Source: Flectonema sp. DT1601
Lineage: Eukaryota
Direction: 5' to 3'
DNA: 64,000 bases
Assembly (NCBI GenBank): GCA_964019425.1
Contig: OZ025784.1
Location: 558,001 to 622,000, forward strand
In this document: positions 1-64,000 of the stretch, one piece after another
Layout of the letters: each line of letters begins with the position of its first letter
How positions within the stretch are numbered: the stretch's first letter is position 1
Program-made: the position numbers and the translations under genes
The notes under the pieces: model-generated
The model's input: the letters and a program-made list of their open reading frames with translations, nothing else
The model's database searches: none
Told to the model about the DNA's origin: nothing

Positions 1-687
1 GCAGTGCTAATAAACGTTTATTTCAAGAAGCAAGGAGACAATGTGAAGCTCCGTAACACAAATTTCGCAAAAACAGTACCAAGTGACAGATAACTGAGTT
101 TGCACAAACACACTGAAGTCAGAAAAATAGTAGTCTACGTAGGTAAGGGAACAAAAAATAAGGAAAGCGTTGAGGCGATCACATCCCTCGCTATGATTTA
201 GGTGATAAACCCAAAGGGGTAAGTAAGGTTTTTTTTTATTAAATTTGTTTAAGAGAAGAATTCTCTTTGTTTTTAAATTATGTTACAACGCACACGGGAA
301 GATTACTCTGCACAAACAGACCCTGATAACCTTGATCGGTTTAGTGTCATCTCCCTAAACGGAAGACAAAACTCAACATCTCCGATTGTTAGCAAAATTT
401 GTTTTCAAGCAGTTTAATGCCTCCCCTCAGTCAAAAAATAATACATATGGGCACTACACCCGACGATGATCAAGGAGCCGCGTCCACCGGGTGAAAATGA
501 CCCTTCGTGAGAAATGATACCCCGGAAAAAATAATTTTTAAAAATTGGGGGAGAGAAGCCCTCGATTCTCACTACCTTAACAGAAGAAGATTATTTCCCT
601 TACCTTTTCAGTTACTAAAATGATTTTCATTGCTGCGGCGAAACTACGCGCTCGCATGCAAATGCCGCAGAAAACCGTCTTAAAACC

Positions 688-718
<31 letters not shown>

Positions 719-2315
719 ACATCAATATATGATTATTGTTCTTTTTATTTTCTGCACTTATCTAGAAACCGACAAATGTGCAAAGTACTAAATGAAAGAC
801 AAAGATCAAAAGGAGATTACTGACAAATCTTTATCACTGGAAAGAGGGAACGGAAAGTCTTTTTTTTTTTCAATAGCCCGTAGCATGTATTCCGTCCTTT
901 TCCAGATAATTTTGCATTATGCCAGCCTTATGATGGGATATTTTAGTTTATATAAATAAATAAAAAAGAGACCCTTCTTCACGATTTTTAATGACATATG
1001 AGACAACAATATAACCGCACCACACCCCCGACTTGTAGGACGAAGAAAAGAAGGAAAACCAGAATAAAAAAACAGATAAAAAGGAGGAAATATGTTTTAT
1101 GAACCTCTACGGAACACGATGATGGACAGAACAAACATTATAATTGTTTTTTTTTGTTGTTGTTGTTGTTGTTGTTGTTGTTTTGTTTTGTACACAAAAG
1201 AAACTCACAAAGTTCCAATCGCGAGCTCCTTGCCAAGAGGGAAAGAGAGAACGGGGGAAAGAAAAAAAAAAAGAAGAAAAACAAATAAAAATCTTTATTT
1301 GTTCACAAACCTTTCGCAATTTTTTTTTTTTATAAATTTTTCAATAAAACGTTTTTCTGTATCAAGACTAAGCTGATCAAAAAAAAAACAATAACATTTC
1401 CGTATCTACCACATCTACATTTATCGACCCTTGAAAGCCAAACCCACGGAAAAGCTCCTTGGAGAGGCCGTTATTGCACACAAACGTTCACTGGAATCAA
1501 CACGTACTGAAAAAACGTTTTCATTACGCCTTGAAATACTTCTCTTGGCAACGTCATCCAGTTCAGAGATGCATCATTTTTTTTTTTTTTTTTCACTTGA
1601 CAAGAATGATCCCGTCAATGAAAACCTTTTTTTTTTTTTGATACGTCCACCCGCTCTAGTTGTCTAATGCCACACAAGATAATATCACTGACGACTCAAC
1701 CAGAGGGTTGCTGACACTATTTCTATTCTAATTGCTGGAACACAAAAAGAACCCGTTTTTTTTTTTTTTTTTAAAATAAAAATAAAAATTTATAAAAAAA
1801 ACAGAAACAGTTATTGTAAAACACTAGCAAACAGCTTAATTCTGAGCAGTAGTTCGTAAAAAGCAGGCAACAAAGAGACCGATTCTGCCGCCACTGTGCC
1901 GCTTAAAACAAAGCCAACACTCTCATGTGAAGTTGGGTGTTAAAAATTTAGGGAACGGAGCAAGAAAGATCCGCTGGGTTTTAGAAAAAGAAAACTAAAA
2001 AAAAAAAAACTAAAAAAAACAAAAACAAAAAAAGAATTACACGAAGAAGGTTAATAAAACATGAACTATAAAAACAGAAAAAAAAAACGAAAATTAAATA
2101 AGATATTTATAACTGACTTGGATGAGGTTCATGGGCGCACCTAAAATTTTTGCATTGTGCTAAAACCTTGTTGATTGGGTGGTAAGAAAAAAAGAAGAAA
2201 ACACTGCCAACACCAAATATCAGAAAGGGGTGAATAAAAATTGTACTCTGCGGGACCTATACAGGGACCGCAGGATGGGTGCTGTGGAAAGAGAACAGAA
2301 ACGGAAGAAATAAAA

Positions 2316-2349
<34 letters not shown>

Positions 2350-2782
2350 CAAAAAAAACTTCAGAGACCTCAAAGTCTTATGCAGAGTACAGCTTTTACA
2401 AACAACTAAAATTACCAACATTTGTTGTAGACTAGCAACAATGGATTACACTGCGTTGTACGTGCTTTTATTCTCAAGAAGAAAGATCTGGGGTGGCATA
2501 CGAGCACGTATTTGTGATAAAGAAGATTCGTTAATTTGTTTGATTTGACGAGGTTTAAGCAAATAAATAAATAATTTCTACATTTGCATATCTTAGATAA
2601 ACTGTTCAGATTGCCGTGGGGGTCTGTGAATGAATAAAAACTCTCTCTGAGAGTTGGATCTTTTTTTTTTTTTAATAATAAAAAAAAAAAAAGAGATTTT
2701 TCATCATCATCATGACTGCAACAACAACTGTTCATTTATATACCAACGTCACTTATTGATGATCACCTTACTAATGCTACCC

Positions 2783-5700
2783 TCAGTAAATAAGGAATGA
2801 ATATTGATCACCTCCAGCACTACTGCCAGGGGTTGTATTAAAACTTCGCCTGCTTTTCAATGGACTCGTGCTTGGAGTTTGCAAGTCCTTGGCTTGAATC
2901 TTAACTTCTGCTGGGAATCCATGACTGTCTGACCATCGAGTCATTTCGTTAGGCCATCTACCGTCAGCTGGGTCAAGACTAACGATCCTAGTGCTTGCCT
3001 CTCCGTATCCTTCACGGATTTCCCAATTATCACCCTTACGACGGATAGATGAAATGCCGTTCGACCACACAGCTGATCCTCCTCTCATTGAATCAAACTT
3101 ATAAGATCCTGATAAAGATGTTGCATCTCCTGCGACAGTAATACCTAACGTTTGAGGCATTGCTGTTGGTTCACTCAGTAATGATCTGGCCCTTCCTGAC
3201 CTCTTCAAAGGAAAAGATCCACCCAAGGGGTTGCTGGCTCTCCTATTTGGAGATGAAACAATGTCTCTTCCTCCCGACATGTCTCTCAGACTTGTGAATC
3301 CCTTTCTCGTCAGGGACGATGCCGCCGCTGATCGTAAACTCAAATCAGTTTGCTCTCCACTAGAAACGCTGTCAACTTTCTGAATCGAAGGTTTTGCAAA
3401 GCTTGGAGTTTCTCCGTATGTTAGTAATAAACTAACATTTGACTCTTGTGGTTTCTGGGAATTAAGCGAAGCACCGAAACCTTGTTCCTCATCGTGTTCT
3501 ATATCTTTCGCTTCTGTGAGTGGAACATCCATCTCAGGATCTGATTCTGTCCATTCCATTTGTTGCAAACGTTGTCTTCTTCCGCTGCAAATGACGTAGC
3601 CTTCTGAGAACAGGTCCAGCACGGTCTGTTTATTGTTGTCTTTATTTTGCTTTCAAACGCTTCAACAGAAATCGAACAAAAGAAAAAAAAAAAACAATAC
3701 GCACCTTAATCATGATAAACACGGTTGCTACTATAAGCCAATTCTGACCTACTGAAAACGCGTCATGGTCGATGTCCTCGGAGTAGAATCCAATGGCAAA
3801 GCATGTTAATCCAACAGACTGGTTTTTTTTTTTTTTTTTATATATTTAATTATTTATTAGAAAGTGAATGCAAGTCACAATTTCGTTGCAACATAAAACC
3901 TACCCAAGGTTTATTTTCGTAAATTAAAAAAATCAAACCTGAGAGAGATTGATACCCGACGTCAAAAAGATATCACGGGGTCTGCAGTATGGTTTCTTCC
4001 AAGCATCAAGAATGAATAATCCTAACAAGATAAATGAGCACATAAGCCTGACATTACCACACGACTTCATAGTGGGAGTGTATGGCACTTTCGCCAAAGA
4101 TAGAAACAGTGAACTTCCAAACATCGAGTAGACGTGAGTTGCGTGGTTTTGTTTGTACGAAGCAATCATTGTTTTGTACCTGTTGACCCAGTGGTGTTCT
4201 TTTCTTCTTGAAACCCATTCCCCTGGTCCGATTATAAATTTAATTATTGGATGGCGCTCAACATCATCAATTCGATACTGTTTTTATTTGTTTCATTTTC
4301 TTTTTCTTTTGTACTTTAACTTACGACTAACACAAAACTTAAAAATAAAACCAACATACCCTTCCATTTAAAGGAACGTCTTTCTTGATCTGTCTAAATA
4401 CCCAGACTGGCACAGCAAGGCAGAATATCAGTCCCGCGACACCAGAAACAATGAAATCAGCCATGTTCTGCTCTTGAGGATAAGCCACTTGTCTAGCAGC
4501 TGCATACGTAGTTCCTTGGTACAAGAATAAGAAAACGAACAAAGCACACGATGGGAATCTAAGAAGACCCGACGACTCAACGTAGTTTTTTCCAGTTTTT
4601 CCACATGGAAGGTAAACAATGACTCCAATTACCACAGCAGCTATAACTGTAAAGATTACTGACAGCATTAAGTTTCCTAAAACAGCTCCAGCAAAGATGG
4701 AATCGTGAATCGATATCCCAGTTGGGTGAAGGACAAACGGCATCGTCTCATTCCTCCATTCATCTTTCGAGACACAACTCGTGTCAGCAATAAACGCCAA
4801 CTGCGTAGCAGAACCCGCAGCTCCCGTTAAAGCTGCGGCTCCAACAGCAGCAGTTGCCGCAGCAGCAGTTGCCTTCTGCACTTCCTCTGACACTACCGAA
4901 GAAATAGGTACAGTTGTCGGCATCGGTGTTTGTGGAATAGAAGTTGGTGACATTGTCGGTACAGTTGTCGGTGCAACTGTTGGAGTATCAGTTGGAGGAG
5001 GAGGAGCAAAAGTTGGTACAGCTGCTAACTGGGGTACTGCAGTCGGTGCGACTGTTGGTACTGCTGTCGGTGCCGTTGGTACCGCTGTTGGCGCTTCTGT
5101 TGGTACTAGTGTTGACGCAGTAGGAACACTTGTTGGCACAGCAGTCGGGACCGTTGGCACCGTTGTTGGGACTGCCGTGGGGACAGCCGTCGGTACCTCC
5201 GTTGGAACTCCCGTTGGAATCGCAGTAGGTACGTCTGTCGGGACGTCTGTCGGGACAGCAGTAGGTACGTCTGTCGGAATCGCAGTTGGTACGTCTGTCG
5301 GGACAGCAGTTGGTACGGCTGTCGGGATGGCAGTTGGCACGGCTGTCGGGATAGTAGTTGGCACGGCTGTCGGGACGGCAGTTGGTACGGCTGTCGGGAT
5401 AGTAGTTGGCACGGCTGTCGGGGTAGTAGTTGGCACGGCTGTCGGGACGGCAGTTGGTACGGCTGTCGGGATGGCAGTTGGCACGGCTGTCGGTACGGCA
5501 GTAGGTACGGCCGTCGGTACGGCTGTCGGCACAGCAGTTGGTATTGCTGTTGGAATTGCAGTCGGAACCGCCGTAGGCACGGCAGTTGGTACCGCTGTCG
5601 GCACTGCTGTTGGTACTGCTGTAGGAATCGCCGTAGGAATAGCAGTTGGAACCGCTGTCGGGACAGCTGTCGGGACAGCTGTTGGCACTGCCGTGGGAAT

Positions 5701-7256
5701 TGCTGTTGGAACCGCTGTAGGCACAGCTGTCGGAACAGCTGTTGGTACCGCTGTAGGCACGGCGGTGGGAACAGCTGTTGGCACTGCAGTAGGTATAGCA
5801 GTTGGAACTGCTGTTGGCACGGCTGTCGGAACAGCTGTTGGCACCGCCGTTGGTACGGCTGTTGGAACAGCTGTCGGCACCGCCGTTGGCACAGCTGTCG
5901 GAACTGCAGTCGGTACTGCTGTAGGCGTAGCCGTTGGGACGGTTGTTGGAACTGCAGTAGGCACAGCTGTAGGTACTGCTGTTGGGGTTGCAGTAGGTAC
6001 GGCCGTCGGTACAGCAGTGGGCACAGCTGTTGGAACAGCCGTAGGCACAGCGGTGGGTACGGCGGTTGGCACTGCTGTTGGCACTGCCGTTGGAACCGCT
6101 GTAGGCACAGCTGTTGGAACAGCTGTAGGCACAGCAGTAGGCACAGCGGTAGGTACGGCAGTTGGCACGGCTGTGGGTACGGCGGTTGGCACGGCTGTCG
6201 GCACAGCTGTGGGTACGGCGGTCGGCACAGCAGTTGGTACAGCTGTGGGCACGGCTGTCGGCACAGCTGTGGGTACGGCGGTCGGCACAGCTGTAGGCAC
6301 AGCTGTTGGAACAGCTGTAGGCACAGCGGTAGGTACGGCAGTCGGCACAGCCGTGGGTACGGCGGTTGGCACGGCAGTCGGTACAGCTGTGGGCACGGCA
6401 GTCGGTACAGCTGTGGGCACGGCAGTCGGAACGGCAGTAGGCACAGCTGTGGGCACGGCCGTTGGTACGGCGGTTGGCACAGCTGTGGGAACTGCTGTCG
6501 GGATAGCCGTCGGAATTGCTGTAGGTACGGCAGTTGGAATCGCTGTTGGAACCGCCGTTGGAACAGCCGTCGGTATTGCAGTCGGTATTGCCGTCGGCAC
6601 GGGAGTCGGAGGAGCTTGAGTAGGACACTCGCAAGTACTGGTTCTCGGGTCAGGATGACCACCACCTACGGTACCGCTGTTGGTTTGTTTAAGTTATTCT
6701 TTCGATGATCAATATAAGAATACTGAACTACTAAATAGCTAAGAAGTAAAACATACCCAGTACAGAAGTCATCACAAGACAGACACTTCAAACCATAAAA
6801 CCCAGCAATGCATACGTACGCAACATCAACAGGAAGCATTGTTGTTGAAGCTGTTGGTAAGTTACCTGCCATCATGTCACATGAAGTCATACTTTGACCT
6901 GTTGCAGCATCGCCAACTGAGAGAGAGAATGAATAGTCGCACACAGCACCGGTACCGCTGTACAAGTTCTGTGGCATCCCTACTGCTGCTGGTCCAGAAC
7001 ATAAGGGAGCCAAAAGGTTGGCTAGAGCCATAGAACCACATCCATCAGCCTTTAGTATAAGTGCAATATTACAGTCACTACCCATAGGAAGGCAAGGTCT
7101 TCCAACAAGTTCTAAATACGATAATCCAATCCCCTTCCCTTGCATTAAGAAATCTATGTAGACTGTGGGATCGAATGCGTTGAAGTCCATTCGAATCAAC
7201 TCAGCACCCCAGCAAGTGAGAGTGCAGCATAGCAGTGCAATGACTCTCAGTAACAT
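2783..7256 (-). CDS. Bodonin/DGF-1-like multi-pass surface receptor with a (TAVP)n mucin stalk; 5 exons, ~1370 aa
   Basis: Exons 7256-6757, 6676-4360, 4277-3939, 3818-3705 and 3625-2783 join in frame across GT..AG introns. Order: signal peptide MLLRVIALLCCTLTCWG, Cys-containing head, long TAVP repeat, poly-Ala/QLAFIADTSC/MPFVLHPT/GAVLGN/LRFPS motifs, about 7 hydrophobic segments, cytoplasmic tail. Family name comes from recalled motif similarity, not a search. Confidence 0.85.
5040..6600 (-). repeat. Coding 12-nt tandem repeat encoding (Thr-Ala-Val-Pro)n
   Basis: More than 100 near-perfect TAVP/TAIP units in translation, with variable synonymous codons at the DNA level. Confidence 0.97.
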
Positions 7257-9899
7257 GTTGTGTGAGGTCTGTGGAATAACGGAAAATATTAAATACTTTT
7301 CTGTAATCAGTCTTCACTGTGTCATGTCTAGAGTCCGCTTGTGAACCATCATCATCGCAAGAAATAGGGTACATCTGTGTTCAAGAAGAAAATATAATTT
7401 TTTGATGTGGGAATAGCGAATAAAATACTTTTTTTTTTTTTTTCGTTGGTTGCTATCGAATCAACGAATTCATCGGCCGGATTATCAAAACAGAAACAAA
7501 ACTTAGAATGTAAAAACAGGGTCCATGCCCAACTTATCATCACAACCTCACTGCTACACCAGAAGGTTGACGCGTTTGTTGGGAAGGGAAGGCTTTGTGA
7601 TATATTTATTTATAAAGTCAAAAAAAAAAAATCTGAGTTTTGTTTGTTTTTTTTTTTTGTTTTTTTTGCTTTTTGCTTTGCCTTGTTTTGGTTGCCTGCT
7701 ATAACCGATGTGGAGACCCTTCCAATCAAGAAAACAGCCTACTTTATGATGATTTCCAACGCCAACAAGTATTTTGATTATAATTATATCCCGCCTACGA
7801 GATTCTTCACATGCTGACCACCCCCAGCAGTAAGGAGCAGAAAAGTTTCGATTAACTCTAAATCAGTTCTCTACATCATTCTGAATACTAGAGTATGAGA
7901 ATACGTAAATGAAATGATAAAGAGAAAATTAAAATTAAAAAAAAAAAAAAAAAAAAAAAAGAGTAAAATAGTTTCTATTTAGAAAAAAAAATAGTAGTCA
8001 CCTTCAGACTTGCAACAACTCACATCTAAAAATACAGCCTGCTAGAGTCTGAGAATAGCTGCTCGTATGTTCAACACACAAAGAGAGCTAAAAAAGGGAA
8101 TAAATTTTGAATTGCAGTCTTGTTGATATCCATCCCGACGAACAAGAGAGGAGGGAGCATACTTACAGTAATAGTGATGTAAACATATTCGTGGTGTATT
8201 AAAGTTTTCCAACCAGACGATGGGTTGTGGGGAAAAAGTTTTTTTTTTTTTTTTTTTTTTTTTCAGCTGGATAAGTAAACCGATATGGGATCAACGATCC
8301 CATTAAATCAGAATTCACTTCAAGGACTTTATAAAACTTAATAGAAAACGGGAGAAAAAAAAAAAAAAAAAAAAAAAAAAACCAGAACCCAAACAAAACT
8401 AAGCAGCAACAGCAGGAAGAAAGTTCACAAAACACGACCTCACCGTTTTTTTTTTTTTTTTTTTTTCAAAAGATAAGGTTCACGGTTAATTTTTTTCTTT
8501 CCTTCGATTTTATTTATATTAACTTACCCTTAAAGTTATAGTAGTAGCACATAAACCGTGAAATAAGAGATTCACTACACTGAAATAGAAATCTCTATCA
8601 CAGCATTAAACGTAAACGTAGCCAAGTAGTGTGACTGTGAAAGGGACGCAATGCAAACCTACTAACTTGTTTCGTGTTTTAGAAACAAGTTCTCGGATTT
8701 GAATTCCAACTCGCAAAAATTGTTGCGCAAAATAAAAGAGAAAAAAAAAGTCGCGCTGAAGAATACCATTTGCAGGTCGAAAGAAATAATAACAATTAAA
8801 AATGGATTATTTGTAATCGGCCCTGCAAAAGTAAAGAAAAAAAGTAAGAGAGAGGGATACACAAAATCCTTCCTCCAAGCACATAAATTGAAAAAATATC
8901 AGGCTAAAGCTGCGAAACATAACTCCATCATCGGACTCGCAAGTAACGGAGAGAGAGGGGGTTTTCGGGAAAAAGCACCACACTCTGTAGCTTTCCTTTT
9001 CTATTGACCAGAAGTCGAAGACTGGAAAAAAAACTAAGAAAGGTCGGCTTGACTTTTTCCAAAGAACAAAAAAAAAAAAAAAAAAAAAATAGTGGTTACA
9101 CAATGTACCACATATATAACCAATTTCATCGAAGGATGCAGTGACGTGTTCACCTTTGAGAGGAATTAAGAGAGTAGTCAGGGGGGTAGATTCGACAAGT
9201 TTTTCTCCTCTGGGGGTAACTTACTTGATACTATGATTAAGTATAAAGCAACTTAAATTTTCTCCTCTGGAGGGAAAAAGAAAGGGAGACGCACACACTA
9301 CCCAAATACTGCCTAACTATCAAAAAAAAAAAAAAAAAAAAAAACATCGGTTCGAACACAAACAGTCATTTACTAATATTCGTAGCCATGTGTAAACTCC
9401 GTGTCCAATTAAGTACTCAGATTAAAGAAACTCGTGCTGTTCTTTTTTTTTTTTTTTTTTTTTTCTTCTTCTTTCCCATCGCCATTTGACACTGCGTTGT
9501 GAGTGTGTCAACGGATTGAAAAAAAAGGAAAAAATACACGGTTTTTAAAGATTTTCAAAAAAAAAAAAGGAAAATAAATTCGTCGTTTTTCTTTTTTTCT
9601 TCTTTTTTTCTTCTTTTGTGTGTTCACAACAACGATGACTGATAGATTTAATTAAAAAAAAAAAAAAAAGAATTACTAACATGTAAACAACAAGAAAGAA
9701 ATCATTAATAAAAAAATGGACTATTTTAACCTATTTTTTTTAACGAAAAGTTTAAAAGGGTATAAAAAAATTATTTCAAGAATTGAGAGGCACATGAAGA
9801 AAACCGCAGATGAAAGAAAATGAAAACACATTTTTATAGAGAAGGCGACTTGTTTGACTGTTTGTCAACAGTCAGCTTTCAAAGTGGTTGAGAGAATAT

Positions 9900-12800
9900 C
9901 TACACAGCCACACCAGACAGTGGTGTTGCTTTCCCTCCCGGGGTAGCAGAGCCAACAAATCTAACATAGCGAGGAACTCCTAAAGTCGGAGTCTCTCCTC
10001 GATGTGCATCAAACACAAGATTGGAACCTCTACCAGAAGTATCTATCGGGCTCATTGGAATAATTGGAGCATTCCAGTCTTCTGGAATCCACTGTGTTCG
10101 CGACCGAGATCGGGGGACTGGAGTAGATCTGTTGGGACTGAGAGGGAATTGAATTTGTTGAGAATAATCAATTCGGATGTTCACATCACACGGGAATCCA
10201 CTTTGATCAGACCAAGAAGTCATTTCATGTGGAAGCCTATTGTTGTGACGCTCATCAGATACGATTTTAAAATATTCTCCTCGATTCTCTTGTAGCTCCC
10301 AACGACCTCTGACTTGTCTTAACGTCCTATTACCGTCAGACCACGAAGGACTACCAGAACGCATTCCATCAAATAAGTAAGATCCTGAAAACACATTCGC
10401 GTCATTCAACCCGTCTACGTCGATCCATAACATTTGAGGGAAAGGATGGTATTCAGCTCCTCTACTTAAAGGTTGATTTGAATATAAACTATCGTTGTCA
10501 GATATCTCATACACAGTGTATCTCCTTGGTCTTCTTGACTCTCCCTCACTAGATATTGATGTATAACAGACGTTATCATCTGCATAGCATTGCCTCTCAG
10601 GCATCATCTCCATCGTAATCGATTTGCTTGACCATTCTAGTTCCTGAAGACGATCTCTTCTCGCAGTCTTTATCACATATAAAAAGGTTATTAAATCCAA
10701 TATCGTCTGTTTTTTTTTTTTTTTTTTTTTTTCGTTGATGACCTAATTTAATAATAACATCATTACAAACCTTAATGACCAAGAATATCAATGCGATCAT
10801 AATAAAGATCCCACCAATGTCGAATGCAGCGTCTGTTAGGTCTTCTGAGTAGAAACCTTTTGCAATACAAATTAACCCAGCCACCTGTTATTGTGTGTTA
10901 CTAAAAGAACAAGAAGGTATTCACATAACAGATATTGTAAACAGAATACAAACCTGAGATAAATTAATACCCGAAATGAGGTATATGTGAGTAGGTTTAC
11001 AGTAAGGTTTCTTCCACATGTCTAGGAGGAACGCCGCGAAGAAAACTCCAGCACACGCCAATCTAACATGGCCACATTGAACTAATGATTCAGCGAAACG
11101 AACCCTTGCGACAGACAACAGCAGTGATACTACAAATTGACTACAGACAAGAGTTGCTGTTACCTCCCTGTAAGATGAGATTACTGTCTTGTATCTCTTC
11201 ACCCAGTGAACTCTTTGAGTAGCTGACACCCACTCTCCAGATCCAATAAAGAATGACATAAATCGGTTCTGCTTCATATCATCAACGCGATACTGTTGGT
11301 GTTGTTGTTGTTGCCAGTCAGTGCGACCATTAACAAAGTATAAAATAAACATACCCGAGCAGTCTCTGGAACATCCCTACGAATGATGTTGTATAACTTC
11401 ATAGGAACAGCAACACATATCAGCAACACGAACCCTCCGAGAATGTCAACACCCTTTCTATTTGGATACGCTATAAGTCTTAGAGCAGCATACGTAGTAC
11501 CTTGATATAAGAACAAGAAAACAAACAACGGAAGAGAAGGAAATCTCAGTAAACCTGACACGTCAAGTGTTTGAATGAAGTGAGAACATTTTAAAAATTT
11601 CTTTAGAGTAAAGCAGATGAATACAAATGAAAGAACAATCAACAGATTACCAACTATGGCTCCAGAAAAAGAAGATCCCCAAACTGTTAAACGAGTCGGG
11701 TGAAGGATAAAAGGAAGTGTTTCATTATCCCATTCCTCTCTTGTACGACATGTGATATCTGCTACGAATGCTAGTTGACTTGCTTGTCCTGCTGCAGCAC
11801 CTGTTAAGATAGCAGTTGCTGCTGCTGCTGTTGCTGTTGCTGATGACGCAGCCTCAACCCGATCTGATACTTTATCAACATCACTCGGTGGTGGAACTTC
11901 TGTGACTACTGCAGCTAACGGTACACTAGTCTGAGGTGATTCTGTTGAAGGTGATTCAGTCTGATTAGCAACTAGTATTGGAGGAGAGTCTGTCGGGATA
12001 TCTGTTTCATTATTTACAACAGGAACACCCGTAGGTGAACCAGTTACCAATCCTGGAGCAACAGTCTGAGGTACAATTACATTCGGTGATGGAGTTGGGA
12101 TAACAACAGGAGACATTGTATTTACAACAGGAATCGATGTCGGAATATTCGTCAACGGCACCTGTGTTGGTACCAACGTCATAGGAATAGCAGTTGTTGG
12201 CACAGCTGTTGGAGCCAACGTATCCTTTGGAGCATCACAGCAAACAGAATTGATACAAACACCCTTAACGCATAATATTGTTTGAGGACTTCCTTTTTTA
12301 TAACCAGTGACACAGCTGTATGTATCGCAGTACCGATTTTCACAACAAGTCGATTCTGTGCATCTTCCAACTGAACAAACCAACAATCCAGGATTTGGTC
12401 GCAGAACACCTACAGAACATTGAAAAAGAGTACAAAGAGGATTACAACAAGTGGCATCATCACAACCAGTCGGGTCACATGTTATGGTGGAAGGCAATGA
12501 TTTTAAAACAGCACTACCAATACAGCTGTAGGCATCACATCGAGGAAGAAGATCACAACAAACTTGATTAGAACATGACCCCGTCGTACAAAAGATACCT
12601 TGCGGTGAACCTTTAAGAATAGAACCTGAAGGACAAGTATAACCTGAACAGGGAGGGTAGCAGCATATATCTGTTGTACATCCTTGAACGAAACACTCAA
12701 TAAGATCTGGACGTGATTTTTCCGAACCCGCAGGGCAGGCAACAGACGGATCATTGCAGTACATCGTATTACAACAAGTATTTAAGTCACAACCTGATCC

Positions 12801-15350
12801 AAGACAATTTATATTTTGTGGTGAATTCTTTATTATTCCCGCAGTACACATGAATCCGTCACAAGTCTCAAAACAACAAATAGAATCAGTGCATACTCCA
12901 GCTGTACACTCTCTGCTGGATGGTGTCGGTCTTTGAAGTAGACCTGCAGTACATTGAAACCCATCACAATATACTTTATCACAGCAAATTTGATCATAAC
13001 AACCAGAAGCGCAACTAATTGTCTCTGGAGAAGGTTTTATAACACCTGAAGAACAACCATACATGTGACAGGTACTAACACAACACTGAAGGTCTGAACA
13101 CATTCCTGACTGGCATTCCAATGTTGAGGGAGAGTTCTTTTGAAGAAGACCAGATCCACAAAGATGAGTGTCACAGAACACTTTATCACAACAAGTTACT
13201 TCATTACATCCTGTTGTGGAACATCTTTCCATTGCAGCTGTTCCTTTTAAAACTCCAGCAGTACATACAAAACCTGTACAAACACTATCACAACATAGTC
13301 CTTCATTACATCCTGCTGTGGGACACGCTAATTGTGCAGCAGTAGTCTTTTGTAATCCAGGACACGTGAATCCACTACAAGAGTCACCACAGCAGAGGGA
13401 ATCTGTACATCCGCTCGGACATGATATCTGTCCAGGGTTGGTTTTAAAAACCTTATTGACACCACAAACATGAGTCGGAGAACATGATGGTAAACAACAC
13501 AACGCTTCTGTACAAACTCCTAATGGACATTCCACAGTTGAACCTGTTGGGATAACTAATCCCATTGTGCAGGTGAATGAATTACAATACCGAGGTTCAC
13601 AACATGTTGTGTCGTCGCAACCTGCGGCAAGACACGGAATTGAACTTGATGCCGGTTTGAGGATGCCGGAAAGACAAGTGTGCTGAGAGCAGAGAGGATC
13701 ACAACAGAGAGTGTCAGAGCAAGTACCAGTTGAACATTCTATAGAAGAATGAGTAGGTTTAAAAGTAAGCCCTGGGCTGCAAGTAAAACTATTACAGAAT
13801 ACTTTATCACAACATTTCATATCATCACACACTCCCTGACAATCAATTCGACGAGGGTTTGGTTTTAATACCCCCATCCCACAAGTATGTAATTCACATA
13901 TAAAAGTACAACAAAACAGTTCTGTACAGACTCCTGTTGGAAGGCACTCCGTCGATGACGGGACAGCAAAGATCCTCGATGGGCAGTTGAATAATCTGCA
14001 GGTTTGAGGTTCACAACAAAGTTGATCATTGCAAACCCCAAGAGGGCATTCAATAACATTGTTAGTAGGAAATAACTGACGACCAGAACCACAAGTATGA
14101 GTGTTGCAATATACCAAGTCGCAGCACTTTGAGTCATCACAAGGAGTAGCTCCACAAGATATACTTACCGGAAGGGGTTTCACAACACCAGAAGAACACG
14201 TGTAAGTGTTACATGTTTGCTCACAACACTGAGAGTAGTCGCAGTCACCTGAACACTCTGATGATCCCTTTGATGTGCCGACTGCACAATTAAAACTGTC
14301 GCACTTCTGATTACAACACAACACGTCAGTACACCCACTACTCAGACATCGTAAGGTATTTGAATTAACTCTCAGTGAGGATGATGTACACACATGTCCC
14401 TGACAGGTTAGTTCACAGCAGGTGTTGTCATCACATCCTCCAGTACAAGGTATCATTGAAGGAGAGGTTCGTAACACACCACCCACACAGGTATAAAATG
14501 AACAAACACCTTCACAGCATTCTGTGTCGGTGCACGTGGGAGCTGAACATGTCACCAACTGAGGATTCGGTTTTTGACTTCCAATGGTGCAAGTGTAAGA
14601 GTTACACGTCGATATATCGCAGCACTCTGAGTCAACACAAACCGAAGCACACGTTATTCCTCCGGGACTGGTTTTTAAAGCCCCGGACATGCAGCTGTGT
14701 CCCCCACAGTTTCTGACATCACAACATTCTGTGTCAGTACATGATGATCCGCATGTGATAGAAGCAGAATTGACTTTCAAAACACCAGCAACACAACTAT
14801 GTGAATCACACAACACAGTATTACAACACTCTCCGTCAGTACATGAGGATGAGCATTGGATGTTTGCAGGTGTTGGTTTTAAGGAACCAGAACCACAGCT
14901 GTAACTATCACATAAATTAATATCACAACACTCGCTATCATCACAAATGGCAGTGCACACAATTGTTGCGGATCCAGCTTTTATTAAACCATTAGAACAA
15001 GAATGACCTCCACATGTCAAATAGCAACATGTTAATTCATCACAAGAACCAGAGCAAGTTATTGACGCAGGATCAGGTTTGTATAAACCAGACATACATG
15101 TGTATGAGTCACATGCTGCACCACTTACTATCGTGATGTTCTTCAATGCTACTAGGATGATCATGGGGCCGTATCCGTTTCTTTTTGACGTGCATAGTTT
15201 GCTACGATGCCACATAAGTAACCATCCTAATAATAGTATTGAGGCTACTGCAGACACTCTCTCAACACTGCAACGATCTAATTGTACTGAGATAGACGCG
15301 TCAGCAGTACACACGATGATGAGAGCAACGATAAGTTGCTCCCATTTCAT
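9900..15350 (-). CDS. Bodonin/DGF-1-like multi-pass surface receptor with 28 six-Cys repeats; 4 exons, ~1751 aa
   Basis: Exons 15350-11355, 11292-10954, 10884-10771 and 10706-9900 join in frame. Order: signal peptide, Cys-rich repeats, Thr/Pro stalk, then the same QLAFVADITC/LPFILHPT/GAIVGN/LRFPS/GEWVS/SGINLSQ module as the 2783-7256 gene. Confidence 0.85.
12235..15115 (-). repeat. Coding array of 28 degenerate ~30-36 aa Cys-rich repeats (C-x3/4-C...C-x3/4-C-x4-CC)
   Basis: I counted 28 CC-terminated units in the translation, e.g. CDSYTCMSGLYKPDPASITCSGSCDELTCC. Confidence 0.9.
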
Positions 15351-15711
15351 GTTATTGGACTGTCGATGAGATAATATTATTTAAAAAAAAATAGAACATC
15401 AGAAATGATTACTACTCTTCGAAAACGAATTATTCTTCCCAACCATCGTTTGAAGCTTTTATTTAAAATGAAAATAGAAGTTAAAAATACTGCTATCAAG
15501 AAATCATTTTTTAAAAAAAAAAAAAAATCAGCAACATTGTGGGGGGGCTGGAGCCTCCGCACCCACATGATTTGGGTTTATGTGTATGAAACTACACCTG
15601 CTGTAAGTCAGGACTTACTGTTTTTAATAGATAAGAACAGAATTAGATTGTTCTTCGATCCAGGCAGCTATCCGGTCAATAAGGAATACCAATGTGATAT
15701 TATAACTACAC

Positions 15712-16449
15712 CTACCACCATATAACTGGTCCAAGACCATCATCAGCAAACGATGCTTCTATTGAAATAGGAAGTTCAACGGCTGGTACCTTAGCAGCTC
15801 CTTGTCTGTTGTTGTTGTTGTTATTTATGTTATGGTTTGTGTTAATATAAATAAAACATACATAGCACGTGGTCCTTCTTCAGTAGCTCGTTCAAAATCA
15901 ACAGAAACGACTCGGAAACTAACCATCTGACCGAGTTCGATGTAGTTCACAATAGGTTCTTCGTCTTCTTCTCCTTGTTCTTCGTTTGTCCAAAGTTGTT
16001 CTCGTGGATCACTGTGTTGAGTTAAGTTTTTAAAGTTATTATTTTTATCAAATTGTTAACTGTGTGAGTACATACAATACTGCTTTTTGACCATGAGCCT
16101 GTCTGAAGTTAGAAGGAGGTACCCATACTTTATCAAAGAATCCGAGAGAGATACGAACTCCTCGTTTCTCATCAGAACCGACTACTTTACCTTCGAGAAT
16201 CTCACCTTCGAAAGGCTTGAATACAATTAACCGAAAATGAACTGAAGAGTAGGATGCCCCTTCTCCAGGATGGAGAACAGCATCAGAAAAAGAAGTAATT
16301 TCAAAAACCTGAACACAGTATCCCACTTTCGGTAGCACTCTACCCGAGTATTTCTCATTGAGTATCGCTGTTAGGGCTGCTGTGTGTTCTTTATCAAACA
16401 TTTCGGGTACAATTTTGACCGCATCCCGGAGATGTGCCAAAATGAACAT
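15712..16449 (-). CDS. POLR3H: DNA-directed RNA polymerase III subunit RPC8 (C25; Rpb7 family); 3 exons, 205 aa
   Basis: Exons 16449-16076, 16011-15862 and 15805-15712. Motifs MFIL..LNEKYSGRVL..G.C, PGEGAS, FRLIVFKPFEGEILEGKV and SLGFFD; the spliced C-terminus DDGLGPVIWW* is typical of Rpc25. Confidence 0.92.
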
Positions 16450-16462
16450 CTCCCCACCCCAG

Positions 16463-16492
16463 CTATAGAAATAATTATAAAAGAAAATAATG
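16463..16492 (-). promoter_or_regulatory. Putative trans-splice acceptor (pyrimidine tract + AG) for RPC8
   Basis: Minus strand reads ttattttcttttataattatttctatAG, 13 nt before the ATG. Similar sites lie at 7269, 29607, 32171, 43381, 49796, 50963 and 53790. Confidence 0.55.
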
Positions 16493-17244
16493 ACACTCTC
16501 ACTTCTTTTAAATAATTTAAAAAAAAAAAACCTTATGATGATATCCTGATTAAAAAGAAAAAAAAAATAAATATTTATTCAGCACACATTTAATTATTCT
16601 GTCATGGTTTTCTAAAGTACAGGTGCTACTACTACGCCAGAGAATAGTTTGTGTATTTTTTATTTTTTTTTAATTAATTTCTTTTTTTTTTTTTCCTTTC
16701 TGACTATGAACAATCAAACAAACAGAACTAAAATTATAAAAAATAAAAATAAAAAAAATAACAACTTTAATTACATAATTAATAGCTGCTGTGAGATCTA
16801 ACTAATGTTTTTTTTTCGCATTTCCTTTTCAAAAAAAAAAAAAAAAAGGAAATAAGAAATAGGGGAGGAGACTGTATTCCAATTATCGGTACAAAGAGTA
16901 CTCCTTCCTTGTCCCAAACCTCAGAAATATCGAAAAGTAGACCATTCATGACTACAATTGATAAAAATAAGGAAAAAAAAAATGTTTCCTTAAATTAAAA
17001 AAAGGAAATTCCACATCGGTTTTTCACATTACAAGACACGCTAATGAAAGGAAAATACGTCTACTTTAGGATTTATATATAAAAAAAGAATCATAACAGC
17101 CGATGACAGGGATGGTAAGTATCCCTTCGACAACTTATGCGATTTTCATGAACGTTTCTAACTACGTTCGATCGCCTACAGATATGGTTTCTAGGGGTTT
17201 ACCTCTATACTTTACAATATGTGTCGAAGAGAAGTACTGACACG

Positions 17245-18901
17245 TCATCCATGGAATCTCAAGTTGGGATCATCTACGTCACCGGAAGATGCCATCCAAA
17301 GTTTTCTAACTTCAGATTGCGTCGCTGATATCGTTTCCGTCGTCGTCAGTGGAAGTCTACCTGTCGATTTAATCTTCTTACTGCAAACAATCGACAGACC
17401 AATCACAAAAATTAAAAACGTTTTCTGATCAAAAGCTTCATAGTTAAATATATCACCTCCCGTTGTCAAACTAAAACACAATCCAGGATCTGTTATGTCA
17501 CTTTCACTTCTACTAAATCCTGTTGTGGTAAATGGACCAACACTGATACCAATAATATCTCTTGTCGGTACCCGGGTATCGTACTTTTCCTATTTTTTTT
17601 TTATTGGTTGACAGGGAATTGAACTTAATCAAATTAGAGAATAAACTTAATAACGTAAATTGACATACAGAAGTCTTAGGTCTCGAACAAAAGTATTTCA
17701 TTGAATCTATTTCATTCATACAGGCAAAGACCTCTATGGAAGCACCTCGTGGTGAATGCTGTTGTTGTTGTTTTTAGTATAAATTTAAACTTTTTTTTTT
17801 GTATAAATTTAGTAATTTACAAACCTTTTTTAGTATTGCGCCATTTGAGAGTGAGGATCTGAGAGATGGTTTACTGTGTGATCGAGTGTCAAATTCTGTT
17901 TGAGAAACCTTAATGCTGGGCATACCGCGAAGGGTTTGCGTCTCCGGAGGTGATATCTTAGCAGGTGAAACAGATCTGTTCATTGAATTATAATGAGGGT
18001 GTGGAGTGCTGTAAGTAGGCATGTGAGGTGCTAACTTGTCGCGACCTCCACCTTGAATGTCAGTAATCTCAACTGTTTTATCAAGTTCCCAACCCTCGTT
18101 GAAAACTTTCCAATCTCTTATAAAAATAGGCATTTGATTGCCATGTTGTTTAGCGCTTTGAACATAACCTCTACTTAAAGGCATGTCAGTAGACTCATCT
18201 GTGAGTAACCAATATTCTTTTGATCCAGAATATAGTCTTTTATCATCACACCCCCATACAGGAGATCCATTCAGTATTTCACCATGTCTAAGTTTATAAA
18301 CCCCATCAACCAATGGCTGGTTAGGTATTCTCACGTATATTTTTTTTGGTATCTTGTCAGCCTGACCAGCTGTTTGTAAAGCCGTCAGCTCTTCTTGGGC
18401 TTCTCGTAGGGCTGTCGTTTTGACTTTTAAAGTGTATTTCAAATCATTTATTTCTTGTCTAGCTTCGTTTAATAAGTTTTTATAATACAGGATATCTTCT
18501 GTTGGAGGGATGATTCGGGTAGGCGCCTGCATCGGAAACGAAGCAGACTGTTGATGTCGGTCATACAGAGATCGAGGTTCGTAGTGGTTCGGAACTTCGT
18601 GCCTATCGTAGTCGTACTTGCCTAGTTCATTCCATACATCTTCTACGTATTCTTGTCTCCTATCTGCTTCAGCAGGTGGCGGAGAATACGTTCTCATCAC
18701 GTTTCTTCTCGCATCATATTTTCTTATAGTTTCTTTATTTTCCCTTCCATGCATAAAAACATACGTCGCTTCTTCATTTGCAGGAGTTGATTCCCAACCC
18801 CTCTCATCATCATGATGATCATAAGGAGAGTCTGGTGGTGAAGTTCTGTAGTATGTTCTCTCAGGTGAAATCATATGATCAATTGGATACCGGCCAGGCA
18901 T
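17245..18901 (-). CDS. Hypothetical protein: coiled coil, G-x-Y..NG.PVW domain and C-terminal PLC-type PH-like domain; 3 exons, ~503 aa
   Basis: Exons 18901-17825, 17758-17669 and 17589-17245 join in frame. The spliced C-terminus LSNGAILKKHS..DIIGISVG..CFSL..FNYEA..FVIGL resembles a PH fold. Confidence 0.75.
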
Positions 18902-19501
18902 GTTGTTGTTATTATTATTGTTACCACCTCCTTTATTGAGGTGGTCTCCTATAACATAGAAGTAATTATTATTATTACAAACAAATAGTATTCAAACACG
19001 GAAACTGGAATGTAATGACAGGATCAATATGTAGACTCAGTAAAGTGTAAATGACGTATAAAAAAAAATTAAAAAAAAGGAAAACAACCAAGTCAGAGCA
19101 AAGGGCAAGATCCCTCCTCTTTAACTGAAGTTAGATGTGGAGTAATACTACTTGCAACTGTGGTGGAGTCAGCGAATAGAAAGGACAAGTTCTTTTTCGT
19201 TTCAACAGAAGTTGGACGAAAGAGAATGATAACTGTTTGGAGCTGGGAAAGCAAATCCACACTGAGAAGATTCTCGAGCGTCATCTGAGAGATTCAATAC
19301 CAACAGAAGTCGGAACTGAATACTTCAACCACAGCATGAGGTTAGGATAGTAATAATGTCATTCATAAATAAGAGGGGATACCTGCCTTCAAAAGTATCA
19401 GCTGCCTGGTGTTCACATCTCTATTAGTGTGTCAGGCTACTTGTTGTCTGGTGACTCTTATTAGAAATAGTACTACTTGAAGTCTTTATCAAAAAAATTG
19501 A

Positions 19502-20663
19502 TTATCTTATTCTGGTTTTATATCTTTTACAGATATCGTAGAGTAGCTTCCCTCTACCAGTCGTCTGTTTAGTTTGTGTGAGGATTTGGTCATCGTTTGG
19601 AGATGTTGTTTTGTGAAAAGAACATACGGCGTTGTGCCTATCTTTATGATAAATTGGTGGAAGGGCGTCATTTTTCGAAGATTTTTTCTTCTCTTGGCGA
19701 AGTTTTCTCTCCCTTTCTCGCTCGCAAGTTCGATTCTGAATCGAGGATATTTCTCCCCGAAGTTTCCCTTCCTTAGCAACAACTGATTGCATGAATGTGA
19801 GTTTCAGTTTTGATTGATGATTCACATGTGCTGGAGTTCTACTTATAGGAGGGAGTGACGCGGCCGGAGAGGAGAGTGGGGGGGTTAGGCCGCCTATTAT
19901 GTTATCAGAATTTCTCTTCAACCCATGAGACGTAGAACCATCATGCCTTAATTTCCTGACAACTAGTTTATCATAAGGCGAATACAATTCTGATGTTCTT
20001 CTTCTGACTGGAGGTAACCCACTCCCACTAGATCCCCGACTACCTTCAGCCCTCGAAGGTGGCCTACCCGAAGCCCTCGCAGAAGTTTTAGAAGAAGGAG
20101 GTGTCGGTGCTCTGTTTTAATATAAAGTGATGCGGAAGGAGAAATAAATACACAAATCTAATAATTCACTGTTTAGATCTAATTATTGCATACCTAACAT
20201 TGGAGTTACTTCTAGTCGAGGGATGTTTTGGTGTTTCCGATTCAAAAGCGAGTTTAAGTTGAGAAAGACCCTCAAATGGCATCTCATCAAGAGATAATAT
20301 TAATTCCAGTCCGGGTTCCGCAGCTCGGTGGAGAACTGTTAGTCCAATGTGGCGATCACGTTGAAGCGAACAGAGTTGTGATATTCCAATATACGGCAAG
20401 GGAGGTAGCCCCGAAGCTAACTCACCGAGAGCCTCTAGATCAGAATATTGTTTCGTACTAAGCGACAGTAATCTTCTCAATCCCGTTGCGAACACTGCTG
20501 GTGAAGCAGCTCGACTTCCATATTGGGTACTCGAAGTTCGCGGAGGTACTTCAAATCCCTGCAACTCCCGCAGAGCATCTAAATCATCATAGCACTTGCT
20601 ACCCACTGAGAACAGTTCATGAAGACCTGTTCCATAAACTACAGGAGACTCCCCTCTACGCAT
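19502..20663 (-). CDS. Hypothetical protein with N-terminal degenerate repeats; probably 3 exons, ~338 aa
   Basis: Exons 20663-20194, 20111-19628 and 19564-19502. The first intron restores frame between two ORFs; the second (63 nt) is in frame and less certain. Confidence 0.6.
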
Positions 20664-21313
20664 ATGCTGTCACACCTGTTTACAATAAATAACATAAGAA
20701 CAGACAAGCCTAGTGAGGATCTAATACCTGATTCTGTCAGCAGCAATCATTTTTAAGTTCACCCCCCTCTCTGAATGTAATGTACGTTTTAATATAAAGC
20801 TATTAAAGACTACTCTTGTTTAGTTCTAATCAGAGAAAACACTCTTTAAGAACAGAATCTATAAATGAATGGTGAAGGAAAAAAACAGAATGAAAAATAT
20901 CTAATAATAGAACCCTGGGGGAGTTGGTTGGGGAGATTATATAAAAAAAGAAAAGGGTAGATTACAAAAAAAAACTTAGAAAGGAAATCTAAAAGTGACT
21001 ACTTTGTCGGTATTGTTTTGATTATTCTTCGTCTCCTCTTCAACGAGGAGAGTTAAAGAGAACAAGTCGGTAAACAGAACACTTCACTGTTTCTGTTTTA
21101 TTATCAGTGCATGGATGTTGCAATCTAACTCCTCCCCGACGACTGTTGTGTTTGTTTTTGCACAAACGGTTAAAACTTATTGAAAAATAGAGCTCTACAA
21201 CGAAGGTATATCCCGACTAATGTCGGGTGGGGTACATATCTTTTGTGTAAGGAAGCATTACTTCCCTTCTTTTATTGTTTATTAATCAAAGTCTCTCATC
21301 GTATTCTTGTTTT

Positions 21314-23635
21314 TTAAGAAATAGTGAAGTCGAGGGGTGCAGTGTCAACACTCCCGACTGAGTATCGAGTAGTTTCTACATTACTATCGAAACGAACATT
21401 CTGAGAGATAAATTTGTTTCTTCCAGCTGACAGAATTGATCTCTTAGGGCGAGAAGAACGACGTAGTGGACGAAATATTTCCTCATCACTTTCTAGGTCG
21501 AGGTTACTTGCGAGTGACATACGTGGGGCTTTAGCTGGTTTAGATCCAGGTGAATTCTTTTTACGCTTGCTCTCGATTCTTGAGAAGTCAATGTCAGAGA
21601 ACTCTTCGAGGTTGAATGATCGTCGAGGCCTCTGTTTTCTCTTTTGAACTACAATTGGACTATCAACGTCAATAGCTTCTGACTCATGACTGGATGGAAC
21701 AACAGATTGTGATTCGATCTTGTCTACTTTACCAGCCGAGACTCGGGGCCTATTATAATCAATTGGTGAATTACTTTGCAGAGAAAGAACTGAAACAGGA
21801 GACTCAAAGGCAATAGATGGGTTTCTCGCAGCCGTACGATGTCCAGGTGGTGACAACAGATGCGTTGCTTTCACTGGAGAGACATCTTTCAAAAGTGACG
21901 GACGACTTCGATGTAAATTATTAAATTCTTCGTTGTCGGAGTCGGAATCCCCATTTCCGAATATTTCAAATAATTTTGATATTTTATCCTTGTTCTCTCT
22001 TTGAATTGAACAATTCTTTCTGTAGGATTCCCTCATCTGCAGCAACTGGTTCTCATTGTCACGAAGTTCTTGGGTAAGTTGCTTCTTCACGCGTTGATCT
22101 TGAATCTTATCCTCAGCTTCTTTTTCACGTAAGGCTATAGTCGCCTGCTGTTTGTTTGCTTCCAACTTCTTCCTTTCCGATGCAATTCGGACCTGTTGGT
22201 TTTCATACTTTTGTTTTTGAACTGAAAGACGTCCCTGCATAGCCGTGAGATCATGTGCGACTCTCATTTTAGTTTTCATTTCGTTTTCCAGGGTGACACC
22301 AGAGTCTTTTTGAGTCTTCGCTAATCTCTTTCTGTGTTTTTCGAGTGATTTTCGCTTCTTAGCAGTTGCGGCTTTCGTGGTGCGGAGCTCCGATGCGTGT
22401 TTTTGTTCAAAGAATTCGACTCGTTTTTCCATTTCCTGAATGACTGATTCTCTGTCTGCCAACTCAACGTGTAGCTGGTTGAGATAGCTGCTGACTTTTG
22501 CGTAAAGTTGTTGTTCACGTCTCAGGTTTGCGTTATATTGTTTTCGTTGTTTTGCTTCTTTTGAGTCTTGTTCTGATATGAGATGCTGCAGTTCCTGTCG
22601 CTGAGTGTGCAGTAGTTCCATTTCTGACTCAAGTTGATCTTCTTCTTCTTTTAATTTGTCCTCATCGCCGTACATTTTATTAGAAATGTTGTTCTTCAAG
22701 GTTCGTAATTCTTCCTCCGATTCCTGAATTTCTTCATTCAAAATTTTGATGTTTTCAGGAGATGATTTCGGTACATTCCCCGCCGACTGTGTTCGCTCTG
22801 CTACAACACACTCCATGCTCCTAAGCCGCTTAACTAGTTTCATGTGAATATTCTGCTTCAGTGAAACATCGCCAATCGCCTCCAACAGATCCTCGTCTTC
22901 GCAGTCTGCGTCAGTCGGTACCAAGACTCCTTTCGAAAGTTGATTTGTCTTCCGAAAAAGAGCTTTCTTTATAGAAATCAATTTCTCTTCTTCTGCAGTG
23001 AGTTGTTCAGAGAGGATCTTTTTGGCGTTATGTAGTTTTGTCTCGTGTTCTTTTCTGAGAGTTTCGGCATACAAAACTCTCTCTTCGACGATTGCTTCCT
23101 TGTCAGCTGTCTTTATATTCTTTATCTTGAGACGGTCGAGAACTTTGTTAGCGCCAGTGAACTTATTCTTGTGATCTTCTAAGGCTATCTCTTCACTTTC
23201 TAACTCCGCAATGTGAGATTCGATTTGTTCTTCTTTGCTGAGAAGTACTTTGAGTTCCTCTTCTACTTCCGCATGGCGTTCCTTGAGCTCGTCTTCCTGC
23301 TGAGTTAATTCGATTTCTTCCTGTTCCATGTATTTCTCTTCGTCGTTGAGTTCACGTATTTGGTCTGATGAAGGGATGCGTTTCTCCCTCTCATTGCGAG
23401 CAGCTTCACTCTCCCTGAGTTTTAGATCTATTTCATCTTCTTTTTGTTTTATCATTCGAAATTCTTCCTGAAGCTCTCGTTCTCTAAGTTCAAGACCTGC
23501 AATTATTGACGTGTTGCAATCGCTGTGTTCTTCTTCCTCCTCGTCCTCTTCTAACTCCGAATCGTCGTCGTCGTCGTCCTCTCTAATTTGCACCATCATC
23601 CCGTCGTTTGGGTGTTGCATAACCGACATTACCAT
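21314..23635 (-). CDS. Long acidic coiled-coil protein; single exon, 773 aa
   Basis: Uninterrupted ORF with E/K/Q/L heptad-like composition and a Ser/Pro-rich tail. Confidence 0.85.
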   Translation of the reverse strand: MVMSVMQHPNDGMMVQIREDDDDDDSELEEDEEEEEHSDCNTSIIAGLELRERELQEEFRMIKQKEDEIDLKLRESEAARNEREKRIPSSDQIRELNDEEKYMEQEEIELTQQEDELKERHAEVEEELKVLLSKEEQIESHIAELESEEIALEDHKNKFTGANKVLDRLKIKNIKTADKEAIVEERVLYAETLRKEHETKLHNAKKILSEQLTAEEEKLISIKKALFRKTNQLSKGVLVPTDADCEDEDLLEAIGDVSLKQNIHMKLVKRLRSMECVVAERTQSAGNVPKSSPENIKILNEEIQESEEELRTLKNNISNKMYGDEDKLKEEEDQLESEMELLHTQRQELQHLISEQDSKEAKQRKQYNANLRREQQLYAKVSSYLNQLHVELADRESVIQEMEKRVEFFEQKHASELRTTKAATAKKRKSLEKHRKRLAKTQKDSGVTLENEMKTKMRVAHDLTAMQGRLSVQKQKYENQQVRIASERKKLEANKQQATIALREKEAEDKIQDQRVKKQLTQELRDNENQLLQMRESYRKNCSIQRENKDKISKLFEIFGNGDSDSDNEEFNNLHRSRPSLLKDVSPVKATHLLSPPGHRTAARNPSIAFESPVSVLSLQSNSPIDYNRPRVSAGKVDKIESQSVVPSSHESEAIDVDSPIVVQKRKQRPRRSFNLEEFSDIDFSRIESKRKKNSPGSKPAKAPRMSLASNLDLESDEEIFRPLRRSSRPKRSILSAGRNKFISQNVRFDSNVETTRYSVGSVDTAPLDFTIS

Positions 23636-26487
23636 GTTTTACTACTGAATTAGAATTTATTTATTATTATTATTTTATTGCAAATAAAATCATCTCCTTC
23701 TAACTAAAGATTTTGCTTACAGTCCCTCATATGCATGTACTGTGCTTGGCAGAAACTATTTGTAACAAATTAAAAAAACACCAAGACAGAGAATTGAACT
23801 GGCGTTTTTTTTTTTTTTTTTTAATTATTATTATTATTTACCCGGCGGGTTGGCGGAGGCCAGGAATAAAAGATTTCGGATCTAAATATAAATAAGAAAA
23901 AAGGCAGAAAATGGAAGAATGAGAAAGGAGAAAAGAGGAAAAAAAAAAAGAAGAAAAAAATAATATAAACATTCAAACCCCTCGAGGGTACCGAACGGGT
24001 GTGTGCATATATAGGAGGAGTAGATAAATACTTTATCGACAAAAGACAGAGTGAGATTCACTCTGGAACGAGTCATTCTGTGGTATCAATGAGAATTTCA
24101 GCTCAAAACAACACTTCAAATACAAACATTGTAATTACTACCGAGATGAGTAGAGATTTAATGCCGATTTGGAATTGAAAAACCGAAAAGACGGTCATCA
24201 AGGTCGCTCAACTTAGGAGAGGGGAAAACATGAATAGTTTACTAAGGAAAACGTGTTTACAAAAAAAGGAAATGATGGCGATGACCCCAAGCTTGCTTAG
24301 GCTAACTGCTGGTTCAACGCTCGTCACTTATGGATAAATTGGAAGATATTACTTACCTGAAGAAACAAATGATTATCTGGTCCAACCACATGCATAAAAA
24401 CAAAACAGTTGTCAGATGATTCATAAAACACTACAAGGTTTGAAAAGCCTACAGCAGTTTCAGCCTTCACAAAATATTAAAACTGCAACAAGAAAAAAAC
24501 CAAACCAAAGAGAGGAAGTTTTTAATCAACTTGCTGAGCTACTACTAATTTGCCTTGCAGTTAGATGGTGCAAGAGAAAGAAGAACGAAGAAGAAGAAAA
24601 AAAAAAAAGGCTGTGAGACACCCTCTACATGCCTGTTGTTTTTCCCCTCTATTATATACTTTTTTTTTTTTTTTTTCTGGGTAGGTGAGGAGACCAAATT
24701 ATAAATAAAAATAAAAAAGCGCAATTCATCTCAGGAATTGGATACACAAAACTGAGTGGTGTGAGGCCTCATTTTTTTAGATACAAAGTAAGGAAAACTA
24801 ATAGAGATGATCTGACCCAATTCGAAAAGCCACAACTATAAGTTAGATTACGGAAGCTATGAGGCCTCAGATCAATGTGATTATTTACTTTTTGGCTAGT
24901 TTGTTAGGATGGGGAAAAAAAAAAAAAAAAAAAAGAATTCGCCTTGATCGTTAATCTAGCATAAAACTAATGCGCACGAAATCCCAAGGGGGGAGAAACT
25001 GTGAAAAGCTAAATGGGGACACGCGTGCTCTCTCTTTACGAATTATTTATGTAGTTGCAAACAACCGGCTCCAGTCTTCAAAGGGAGGAAGACACCCGAC
25101 GTAATCAGTTGCCAAAAAAAGGGTTGGAGAAAGAAAAAATAATTTATAAAAAAAACAAAAAAAAAAAAGACAAAACAAAAATACAACTCGCGGGACAGAA
25201 TAATTCGTCGCCCCCCAAATTGAAAAAAAAAAGTGCAAAAACACTCGCTTTTGTAAAAAGCAAAAAAAGAAAGAGGACAGGTGAGGGTGATAAGGCAGAT
25301 GGGAAAAAACGAAATTGTATTTATTACATTATACATACGTTTACCTTTCACAGAAGAAGGCAACAACAACAAAAAAGAAAAAGAGAAAACCAACAGATTC
25401 CAAATGATGATGCAGTTCTTCGCAGTTAAATGAAAAGTGTCACCTGAAGAAAAAAGAAAAAACACAGTTGTTTCAGTGACAAATTTGAGTCTAGAAAAAC
25501 TGCCACACGCTGCACAAGACCAATGGGCCTAACAGAGTACAAAGAGGAGGGTAATGAGCAATGAAGTATTCGCATGATTTGTTTTTTTTTTAAAAAAATA
25601 AAACCAGTTCGAATGTAACCTCAAAACTAATCAAAACAATCACTTGCAGTGAAAGAGAACTGAAAGGCTTATTTTTCGGGTCCCCCATGCAGTAAGCTAC
25701 ATACTAACATCTTAATATGATAATCTGAGGTGTTTTAAATTGGCACCAACCTCGAGAAAGAAAAAAAAACTGCTGAGGCTCATGAATTCCTCACATATAA
25801 ATTCCAAGGCGTTTTCCAATTAGAGTAATTGATTCAGTTTTTAGATTGATTTCGGGTGATTTTTTCTTTTTTTTTTTTTTTTTTTTTTTTAAAACCACAA
25901 AAAACTGTTCTGTATGAAGTTAGCGAGAAACCTTTGTATTGGGATTAGCGGTTTTCCCAGAAGAAATTTTTTAAAAAAAAAAAAAAAATTAAAGATAGAA
26001 ATTCGGTGTGAGTGTTTTGCCCACAATGGGAAAGCCCGCTGCTTGTATGCTTACTTGTTTTTTGTAGTCAGAGAGTTTTCTCTTTGGGCATGCGGGAAAA
26101 AAAATGAGAGAAACTTTTTTAATTTTTTTTTTTTTTTTTCTTTCTTCTTAAAAAATGATAGTCAACCAACGACCTTGACGACAGGTAGAGGGCAGGGAAG
26201 AACCTTTGCTCGCCAGAAATAATAATTAACAAAAAAATAAAACCTGCGAGAAATTATCTTGCTCTCCACCCTATGGGGAAAAGAAAAAAAAAAAGCTATC
26301 TGAAGGCAAGATTAAAGAAAAGTTAGCATTTTTTCACATTAGTACAGTAAAAGGGTATGATATATTCTTGTTTTCTAAATACAATAAAGTAACGATCTCG
26401 CGAACATCACAAAAAAAAATAGTAACCGGTCGTCACCAGATAAGGCGAGGGAAGACACAGGAACAATAATAAAGTCAATTAATCGAG

Positions 26488-26744
26488 TTATTGTCCTCTG
26501 TGTGCACGCAGAGTGACTGACCCCGTCTGAAGTCTTTTTACGGCGGCTCAACACCAGCAGAATGACAGACAGGGTTAACAATATATAATAGACGTTTAAC
26601 TGACAGAAGAAAAAAAGGGGAAAAAAATCAGTAGAGTGACAGTGTCCCAGGTATTCACACGCAGTGCGACTGAGGCCACCCATCCGAAGTCTTCACGGCG
26701 GCTCAACACCAACAGAATCACAGACGGGGGAGTATCACTGTCGC
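26488..26744. repeat. Two diverged ~100-nt copies of a GC-rich, self-complementary element
   Basis: Copies at ~26488-26584 and ~26636-26744 share the core gaagtctt..acggcggctcaacacca(g/a)cagaat(g/c)acagac(a/g)ggg. Confidence 0.8.
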
Positions 26745-27050
26745 AACATCAAAAGACGTCCAGTGGTGACCAGTAATAAAACAAAAAATAAATTATCATC
26801 ACACAGCATGCACACAATACGATGTGACTAAACCTTTTAACTGGAATATAAGTTATTAGATTACCTCCCAGACGAAGGGGGTGAAAGGGAAGAGAGTTCT
26901 ACGATTGATACATCCAACGTCTTCAAGGAAAATAGATTTATTTAATAACTTATCTGTGATAGGGGTGATAACCGACAGTAGTCGGATGAGATCCTCATTA
27001 CCTTTTCAGGTGAGGTACAGTTAGCTGTCTTCACTAATCATTTAAACGAC

Positions 27051-29605
27051 TTATGTGTCGATAATGTATCGTTGTTCTGATATGAGAAGCTGTTGTTTTG
27101 TTGGTGGTGCGAATTGATCTGACCAGTTGTTTAGAGTGTCGAGGAATTGTTTGTCTTCATCAATAACATCTTGATCAGGTATATCATGGTCAATATTCTT
27201 ATAGTCTTGATGGACGTCATAAAAGGATGATAGCAGCTGGTGATCCCAAGTTGCCGGAAGCATTGTAGATACTAACCCGCTGGTAGTGCCAGGATGAATT
27301 TCAAAGTATTTTGTATTCTTTCCAGATGACTCTGGTACAAATGGAGGTCGGAGTTCTCTATTTCTACACGCAACCCAATCAAATCCAGCAAACCAGCTGT
27401 TGTTAAAAAACCCAGCTGCACCTAATCGATCGCCTTGATTCTTAACTAACAAAGAACAGATGATATCTTTACAAGAATCTGACAGCCGAGGAATTGTTGA
27501 AAATATTTCTCTTGAAATTTTTCTGTAAAGGATTTGTTTTATGTTGTCAATTGGTTCTTTATCATAGAAAGGATAACAACCAGTAATCATTAAGAAAAGT
27601 AACACTCCTAGTGCCCACCAGTCTACACCATACGAATAACCATTTGGTCCCTGTTTGAGCATTTCAGGAGCCATGTATGGCAGAGTCCCACACTTCGTTG
27701 TATTCGCTACGTCAGGTTCTATTGTCTTCGCAAAACCAAAGTCAGTAAGAACGACGTGACCGTCAACATCTAAAACTAGATTTTCAGCTTTCAAATCTCT
27801 GTGTAGAATACTGTGAGTGTGTAAGTGATGAACAGCAAGCGCGACTTCTGCTATGTAAAATCTCGCTCGATCTTCACCACATGGTTCTCCATTCTGAAGG
27901 TGATAAAACAACTCACCCCCTGATAAGAAATCAAATAACAAAAACAACCTCCCTCTAGTTTGAAATGCAGCATGTAACTTTACGATATACGGATGTTTGA
28001 TATTAAGTAGAAGTGATTTTTCTCGGGTCACATTTTTGATGTGACTTTCCTTCTGCAACGCGGCTTTTTGAAGAATCTTACAGGCGTATATCGAGCCAGT
28101 GAGCTTCTCCCGAACCTGTTTTGGGTGTTTTTTATTGTTTTTTTTTTTTTCTTCGATTCTAGAAAGGTATAGCAATACCATTAACAACTGTAAAAAGATA
28201 AAGTACGATACCTTACAAACTCTTCCAAAGCTACCCTTTCCAAGGACATCCAAAAAGTCGAAGTCGCTGGGTAGATATTTAGTATCTTCAAGCGACTCTC
28301 CTTCTACTTCGATTTCGAGATGCCCGGCGCTGACTACCTGGTTTGCGGGTACCAACATTCCGTAATTAGCTTTGCAAGAAAAGTATTGATATCCATTTAC
28401 CATTCCATTGTGCTTGCCAACTGGTTCAATTAGTTCTACTCCAACCCAAAGACCGTCCTGGTGTTGTTTGTTTGTGTTAGATGTTATTACTTTATAAAAC
28501 AATGAGAGGAAAAATGAAAAAGTTTATACCCTGTGATGCGTCTCTTGTCCTGACCGAGCCTTTGTCCCCAGTTGTCCAACCCATTGACAGGTACCAGCGA
28601 CGTAGTCACCCTTTTCTTTAACCCAAACTCTAATTCTGCATCCTTGAAGCAGATCAGATCTAATTAGAGAGAATCTATTGCATGCTCTCCTTAGCTGTTT
28701 TGGTTATGTTCAATTGACATTATAAAACTGTTTATATGATAATGATTAAAAACACAAACCTGACAAAACCATTCTTCTTTCGTATTGTCTCCATCTGCTA
28801 TGAAGTAATAAGGATAATCATGTTCTTGAGTGTGTAGTGCGAATGAGAACGGCGCAGGACTCGGTAGAATATCATAAGAGGGGTCCGTGTCTATTAACTG
28901 ACAAGTAGCAAGATCAATCAACCCGATTGGTTTATCATCATTCTTACTACGATAGTAATAAACGTATTGTGATCGGAGTTCAATCCAACGTTTGCGGAAG
29001 CAACCAAGACTGTGATCAGAGACGCGAGAAGGTGGTTTCCAATTCAAACAAGAATACTGCGACATTAACAAATATCCCGACGTTGGACTATCATTTGCCG
29101 TCAAGTGTGATTTTAGTGTTTTGATTGCTTTTACTTTTTTCGTGTTTCTGTTACTGGCGAGTGCCTCATCCTTTGCTTGTCTGAGTGTCTCACCACAGGC
29201 AGTGCATATCTCGTTGAATGACGCTGCTAAGTTCATGGTCAGAGATTTCCATGCTTCAATCACAGCTGGGTCAGATAGCTGTAAAACTAATACCACAGAT
29301 GATATAAAGCTCTGTGTTAACATTGAGACATGTTTCTTATTAACACCTAAGTGTGCATGTTGTACTGCAATCTTTTGTATGTTTGTAGTAGTTGGAGGGT
29401 GTAGCTCCCACTCAACTATTGTAAGAAGCATCTTTCTCTTATTTGCTTTGGTACTGTGAGCGAAGATATGCCGCACGGTTTCATCTTTTCCTAGCAGATC
29501 TTTGTAAAAGGTTTTACAAAACAATTCTATTCCATCAAACCCCTTCCAGCTCTCCTCGGCAAGCAGCCGTTCTTCACGGAGGTCCTTTGCTGCGGAGATT
29601 CCCAT
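27051..29605 (-). CDS. Globin-PH-CAP-Gly-AGC family Ser/Thr kinase fusion; 4 exons, 773 aa
   Basis: Exons 29605-28760, 28694-28530, 28457-28212 and 28115-27051 join in frame (2322 nt). Globin motifs: ESW, TFY, HIF, QHAHLGV, EAW. PH motifs: FRKRWIEL..YYY..GLIDL..YYFIAD..EEWF. CAP-Gly: LWVGVELIEPVGKHNG..YFSC..GMLV. Kinase: GKGSFG, YACK, HRDLKAEN, DFG, CGT.PYMAPE, DWWALG, PPFVP. Confidence 0.9.
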
Positions 29606-29606
29606 T

Positions 29607-29624
29607 CTGGATGGGGAAAAATAG
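29607..29624 (-). promoter_or_regulatory. Putative trans-splice acceptor for the globin-kinase gene
   Basis: Minus strand reads tatttttccccatccAG followed directly by aATG. Confidence 0.55.
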
Positions 29625-30006
29625 TGTTTGACATAACAACTGTAAACAAAATTTCACTTATACAGGTCAGCTGTTACACGTGATCACCGTGCCTGCCTAA
29701 AATACAAGCAAATACTTCAGTAATTAGGATGATCGAATAATACAAACAAAAAAAAAAAATAATAATAATAATAAATAATAATAAATAATTAACATCACAA
29801 CTGATGTTCAAAAGGAGAAACAGAACAAACTCCGAAACATAAAAAAAATGAAATGGCAGCAATTGAAGATCACTACTCACTTCTGACTTTTCGGTCAGCA
29901 GCAGTCTTTCTCAAAATAAACAACGAGTGACAACATCTGGTTGAAACGGCTATCTGATACACCTTATGAATAGGGAAGTACCTCTTACCCACAGTCTGTG
30001 AATTAC

Positions 30007-32154
30007 TTAGTAACTCTCGGGCTTACTGTTGAAGCTCTTCCCGTCTACTAAAGCACCCCGTCTGTGCATTGGAGTTCCTTGACTGGGTGCTCTCATCTTT
30101 CGAGTTGTCCCGTAGAGTGGAGTACCAGCAGTGGCGTATAACGGTGTGCTTATCTTGCTATGTTTCCGTGAGCGGGCAGGTTGGGATGTCGGAGAATCCT
30201 TTTCAGCGGCTTTACTGCGGGCACGTTGAGCAACTTGCTTAGCCGCCACCATCATAGAAAACGACATCTTACCACCTTGAGCAGCAGGTGAAGGAGAAGG
30301 AGATAATGATGTTGTTGGCGCTAGAGCAAAAGGTTGCTTTTGAAGAGTAAACCAAAGCCTCAATGGAACATCTGTTCCAAAAAACTTTTCATGAACAAAT
30401 GCCAGAGACCTGATAGGACGTGCGCTGTAAGGATATTCAGGAATTCCCTTCGCCGCTTTATTTTCTCTTCCCTTACCAAGTCTTGGTGAGAACAATGTTG
30501 ATAATGGTTCCGCTGTGTCGTTGTGATCAAGCCAGTCATTCAGAGCTTTGTCGTCAGCTTGAGTTACCTTAAGGAAATATTCAACAGCGTTAAGTTCGAT
30601 TCCCTGTGTGTGCCCCATTTTAGTACATGCTTTCTTTATTAAAGTCTTAATCTCAGCTGTGTCTGTGATGACAATGACGGTGGTGTAGTCGATGCCGTTT
30701 GCAGCGTTCATTCGAATTGAGACGGTGGCCTGGCGGGGATCCTGTTCGCTCATTTCTTCTACAGTCGGAGATCCGTCTTCCCAGGTGTGTTCAGGAGCAT
30801 CACCATGGTCTCTCTGTCTCTCTGTGTTTATGGAAGCAATGCATTCCAGTTCCTGTTATTGTTTATTATATTTTAGAACTACTCTGTGTCAACAAGGACT
30901 TGATGCTTGTAGGGAACACACACCTCAATTAATATTTTAACTCTGCTGTTGAACTCATCGTCTTGCAGAGGGCCACAAGACAGAGTTGCCGCATCCGTTG
31001 CAGCCTTTGCTTCTCTCAGTATCTGTTTTGGTTTGGTTTGTTTTAGTTTTGTTTGGTTTGGTTTGTTTTTTGTCCCCAAAGTGGGGAATGACAACCGAAT
31101 AAGAAGGAACCCACACCTTCAGCTCAGCATCTTGACTTTCACGGAGTGATTTCTCAGTTTTAAATGCCGACTGGACATCTCTGCGTTTTCCCTTTTGCTT
31201 CTCATAAAATGAAACGCACTTGTCTCGAACAGAGTCTAGTAGTGTTTGTGCCTCAAGTCGCTGTTTCTTTTCACGACGGAGATCTTTTTTGAGGAGTCGA
31301 GTGCGCGCTACTAATTTCTGAGTTGGCTCCGTGACACCAGTGTTCACTGAAGTTAAGTCGCTCACATCACGCGATAGTTCCAAGTTTTCTTGAGAAAGGA
31401 CTTCTATTTCTTGTCGAAGTTGTTGAAGAGTAGAATCATCAACTTCTGTTCTACCAACAGGTGTGCGAGGAGTTGTTGAGGACTGTGGTGGTAATAACTC
31501 AATACTACTCTCTTCCTGTACTGCTTTCACTAATACTTGTAATCCAAATAAACCTTCTGGGATTCCTATATTGTGATCACTTGGGTGAGCGGTAGGTGTT
31601 CGTACTAACTCTGTTTGAGTTTGTAGTTCCTTTTTCAACACACTGATAACGGATTCAAGTTCTTCTGATCTCTTTTTCTCAGCTTCGATTTGAGGGAGTC
31701 GCGCGGCTGCTAGATTTTCTGTCGCAGTCAGTTCTCCTTTTAAACGAGTGATTTCATCGTCTAATTTATCGATTGATTTATTTTTATTATCGCGGACTGA
31801 ATTTGCTTTCAGAAGTTTTGGTATTACGAATAACGCACCAGCGCGCTCTAACCATTTCATTTCGTACCAGACTTCTCCAATGATCTCCATCGCCTTTTCG
31901 ATTACTTCATCGGGTTGTGTTGAAACCATCTGTTTTGCCTTTTGTTCTCGTCCGTTCTTTCCCATGTTCTCACGAACTTCATTAGCCAGCGCGGTTCTAT
32001 CTCTTCTTAAGATTTCTACTTCTTTTGCGTAGCTGCGAAGTTGTTTTACCATAGCTTCCATCACAGACATTTCTCCTTCACTCTTTAAAGAAGATGCTTC
32101 GTCTGTAGCATTAACTCTCCTTCGGCAGACATCTGCAACCTCCACAGCCGTCAT
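30007..32154 (-). CDS. Coiled-coil protein with a possible ubiquitin/Ras-association-like domain; 3 exons, ~660 aa
   Basis: Exons 32154-31117, 31022-30924 and 30852-30007 join in frame. The segment ATVSIRMN..YTTVIVI..IKTLIKKACTKMG..YFL has a beta-grasp-like pattern (weak call). Confidence 0.72.
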
Positions 32155-32648
32155 CACATTATTTAGTGTTCTGAAAGAAGTGATTTTCGTAAATTAAATT
32201 AAATTTGATTTTTTTTTTTTTTTTAAATGAACAGCAGCGTTCTGTTGAGTGATCAACTGATGAAAGCGTTCAGTAGTTTCTAATCACAAATAATACAATA
32301 AAATAATATATTCTACAGTTAGTATGAATGGCTCAAAGACATGACTTCGCAATGCGAGACCAAAGGGGTCGCTGCTCCCCAAGGCACATCAAAGTGTCCG
32401 GCTGCATGTTCGTGTTACAAGCTGAAACACAATGAATGATCCCGCAGTCACCCTCACCAAAAGCCGTGAGAGGATATCTAAAAAATTAAAAAAGGGGAAA
32501 AAAAAAAACCCACACATTGTAATTAAGAGTGTGAGTTTTTGTACAACAGGTAAGAAAATAAAACATAAAAAAAGAAAGAAAAAAATATCTTCCCCTAGTC
32601 GATACATTTTGTTTATTCTAACAACCCATCACTACAAAAAAAAGTTTT

Positions 32649-35600
32649 TTATCTGAATCTAAAGCCCTGTGGGCCCTGCGGTTTTGATAACCTGCTGCTG
32701 GGTTTCTGTCCTGGTTTAGCAGCTGATTTCTTAGCCTTCAGGGAATTGTCTTCGGTGTTAGGTGATTTTTTATTTTTATTAATATGTGAAGGATGAACCT
32801 GAGAAGTTGGAGTTGTCGGAAAGGTTCGGAGGGTGGCTGAAGAAGAACTTGCAGTTCGCTTGAGTCGAGACCCAGGTGTCGCTCCAGCGACTTTATTATT
32901 AACATCGTGCGAAGATAACGCAGACGGTTTGATCGCAAGTAGTTCACGAGATCGAGGTGGTGATATTTTTGGTGGAGACATTCCTATCAAAGAACTCCCC
33001 ACAGCCTTTGCTGTTAAGTGATTACTATATTCGACGTACCACTGTTTTGCTGATCTTACAAAAGCAGCTACAACGTTACTGTCCCACTGCTCTGATGCGG
33101 GGGTGATGTATGGGGTGCAAAACCTTCCTTCTATCTCACAATATTTACCAGCGAATTCATCATTTATTTTATATATCTCTCTCAAACCTGCACCACCACC
33201 ACCTTTTGAATCCTGAAGAGTGGAATGCAAGTCTTGAATTTCATTATTGAGCCTCTGAACTCTGTTAACCTCGTCTTCGAGTGCTGCTCGGAGCTGAATC
33301 ACTTCTGATTTGGAGGTCCCGCCTGAACGCATTAGTTGATCTTTTGTCTGAGCGTTAGAACGCAACCTTTGAACTTCACTTGTCAGCTCAGTGAGAGCCT
33401 TCTCTGCCATCGTAGCATGTTCGGGTGTGACGTTTGATTTCTGTGTAGGTTTCGTGTGTTTATTATTCCCACACAACAACGACTCATAATAAACACAAAA
33501 TTCAACAAACCTGAAGCTCGTTAAGCTGCATTTGCAACTGTCTAATAGCCGCGTCTTTTGCTACCAAATCCTGCTTTAGAACTTCCAACATAATGTTGTG
33601 GTCCTTCTGGACATCACTCTTTGATTCAGATGATGCTGATGTTGCTTTTAGTTGATCCTGTTTGATAGTATTGAGAGATGTGATCTGGTTTATTAATAGT
33701 GAAGACTTGTAATAAATAAATACCTCAAGTAGTTCTATCCTTCTCGTTGCAATTACTAATTGCGAGTGTTCCTCATCTTCGGTCTTGCAGGAGAGAGAGG
33801 ACTGCGCAGCAGTCAATTCATTTTCTAAATGTATTCTTTTCAAGTCAGTCGATTGCAATTGCGACGCTGCAGCGAGAGAGCGTTCGATTGCCTGCTTGAG
33901 TTCCAGTCGTAGTCGTTCACACTGTTTGGGTGTTTGTTTGTTTGTTTGTTTGTTTGTTTGTTTGTTTGTTTGTTTGTTTGTTTGTTTGTTTGTTTGTTTG
34001 TTTGTTTGTTTGTTTGTTTGTTTGTTTGTTTGTTTGTTTGTTTGTTTGTTTGTTTGTTTGTTTGTTTGTTTGTTTGTTTGTTTGTTTGTTTGTTTGTTTG
34101 TTTGTTTGTTTGTTTGTTTGTTTGTTTGTTTGTTTGTTTGTTTGTTTGTTTGTTTGTTTGTTTGTTTGTTTGTTTGTTTGTTTGTTTGTTTGTTTGTTTG
34201 TTTGTTTGTTTGTTTGTTTGTTTGTTTGTTTGTTTGTTTGTTTGTTTGTTTGTTTGTTTGTTTGTTTGTTTGTTTGTTTGTTTGTTTGTTTGTTTGTTTG
34301 TTTGTTTGTTTGTTTGTTTGTTTGTTTGTTTGTTTGTTTGTTTTGTTGTTCATTTCTAAAAAATATCTAAAAGAGTAATGAATACCTCAGTGTCTTTGTC
34401 GGTTAGGCGATCGTCCTTTTCAGAAAGTGCTTTTCGGAGGGAGTCGATCTGGAGCTGATTTCGTTTGTTTTCAGACTGAACACCATGAACTTCGAGATTA
34501 CGAACCTCACCTTCTCCTTTTGATGCTATCAGAGATGTCTTAGTTGTCGAGAGTTTGTCTTCAACTCGAAGTAATTTGGAAGTTGTCTCCGCGATGGTGG
34601 TGTCTTTCTCTTTTAACTTTGCGTAACAGAGAGACAACTCTTGTTCTAAAGTATCAATTTTCCCCTCCGCAATCCTTCCCTGTTCTCTTAAGTGTTGTTT
34701 AGCCGTTGCAAGCTCATTCTTAATATTAAGAAGTTCCTGTGAGTGAGTCGTCTCCTTTGAAACTAATTCCTCACGCAAGACTCGAACTTGACTGATTGTC
34801 TCTTCTAAAGCAACATGAAGGTGTCGAACATCAACAGATTTTTCATCCATGCGGCTGCTGAGTTCGCGAAGAAGCTGCTCCTTAGCTTCTGTGGCAGCTT
34901 TTATTTCAGATTGAGCGCTTTTGTATCGATCAAGTTGCGTATCTTTATCAGACAGCTCCATTTCTTTGTTTTGTAATTCTGAGCTCAGTTGTCTTTGTAA
35001 GTCTTCTCTATGCATCGCCAGCTGTGAATTTTCACTTTTAGCGAGCTTGAGATGCATTTCTAGTGATTCCATTGTTCTACACTTTTCAACTAATTCTGAG
35101 TTAGCATTAGACAGCATGGTCTTGGCGCTTTGGTGGGCTACTTTTGACGATTCTAAATTCTCTTTTAGAGTGATAATGTCACACTCAAGTCTGTGTTGAA
35201 TGGCTGAAGCTTGCATTGAGACTGTTGTCGTTGCTGTTGTTGCCGAATCTTTTTGTGATGCGAGTTGTTCTTCGAGATTTACTAATTCATCTTTGAAACT
35301 TTGCTCACGGAAAGCAGCTGCGCTGCTATCCATCAGTCGAAGGAATGACAAGTCAAGTAGAGAGAATCGAAGATTCTCTTCTTGTGATAATGCCGTTCTA
35401 CTTATGTGTTCTTGAGCTAATAGAGAACTCATTTCACTGCACAACAAAACTTCTCCATGCGCTGCCGAAGTGTTTCTGAGTAGTATTTGCTCATCATTTG
35501 TTTGCAAAAATCGTTTTTCAAGGGAATCGAACTGAGCAGATCTTTGCTGACATTCAAGACGAAGATGGGAAATTGATGCTTCTGACTGAATGGTATTTTG

Positions 35601-37856
35601 TTTATATTCTTGTTCTGCTGCTTGTGTGCATGCCTGCATCGAATCGAGAGCGTCAGAACTCTTTTGAAGAAGATGTTTTAGCTTTGCGATGTCTTCATCT
35701 TTTTCATGACAGGCTGCTTTAAATGATGAAATCGTCTCATCTCTCTCACTTAGTTGTTTGCTGACATCCTCAAGTCTCGTTGAAATCCAACTTAATGATT
35801 CCTTTGTGTTGTGAAGTTCCATGTTTGCCTGAAGGTTATTCTCATTCAGCTTCTCAGTTGAGTCCTTCTTTAACCTTTCAATAAACCCTTCCGCTGTATT
35901 AAGATCACTTCTGTATTGCTGCAATGCGTTCTCTGCCACTGCAGAAATAGCAGTCTGTTGGTTGTACTTTTCAGTTAGATCTGAGAGCTCTGCTTTTGTA
36001 GATTGACATTCTAGAGATAAGTGTTGGAAGTCTTCATTTGCTCGAGCATACATGATTTCTCTCTCTGCAACATGAGTTTTCAGTCGTTGGAGGTCATTTT
36101 GATGAGATTCACACTGAGTGTGAAGAGCAATATTAGTATCAGCAAGCTGTTGATCATCGAGAGAGTTTGCTTGTAATTGAGACATCGATTCCTGTTGTGT
36201 TGCTATGAGAGAGTCTCGGTCTTGGAGTTGTGCTTCCAATCGGCTAATAATTTTAATATTCTCAGATATTTCAGTCCTCATAGAACCGAGTTGGCGATCG
36301 ATAAGCTCATGGGTATTGCGACTGGAGTCTCGAAGGATGCTCTCTAATTTTTCTATTTCGATCTGCGACATGTCTTTCTTTTTCTTAAACTCATCAATGA
36401 CAGAAGACTGATGTGATATTTCAGCTGTCATTCTCTGATGTTCTTCTCTAGATTCCTCAGTGCGATCGTCGAGCATCTTTTGCAGCATCGTAACTTTAGC
36501 ATCGGACTCCACCTTTCCAATATCAAACAGTTTAACCTGTTGAATATGAGTTTCGATTGACCTCTGCATCTCTTCATCCTTTCTTGATAAATGAGATTGT
36601 AAGTGGTCTGTAAAACCTGATAATTGTCCCTTAAGAGTGTCCACTTCCTCTTCTTTTTCTTGCAATTTCTCTGCTGCTTCCAAGGCTTTCTTTTCCCTTT
36701 CATCAATCTTCTCCTGGAGAGAGTTCATAACGAGCATTCCCTTTTCCTTTTGCTCTGAGATGATCCGAAGTTTTTCTTCTCTTTCTTGGGCTTCAGCGAG
36801 GGTTTGTTTGTGTGCTAGTGATTGAGCTTGTAAGGAATCGGCTAGCTCTCGTACAAGTTCTTCTTTTTCAACGAGTTTTGCTTCGAATAAAGATGCTTCT
36901 TGGACTTCAGCTGTTTTCTTATCAACCATTAAGTGTGCTGATGCTAGGGATCTTTGGGTGTTTTTTAAGTGGTCCTGAAGTTCTTGGCATTGGATTTGCA
37001 ATACAGATCCATTATCCTTTAACGATGTGACTGTTTCTTTTAAGACTTGTATTTCATCTGTTTCTGTTGTAGAGGTCTCAGGTTGGTTTTGTAAAATTGT
37101 TTTTATGTTCAGTTCGAGTACCTCTTTTTCGTATTGTGCTCCTCTCAGATTTTTTTCATTTTCACTTTTTTCCGATGCAAGGATTTCATTTTGTTTCTCA
37201 GTCTCTTTTAGTTTTTCCATTGATGTGATTAGTTTACTCTGTGCACTTGTTAGTTCATTTTTATCAACCATCGTCTTCATCTGTTCTGTTAGCATTGAAA
37301 GGACTTCTTCTTTTATAATAAGTTCCTGTTCCAGTTCATGTTGTCTGTCTTCGTAACGTGTTCTCAGCATGTCAACTTGTTCTAGAGCTTGTAATTTTGT
37401 AACTACATCGATGTTCATTGCGTTCCATGTTGGAATGTCAGTGCCTGGTGGTGGTTGTATTCCACGTTGAGGTGATTGACAAGGTGATTCCACAGGTGTG
37501 ATGATAAGAGGATCTGAATAGTCAGTAGTCAGTTGTTGTTTTAACGAATGAACTTGACGACGAAGAGCTGCAGTCTCAATGACTGATGACTCGTATTTAC
37601 GAGCAATTCCTTCGATTCCAGACCTTTCAAAGTGAGGAGATATTTGCTCCTTAACAACAGTTGAGTTCATGCCTTCTGATTCATCAGCGTATGAATATGG
37701 AGGTGGTGGTTTTGGAGGCGTGATGCTTGGCACCCTGTTAGTTGATTCTGATAGTTGTTCATTTATTGTCGGTGATGGTGACATTTCTATCCCGTGTGAG
37801 AATGACGGACTTGGCTCCCGAGAAGGAGAGTGCGATCCCCCACCGTCGCACCACAT
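32649..37856 (-). CDS. Large coiled-coil protein; 4 exons, ~1535 aa
   Basis: Exons 37856-34386, 33921-33724, 33657-33511 and 33440-32649 join in frame. Intron 1 contains the microsatellite. Confidence 0.8.
33931..34343. repeat. (TTTG)n / (AAAC)n microsatellite, ~100 perfect units, intronic
   Basis: Directly visible; lies inside the GT..AG intron 33922-34385. Confidence 0.98.
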
Positions 37857-38225
37857 TTTTTTTGGTTTTTTTTTTTTTAAATCTTTTTAAAAAAAAAAAA
37901 ACAACATTATTTGATAATGAATACATCTCATTTCTATCATTCTACTCACAAAAAAACGTATTTTTTTTTATATATAAAAAAAAAACAAATAAAACAAAAA
38001 TACAAGTTTATTGACTCTAAATCTAATTGAGCAATCACACAGAAATGTGAAGCGAATGAACTCTTTAATAGAAACTAAGCTGAGATACCAATAGCCTGAA
38101 TTGAAACTTTTATGTTGACAGAAAAAGGTAAAAAAGTAGTCATCGAGAGGCGTTTAATACAAATACTGTAGAGTCGGAGTAGATTACCATTTTAGGAAAC
38201 CTCAGTAGGGTAGTTTGACTTAAAA

Positions 38226-39420
38226 CTATTCGATACGTAAACCCCGCCTCTGTCGATGTTGTTCAACGAGCTCTATGAGATCCTGGTAGGAGTTTGTTCG
38301 TTTGTTTTTACATTTGAAGTAAACAAGACGTCAACAAGTTTAAAATAAACAAACCAAACAAATCGCATACCTTATGACCTGCTCCTGTTCGGTAAACTAA
38401 TTTATTATTCTGAACTTGAAGATGCAGCAGTCTATCTCCATAACGGTATCTAGACCTACCAATCTTAGTAAGGTTAAGGTTTACTTTGTGTTGTTCATAC
38501 CATGCACGTGATAATTCAACTACCATGACGTCTATCAACTGACCAATCATTTCTTGATCAGGAGGTGGTGCGCACGCTCTGCTCATTCTATTTAGTAGTA
38601 ATGCTGCTTCCGTTTCTGATGATGAACTTCTAGCGGGTTGTCGATCTTGTTTTCTTTTAAAGTCACTCAGCTGCTCATCTTTGATACCACATTTAGTCTC
38701 AAGCATTCTAACCTCACTCCTCATGGATTCAATCTTTTCACGAAGGTCTTTTATTTCACAGTCTTGTTCTTTATTTATGGATTCCTGGAGGTATAGCTCC
38801 GTTTGAAGCATTTGTCGCTGCTCCTCAACCTCAGCATTCGGGTTAGCTTGAGCCAAACGCAACTGCTGAAGCAGCTCTTTATTTTCTTCTTGTAATTTTG
38901 TGAAAGATTCCACAACAATCTTTGATTTTTTCGATTCTTTCAGTAGTCTATCGTTTTTTTGTTGTGCGATTTCTTTGGCTTCTCTCTCTTTTCTGATGTT
39001 TTCAGATGCATTTTTTAAGACCAAAAGAAGATCAGTTATTCTGGTCTGTTGCTGATCGACGATAAGAACCAAGTCATCCTCAGCGTTATCACCATCACCA
39101 TCATCATCATCATCGTCATAGTGCTGATTTATAAATGTAGGTAGTGAAGACATCTCTCTCTGAATAGTTTCAGGACTCCCTCCGTCAATGTTCTCAATTT
39201 CATTTGAATCGTACGAACTATCATTCTGTGCTATGCTTGATGCTTGTGACAGCTCATAATAACTTAGCTTTCGGTCTGTTTTTATTTTTGGTGCAAATTT
39301 ATTAACATTTCTATTCACAGCACCTAAGGCTGTTCGCCTCTGAACTCGAGTAGTCTTCGGCCGGAGTGGAGGATGATTAGAAAACTCTTCCGATGAACTG
39401 CTCAGCGAAGTGTCTTCCAT
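38226..39420 (-). CDS. Coiled-coil protein with C-terminal GAR (Gas2-related)-like microtubule-binding domain; 2 exons, ~368 aa
   Basis: Exons 39420-38371 and 38282-38226. The spliced end LTKIGRSRYRYGDRLLHLQVQNNKLVYRTGAGHKDLIELVE resembles the GAR G.Y.FG..VRVGGGW..L..FL motif. Confidence 0.72.
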
Positions 39421-39908
39421 CCATCAATTTTTGTGTGAAAACTTATTTTTTTAAAAAAAAATAAAAATAAAATAAGAGGACATAAAAAGTTTATTTAGAT
39501 CAAAGGCGATACGAATGTAAGCATTGTATGCACTGTAGAGAGGGTACTTTGAAGAAACCTACGCATCAATACGCAAATAAACCTATCACATTAAAAAAAA
39601 AAAGAAATTACAAAGGGAGAGAGAGAAAAAGAAAAATAACTCAACATAACAATACAAGAGGCAATACCGCGAGACAAAAGCTTTAACAGAGAGATGATGA
39701 TATTTATACCAGTACTCGAATAGAAGAAATCTCTCTCAAGCGTTGCCAATTAAAAACGTTTTTTTTTTAAGTGCCTTTAAAAAAATAGCAATAATCTGGA
39801 CTATAAAAAATTATAAATAAAATAAATGAAAGACTATAAGGTTCGGGGAGGCTGATCCATTTCTATGTAATAATTGAGGAGTGTAGTGCATTCCCAGTGT
39901 GGGATATT

Positions 39909-41651
39909 TCATTTAAGCTCATTGTGAACTAATCCGTGATGACCAACAGTTACCAGCAGGTTTGCGGCTTCTGAAGCCTTGTGTAAGCCAGGTCGATTCC
40001 ACTGCTTCTCACCAGAATTATGAAGATAGAAAACATCACCGTAAGCTGACTGAACCAGCCTCCATCCATAAGGAAGTGGAAGGCGAAGGCAATCATAGGT
40101 TGGTTCAGGACCGTATCGTGATATCAACCGTTCAAACAGTTCTGAAGTACGACCAGCAAATAAACAAAGTGTAGGAACAACAGATGGCAGTTTATGAGGA
40201 CACATTAATGTGATATAATTCAAAAGCCGATAACGAACAACAGGATCAAACCCAAGTCTGTTCAGCTCTTTAGTATTCTGGTTGATAGACAAGTCTGATT
40301 GTTGTAACGGAGTTGATAGTTTTGAGTAATAAACTTGAGTAGCATGTCTCTTACTTGATTCAAGCAACACCGGACTATTATCTTTGCTATAAATATCTGT
40401 AGGGTAATGAAAAGACAGATCACCATCAACTCGGTGAACGTCTCTCCAACAATTTCTACAAAGTCGCAGTGAGCAAGAGGGACAGAACCACAGAGCTGGA
40501 GGTGCTCTTCCTTCGCCTTTTAATTGCCTTTCAATGAAGCAATTATCACACGGCCACAGTAGTAGTTTTGGTTTGTGAACAGCCATACGATTATCTCTGT
40601 GAACATGAAACCAACATGGGACACACATCGTACTGTTCGAATCACACTCTAAGCACATCGCTACAGATGGTTTACTTTGGCAATAATTACAAATATTTCG
40701 CGGTGTTGAATTCTTTGCGGAGGTCAGTGAAATCGGATTGTGCCTACGGAAAGCGTTCCTTGAATGAATAACACTACTGCAAGATGAACACAACAATAAA
40801 GAGCAATCATCACATCTCACGTCAGCGATATTCTTACCACAGTCCTGACACCGTCCTCCTGATTCTCGTGAAAGAACAATATCCTTAATAGTAGTTGGGT
40901 ATGGCGATGCTTGCTGATTCTTTGTCGGAAAATTTTCCTCTTCCGATTCAGAAGAATTGTTACTACTTTTAACGGGTTTGTTTTTATTCTTAGAATGTGG
41001 TGGTGACGGCGATTTTTTTATTTTTCGTTTCGGTAATGGCTCGGGTTGCTGAGGTTCAGTTTCAGGTTCAGGTTCGGGATCGGCAACCACCGACGGCTCG
41101 GGTTCAGGTTCGGGATCGGTAACCACTGGCGGCTCGAGTTCAGGTTCGGGATCGGCAACCACTGGCGGCTCGAGTTCAGGTTCGGGATCGGCAACCACTG
41201 GCGGCTCGAGTTCAGGTTCGGGATCGGTAACCACTGGCGGCTCGGGTTCAGGCTCGACAACCGGTGGCTGAGACTCAGGATCAGCAACCACCAACGACTC
41301 CGGCGGCTGAGTAGCTTTCGACGACGAAGCACTCGACTTTTTTTCTATCACTTCACTCCCAGGTGCGGTAATTACGTCGGGTTGAATTACAGCCTCCGCA
41401 GGCTCAGCATACGGAGACACTATCGAGAGTTCCTCGTCCTCTGGGGTTGGTATTTCACTTGGGGGCATTACTAATGGTTTTAAACTACTTTTTGATGAAC
41501 TGCTAGAATTGTTAGCTTTTGGTGTCCCTTCCGTAGGCTCATCTTCAACCTGTAGCTCTTCGTGGTCAGATACTTCTGTGAGCTTCGTCTGATTCTCATT
41601 CTCTGCGTTGGATGATTTCTTACTTAGATTTGAACTGACACTTGAAGTCAT
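39909..41651 (-). CDS. Protein with Pro/Glu repeats, three B-box-type zinc fingers and a C-terminal WW domain; 580 aa
   Basis: Single ORF with three C..C...C..C..(L/M)C..C...H...H units and the WW-like LPLPYGW..GDVFY..GEKQWNRP. Confidence 0.85.
   Translation of the reverse strand: MTSSVSSNLSKKSSNAENENQTKLTEVSDHEELQVEDEPTEGTPKANNSSSSSKSSLKPLVMPPSEIPTPEDEELSIVSPYAEPAEAVIQPDVITAPGSEVIEKKSSASSSKATQPPESLVVADPESQPPVVEPEPEPPVVTDPEPELEPPVVADPEPELEPPVVADPEPELEPPVVTDPEPEPEPSVVADPEPEPETEPQQPEPLPKRKIKKSPSPPHSKNKNKPVKSSNNSSESEEENFPTKNQQASPYPTTIKDIVLSRESGGRCQDCGKNIADVRCDDCSLLLCSSCSSVIHSRNAFRRHNPISLTSAKNSTPRNICNYCQSKPSVAMCLECDSNSTMCVPCWFHVHRDNRMAVHKPKLLLWPCDNCFIERQLKGEGRAPPALWFCPSCSLRLCRNCWRDVHRVDGDLSFHYPTDIYSKDNSPVLLESSKRHATQVYYSKLSTPLQQSDLSINQNTKELNRLGFDPVVRYRLLNYITLMCPHKLPSVVPTLCLFAGRTSELFERLISRYGPEPTYDCLRLPLPYGWRLVQSAYGDVFYLHNSGEKQWNRPGLHKASEAANLLVTVGHHGLVHNELK
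41061..41305 (-). repeat. Coding 36-nt tandem repeat (PPVVADPEPELE), about 5-7 copies
   Basis: Near-identical adjacent units ttcaggttcgggatcgg(c/t)aaccactggcggctcgag with no unique spacers. Confidence 0.92.
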
Positions 41652-42676
41652 TATCCACTAACCATATGCTCCTGTTGACCTGTTTTGTGAATAAGTAAAC
41701 AATTAATTAGACTCACTCATCTAAGTCTTTTTTTTTTTTTTTTTTTTACAAATGGTTATAATCTCCTCATGTTAACTATTCAATTTTGTTACGTAAAATA
41801 CAAATGTGTTGTGTCAAATACAATAGGGGTGATAGGGCTTGACAATGTAGAAAACAGTAACAACTTTAGGGTATTAAAACAAAAATTAATATCAAAGTAC
41901 CTGACTGAAAAAGATATTCGTAGTTGCTAATCAAACAAAAGGTACTTCTAAAAAAAAAAAAAAAACACAAAAAAGGAAATATATTTTATCGTATTGACCA
42001 GGAGACGTTGTCGACTCGTACTATCAGGTTGAGCGTCCCATGCCCGCTTTGCTCGTTTCAACACTGTAGTGAAAAATTTCTCTTTTCTTTTTTTTTTTCC
42101 CCTTTCTTTTGAGGGTTTGTCTCGCACACAAAAATCGAATTCCAGTCGGCTTCGCTGAAAGGGAAAAGAAAACGAAAAACGTCGCCGACCGTGACTCCAA
42201 TTTAACTGGTTTCTGTACTATTGAAATCCAGCTGCTTTCCCATCTCTCCTTCCCTTTTCACGTTGCAGGAAGGTTTTTCGGAGCAAGCAGCTCTGGTGGA
42301 CGAGTTCAGGACGAGATAGATAAGGAAGTCCAATACATTGCATACTGTGCATCGCGAAATAAACTTAATTACATATAGTAAGATAATAAAACCTAATAAT
42401 TATAAATTATATTCGCTGGGGGCGGACCAACACTCTTAACTTTCGAACAATACTTGGAGTTGAATGCTTCTGTGTAGACACAGTGGAAGAGTAAACAATG
42501 GCCATCGGGGTAAACCTTATCACAGAATCAAAACGGCATGTACTGTAGGGATAGAGTTTTATTTTCTCTTCTTTACTTTCTTGTTAATATTTGTATATAA
42601 CTAAAGGAGAATTATCGTGCATCGGTGAATTCAAATATGGGGGAAGTGATTATTTTCTTTTGCTTTTTTCTCTTTT

Positions 42677-43362
42677 TTATGTTTCTTGTATTTTTCGTCC
42701 ATAACGAGATCTAACAAGACTGGTGGTTACACTACTGAGACCTGAAAGGTCAAGAGAAGTGACTTGTGAACAGGAATATAAGAAATCATTTCCAATAGTG
42801 GTTATTACTGAAACCTGAAAAAAGTCAAGAGAAGTGATTTGTGAACAGCAAGACAAGAAATAACCGGTGGTTACACTAGTAAGACTTGAAAGGTCAAGAG
42901 AAGTGACTTGTGAACAGAAACACAAGAAATAATCTCCAACAGTGGTTACACTACTAAGACCTGAAAGGTCAAGAGAAGTGATTTGGAAACAGGAAGACAA
43001 GAAATAATCTCCAATAGTTTTTACACCACTATTGGAGGAGACTTGAAAAGTCAGAGAAGTGATTTGTGAAGAAGACATTAAATCATTTCCAACAGTAGTA
43101 ACTTGTGAGATGGCTGTGATGTCGGAATTTGAATTACGGAAAGAAATCTGTTGGACAGCTGGAAGCAGCAAATCACCATGAATACTGATACAACTATCCT
43201 CTGTGAATGTAGGGATGTCTAGGTATAAGTATTCTTCATCGTGGTTTTTGATCCAATCAAGTATCTTCTCACATTTTGTATCATCAACACACGGGAATCA
43301 GCACCAGCCGTGACTGACACGGCGGCAAACCCCAAATCCGAACACTTCACAAAAACCTGCAT
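42677..43362 (-). pseudogene. Frameshifted BspA-type leucine-rich-repeat gene
   Basis: ATG at 43362 (MQVFVKCSDLG..) is out of frame with the LRR reading frame and no fitting intron was found. The ~25-aa repeats C.QITSLDLSGLSSVTT.G.YFL contain internal deletions. Confidence 0.6.
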
Positions 43363-43805
43363 TGTTTTTTGAGTAATTTCCTGAAGGACAAGAAGGTGTT
43401 ATTAGATTCTACAGAAAGTAACCTGACGAACTTATTCAACTCTTTTCAGAAGTAATAAACATGTGAATCAGGTCCTTGCTGTACCTATCGAGTAGAAACA
43501 TTTCTAGCGCTGGGAATACCTTATAGTTCAGATTGTCGATTACACATCATTATGCCTGACCACTTGATAAAAGGACATCTATACGAAGTTTATAAAAATG
43601 TTCCCCATCCACATCCATTCCACATCAATGTCAATCACCATGTACCTGAGTAAAGTAAATGAATAATAAAGAGATCGTATTTTATTTAATCTCCCTATTT
43701 ACTCTAACTATAAGCTGTTAGAAAAATCTAAGTAGGTTGTATCAAATTGAATGCGAACATTGAAGTTAGAATTCAGTATCCTCCCCCCACAGGGAAGTGA
43801 GTAAT

Positions 43806-46800
43806 TCAGATAGATGACCTCCAAATCATGTCTGCTAATTGAGCTGGTAGTAGATCTGTTGGACTAGTATTCTTTGTAATAGAAAGATCATTATTTGAGT
43901 TAAACAATGCAGGCTGTAAATTAAAATATTTATCTGGTCTCCTTTTAGCCTCCATACATTCTCCACAGTACGCTTCGAGTGCTCCATGTCTGCATAAACT
44001 AAGTTTAGGTTGTTCTTCTCGTTTATATGATTCCCAACCTTTGTTTTTACCAACACCAGCGAGGTCCCACTTGTTCTTAAAGAAAACTCTAACTCGTTGA
44101 CTTCCTGGTTCTACTCTGTAGGTGAACCCTTTGCAGTCGGGGAGGGTTAAGCAAAACTGTTTTGCCTCTTCTACAGTACATCTCTTCGATGGTCCAATGT
44201 CACCTCCTCCAGTAATGTAACCCTCGTAACGAGTTAGTAGAGACCCGTCTTGATTTTGTCTTTGTTCTTTCTTTGCTTGTCTTTCAGTTCGCAATTCCTC
44301 AGCAATCTCTTCACGTTCTAACTGCCTATCAGCAACACGTAGGTTGTACCTCCAGATGGTAGTCTCTAGTGATTCTACTGCAGCTTTGCGCTGTTTTAAT
44401 TGTTTTCAAAGAGTAAACTAGATCCAAAAGAAATAATAAAATAAACCTTAAATAAATACCTGAGGCTCTTGTACTGTGGTGACGGTCTTCATCTTAGCAG
44501 CTGTTGCTTCCACACGATCGAAGAGGATTTGACCAACAGAAACTTCTTCAGGTCGTAAGCTTAGCTTCTCATGATCACGACGATGAGGATGTCGATGTTC
44601 AAGTTTCCAACAAGTTGAACAGAGAGGTAGTTCACATGACTTACACCAATAAACAGCAGGTCGATTATCAGTACCGCTACACACACAACATTTCTGCATC
44701 AACAATTTTGGACTGGGACGCTCCGGAGGTACCGGAACCCCCGCTGCCTCAGCCTCCACAATATCATCTGCAGCTTCTTGTTGCTGGCGAAGGAGACATT
44801 TCTCGCAGATGTTTTGGGAAACTAGACCGTCTCCTCCTAACATTCGAGGCCAATGAAATAAAGCAATTTCCATAGAACATGAGTCACACAGTGCTCCATC
44901 AGCAGACTTAAAAGTGACATCCTCACTGAAGAATGGTTGTTCATAATAAGTTACCGTTTGAGCAAGAGTCGTCGCATAGTCCCAGTCTCCTTGAGGACCT
45001 CCCGGATAGGCGAATGTCCTTGAGTGCTGAGAGCGAATCGGGTTTTTGTGTTCGGCGTGCCAACACTTCTTGCAGAGAAACAGTCTGCAGACATCACAAA
45101 TCCAAAGTGCGGGTGTGCAAAGAGATTCGTCCTTCGAGGATTCGCTGTCGACATAACAAAAGTCGCAATGATGAAATAAAAGAGTCTTCCGATGATCTTG
45201 TTTATCAATAATACCCGCAGTCGGTGTAGTGTTGTCTTTATCATGAACGTGTTCTAAATCCCAGCATTCTTCACAGAGTTTTTCATCACACTGCGGACAT
45301 ACAAAAACTGCTTCTACACACTCATCATCTCCAGCATCACATCCTGTACAGATTCTATCGGCTGCAAACTCACCATCCCTCCATGAGAGTGGTTCTGCTT
45401 TGTTGATGATCATATCAGAAGTGACTTCTTCTTCAACACTTTCAGCCTTCTCGGAGTCCATTGATATTTCAACATTTAGTATTCCCTGTTTAGGTTTGGG
45501 TTTTAGTTTGGTTTGGCTGCTTATTTAGAAAAAAAAAGAAAATACACACCTTAGGTTGAAGAGGGTGAGTAACAGGTATGTGGGTGTGAGTTGCAGTGAC
45601 GGTATCATCCAGTGGTGAGGCATCACTAGGATGGATCAGCGGAAGTGGCCAACGTCTAGGATTATCAGTAGTCTCAAGAAGTATATAATTTGGTATAGTA
45701 AGAGAGACAGCTCCTAGAACAGTATCATCACTATCATGACGAAGGTCTTTAACAATATAATCGTATTCATCCATTTCGTCTTCTTCCTTTCTAGTGAATA
45801 CTGAAAACGTGAGTTGCAAAGGATGCTGTGCCAGTTTAGACCTGACCACTTCAATCTCAAACTTCTCTTCCCAAATAACATGACTCTCCCCAGACACTTC
45901 CTTTATACTTGAACTGCTACTACCGCTACTACTCGACGTTGTTATTACCTGTTCGTCAGAGTCACCATTAATAGGCGCTTCTGTGACGAAACTAACATCT
46001 GAATAGGCGACCTCAGTTCGAACTCTGGGTTCGGATGCTTTTTCTGGAAGATCTGCCCACAGGATTGTTAGATTAATAATCTTCGGTAACTCAGGCATCC
46101 ATGATATAGGATGAACTGTCAGTAAGTCAATAGGAAGAACGAATGTTTCGTCTTCTTTAAACGTAACAGATACAACGTGAGGTGGAGGGATTGATGCTTC
46201 CTCAGGGGCGAGGATGGTACCGCGAAGCTCTGCTGCCAGTGTGTCCATGTTTCTACGAAGATCTGATACCTTTGTTTCAATAGCACACGTAACGTTTCCC
46301 ACAAGTCCGATTGATTCTCTTCCACAATAGCTTCCTAATTGGAGATCATTTCTAACAAGGTAACGATATTCTTTGCGATCATCAAGTGAATCTAAAACAA
46401 AATCCTTCTCAGGAAGTGTCACATATTTCCCTGCCGAAACTCTACTTCTCCTATCAACCTCAGCATCTTTTGAATTAACTAATTGTGAGTATCGATGTCT
46501 TAATCTGTCATCTGCTTTGAAAGTTTCTGTTTGAATGGCGTCTTTCCATTTTCGAAGAGCGGGATGGGAATTTCCAAGTGTGTCTCTTTTTAAGAATTCA
46601 ACGTTGAGTTCATCTCCAGACCTGGAAACCTCTCCTACTAAAAATGATGTCAGCGGAGGAGAAAGAATCGAAGGAGTGGTATCACCTGATGCGTGTCGTT
46701 TTTGAAATGGAGTCAAATCGATTACCTCAGTCAACCCCCTCAGTCGGCATGTTACTTTTAAAACTCCTTCTCGTGCACTGAGAGTAGATGGTTGGGTAGA

Positions 46801-49737
46801 ACACCGACTCGGTGCTGCCCAAAAACACCATTTATAAGAGTTAGATTCCAATGCAAGCATCCTCTCTGTTTCACCAGCAGCAGGTGTAGCACACCTAAAG
46901 AGCTCCTGTTTTCTATCAAATGGAGTTGTGGTTAGTAGAAGTGTTCCAAAGGTTTTAATCCATTTTTGAAATTCAGATTTAGCAGCCTTGTACGGTTCTA
47001 ACAGAGCTGCTCTCTTTTGTTCTCTGGTAGTCGATGCGAGTGATGCAGCGAGTTGGTGATCAGCCATTCCACCTAAGGCTGAGAACATTGCGGAAAAGAT
47101 TGAACCGTTCCTGACGTTTCCCACTTTTGCTTCGTATTTCTCTTTATCAGAACGGGAAGCATAAGGTGTTGTCACCTCACTTAACAAACAAAGTCTATCA
47201 ATATCAGGACCCTCAAGAGATAGTAATGTCAGAAGTAATAATTCAGGCCAAGACATCTCCTGGTCTCGATGAATTTCAGACAACGAAGCAGACAACAGAC
47301 ACAACACTGATAGAGGATCAACGTGATCTGGTAGGCTTAGATTTTCAATCAACTCGTCCAACACATCTCCCTCCTTGTCGTACCACAATAAGATTAATTC
47401 CGACAACAAGTGTGGAACTGTTGCCCTGGTAGTAACCGGAGCCAACGGTGAGATTCCATGAATTGGATGAGAAGGAGCAAGCAAACTTATAAGCGGCAGC
47501 AGCCTATCATTACAAATTTCAATAAAAAGGTCCGGCAGGGGTTCGAATTGAGTATCATGTTCATCAGTTTTTTTACGTTCTTCGCGAAGTTGTAGTCGAA
47601 GCTCTCCATCAGCTACTAACTGCATTAGTTGTCTACTTCTCTCAATAAGGTTTCGATCCATCGCTTGGAAGAGTTGAACGTCAGCTCTCTCAGCATCGTT
47701 TAAACAAGAGTAGCGAAACAAATTAAATGACGACTCTGTACTTATTCCTTTTGTAGACAATGTTTGAGACCTTGTCGCTGATATTTGTAAACCGTGATCA
47801 ATTGGCTTACATTCTTGGACTAAGTGTGTCGCAAAAGGTGGGACAATCACAGTTTTCTCGTCAGGATAAAAAGACAGAGATGAGGCATCGAACCCACGCG
47901 TTTGTTCAAGTCGGTAGCTTATACCTGGTGTTTGGCTAACCTCATCGAGGGAAACTATACAAGGAGCTGCCCAGCAATAGAAATCATCTTTTTTAACGAT
48001 TTCATGCTGCGTTACAGTGACAGCTGCACAAGTTGACATTCTGTGTGTCGGGATGTCAATATTGCTTTGAATAGCGTGTGTTAAACCTATTGTTTTAACC
48101 CATTTTTGCAATTTTGCTTTTGCCCATTGACGTTGAGCATCACCACCCAATGCCTCCAGCAGGTCGGACATCGTTTGTTCATCCAGAGGGGTCTTCTTCG
48201 CAGAGAGAGTTAATTCAGCTACTTTCTTTAAAGTTTTCCCCTTCGGAAGCATCTGCAGACGCTGTTCTGATGGTTTAATGACTAATTTCAAATCGCCATC
48301 TGGTGGGAATTTGAAATCTGCATATCCGACTTCTGTCCCACTCAAACAAGCGATACTAATCCGAATTGACAATTCTTTCTGTGTTAATGGAATGAAAACA
48401 ATGCTATTATACTTCATAACTGAATCATGTAAGAGTGGTTCTACCCTTTGAGGAGATTGACCTCTCGCTTGGATGTCGATAAAAATCATCTCTCCAGCGT
48501 AGTGTTGATTTAGACCTTGCAGTTCATTAACATTTATTATGATTCCGTCTGTTGGGATGTTGCAGGCTTCTTTAACACCTCGAATGGTTAGTGAAATGTC
48601 TTGAAGTATCGATTGATTTCTTTTTGTAGTATACTTTCGATTATATTGATCAAGAGATGATTCTATGGTTGATTGATCTGGAGCATCGGAATACCCGACG
48701 AGCTTATCAATATCATGGCTCTCAAGAGTAAGCAACCAGGAGACTAACATAGTTGATGGTCCAACGTCCGGCATGTCTGGTCCCAACCTCGCATATAACG
48801 CGAATGCGATTTCAGCGAATAGTCCGATTGGATCACCGATGTCATCTCCTTCGGTCTTTTTAGGTTTTTTTAAATTATTTATTATCTCATCAATGACTGT
48901 TGGAGTTCCTTCACCATCTACTGTTTTAGTATACCAACACTTGATAACTTCACAGACAATAGGCTCCGTAACTGAGTCATCAAGCATGAAGGGTATTAGC
49001 TTTGTTCTTTTTGGAATTCCTATCACTTTGCTGGGTTTTTCATAAGCTTCTATTTCTTCATCAGGTATGGGCTTTACAAGTTGTGTTTCTGCTACGTAAT
49101 GTGAGTCTCCAGCGAGTTCTAACTCGTCGAGGAGGAGTTCAAGTCGATGGTCACCCTCTTCGATTATCGATTCGAGAGGTTGTTTAGGTCTGCCATGACG
49201 TTCAAATGCTGACATTAATGATTTGGTAACAGCAGATGGATGTGCTGCTGATGAGTTTAATTGACAAAGACCAGCAGCTAATACAGAACTTGGTATCACT
49301 GTTTCCTGATGAATATCTAAATTGGTAAGCCTCGCTTCATCATCCGCAGCTTCCAAAGCAATATCGATATCTGTTGGTGCTAATCTGATGTTTTCAGTTT
49401 TCAGTATTCGACCTGTTTCACTGACCAGTTCTCTCGCAAGAGAGTAGCTGAGCTTATCGCTTCCTATAATTGAAGTTGTTATTTCTTTCCATGCAGCTTT
49501 ACTGGCTTGTTGTCTTTGTATGTACATAGGAATTCCCATATAAACATCGACGTCATCCATTAAGTCATTCATCGTTGTCATAGTTACAGTATTAGGTGAT
49601 GCTTCTAATAGTTCAGCGCTAGCAGTTCCTCCAGCTAACAACGCCTGAAGAACAACATCTCTTGATAGAGTTCCTACGTTCTCTCTATCTAATAATTTGA
49701 ATAACCGTTCCGGAGTCTCGTCAACGTCGGTATTCAT
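43806..49737 (-). CDS. Multidomain protein: EF-hand-like, two degenerate ADP-ribosyltransferase-like domains, C2-like domains, B-box zinc fingers and a small PAN/apple-like C-terminal domain; 3 exons, ~1932 aa
   Basis: Exons 49737-45550, 45485-44460 and 44390-43806 join in frame. EF-hand-like LFKLLDRENVGTLSRD; internal duplication (DID..RN.SI..QKW.KT.G..WAAP..PP); C2-like WEEKF..LGAVSL..GILNVEI; three clear B-boxes plus one degenerate. Confidence 0.82.
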
Positions 49738-50221
49738 TTTTTTTTTTCTTTTTTTTTTAAAATAACCAGTCAAAGGTAATCTTACATGGTTAGTTCTGAA
49801 GGGAAAGTATGGTTAAGAAACTATTCAGATTAAGAGACGGTATTTATTATGTCACGTTGTATTGAATAACTAAATGCCTGGCGCCGACCCAAACACCGTA
49901 GTACACCTCACTACAGGTGCAGGAAGAGGACAAGTTTACACTATGTTTTAGAAAATTGCGAACCCCGACATTATTTTTCTGCAAAAGGGGGATAAGAAAT
50001 GTTTTCCTCAAACTGTACGTACATTCCATCAAATCACACTAAAGAAAATAAACAAATTGAGTTGAGAGTACAGACTCGTGTAACTGTAAGAAGTTATTAT
50101 TATTATTGTTTTAACAATTTCTTTTTTTTCAAAAGAAACTATTTAGAAGGCGTAAATATAAAATAATACAGCAGATCTACAGAACTTTTTCTTCTCTCCG
50201 TACACACGCAGGATGAAATGT

Positions 50222-50911
50222 CTATTCCGGCAACGCTTTTCCCATTCCATTTGTTGCGTTGCAATAAACTTTTTTTGAAGAGCAAGTGACGCTTCTATCG
50301 AGCGGGAGGATTCTCGCCTCTGGAGTGTCAAGGTGTCCTGGTCTTAATGTCAATTGAAGGATTTCATCTCCTTGCTTGCTTCTTACTACTACAGTTGCTT
50401 CAGTGGGTACAACTAGAACTTTAGGTATTGAAAGAATCGGGTTCAGACTGTCATCATTTATACGAAAAGAAGGATTCGATTCGAGAATTATTTTATCGAC
50501 GTGGACTTCATCACCCGCTTCCAAGAACGAACACGCTAATGCTAACTCGTTTCTGAAATACAAGATAGCAACTTCTTTTTTATTCGATTCGTCAATTTCC
50601 ATCAAAGAAACATTAAAAACAGTTCCGTTACTGTATTCTCTTTGTCTTAACTTACATCTCTCGGTTACTATTCCCCTGACGTCAATATCATGTGTTCCGA
50701 GTGACTTGCGTAGGACCCCCTGATGTTATTATTTTTTTTCGAATCTGGTAATTCAACAAAAAAAAAAAAAAAAAAAAAAAAGGAGGGGGAGATAACTGTA
50801 TCATAAACAACAACAAACGATAATTTTTAACATTAGTTCAAGATACAAAAAAAAAAGGAGGAGGAGGGGGGAAAAAAAAATCTTATATCATACTTGTAAT
50901 GCCTTACTCAT
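50222..50911 (-). CDS. Small OB-fold-like protein; 2 exons, ~171 aa
   Basis: An 18-nt first exon (MSKALQ, 50911-50894) splices in frame to 50719-50222. The pattern DIDVRGIV..VFNVSL.E..AILYF..LA..LEAGDEVHV is OB-like. Confidence 0.6.
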
Positions 50912-51230
50912 TAATATTTCATTGATGTATTTGTACAATTAAGAGATTGGAAGGGGATTGACCTGTGAGGGAAATATAACATATAAAAAATTAACATTTT
51001 TGACTAACTATCGTAATTGTTAAGATCGCGTTCACTCGGTAGAACGACCCCGTTAGAGTGTGAACTATATTCACATTCTGTCAAACCACTCAACACATGA
51101 TTACATTGTCAATATTTTTAAAAGTAAAAAATTTGACAAATAGTTGACTTGGATAGATTTTAAGGAACTCGTAAAAAAAAAAAAAAACATATATTTTTTC
51201 GTCAAATTCACTGAAAAAGAGTGAATTGAG

Positions 51231-52162
51231 CTACGCGTTTTCATCATCGTCGAATTCTCGTGGTCGTTTTTGTTTTGAAGGAGATGATGCTGATGCTTTC
51301 AAAGCTTGAAGACGAGCCTTAACATCATCATCAAGATCGTCATCAGGTTGACGTGCAGGTTGTTTGAGTGCAGCTAATCGTTCAGCAACGCTCGGATCAA
51401 TATTTAGTTGTTCATCTGTTTCTGGAACTGATTGCTGAAGATGCTTACGGCGCTCTTTTCGATTAGTTGCTGTTGTGTCGTCATCATCTATGCCAGCGTT
51501 ATCAAATTGTGTTTCTGTTTCAGAGTTCGCCCAAATTGATTCGTACTCAGGTTCCACTGTTGATGCCGAAGCTAACTTTTCTCTGTGAATCTGTATAGCA
51601 GCAAGATACTGACCGTATTTATTACCGAATATATTTCTCCTTCCTCCTCTACCTGTTGAGCATCCTCTGCAACCATTAAAACGTCCTTCAACAAGTGGGT
51701 GATCAGGTCCTAATTCATATCTGGGAACTCGACAGACACTGACAGTTCCATGATTAAAATTCTTATTATTAATGCTATAGGTACTACACAGTCGTTCATA
51801 TCCTTGTTTCTTCCACTTCGCAATGAGTGCCACGTCAACTAGTTTTTGTTTGGTACAATAATCGTACACTCCTTTTGGTATTCTTTTATAGCGATAATAC
51901 AAGTCGTAAACGTATCTGCTTCGTTGCCAATTTATCTGTGGTAGGTTATTTGGGGGGTTTTTTTATATCACTCAGAATGGTAATGGTGATGAAAAAAGAT
52001 ACAAACCTGGTGAATAGGCCACTGCAACTCAACGTTTCTTCTTTCAGTGTTCATACCGCTGACGTGCTCTTTTTGCTCTGCGTCTAACGCGTCCATAACA
52101 GTTGATATAATGTCCCATCCCTCGGGAAGTTTCTTCTTTCCCCATCTTCGATCACCTGACAT
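51231..52162 (-). CDS. BUD31: BUD31/G10 family spliceosomal protein, divergent, with C-terminal extension; 2 exons, 286 aa
   Basis: Exons 52162-52007 and 51935-51231. Motifs PEGW..I, WPIHQINWQRSRYVYDLYY, LIAKWKKQGYERLC, CRVP and GCRGCS. Confidence 0.88.
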
Positions 52163-52426
52163 TTTACGTGTTTTTTTTTTTTGTTTTTTTTTGCTATTCT
52201 GTTTTAAAGTGTGAATTATTATTGTAACAAATAAACTTTTTCGTTATCTCTCACTTTTCCCTGCCACCCTTCGAACATCTTATTTCTAATATTTTTTTTT
52301 AATTCTGTTTTTTTAGTAGTGAAAAAGAGTAATGAATGTGATGGGCAAGTAGTGATCTATCTGTTTAAAAAAACAAGTTCAGCTGAGAAAATGTTTTTTT
52401 AAAAAAAAAAACCGTGTAAATGAGGT

Positions 52427-53775
52427 CTAAGCACCTTCTTCAATATTGCTGCTAGTCTGGTGATTGCTATCTCTGAATGAGACGCTTTGTTTTCTTCTTC
52501 TTGGTGATGACATGTCTATGGTTGATCTCCTTCTCTGTTCTAGATAGAGCGGTTCTGCTACGTGAGGTTGTCGTATTGAGATCCTTTTGTAGAATGAGTT
52601 CCAAACAGATTTCTGAATAACTGGATCTGGAGTGTTAAGTTGAGGAACCCTCAAATCAATTAGTGAGAAGGTGTCTTCTTCTAAATTAGCATACGCTTCT
52701 TTAATATCAAAATCATTAATATCGGTACCAAAAGGATCTTGAATCTCCATCGCCACTTGATTTATTCCATAATACGCAAGTGCCGCCATCAAAACTGTTA
52801 CTAAAGTAAACCAACCATAACGACGAACTAACACGAATGGTAATGTTGTTAAGAATAGAAATGTCAGGCAATGAGTCAACTGCACATATGGAAACGGGAT
52901 CTGAGCTTCATGCATGCTCCATATCTCTCGATACGATTCTGTTAAGTCTTGTAAGATAACATCAATTTGACTTAGTTGAGCCTGTGTTTTGAATTGTTCT
53001 TTTTAACACAAACAACAGAGATTACTATGAATAGTACCCCACTTTAAAAACACAAAATGACAAACCTGTGAAATAACTCTGTCTTCCTCTAAAGCGTTAA
53101 GAGCAGAACTCAGTTCCAAAGCTTCCTGTAGAATTAAAGTGCTGTCTTGTTTTGACGGATCTCTAAAAAATATTTTTTGTTTCTCAGTAAGCAAAGGAAC
53201 ATCAATGTATTCTCCATCCCAACTACGTCTTTTATATCGAGGGCACTGCTGGATCGAGCTTTGAACAGTACCAGTCAGGATGCATTTGAATAAGAAAAAC
53301 ATCACTAAAATAGACCTCCGAACTTCTTCCCGAAGCCTACGAATTTTATATGTCTCACCGACACTATAGGAACAGACTAGTGAGATGATTCTGAGAGAAT
53401 TATTGATGACGGAGTCCAATACGTGTCTTCCCCTGGGTTTTGTTATTATTATTATTATTTTTTTAAATAAAAAAAAAAAAGTTAAAGTAAACACTTCAAA
53501 AAACTTATAACAAACCTCAGATATCTCTTATAAGCGAGATCAGACCTAAAGACTAACAACAGACTAACAGAATGATTCAGCAATCCATGAACAAAAGAAT
53601 CCCAGTCGTCACTATCGCTAACCTGATCATGAGCTCGGATGTAGCGGTAATACACAATACATAAAACAGTTACTGTACATGAGATTGCCAATTGAGGGAC
53701 AACTGATCCCATCACCGAACCTTTCCATATCAGTAACGTCGACCAATACGTTGCAGGATTGTATTGTACGACCAT
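52427..53775 (-). CDS. Bestrophin (RFP-TM/UPF0187-type) anion channel; 3 exons, ~393 aa
   Basis: Exons 53775-53516, 53432-53066 and 52981-52427. Motifs WKGSV, SLLLVFR..AY.R, IPFPYVQ..FL..LPF and EIQDPFG.D.NDF. Confidence 0.88.
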
Positions 53776-54029
53776 CGTGTAAGCGATAGCTGTTGAGGAG
53801 GAAGAAGGGTTAATTATTTATCGGATGATGATTTTTTTTTTTTAAAAAAAACAAAACAACACAACAAACAAAAAAAAAAAATTGTTTTTTTTCGAATATT
53901 TTTTTTTACGAGAACAAAAAAGACGTGTAAATGAAGTAACAAAAACAAAAAACAGAACGAACCAACACGATTGATAAGAATGACCTCCCAACAGAAAGGT
54001 GTAAATGAGAGTTAGTATATGAGATTAAT

Positions 54030-57000
54030 CTACACAATCACAATAAACAGCAAAACAATTAAAACAACAGCATCGAACATTAAAACACAACTATCAGAGG
54101 ACGCGAGGGACTGTTCGACCGATAGTGTTATTGTCGACATCTCACTGTCAGTAGGGATGGGTGTGTTCATCTGAGTCACATCAGGTTGTATTATTACAAC
54201 AACAGGGAATAAAGGTTTAAATATTAATGCAACTGGAGATGTATTGTTTTGAAGACCTTCTGTGAAGGCTTCGATTATGAATGAAATTGCATCCCATGTT
54301 TCCAATTCTGTCAATGATTGGAATGAAAATTCCAAAACAGAACCAGAATTTTCTAATAAACTAACAGAACGACTCCCAACTGTTGTTTTGTTGTAAAACA
54401 CGCATGTCGTTCCGTTAATGTCACATTTTCCAGTCAGTTTTACTTCAACTTCAGGAAACACTATTTCCATGTTGTTTCTAAAATCGACTTCAGAATAAGT
54501 TCCAAAATCACACAAACCACAACTAACAACAACAATCGGAGGATCCCAAGGAAATATATACGGCTCAGGAAGATTTATAGCGTTCTGTGATATTTCATCC
54601 TTAACAGAAAACGCAAAAGACCAAATAGTCAGAACACCATAGCCATCTCTGTATAAATTAAATCCAACAGACGTGTTAACAGACTTACTGTTGTAGACAG
54701 CTTTTATTGTAGCTTTTCCTTTATTAAATTTACCCGTTTGGTTCATGAATACAACTCTTTGAGTGAATTCGTTGCTGATCCAAGTAGCTGAAAAGGTTGT
54801 GAAATTATCACCTAGTGCGATATTTCCGAGGGCGTCTCGAGCGGAAACTGTTACTGTAAAAGGTCGTCTTTCAGTTGGGTGTTTTGATATGGCTTCAGAC
54901 TCGACTATAAAATAATCAATTTTTTGAAATGTTAGTATCAGTCTCTCAGTGCTTTCTAGAGTCCCGTCGTGAGGTACTACTGCGAAAAACACGTCAGCAT
55001 CATCACCTGTTTTTTTTTTTTTTGTTTTTTTTTTTTGCTTTTTTTTTCCCTACAATAGTAATAAACCAAAAGAAGGAAACATACCAACATAAACCAAATT
55101 GAAGACCATTCGACCTCCATCAAGTCTTTTCGTTATGGAAGATGATCTCGTCGCAGGATGAAGCGATGATTGATTTTGAAGAGGTCGAAACTCAGTTGAA
55201 TTTAGAAGCCTACAACTTACGAACTGATCTGATGAAAATAAATATCCCTCCGTATCAAGTAGTGATACGGAGATGGTCATGGTAGAAAACATCCCTGATA
55301 GTCGTAGAGTTTTTATGGTTGATGCATTGTCTATTACCAATCGATGAGGTTTTGATTTTATAACAAAAAAATCTGAATAACAATAAAGATTAAGCAAGGG
55401 AAGTTTGAACAACAACCTGACGTTGGTTGTTGTTTTGTTTTGAAATTGAATCCAAATACCAAATTGACCACTGCTATTAACTGGAGTCAGAGATGATAAA
55501 AATTGAATCTGATTAAGGATATCACCCTCAAATGATACTTCAATAGATTCAGTGACTCCCTTTACGAGTGTTCCAATCGTAGAGATGACTGATAATTGTA
55601 ATCCAACAGGACTGTTAACAGTGACACCATCAGAGTATGATTGTGAAATATTCTTTTCTAAGATGAGTTCAACGGGATTCTGTACTGTCATGTTGTATAT
55701 TTCTATTGATGTGATATTCTTATCAAAAAGTTCCAAAAATAGTCCGCAACCCTCACCAGGATTGTCGAAACGGATCACTGATTGAATAACACCATTCACC
55801 ATTCGAAGTGAATCTTTCAGTTTGAATTGACAGTCTCCCGTTGGAGTTAATATAATGTTATCGAAATCAATACTGCTGTCGAGTTGAAGTAAATCATCAG
55901 CACACGAGACTGTTATTGGATACCACGTATTTGATAAGATGTGGTTGTATGACTCTATCTTACCTGAAGTCATAACAAGTTGAGAACACACAAACATCCC
56001 GACAGTAAACACAGCCTGAGTTGACACGGATACAAGCGTTCCCTGAGGAGCTGAAAATCTAATTGCGCAGGTACCTCCGGTAGGGACGTCTAGGAAACTG
56101 AGGGGGAAAACTGCTTTTCCCTTAGTCAATAAAACATGGTCTCCTCCTCCGTGAATGATCACAGGGATATCACAAAGAGGTTTGAATGAAATACGAAGAT
56201 TTGGAGAATCAAAATCAACATTCGGAAGTATTCCGACATCAGTTGCTGCAATCACAACTCTAACGATTCCATTAACAGAAGCTTCAAAGTCTTTTGATAT
56301 GACTCGGAGATTGGTTGCTGATGTCCTTACTGTGATGGTAGTCTTACTGGATGGTGTCTCACGAAGGATGGGATTGATTGAGATACTTCTGCTACTCAGT
56401 TGACCATCGTGTGTTGTTACGTGAAGTTCTCCTTCTTCGATTGGTTTATCGAATGCTACTGCTATCCACATGACTCCCTGAACTAATCCACCCGTTTCTT
56501 TCCAAATGAGATCACGAGATAATAGATTTGGATCTCTTCTTATAACATTCCCACTGTAACCAATTATTGTTATGTTTACTTTAACTTGGTTGGAAGGGTT
56601 TCCGACACTCTGTTTTTTTTAGTTTTTCTTTTTTTTTTTTTTTAGTTTTTTTTTTTTTTTTTATAAAAAATATAAAAAATAAAAACAAACCTCATCCCAA
56701 TTACGAAAATTATCAATAGCAACAACCCTGAACAGTAATGCTTCTCTTATTAACACGTTTCGTGTGTTCATCTTTTCAATTACTAGTTGTGTTGATTTGG
56801 CTTGCACAACAACATTTACTGGGATACCACCAATCAAGAGAATGCACCTGTTTTTAGATGTTTCTTTTGTAATTGGTGTATTATAATTCACAAGAATTTA
56901 AGATTTTCACATACATGGAACAGGCTGTCGTGAATTGTAATTTCCAAGTTAGTAACCCCTCAGACCATTGTGATGAATATAATGGACTGGAATCAAAGGT

Positions 57001-60000
57001 TATGTATTTCTGTGGAGGTGGTGGGTTGCTCCATATCAATGACCCTCCGTCACCATTCCCACCACCCTCAATCTTAGTGAGTGAAATAGTACTATTGTTG
57101 TGTGTGGTTACCACATAACCATCGAGATCGACTGCAGCTAAAGTGATTGAGAAAATATCATTAGTTCTGAAGACTACACTCGTAGAACCCATGATTTCAT
57201 ATCTTGAAAAGACAGCCTTCACATCATAAGTCCATGGAACTTGATAAACTTTTGTTATCTCTCCAACAGGTGAATTCACTGATTGTGATATCACAACACT
57301 GCAACCCGTCAAAGGACAGGTGTGAGGAAATGAACTTGACACTACTCCTGTTCCAGTTTTAACGAAAATAGTTGAGTTATGCATCGAACCATATCGTAAC
57401 ATATGTGATTGCAGCTGACCTGACTGTGTGGTATCGCGATAGCAGAGGTTTTGTTGTTGTAGACAGTAGACTGATGAAGCTATTAATCCTATGGAAACGT
57501 TTTTATTTAAAGAAATAATATTATCAGTAACTCTTCTGTAGTCAGGCATTGACATTACTAATGTGTCACTGTGAAGTATCCTCACAGTGAACTCTTTTGT
57601 TACAGCGAATCGAAGTGATGATGAAATATCATGTAGACCGCTGTAGCTGAATTTTAGTTTACAATATTCGCAACTTCCCTTAAATGTAACCCAAACTAAA
57701 GCTCGACCGTCAGTAATAGGAGCTGGGTAATTGACGGTTTGTTGTGGAGAAGCTCCATTGTTTCCATTCCCAACATCAAATAGTTTGACTCCAATAGTTG
57801 TAACAGACGGTAAACCACATCCAGATCGTGAATAAAGTTCTGTTGTAATTTTTCCAACAGAATTCTTTACAGCGTTACCGTGGATATCATTCAGTTGTAA
57901 CCAGATAGGAAAAGTTTGGTTTACAAATAATGAATTTGGAATTTGATAATTGAAATTTTCTAACTTACTTTCAAACATATATCCAATATCTGTCTCTCCT
58001 TTTTGTTTATCTAACTTTAGCCAATTATCTCCTGTTTTTTTTGTTTTTTTTCCTAATTCTCAAAATTTAAAATTTAAAATTCAAAAAAAAAAAAAAAAAA
58101 GTACATACCAGCATAAGGTGCAGAGTCCCTTACGACTAGCCGTCTAGGGGCATAACTTGAAGTCCAATTTACGACCAAAGATGAATTTTTCAAAACCCAA
58201 TTTCTATCTGAATCCTCAACTGTAACAGTTAACACGGCTGAGATATCAGAACGAGTTCCAGCAATTAGAAATGAATCCCCCCCAGTCATGATGTAAATAT
58301 TGATAACATGAAGACTTGATGCACTCTGTTGAAGACACTTAGTGTATAAAGATGAAATGCAAATCAGATTTTGACGGAGATCGTGATTGACATCATGAGA
58401 AACATTCACATAAACACCACCATGGGCACCTCCGATTGGTAATTCATTTTCAAATAAGTTTATTGAAATCATCCCAACCTGATTTATAAAACCATTTTGA
58501 GTTCCCCAATAGTCTCCTTTATATGATCCTGCATAAGGTCGAAGAGATGAAGTATTCGAGTGTAGTTTGAATTTGTTTGGAATTTCAGAAACTTTAAACA
58601 AAACAATGTGAGACTGATACCCAACAGCTTCAAGAACTACACTACAAATATTCAAACCATTACACTGATGCATCATCACCATCGGTATCTTTGTAGATGA
58701 TCCTTCACTTACAAGTATTATATTTGGGATGTTATTTACTCTAACACTACTGCTTACAACTGATGTAGTAGAACGTACATCCATAGTCTTGTTAAGACCA
58801 TCCCAGGCAATGACTTGAATAGAAAAACTCTCATTCTGAACACTGTGTATTGCAGTTATGTTGTTTCCCTTATCTTCGTATCTATCAACAGATGTGACTG
58901 CTCCAGATACTTTAATAAATAATTCAGTTGCAGAAGGGGAGTAGAATATCGTATTGGGTTTCGAAGTTGCTTCAATAGCGCTGTAGTTTTGTTTAAATGA
59001 GGATATCCAGGATGGACCTGTTCTGGATCTGAAGACGACGTTGCAGTCAATACACGGTAGTAAATATCTAATTTTAAAAACAACTTTTGATGATATCATT
59101 TTACGAGATTTTTTACCAGTTTGAGGATCTGTGAGGACATCTACTAAAGGAGTGGTTGCGTTCCCAGAAAAAAACCCTTCTGGATCCCCGACTGTTCCTT
59201 CTACACGATGCAACCATACCCACGAGTCATCAGAAAACGTTTCCTCACCATTTACTCCAGTCGCCATGACAGTGTATGTAATCCATTGATTCACTACTCG
59301 TCTTGAGTTCAGTTCCGGGTATTCTCTTTTTATTTCAATCGCTGCAACGTCTGGTGTTGTCGACCAAAGTTGAACAGGAGCTGACCTAAGACCGGGGCTA
59401 ATAACGTCAATAGGGCAATTCTGGCACGATTGGTGCGTAGTCAGATTTTCTAATAAAACCCTTCCGAATATAAAAAATCCCTTGGCGGGATTCGAACCTG
59501 CCAGTGAAAAGTTTCCGTTTTCGGTGAGAGGATTAATGGTTGCATCTGATCCCCAGGATGATCCAAGAGACAGGTAGGCGGGATTCGTGTACCAAAAGTC
59601 TCGAAACCCGGAGTTTCCGAGAGCGAGAATATCTCCACGAAAGGGAGAACCAGGTGAGAATGGTTTAGGTGTGACGGCAATGTGTGTTGCAGGCTCTCTA
59701 ATCCAAATAAAAAGTGATGCTGACAAAGTCGTATTGACAAGCTGAATGTAAATCTCACAAGGAATTCTATCAATAACATCATAACTACCACAAGGCTTAT
59801 TAAATACAACCGACAGCGACCAAGACCCGCTGACACCTAAAGTCTTCGACGCAATTACCGTCCCGTTCACTGACCCATTCCTTGGATCAATTAGTAACAA
59901 CTTAACAGTAGGAACACCACTCACAACATTTATTATATCTTGGTGTGATACTAGATTGCTGTTCGAATCCCCGGCAGTACACAGAATCGTGTATTGTCTT

Positions 60001-63000
60001 CCCACTAAAAAAAACCTTCCTTCCAGCGTAAACAATTTCTTTGAAGGAAACGAAGTTTTTGCTTTCCAAGGAGGAACTGGAGTCCGAACAAAGCCGGTGA
60101 TGATTTCTAAATCAGGGAATACAGCAGTACCAACATCAGTGATGTACAACGAAGAGATGTTTAGGTTTTTTACAGCTAGTTTGACAGTAGTGGTCGTAGA
60201 CGGAATAGAATCAATACCCAACTGAATTGATAATAAACCAATATTATGAATGGTTGGTTTATTAACAAGAATGTACTGCGGTAGTGACGACGGTCCTGTC
60301 AACCCAACATCAAAACTGATGCTACCGTTCGATGATAAAACCACACTAAAGGGACCTGGAGATGAAGCAGGTCCACAGCTTTGAAAAGAAGCTGAATAAC
60401 GGCATCTAAAAGTTGCGTTACCTAGTTCAGTAGTATTCGGAAGTATTGAAATCGACAGCTGTCTATCAATAGCGGCATTTCCTAAATCATCAAAAGCTTT
60501 CACTACAACAGAATACCATTCTGTTGAAGTAGACGTTATAGGTGAATCACTATTTAGAATTATTTTATTAGGATCGACTGATATCTTCGTTGGGATTACA
60601 GTGTTCGTATAAAACACTTTTGTTGTTAAAACAACAGTTCCCGAATAGGCTGAGAACGATATGTCACAACCGGTATTACAATCTGACAACAATCTTAAAT
60701 TAAATGAAGCCATCCCTTCGTAAGAATAAATTATTGTGTTGTATTGATTTGTTGCGAATGACTTGCTTGAATTCGTTGAGCAACTTCCGTAGTTTAACAG
60801 CCCTCCAGTCACCTGTTTTTATTGTTGGTTTGAAATGTTTTTTTTATTTTAAGCAACTAATCATTCACCAGGATAGTTTGCATCACTTTTAATTAAAACA
60901 ATATCAAAAACACACCTGTGCTGAAGCCCTTGAGATGACTACTTCGATGGGAGTTGTCACCGGTGCGATTTTTCTACTTTGCCAACGAAGTTCAACATTC
61001 GCAGTCAGTTCAGCGTTTTGCTCCAATAAAAGTGAATTGTTGAAGAATCGAACTGGACTACCTCCTGAGCCCCAACTCAGTGATGAAGGAGTTCCAAAAA
61101 CTAAATATTTCATCGTAGATTCGATTAAGAGAGTTGTGTAGATTCCCGGCGGAATTCTACCACCAGAACCAGTCCTTCGGTAGTAACACATTCGATAAGA
61201 CCCCTCAGAGAGTGATGTCATGTCTACAACAGCAGTAGACTCTACTAACCCTCCACATGATGTGGTTGATGAATTAGTACATCGAAATACGATATTCGAT
61301 ACGACACTTTGATCACTACAGGATGAAGTAGATGGAACTATTTTTAATAAGTCTGATGGTGATAAGCTTCCAACTGTTTCCATGTCAGAGTTAACACTGC
61401 CATCTGACAAGGATAGTCTTCCTAAGTTTCCAACTGAAACTGAGTTCTTAGAAAATGAAAATGACACCGATATTAAATTATCGACTACGTCAACACCCCC
61501 AACATCACAGACCTGACCAGTCGCCAGTTGTAATTGTTTACTATACCTACCAGGGATAGGTGTTACCATTATAGTAGCCTGGCAAGTATCACTTTGTAGA
61601 TCACATGATACTGAGTAGAGAGGTTCCTGAGCCGTTGGTTCAATCTTTGAAATTCGCAACCCAATCACCATATCAATAAGAGATATGTTGTATAACTGTC
61701 GATCAGAAACAGATACTGAAATAATAAATGTGGACTCGGATCCAGACAGTATCTTGTGTGTGATGTCATTGTTTATATTTGATTGGTGTCGCAAAGGTTG
61801 GATACCACCACTGATTTCAGTTGTTGTTGGAATTATTACAAATTTATTAAAATTTAAATGAGGTGTCCAAACTCCTTTGTCGACACTGTAGCTGATTATT
61901 TCTGCTACGGGTGATGAAAACACTCCTTCTGAAACTTCAATCCATGAGGATGTCTTGAAGCAAACTCTGAATTGTGAAGCAACATTTAGGTTTGGTAATC
62001 TGAACCGAACCCTCATCGCCGACACTCTATTCAACGATGATAGAAGTGTTCCCTTGATACTCTCTCCATCTGAATTACAATACGAGCTTTCTGGTACTAA
62101 CTTAGCACTACCCCAACTAGATAGATCACCTGTATTCGATACCATAATCAAATCAACAGTAAACCCGCTAAGTAAGTGTCCTAAAGAGATGTATGTCAAT
62201 GACGATGGTGGAATTTTTAAAATCTTTTTCGGAACATGCCAACCATTCTCACCATCACTAATACAATATTTATAATGAGAAACACTCCTCGAGGGTGGTA
62301 TTTGTATCCCGAATCTCAGAATGTTCTCAAATCCTAATTCTGTTGTCGATGACGATATCAGTTTCATATCGAAAGAGACTGCTCGCTGTTGATATCCAAA
62401 AACAGCTTCGTCACAACCACTCAAGGAGTTTATTAATCTAACCTTGAGATCAGTATACGAGATCTTATTATCTGGAGTATTTTGAATAAGGAAAATCTTG
62501 TCATGAAATTGACCACCCTCTGGGACATCTTCCATCTGTATGTCGTATCGAGGTGGTGATGTAATTTGGATTACTGTAACAGGTGTCCAGTTATTATTTT
62601 GAACCTTCAAACAAATTGAATAAAATCCAGGCAGGCTTGGTAAATATAAATATCCTTTTGAAAATTTATCACTCTGAGAGTTGAACGATTCAAGCATCAC
62701 ATCAACAGAATCAACGTAAACCTCTGACACTGGATATGAAAAGGTACACAACGTATTATTTGGAACCAGACGAAGAATCGAACCGGTGCCACTTTCAGGA
62801 TTAAACAGCGAATTGTCTATCATCGAATCCCCCAACGCTTCAATATGAATGACCGCGAACATCCCAGCACGAGATTCGTTTAATTCAATTGAAAATGAAT
62901 GAGGTGGTGCAGGATACAAAATACCTGCAGCCATCCAGTTCAAATCCCCATGACGAACGCAGATTCGAACTGGAGGTAGATCAAGAGGTATCGGTATATA

Positions 63001-64000
63001 AGAATACGCCATCGACACATACTCTAAATCAGAATCATATGTTGGGATTATTAAGGATGCTCTCGTTGATCTGTTTGGTAAGAAGACCTCAGCATCACCA
63101 AGATTGAAGTCCGCATGTAAATAAAAACTATCAGCACAGTTGCCATCAACCATTACTAATTTAATTGCTATGGCATTCGCAGATGGAAACCAGCTATCTG
63201 CAGGAGTCGGAAAGGTCGACAGGGCATCGTAGTCAGCTGCGATAGATAAAACACTCTCAGAACCTACAGCCGTGTCGTTTATATTTATTGTAAGGTTTAA
63301 TGTGTTAATCGCTGTCTGTAATGTCTGAGGGATGCGTTCCCAATTTTGATTCTTTCTCTGGTAGCAAATTGCATACCCGCCCACCTCTGGAAGCCTGAGG
63401 TACGCAAATACTGCTGTGAACCCTGTCTCACTCCCCACAACCGATTTGTACGGATCTTGCATCAGATTCGAAAACGCTGCTGCATTATCCCCAGAGTAGT
63501 TTACTGATTGTAAATTTTTAGAAAATCTCCCAAAGCAGGAATCGAACTCGTGCACTAAACGAAGCTTATCTCCGGAAGTTGCTAAATTAGGCAATGTTGA
63601 ATTTACCTTAAGAACGGCAAATGACAAAACTGAATAATCGTTCGAAGGGATCTTCCATGTCAGTTTGTAGTTTTTTTTTGTTACAATCAAAGCGTTCATC
63701 GTGACCCACAACATGTTCTTTTTTGGTAAAAATCTCCAACCTGGAGCATCCTTAAGAACCCTATCATCAGCACCAGAGAAACAAACTGAAAATTCCCCCC
63801 AACTCCCAGGAAGCCGTATACCAAAGATTCCCGCAACTCGATCATAGGTTGAAATATCTGACGCTCTCAAATATGAACCGAATTCCGAATATTGCGTAAA
63901 AGCTTCATCAATGTAATAAGAAGACGCAATGTTACCTGTCAAGGGATGAAGTTCACCAGCACAAAGACTGTTCTTAGGAACTATTTTTATAATGTCAGTC
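54030..64000 (-). CDS. Giant secreted/surface protein (>3180 aa, 5' end outside window) with repeated beta-rich Cys-paired modules and a hydrophobic C-terminus
   Basis: Exons >64000-60916, 60812-58109, 58031-56915, 56847-56691, 56609-55085 and 55006-54030 join in frame, and the frame is still open at 64000. It ends ..SLASSDSCVLMFDAVVLIVLLFIVIV*. Confidence 0.85.

What the first reader, a model, noticed from the sequence alone, without database searches (positions are those of the whole stretch)
27051..29605. Globin-PH-CAP-Gly-AGC kinase: candidate heme/gas-sensing, membrane- and microtubule-targeted Akt-like kinase
Seen: three GT-AG introns (28695-28759, 28458-28529, 28116-28211) join two ORFs and an unannotated 165-nt exon into one 773-aa frame. 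The order is MGISAAK (Gly2, myristoylation-like), a 3/3 globin (A-helix W, B10-like FY, CD1-like F, proximal F8-like His in QHAHLGV, H-helix EAW), PH, CAP-Gly (GKHNG for GKNDG) and an intact AGC kinase with a PPFVP tail. Established: PH plus AGC kinase is the Akt/PKB plan, CAP-Gly binds tubulin/EB EEY tails, and globin-coupled sensors usually drive bacterial MCP, GGDEF or His-kinase outputs, or an adenylate cyclase in Leishmania. Inference: O2/NO/redox input is coupled directly to Ser/Thr phosphorylation at membrane-associated microtubules. I do not recall this four-domain architecture being described. The usual distal E7 Gln/His is not evident (Asn/Lys there), so ligand chemistry may be unusual.
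Basis: partly seen in the sequence, partly recalled or inferred. Interest (0 to 1): 0.88.

Follow-up and report, generated by a model that had tools for sequence, protein, structure and literature searches.

The report
Globin-coupled AGC kinase family of diplonemids
This is a real four-exon gene of a marine diplonemid protist, one of a conserved family, that joins a haemoglobin-type domain to an Akt-like protein kinase, so it likely lets oxygen or a related haem ligand switch protein phosphorylation directly, a wiring I found in no paper.

Summary
Observation confirmed. The three GT-AG introns give one 773-aa frame. A Flectonema neradi transcriptome protein matches it at 81% over its whole length. 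Relatives with the same domain order occur in 10 diplonemid/hemistasiid species, up to 3 paralogues each. The N-terminal domain is an F-family 3/3 globin: profile hit to Vitreoscilla Hb E=5.9e-6; model pLDDT 91.7, flavohaemoglobin Z 16.5; proximal His in 30 of 30. Eight CAP-Gly-less globin-kinases from unnamed records extend the family, so globin-kinase is the core and CAP-Gly is likely a later insert. GKNDG is intact in 0 of 22, the PH lacks the beta-1 Lys, and the T-loop and hydrophobic motif are not Akt-like, so microtubule targeting and 'Akt' are weakly supported. Gly2 is conserved (21 of 29). Haem binding and kinase regulation are untested. Ten literature searches found no description. 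New variant of the globin-coupled sensor idea, with a Ser/Thr-kinase output.

The parts
28760..29605 (-). Exon 1 (aa 1-282): Gly2 N-terminus, globin, extended H helix, most of PH
   Evidence: M1 is the first Met of the open frame and matches the F. neradi start
28695..28759 (-). Intron 1, 65 nt, GT-AG, phase 0
28530..28694 (-). Exon 2 (aa 283-337): end of PH helix, first half of CAP-Gly
28458..28529 (-). Intron 2, 72 nt, GT-AG, phase 0, in-frame stop
28212..28457 (-). Exon 3 (aa 338-419): second half of CAP-Gly (GKHNG), linker, kinase Gly-rich loop
28116..28211 (-). Intron 3, 96 nt, GT-AG, phase 0, no in-frame stop (read through in the database gene call P0021)
27051..28115 (-). Exon 4 (aa 420-773 and stop): rest of kinase, AGC tail, C-terminus
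29585..29605 (-). MGISAAK, predicted N-myristoylation site
   Evidence: Gly2 in 17 of 22 CAP-Gly members and 4 of 7 CAP-Gly-less members, against 14 of 166 other stored proteins; pattern recalled
29201..29578 (-). F-family 3/3 globin (aa 10-135): TyrB10=Y34, PheCD1=F48, E7=K56, E11=L60, HisF8=H83, G5=V93, H8=W119
29357..29359 (-). His83, proximal F8 haem ligand position
   Evidence: His in 30 of 30 family members and 41 of 41 single-domain globins; aligns with the F8 His of Vitreoscilla Hb
29438..29440 (-). Lys56 at distal E7
   Evidence: family: Gln 20, Arg 4, Lys 2, His 2, Val 1, gap 1 of 30; single-domain globins Gln 37 of 41
29096..29200 (-). Extension of helix H (predicted helix runs 113-149) and second helix 155-166: candidate signal-transmitting linker; Cys134/Cys137
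   Evidence: 34 of 38 residues identical in F. neradi; Cys134 in 9 and Cys137 in 14 of 30
28665..29086 (-). PH domain (aa 174-292, across intron 1) with long beta1-beta2 insert and no beta-1 Lys
28323..28655 (-). CAP-Gly domain (aa 296-382, across intron 2)
   Evidence: Pfam E 4.7e-16; CLIP-170/restin E 7e-10
27378..28262 (-). AGC kinase domain (aa 403-665, across intron 3): G410-G415 loop, K432, E451, HRD 524-526, DFG 544-546, T558/T559-K-C-G-T, APE
27183..27377 (-). AGC C-tail (aa 666-730): PPFVP, NTKYF, hydrophobic-motif-like LSSFYDV without a Ser/Thr at the usual phospho-site
27054..27068 (-). Conserved C-terminus YIIDT (aromatic residue five from the end)
   Evidence: 17 of 22 CAP-Gly members, 1 of 7 CAP-Gly-less members

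Best explanation
The gene encodes one 773-residue protein in which a globin with an intact proximal histidine precedes PH, CAP-Gly and AGC kinase domains, and it likely works as a haem-based oxygen sensor that would switch the kinase on or off at a membrane. Shown: the gene model, the domains, the haem-pocket residues, and conservation as one polypeptide across diplonemids and hemistasiids. Predicted: myristoylation of Gly2 anchors it; haem binds His83; helix H runs on for about 15 residues beyond the globin and leads into the PH domain, with which the globin is modelled as one unit. Inferred: ligand binding shifts this helix and the PH domain, changing the PH's restraint on the kinase, so that the haem replaces the lipid, PDK1 and hydrophobic-motif inputs of Akt, whose signature residues are missing. 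My guess for direction is that the liganded state is the active one. CAP-Gly is a later insert that likely recruits partners or substrates, possibly but not demonstrably at the cytoskeleton. This paralogue's Lys at E7 likely tunes affinity away from the TyrB10/GlnE7 paralogues.
For: Single-transcript orthologues in 10 species. Globin fold: Z 16.5, rmsd 2.1 A over 136 residues to E. coli flavohaemoglobin. HisF8 30 of 30, aromatic B10 28 of 30 (Tyr 18, Phe 10), PheCD1 24 of 30, GlnE7 20 of 30: a ligand-binding pocket kept since the family arose. TyrB10 is tied to O2 binding in flavohaemoglobin (PMC3820574, passages). No reductase domain, and G5 is never Tyr in the family against 35 of 41 in single-domain globins, which fits a non-catalytic role (significance of TyrG5 recalled). 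Globin+PH model pLDDT 91.7, pTM 0.85, helix H 113-149. All 29 family kinase domains tested form one clade, 99/98, so the fusion is old and retained. Catalytic motifs intact. Akt input motifs absent. Precedent for globin-to-enzyme control in the same phylum: trypanosomatid oxygen-sensing adenylate cyclases (PMC7719234, section 16). D. papillatum, which has 2 family genes, rounds and shortens under hypoxia (PMC8611851, passages).
Against: No experiment: haem binding, ligand, kinase activity and coupling are all untested. The globin is the fastest-changing domain (73/122 identical to F. neradi, against 107/119 for PH and 231/263 for the kinase). In this paralogue group E7 is Lys/Arg and CD1 is Leu in the Rhynchopus-type rows, so O2 may not be the ligand here. 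Described sensor chimeras use S-family globins, whereas F-family chimeras are mostly enzymes (PMC7475203, passages). A high pTM from a 32-row alignment is a model's confidence, not a measured interface. The hypoxia phenotype has no demonstrated link to these genes.
Confidence: 0.5

Rival explanations
1. The globin binds haem and controls the kinase, but in this paralogue the signal is redox state or an anion (sulfide, nitrite) rather than O2, through LysE7 (distal ligation or charge) and the Cys134/Cys137 pair on helix H.
For: E7 is Lys or Arg in 6 of 30 members, all of this paralogue group plus Artemidia. Cys134 is invariant in the first five orthologues and Cys137 is in 14 of 30. A second His at F10 is in 27 of 30. 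Up to three paralogues per species suggest divided inputs.
Against: TyrB10 is kept in the window protein. Most of the family has the O2-type TyrB10/GlnE7 pair. No spectra exist.
Confidence: 0.2
2. The globin is a haem enzyme or buffer (NO dioxygenase, local redox sink) or a haem-availability sensor tethered to the kinase, with no gas-dependent switch.
For: The closest solved relatives are Vitreoscilla Hb, flavohaemoglobins and Cgb, NO-detoxifying proteins (PMC3820574 passages).
Against: No reductase is fused, TyrG5 is lost in 30 of 30, and a low-abundance signalling kinase would be a poor scavenger (inference). The extended helix H is predicted to join the globin to the PH domain.
Confidence: 0.15
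3. The globin no longer binds haem and serves as a structural, dimerising or lipid-binding regulatory domain, like the non-haem globins of stressosomes.
For: Fast divergence; below Pfam cut-off in the window protein; non-haem globins regulate the Ser/Thr kinase RsbT in trans (PMC8942246, passages).
Against: HisF8 in 30 of 30 with B10, CD1 and E7 largely kept across rows whose globins are only 14-60% identical to the window's is hard to explain without haem.
Confidence: 0.12
4. The fusion is an artefact of joining neighbouring genes.
For: Database gene calls split this locus into two proteins (P0065 and P0021). No reads of this organism were available.
Against: An 81% identical full-length transcript protein and many more single-ORF relatives; best-scoring junctions.
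Confidence: 0.01

Closest known systems
Globin-coupled sensors of bacteria and archaea (HemAT, diguanylate cyclase, histidine kinase types)
   Same: N-terminal 3/3 globin with proximal His followed by a signalling output in one chain (PMC7475203 and PMC3287990, passages).
   Different: The globin here is F-family (flavohaemoglobin Z 16.5 against HemAT 12.4, Geobacter GCS 12.2, Bordetella GCS 11.9). The output is a eukaryotic-type AGC Ser/Thr kinase with PH and CAP-Gly between.
Trypanosomatid oxygen-sensing adenylate cyclases (OAC/HemAC)
   Same: Euglenozoan, N-terminal globin fused to a signalling enzyme (PMC7719234, passages and section 16).
   Different: Output is cAMP, not phosphorylation; described as a trypanosomatid innovation absent from Bodo saltans; cytoplasmic. 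Kinship of the two globins was not tested.
Akt/PKB, SGK and RSK AGC kinases
   Same: AGC catalytic domain and PxxP tail (SGK1 E 3.4e-61, RSK 2e-59, Akt 1e-56); PH before the kinase as in Akt and in the Bodo saltans PH-AGC kinase P0059.
   Different: Globin and CAP-Gly added; PH lacks the beta-1 Lys and has a ~20-residue insert; activation loop TKCGT; hydrophobic-motif site is F-x-x-F-aromatic-Asp. D. papillatum members are annotated only as 'RAC family kinase-like'.
Single-domain F globins and flavohaemoglobins (Vitreoscilla Hb, Hell's Gate-type Hb, Cgb, thermoglobin, Hmp)
   Same: Fold and TyrB10/PheCD1/GlnE7/HisF8 register.
   Different: No reductase; G5 hydrophobic instead of Tyr; helix H extended; fused to a kinase.
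Stressosome RsbR-RsbT
   Same: A globin-fold domain upstream of a Ser/Thr kinase (PMC8942246, passages).
   Different: Separate proteins, non-haem globin in the species described, and RsbT is not a eukaryotic-type kinase (recalled).
Haem-regulated eIF2-alpha kinase HRI (recalled, no call)
   Same: A eukaryotic Ser/Thr kinase controlled by haem and gases.
   Different: Uses no globin fold and belongs to another kinase group.

Membership tests
3/3 globin (myoglobin fold) | 3-over-3 helical fold A-H | tested here: met
   Model helices 10-20, 26-40, 42-47, 53-68, 73-85, 90-107, 113-149; Z 16.5, rmsd 2.1, 136 aligned
3/3 globin (myoglobin fold) | His at proximal F8 (criterion in PMC3287990) | tested here: met
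   H83; 30 of 30
3/3 globin (myoglobin fold) | Binds haem and a gaseous ligand | not testable with these tools
   Needs spectra
F-family globins | Nearest sequence and structure relatives are FHb/Fgb | tested here: met
   The 12 best of 17 PDB profile hits are Vitreoscilla Hb, related single-domain Hbs and flavohaemoproteins; top fold hit E. coli flavohaemoglobin
F-family globins | TyrB10/GlnE7 distal pair | tested here: not met
   Window protein has Tyr34 but Lys56; the family mostly has Gln (20 of 30)
Flavohaemoglobin | C-terminal FAD/NAD reductase | tested here: not met
   PH, CAP-Gly and kinase follow the globin
Globin-coupled sensors (S family) | S-family globin domain | tested here: not met
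   S-family structures score about 4 Z units under flavohaemoglobin; Protoglobin Pfam only E 0.019-0.04, under cut-off
Globin-coupled sensors (S family) | N-terminal globin plus C-terminal signalling output in one chain | tested here: met
Globin-coupled sensors (S family) | Ligand binding changes output activity | not testable with these tools
   Needs kinase assays
AGC kinase group | Catalytic domain nearest AGC kinases with intact catalytic residues | tested here: met
AGC kinase group | C-tail with PxxP and hydrophobic motif | tested here: inconclusive
   PPFVP and NTKYF present; hydrophobic-motif-like segment lacks the phospho-Ser/Thr
Akt/PKB | PH with beta-1 Lys and beta-2 Arg pair for 3-phosphoinositides (motif recalled) | tested here: not met
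   Beta-2 R-x-R present, beta-1 position is Met/Val/Ile in the CAP-Gly members; the Bodo PH-AGC kinase keeps Lys. PDB alignments did not cover beta-1
Akt/PKB | Activation loop T-F-C-G-T | tested here: not met
   TKCGT in the window; Phe before Cys in 0 of 29 family rows, present in P0059
Akt/PKB | Hydrophobic motif F-x-x-F-S/T-Y/F (recalled) | tested here: not met
   LSSFYDV / FASFYDV
CAP-Gly | Domain match | tested here: met
CAP-Gly, EEY/F-binding type | GKNDG motif (role recalled) | tested here: inconclusive
   GKHNG in the window, similar to CLIPR-59 GKHDG, but exact motif in 0 of 22 and Lys in 1 of 22 family rows
N-myristoylated proteins | Gly2 and small residue at position 6 | tested here: met
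   Window matches; pattern in 10 of 22 CAP-Gly and 4 of 7 other members; modification itself untested

The most novel reading that the evidence does not exclude
These are the first globin-coupled eukaryotic-type Ser/Thr kinases: an old protist family, expanded in diplonemids into paralogues with different distal pockets, in which haem ligands replace the lipid and upstream-kinase inputs of the Akt plan and give a one-component O2/NO/redox-to-phosphorylation switch that reshapes the cell through CAP-Gly partners under hypoxia.
Probability: 0.45. Interest if true: 0.85.

Novelty: new variant of a known kind. Interest (0 to 1): 0.72.

Why it matters
Diplonemids are abundant marine protists that tolerate hypoxia and change shape in it (PMC8611851), yet the words globin and sensing do not occur in that paper's main text, nor globin in the D. 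papillatum genome paper's main text. A globin fused to an AGC kinase would be a direct oxygen-to-phosphorylation route in a eukaryote, using an F-family globin as a sensor. It is testable now: two members lie in D. papillatum (KAJ9454051.1, KAJ9450130.1), which is genetically tractable, and the paralogues offer a natural series of distal pockets (Gln, His, Lys, Arg at E7).

Tried and rejected
No genome is held for this window. No RNA holder was listed, so no reads were laid; this is no evidence on expression. A single-sequence fold of the globin failed (pLDDT 43); the alignment-based fold replaced it. Foldseek with the two-domain model listed PH-bearing proteins and no globin in the rows shown; VIA-align resolved both domains. 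A CAP-Gly-region homologue search returned only its query. A metagenome scan found no relative (162 pattern matches, 0 confirmed). Complex prediction of the F. neradi globin against the rest of its chain with haem gave no answer (score 0.00, alignments not used); it is not used as evidence. The Atlas gave globin clusters at 0.89, a lead only, and generic AGC kinases for P0080. My first register (E7 = Asn55, from five sequences) was wrong and was replaced by Lys56 after aligning 30 family and 41 single-domain globins. A quick globin tree clusters the family (2 changes against a shuffled mean of 24.3) but does not show one origin or a donor. The co-occurrence of CAP-Gly with an aromatic C-terminus falls on one clade, so it is not evidence of co-evolution. 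Neighbouring genes give no functional clue. Earlier scan notes held nothing on this sequence.
Full report
Gene model. The minus strand carries exons at 28760-29605, 28530-28694, 28212-28457 and 27051-28115, separated by GT-AG introns of 65, 72 and 96 nt, all phase 0 and AT-rich; joined, they give 773 aa and one stop. No genome is held and no RNA run was listed, so I tested the model on relatives. A search with exon 1 among longer proteins gave 4 hits of 2638 candidates, all transcriptome proteins with PH, CAP-Gly and kinase, from Diplonema ambulator, Rhynchopus humris, Sulcionema specki and Rhynchopus euleeides. A profile search gave 53 hits; the best 22 are this family, one of them (P0021) the window's own 3' half with intron 3 read through, followed by a plain PH-AGC kinase of Bodo saltans. 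Further named sources are Artemidia motanka, Diplonema papillatum (2 genes), Lacrimia lanifica, Namystynia karyoxenos, Flectonema neradi and a record prefixed Hpha (read as Hemistasia phaeocysticola; expansion recalled), 10 species in all. The F. neradi protein P0056 is 629/777 identical to the spliced product with one 4-residue gap, and the stated splice sites score best among 7, 2 and 18 open alternatives. The window is therefore from a diplonemid close to F. neradi (inference). GT-AG introns are the norm in D. papillatum (PMC10161547, passages).

The globin. Pfam alone is weak on the window protein (13.1-16.7 bits, cut-off 22), which explains why database calls miss it. It passes the cut-off in 7 of 11 CAP-Gly-bearing relatives and 3 of 8 others scanned. 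A five-sequence profile finds Vitreoscilla haemoglobin at E 5.9e-6, and the 12 best of 17 hits are F-family proteins. The same profile finds 148 proteins among 1.84 billion at E<=0.001, and a family globin profile matches all 148. AlphaFold2 with 32 sequences models aa 1-282 at pLDDT 91.7, pTM 0.85, with helices A, B, C, E, F, G and an H helix running from 113 to 149, a further helix 155-166, then PH. Its best structural match is E. coli flavohaemoglobin (Z 16.5, rmsd 2.1, 136 aligned); thermoglobin scores 15.1, and the sensor globins HemAT 12.4, Geobacter 12.2, Bordetella 11.9; PH domains reach 13.0. With 30 family and 41 single-domain globins aligned: F8 His83 is His in 30 of 30; B10 Tyr34 is Tyr 18, Phe 10; CD1 Phe48 is Phe in 24; E7 is Lys56 here but Gln in 20, Arg 4, Lys 2, His 2, Val 1, gap 1; G5 is never Tyr (Tyr in 35 of 41 single-domain globins); B9 is His in 11.

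The wider family. Of the 148 hits, 15 carry a kinase domain: 7 already seen and 8 new ones from unnamed records (P0076, P0078, P0079, P0080, P0087, P0094, P0107, P0162) that have globin and kinase, no CAP-Gly, and a PH detected in 6 of 8. A kinase-domain tree of 35 rows (P0079 left out as truncated; P0005, P0015, P0016, P0020, P0021 left out as near-duplicates or fragments) puts all 29 family rows in one clade (99/98) beside the Bodo PH-AGC kinase, with the 22 diplonemid-type rows nested (93/89, not starred) among the CAP-Gly-less ones (only 6 outgroup rows, midpoint root). The likely order is PH-AGC kinase, then globin added, then CAP-Gly inserted and the gene multiplied in diplonemids (inference). 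The lineage of the 8 unnamed records is not known.

The other domains. The kinase is nearest SGK1, RSK and Akt with all catalytic motifs intact. It is not an Akt: the PH has the beta-2 arginines but Met/Val/Ile where Akt-type PH domains have Lys (motif recalled; the Bodo protein has Lys), the activation loop reads TKCGT with Phe in 0 of 29 family rows, and the hydrophobic-motif segment is F-x-x-F-aromatic-Asp with no Ser/Thr at the usual site. CAP-Gly is a clear domain match, but GKNDG is exact in 0 of 22 and its Lys is kept only in the window protein, so tubulin or EB tail binding is an open guess. Gly2 is present in 17 of 22 and 4 of 7 against 14 of 166 other stored proteins; two of the five exceptions start inside the globin and look truncated. 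An aromatic residue five from the C-terminus is found in 17 of 22 CAP-Gly members and 1 of 7 others; it may be a docking tail, perhaps for the protein's own CAP-Gly, but the two traits share one clade.

Mechanism. Shown: one chain, a globin with a conserved haem pocket, an intact kinase. Predicted: myristoyl anchor, haem on His83, a long H helix tying globin to PH. Inferred: ligand binding moves this unit and alters PH restraint of the kinase, standing in for the missing Akt inputs. I give 0.5 to O2 sensing, 0.2 to redox or anion sensing by this LysE7 paralogue, 0.15 to a tethered enzyme or haem-level sensor, 0.12 to a haem-free domain and 0.01 to artefact. Against the reading: nothing is assayed, the globin diverges faster than the other domains (73/122 against 107/119 PH and 231/263 kinase to F. 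neradi), and described sensor chimeras use S-family globins (PMC7475203). Context only: D. papillatum rounds and shortens in hypoxia (PMC8611851).

Literature. Ten full-text searches listed no paper on a globin-AGC or globin-PH-kinase fusion; 'globin domain' with 'AGC kinase' gave 0 papers. What I saw: passages of PMC7475203, PMC8717448, PMC4081604, PMC8942246, PMC3820574, PMC5745447, PMC3287990; passages and section 16 of PMC7719234; passages and term searches of supplements for PMC8611851 (61, 62: no hit in 5 files) and PMC10161547 (66, 69: only a truncated-haemoglobin orthogroup in 7 files). Sen Santara 2013 was seen only as cited. PMC7475203 lists 'kinase domains' among known or predicted sensor outputs without naming a type in the passage seen; PMC3287990 names histidine kinase. 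The library lacks most subscription papers, including a review of microbial eukaryote globins that I recall and could not check; bioRxiv supplements are closed; and the domain set is visible in precomputed Pfam calls, so the architecture may be recorded in databases without having been discussed.

Verdict. Real, conserved and apparently undescribed; it works like a globin-coupled sensor by layout but is not a member of the S-family sensors, of flavohaemoglobins or of Akt. New variant of a known kind, interest 0.72.

Noticed in passing
P0195 (unnamed record): 968-aa protein with C2, RasGAP and a C-terminal globin, all above Pfam cut-off: another globin-signalling fusion.
   Followed up: no
P0067-P0075 and others: Many unnamed proteins with tandem F-type globin repeats, up to 9 in P0067 (2352 aa); P0125 has cytochrome b5 plus globin.
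   Followed up: no
P0006, P0008-P0011, P0013, P0057, P0007, P0018, P0078, P0079: His at B9 next to B10 in 11 of 30 family globins, and His at E7 in the two hemistasiid rows P0055 and P0018: possible alternative distal ligands.
   Followed up: partly
window 27054-27068: Conserved aromatic-x-x-D-T C-terminus in CAP-Gly-bearing members; candidate ligand for a CAP-Gly or PDZ-type partner.
   Followed up: partly
window 28116-28211: Intron 3 is 96 nt with no in-frame stop; retention would insert 32 residues into the kinase N-lobe, as in the database call P0021.
   Followed up: partly
window 33900-34370: Long tandem 4-nt repeat (AAAC on the minus strand) inside or between coiled-coil ORFs.
   Followed up: no
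window 39909-41657 and 44448-45524, minus strand: Two B-box zinc-finger ORFs; also BUD31 at 51231-51962, a BspA-type LRR ORF at 42677-43297 and a PT-repeat ORF at 4339-6693.
   Followed up: no
window 1-64000: 28 of 31 frames of 200 aa or more are on the minus strand, and the 3 plus-strand ones overlap repeats, consistent with a polycistronic gene cluster.
   Followed up: no
window 26500-26760: A short sequence (ctgctggtgttgagccgccgt-like) appears twice about 150 nt apart downstream of the gene.
   Followed up: no
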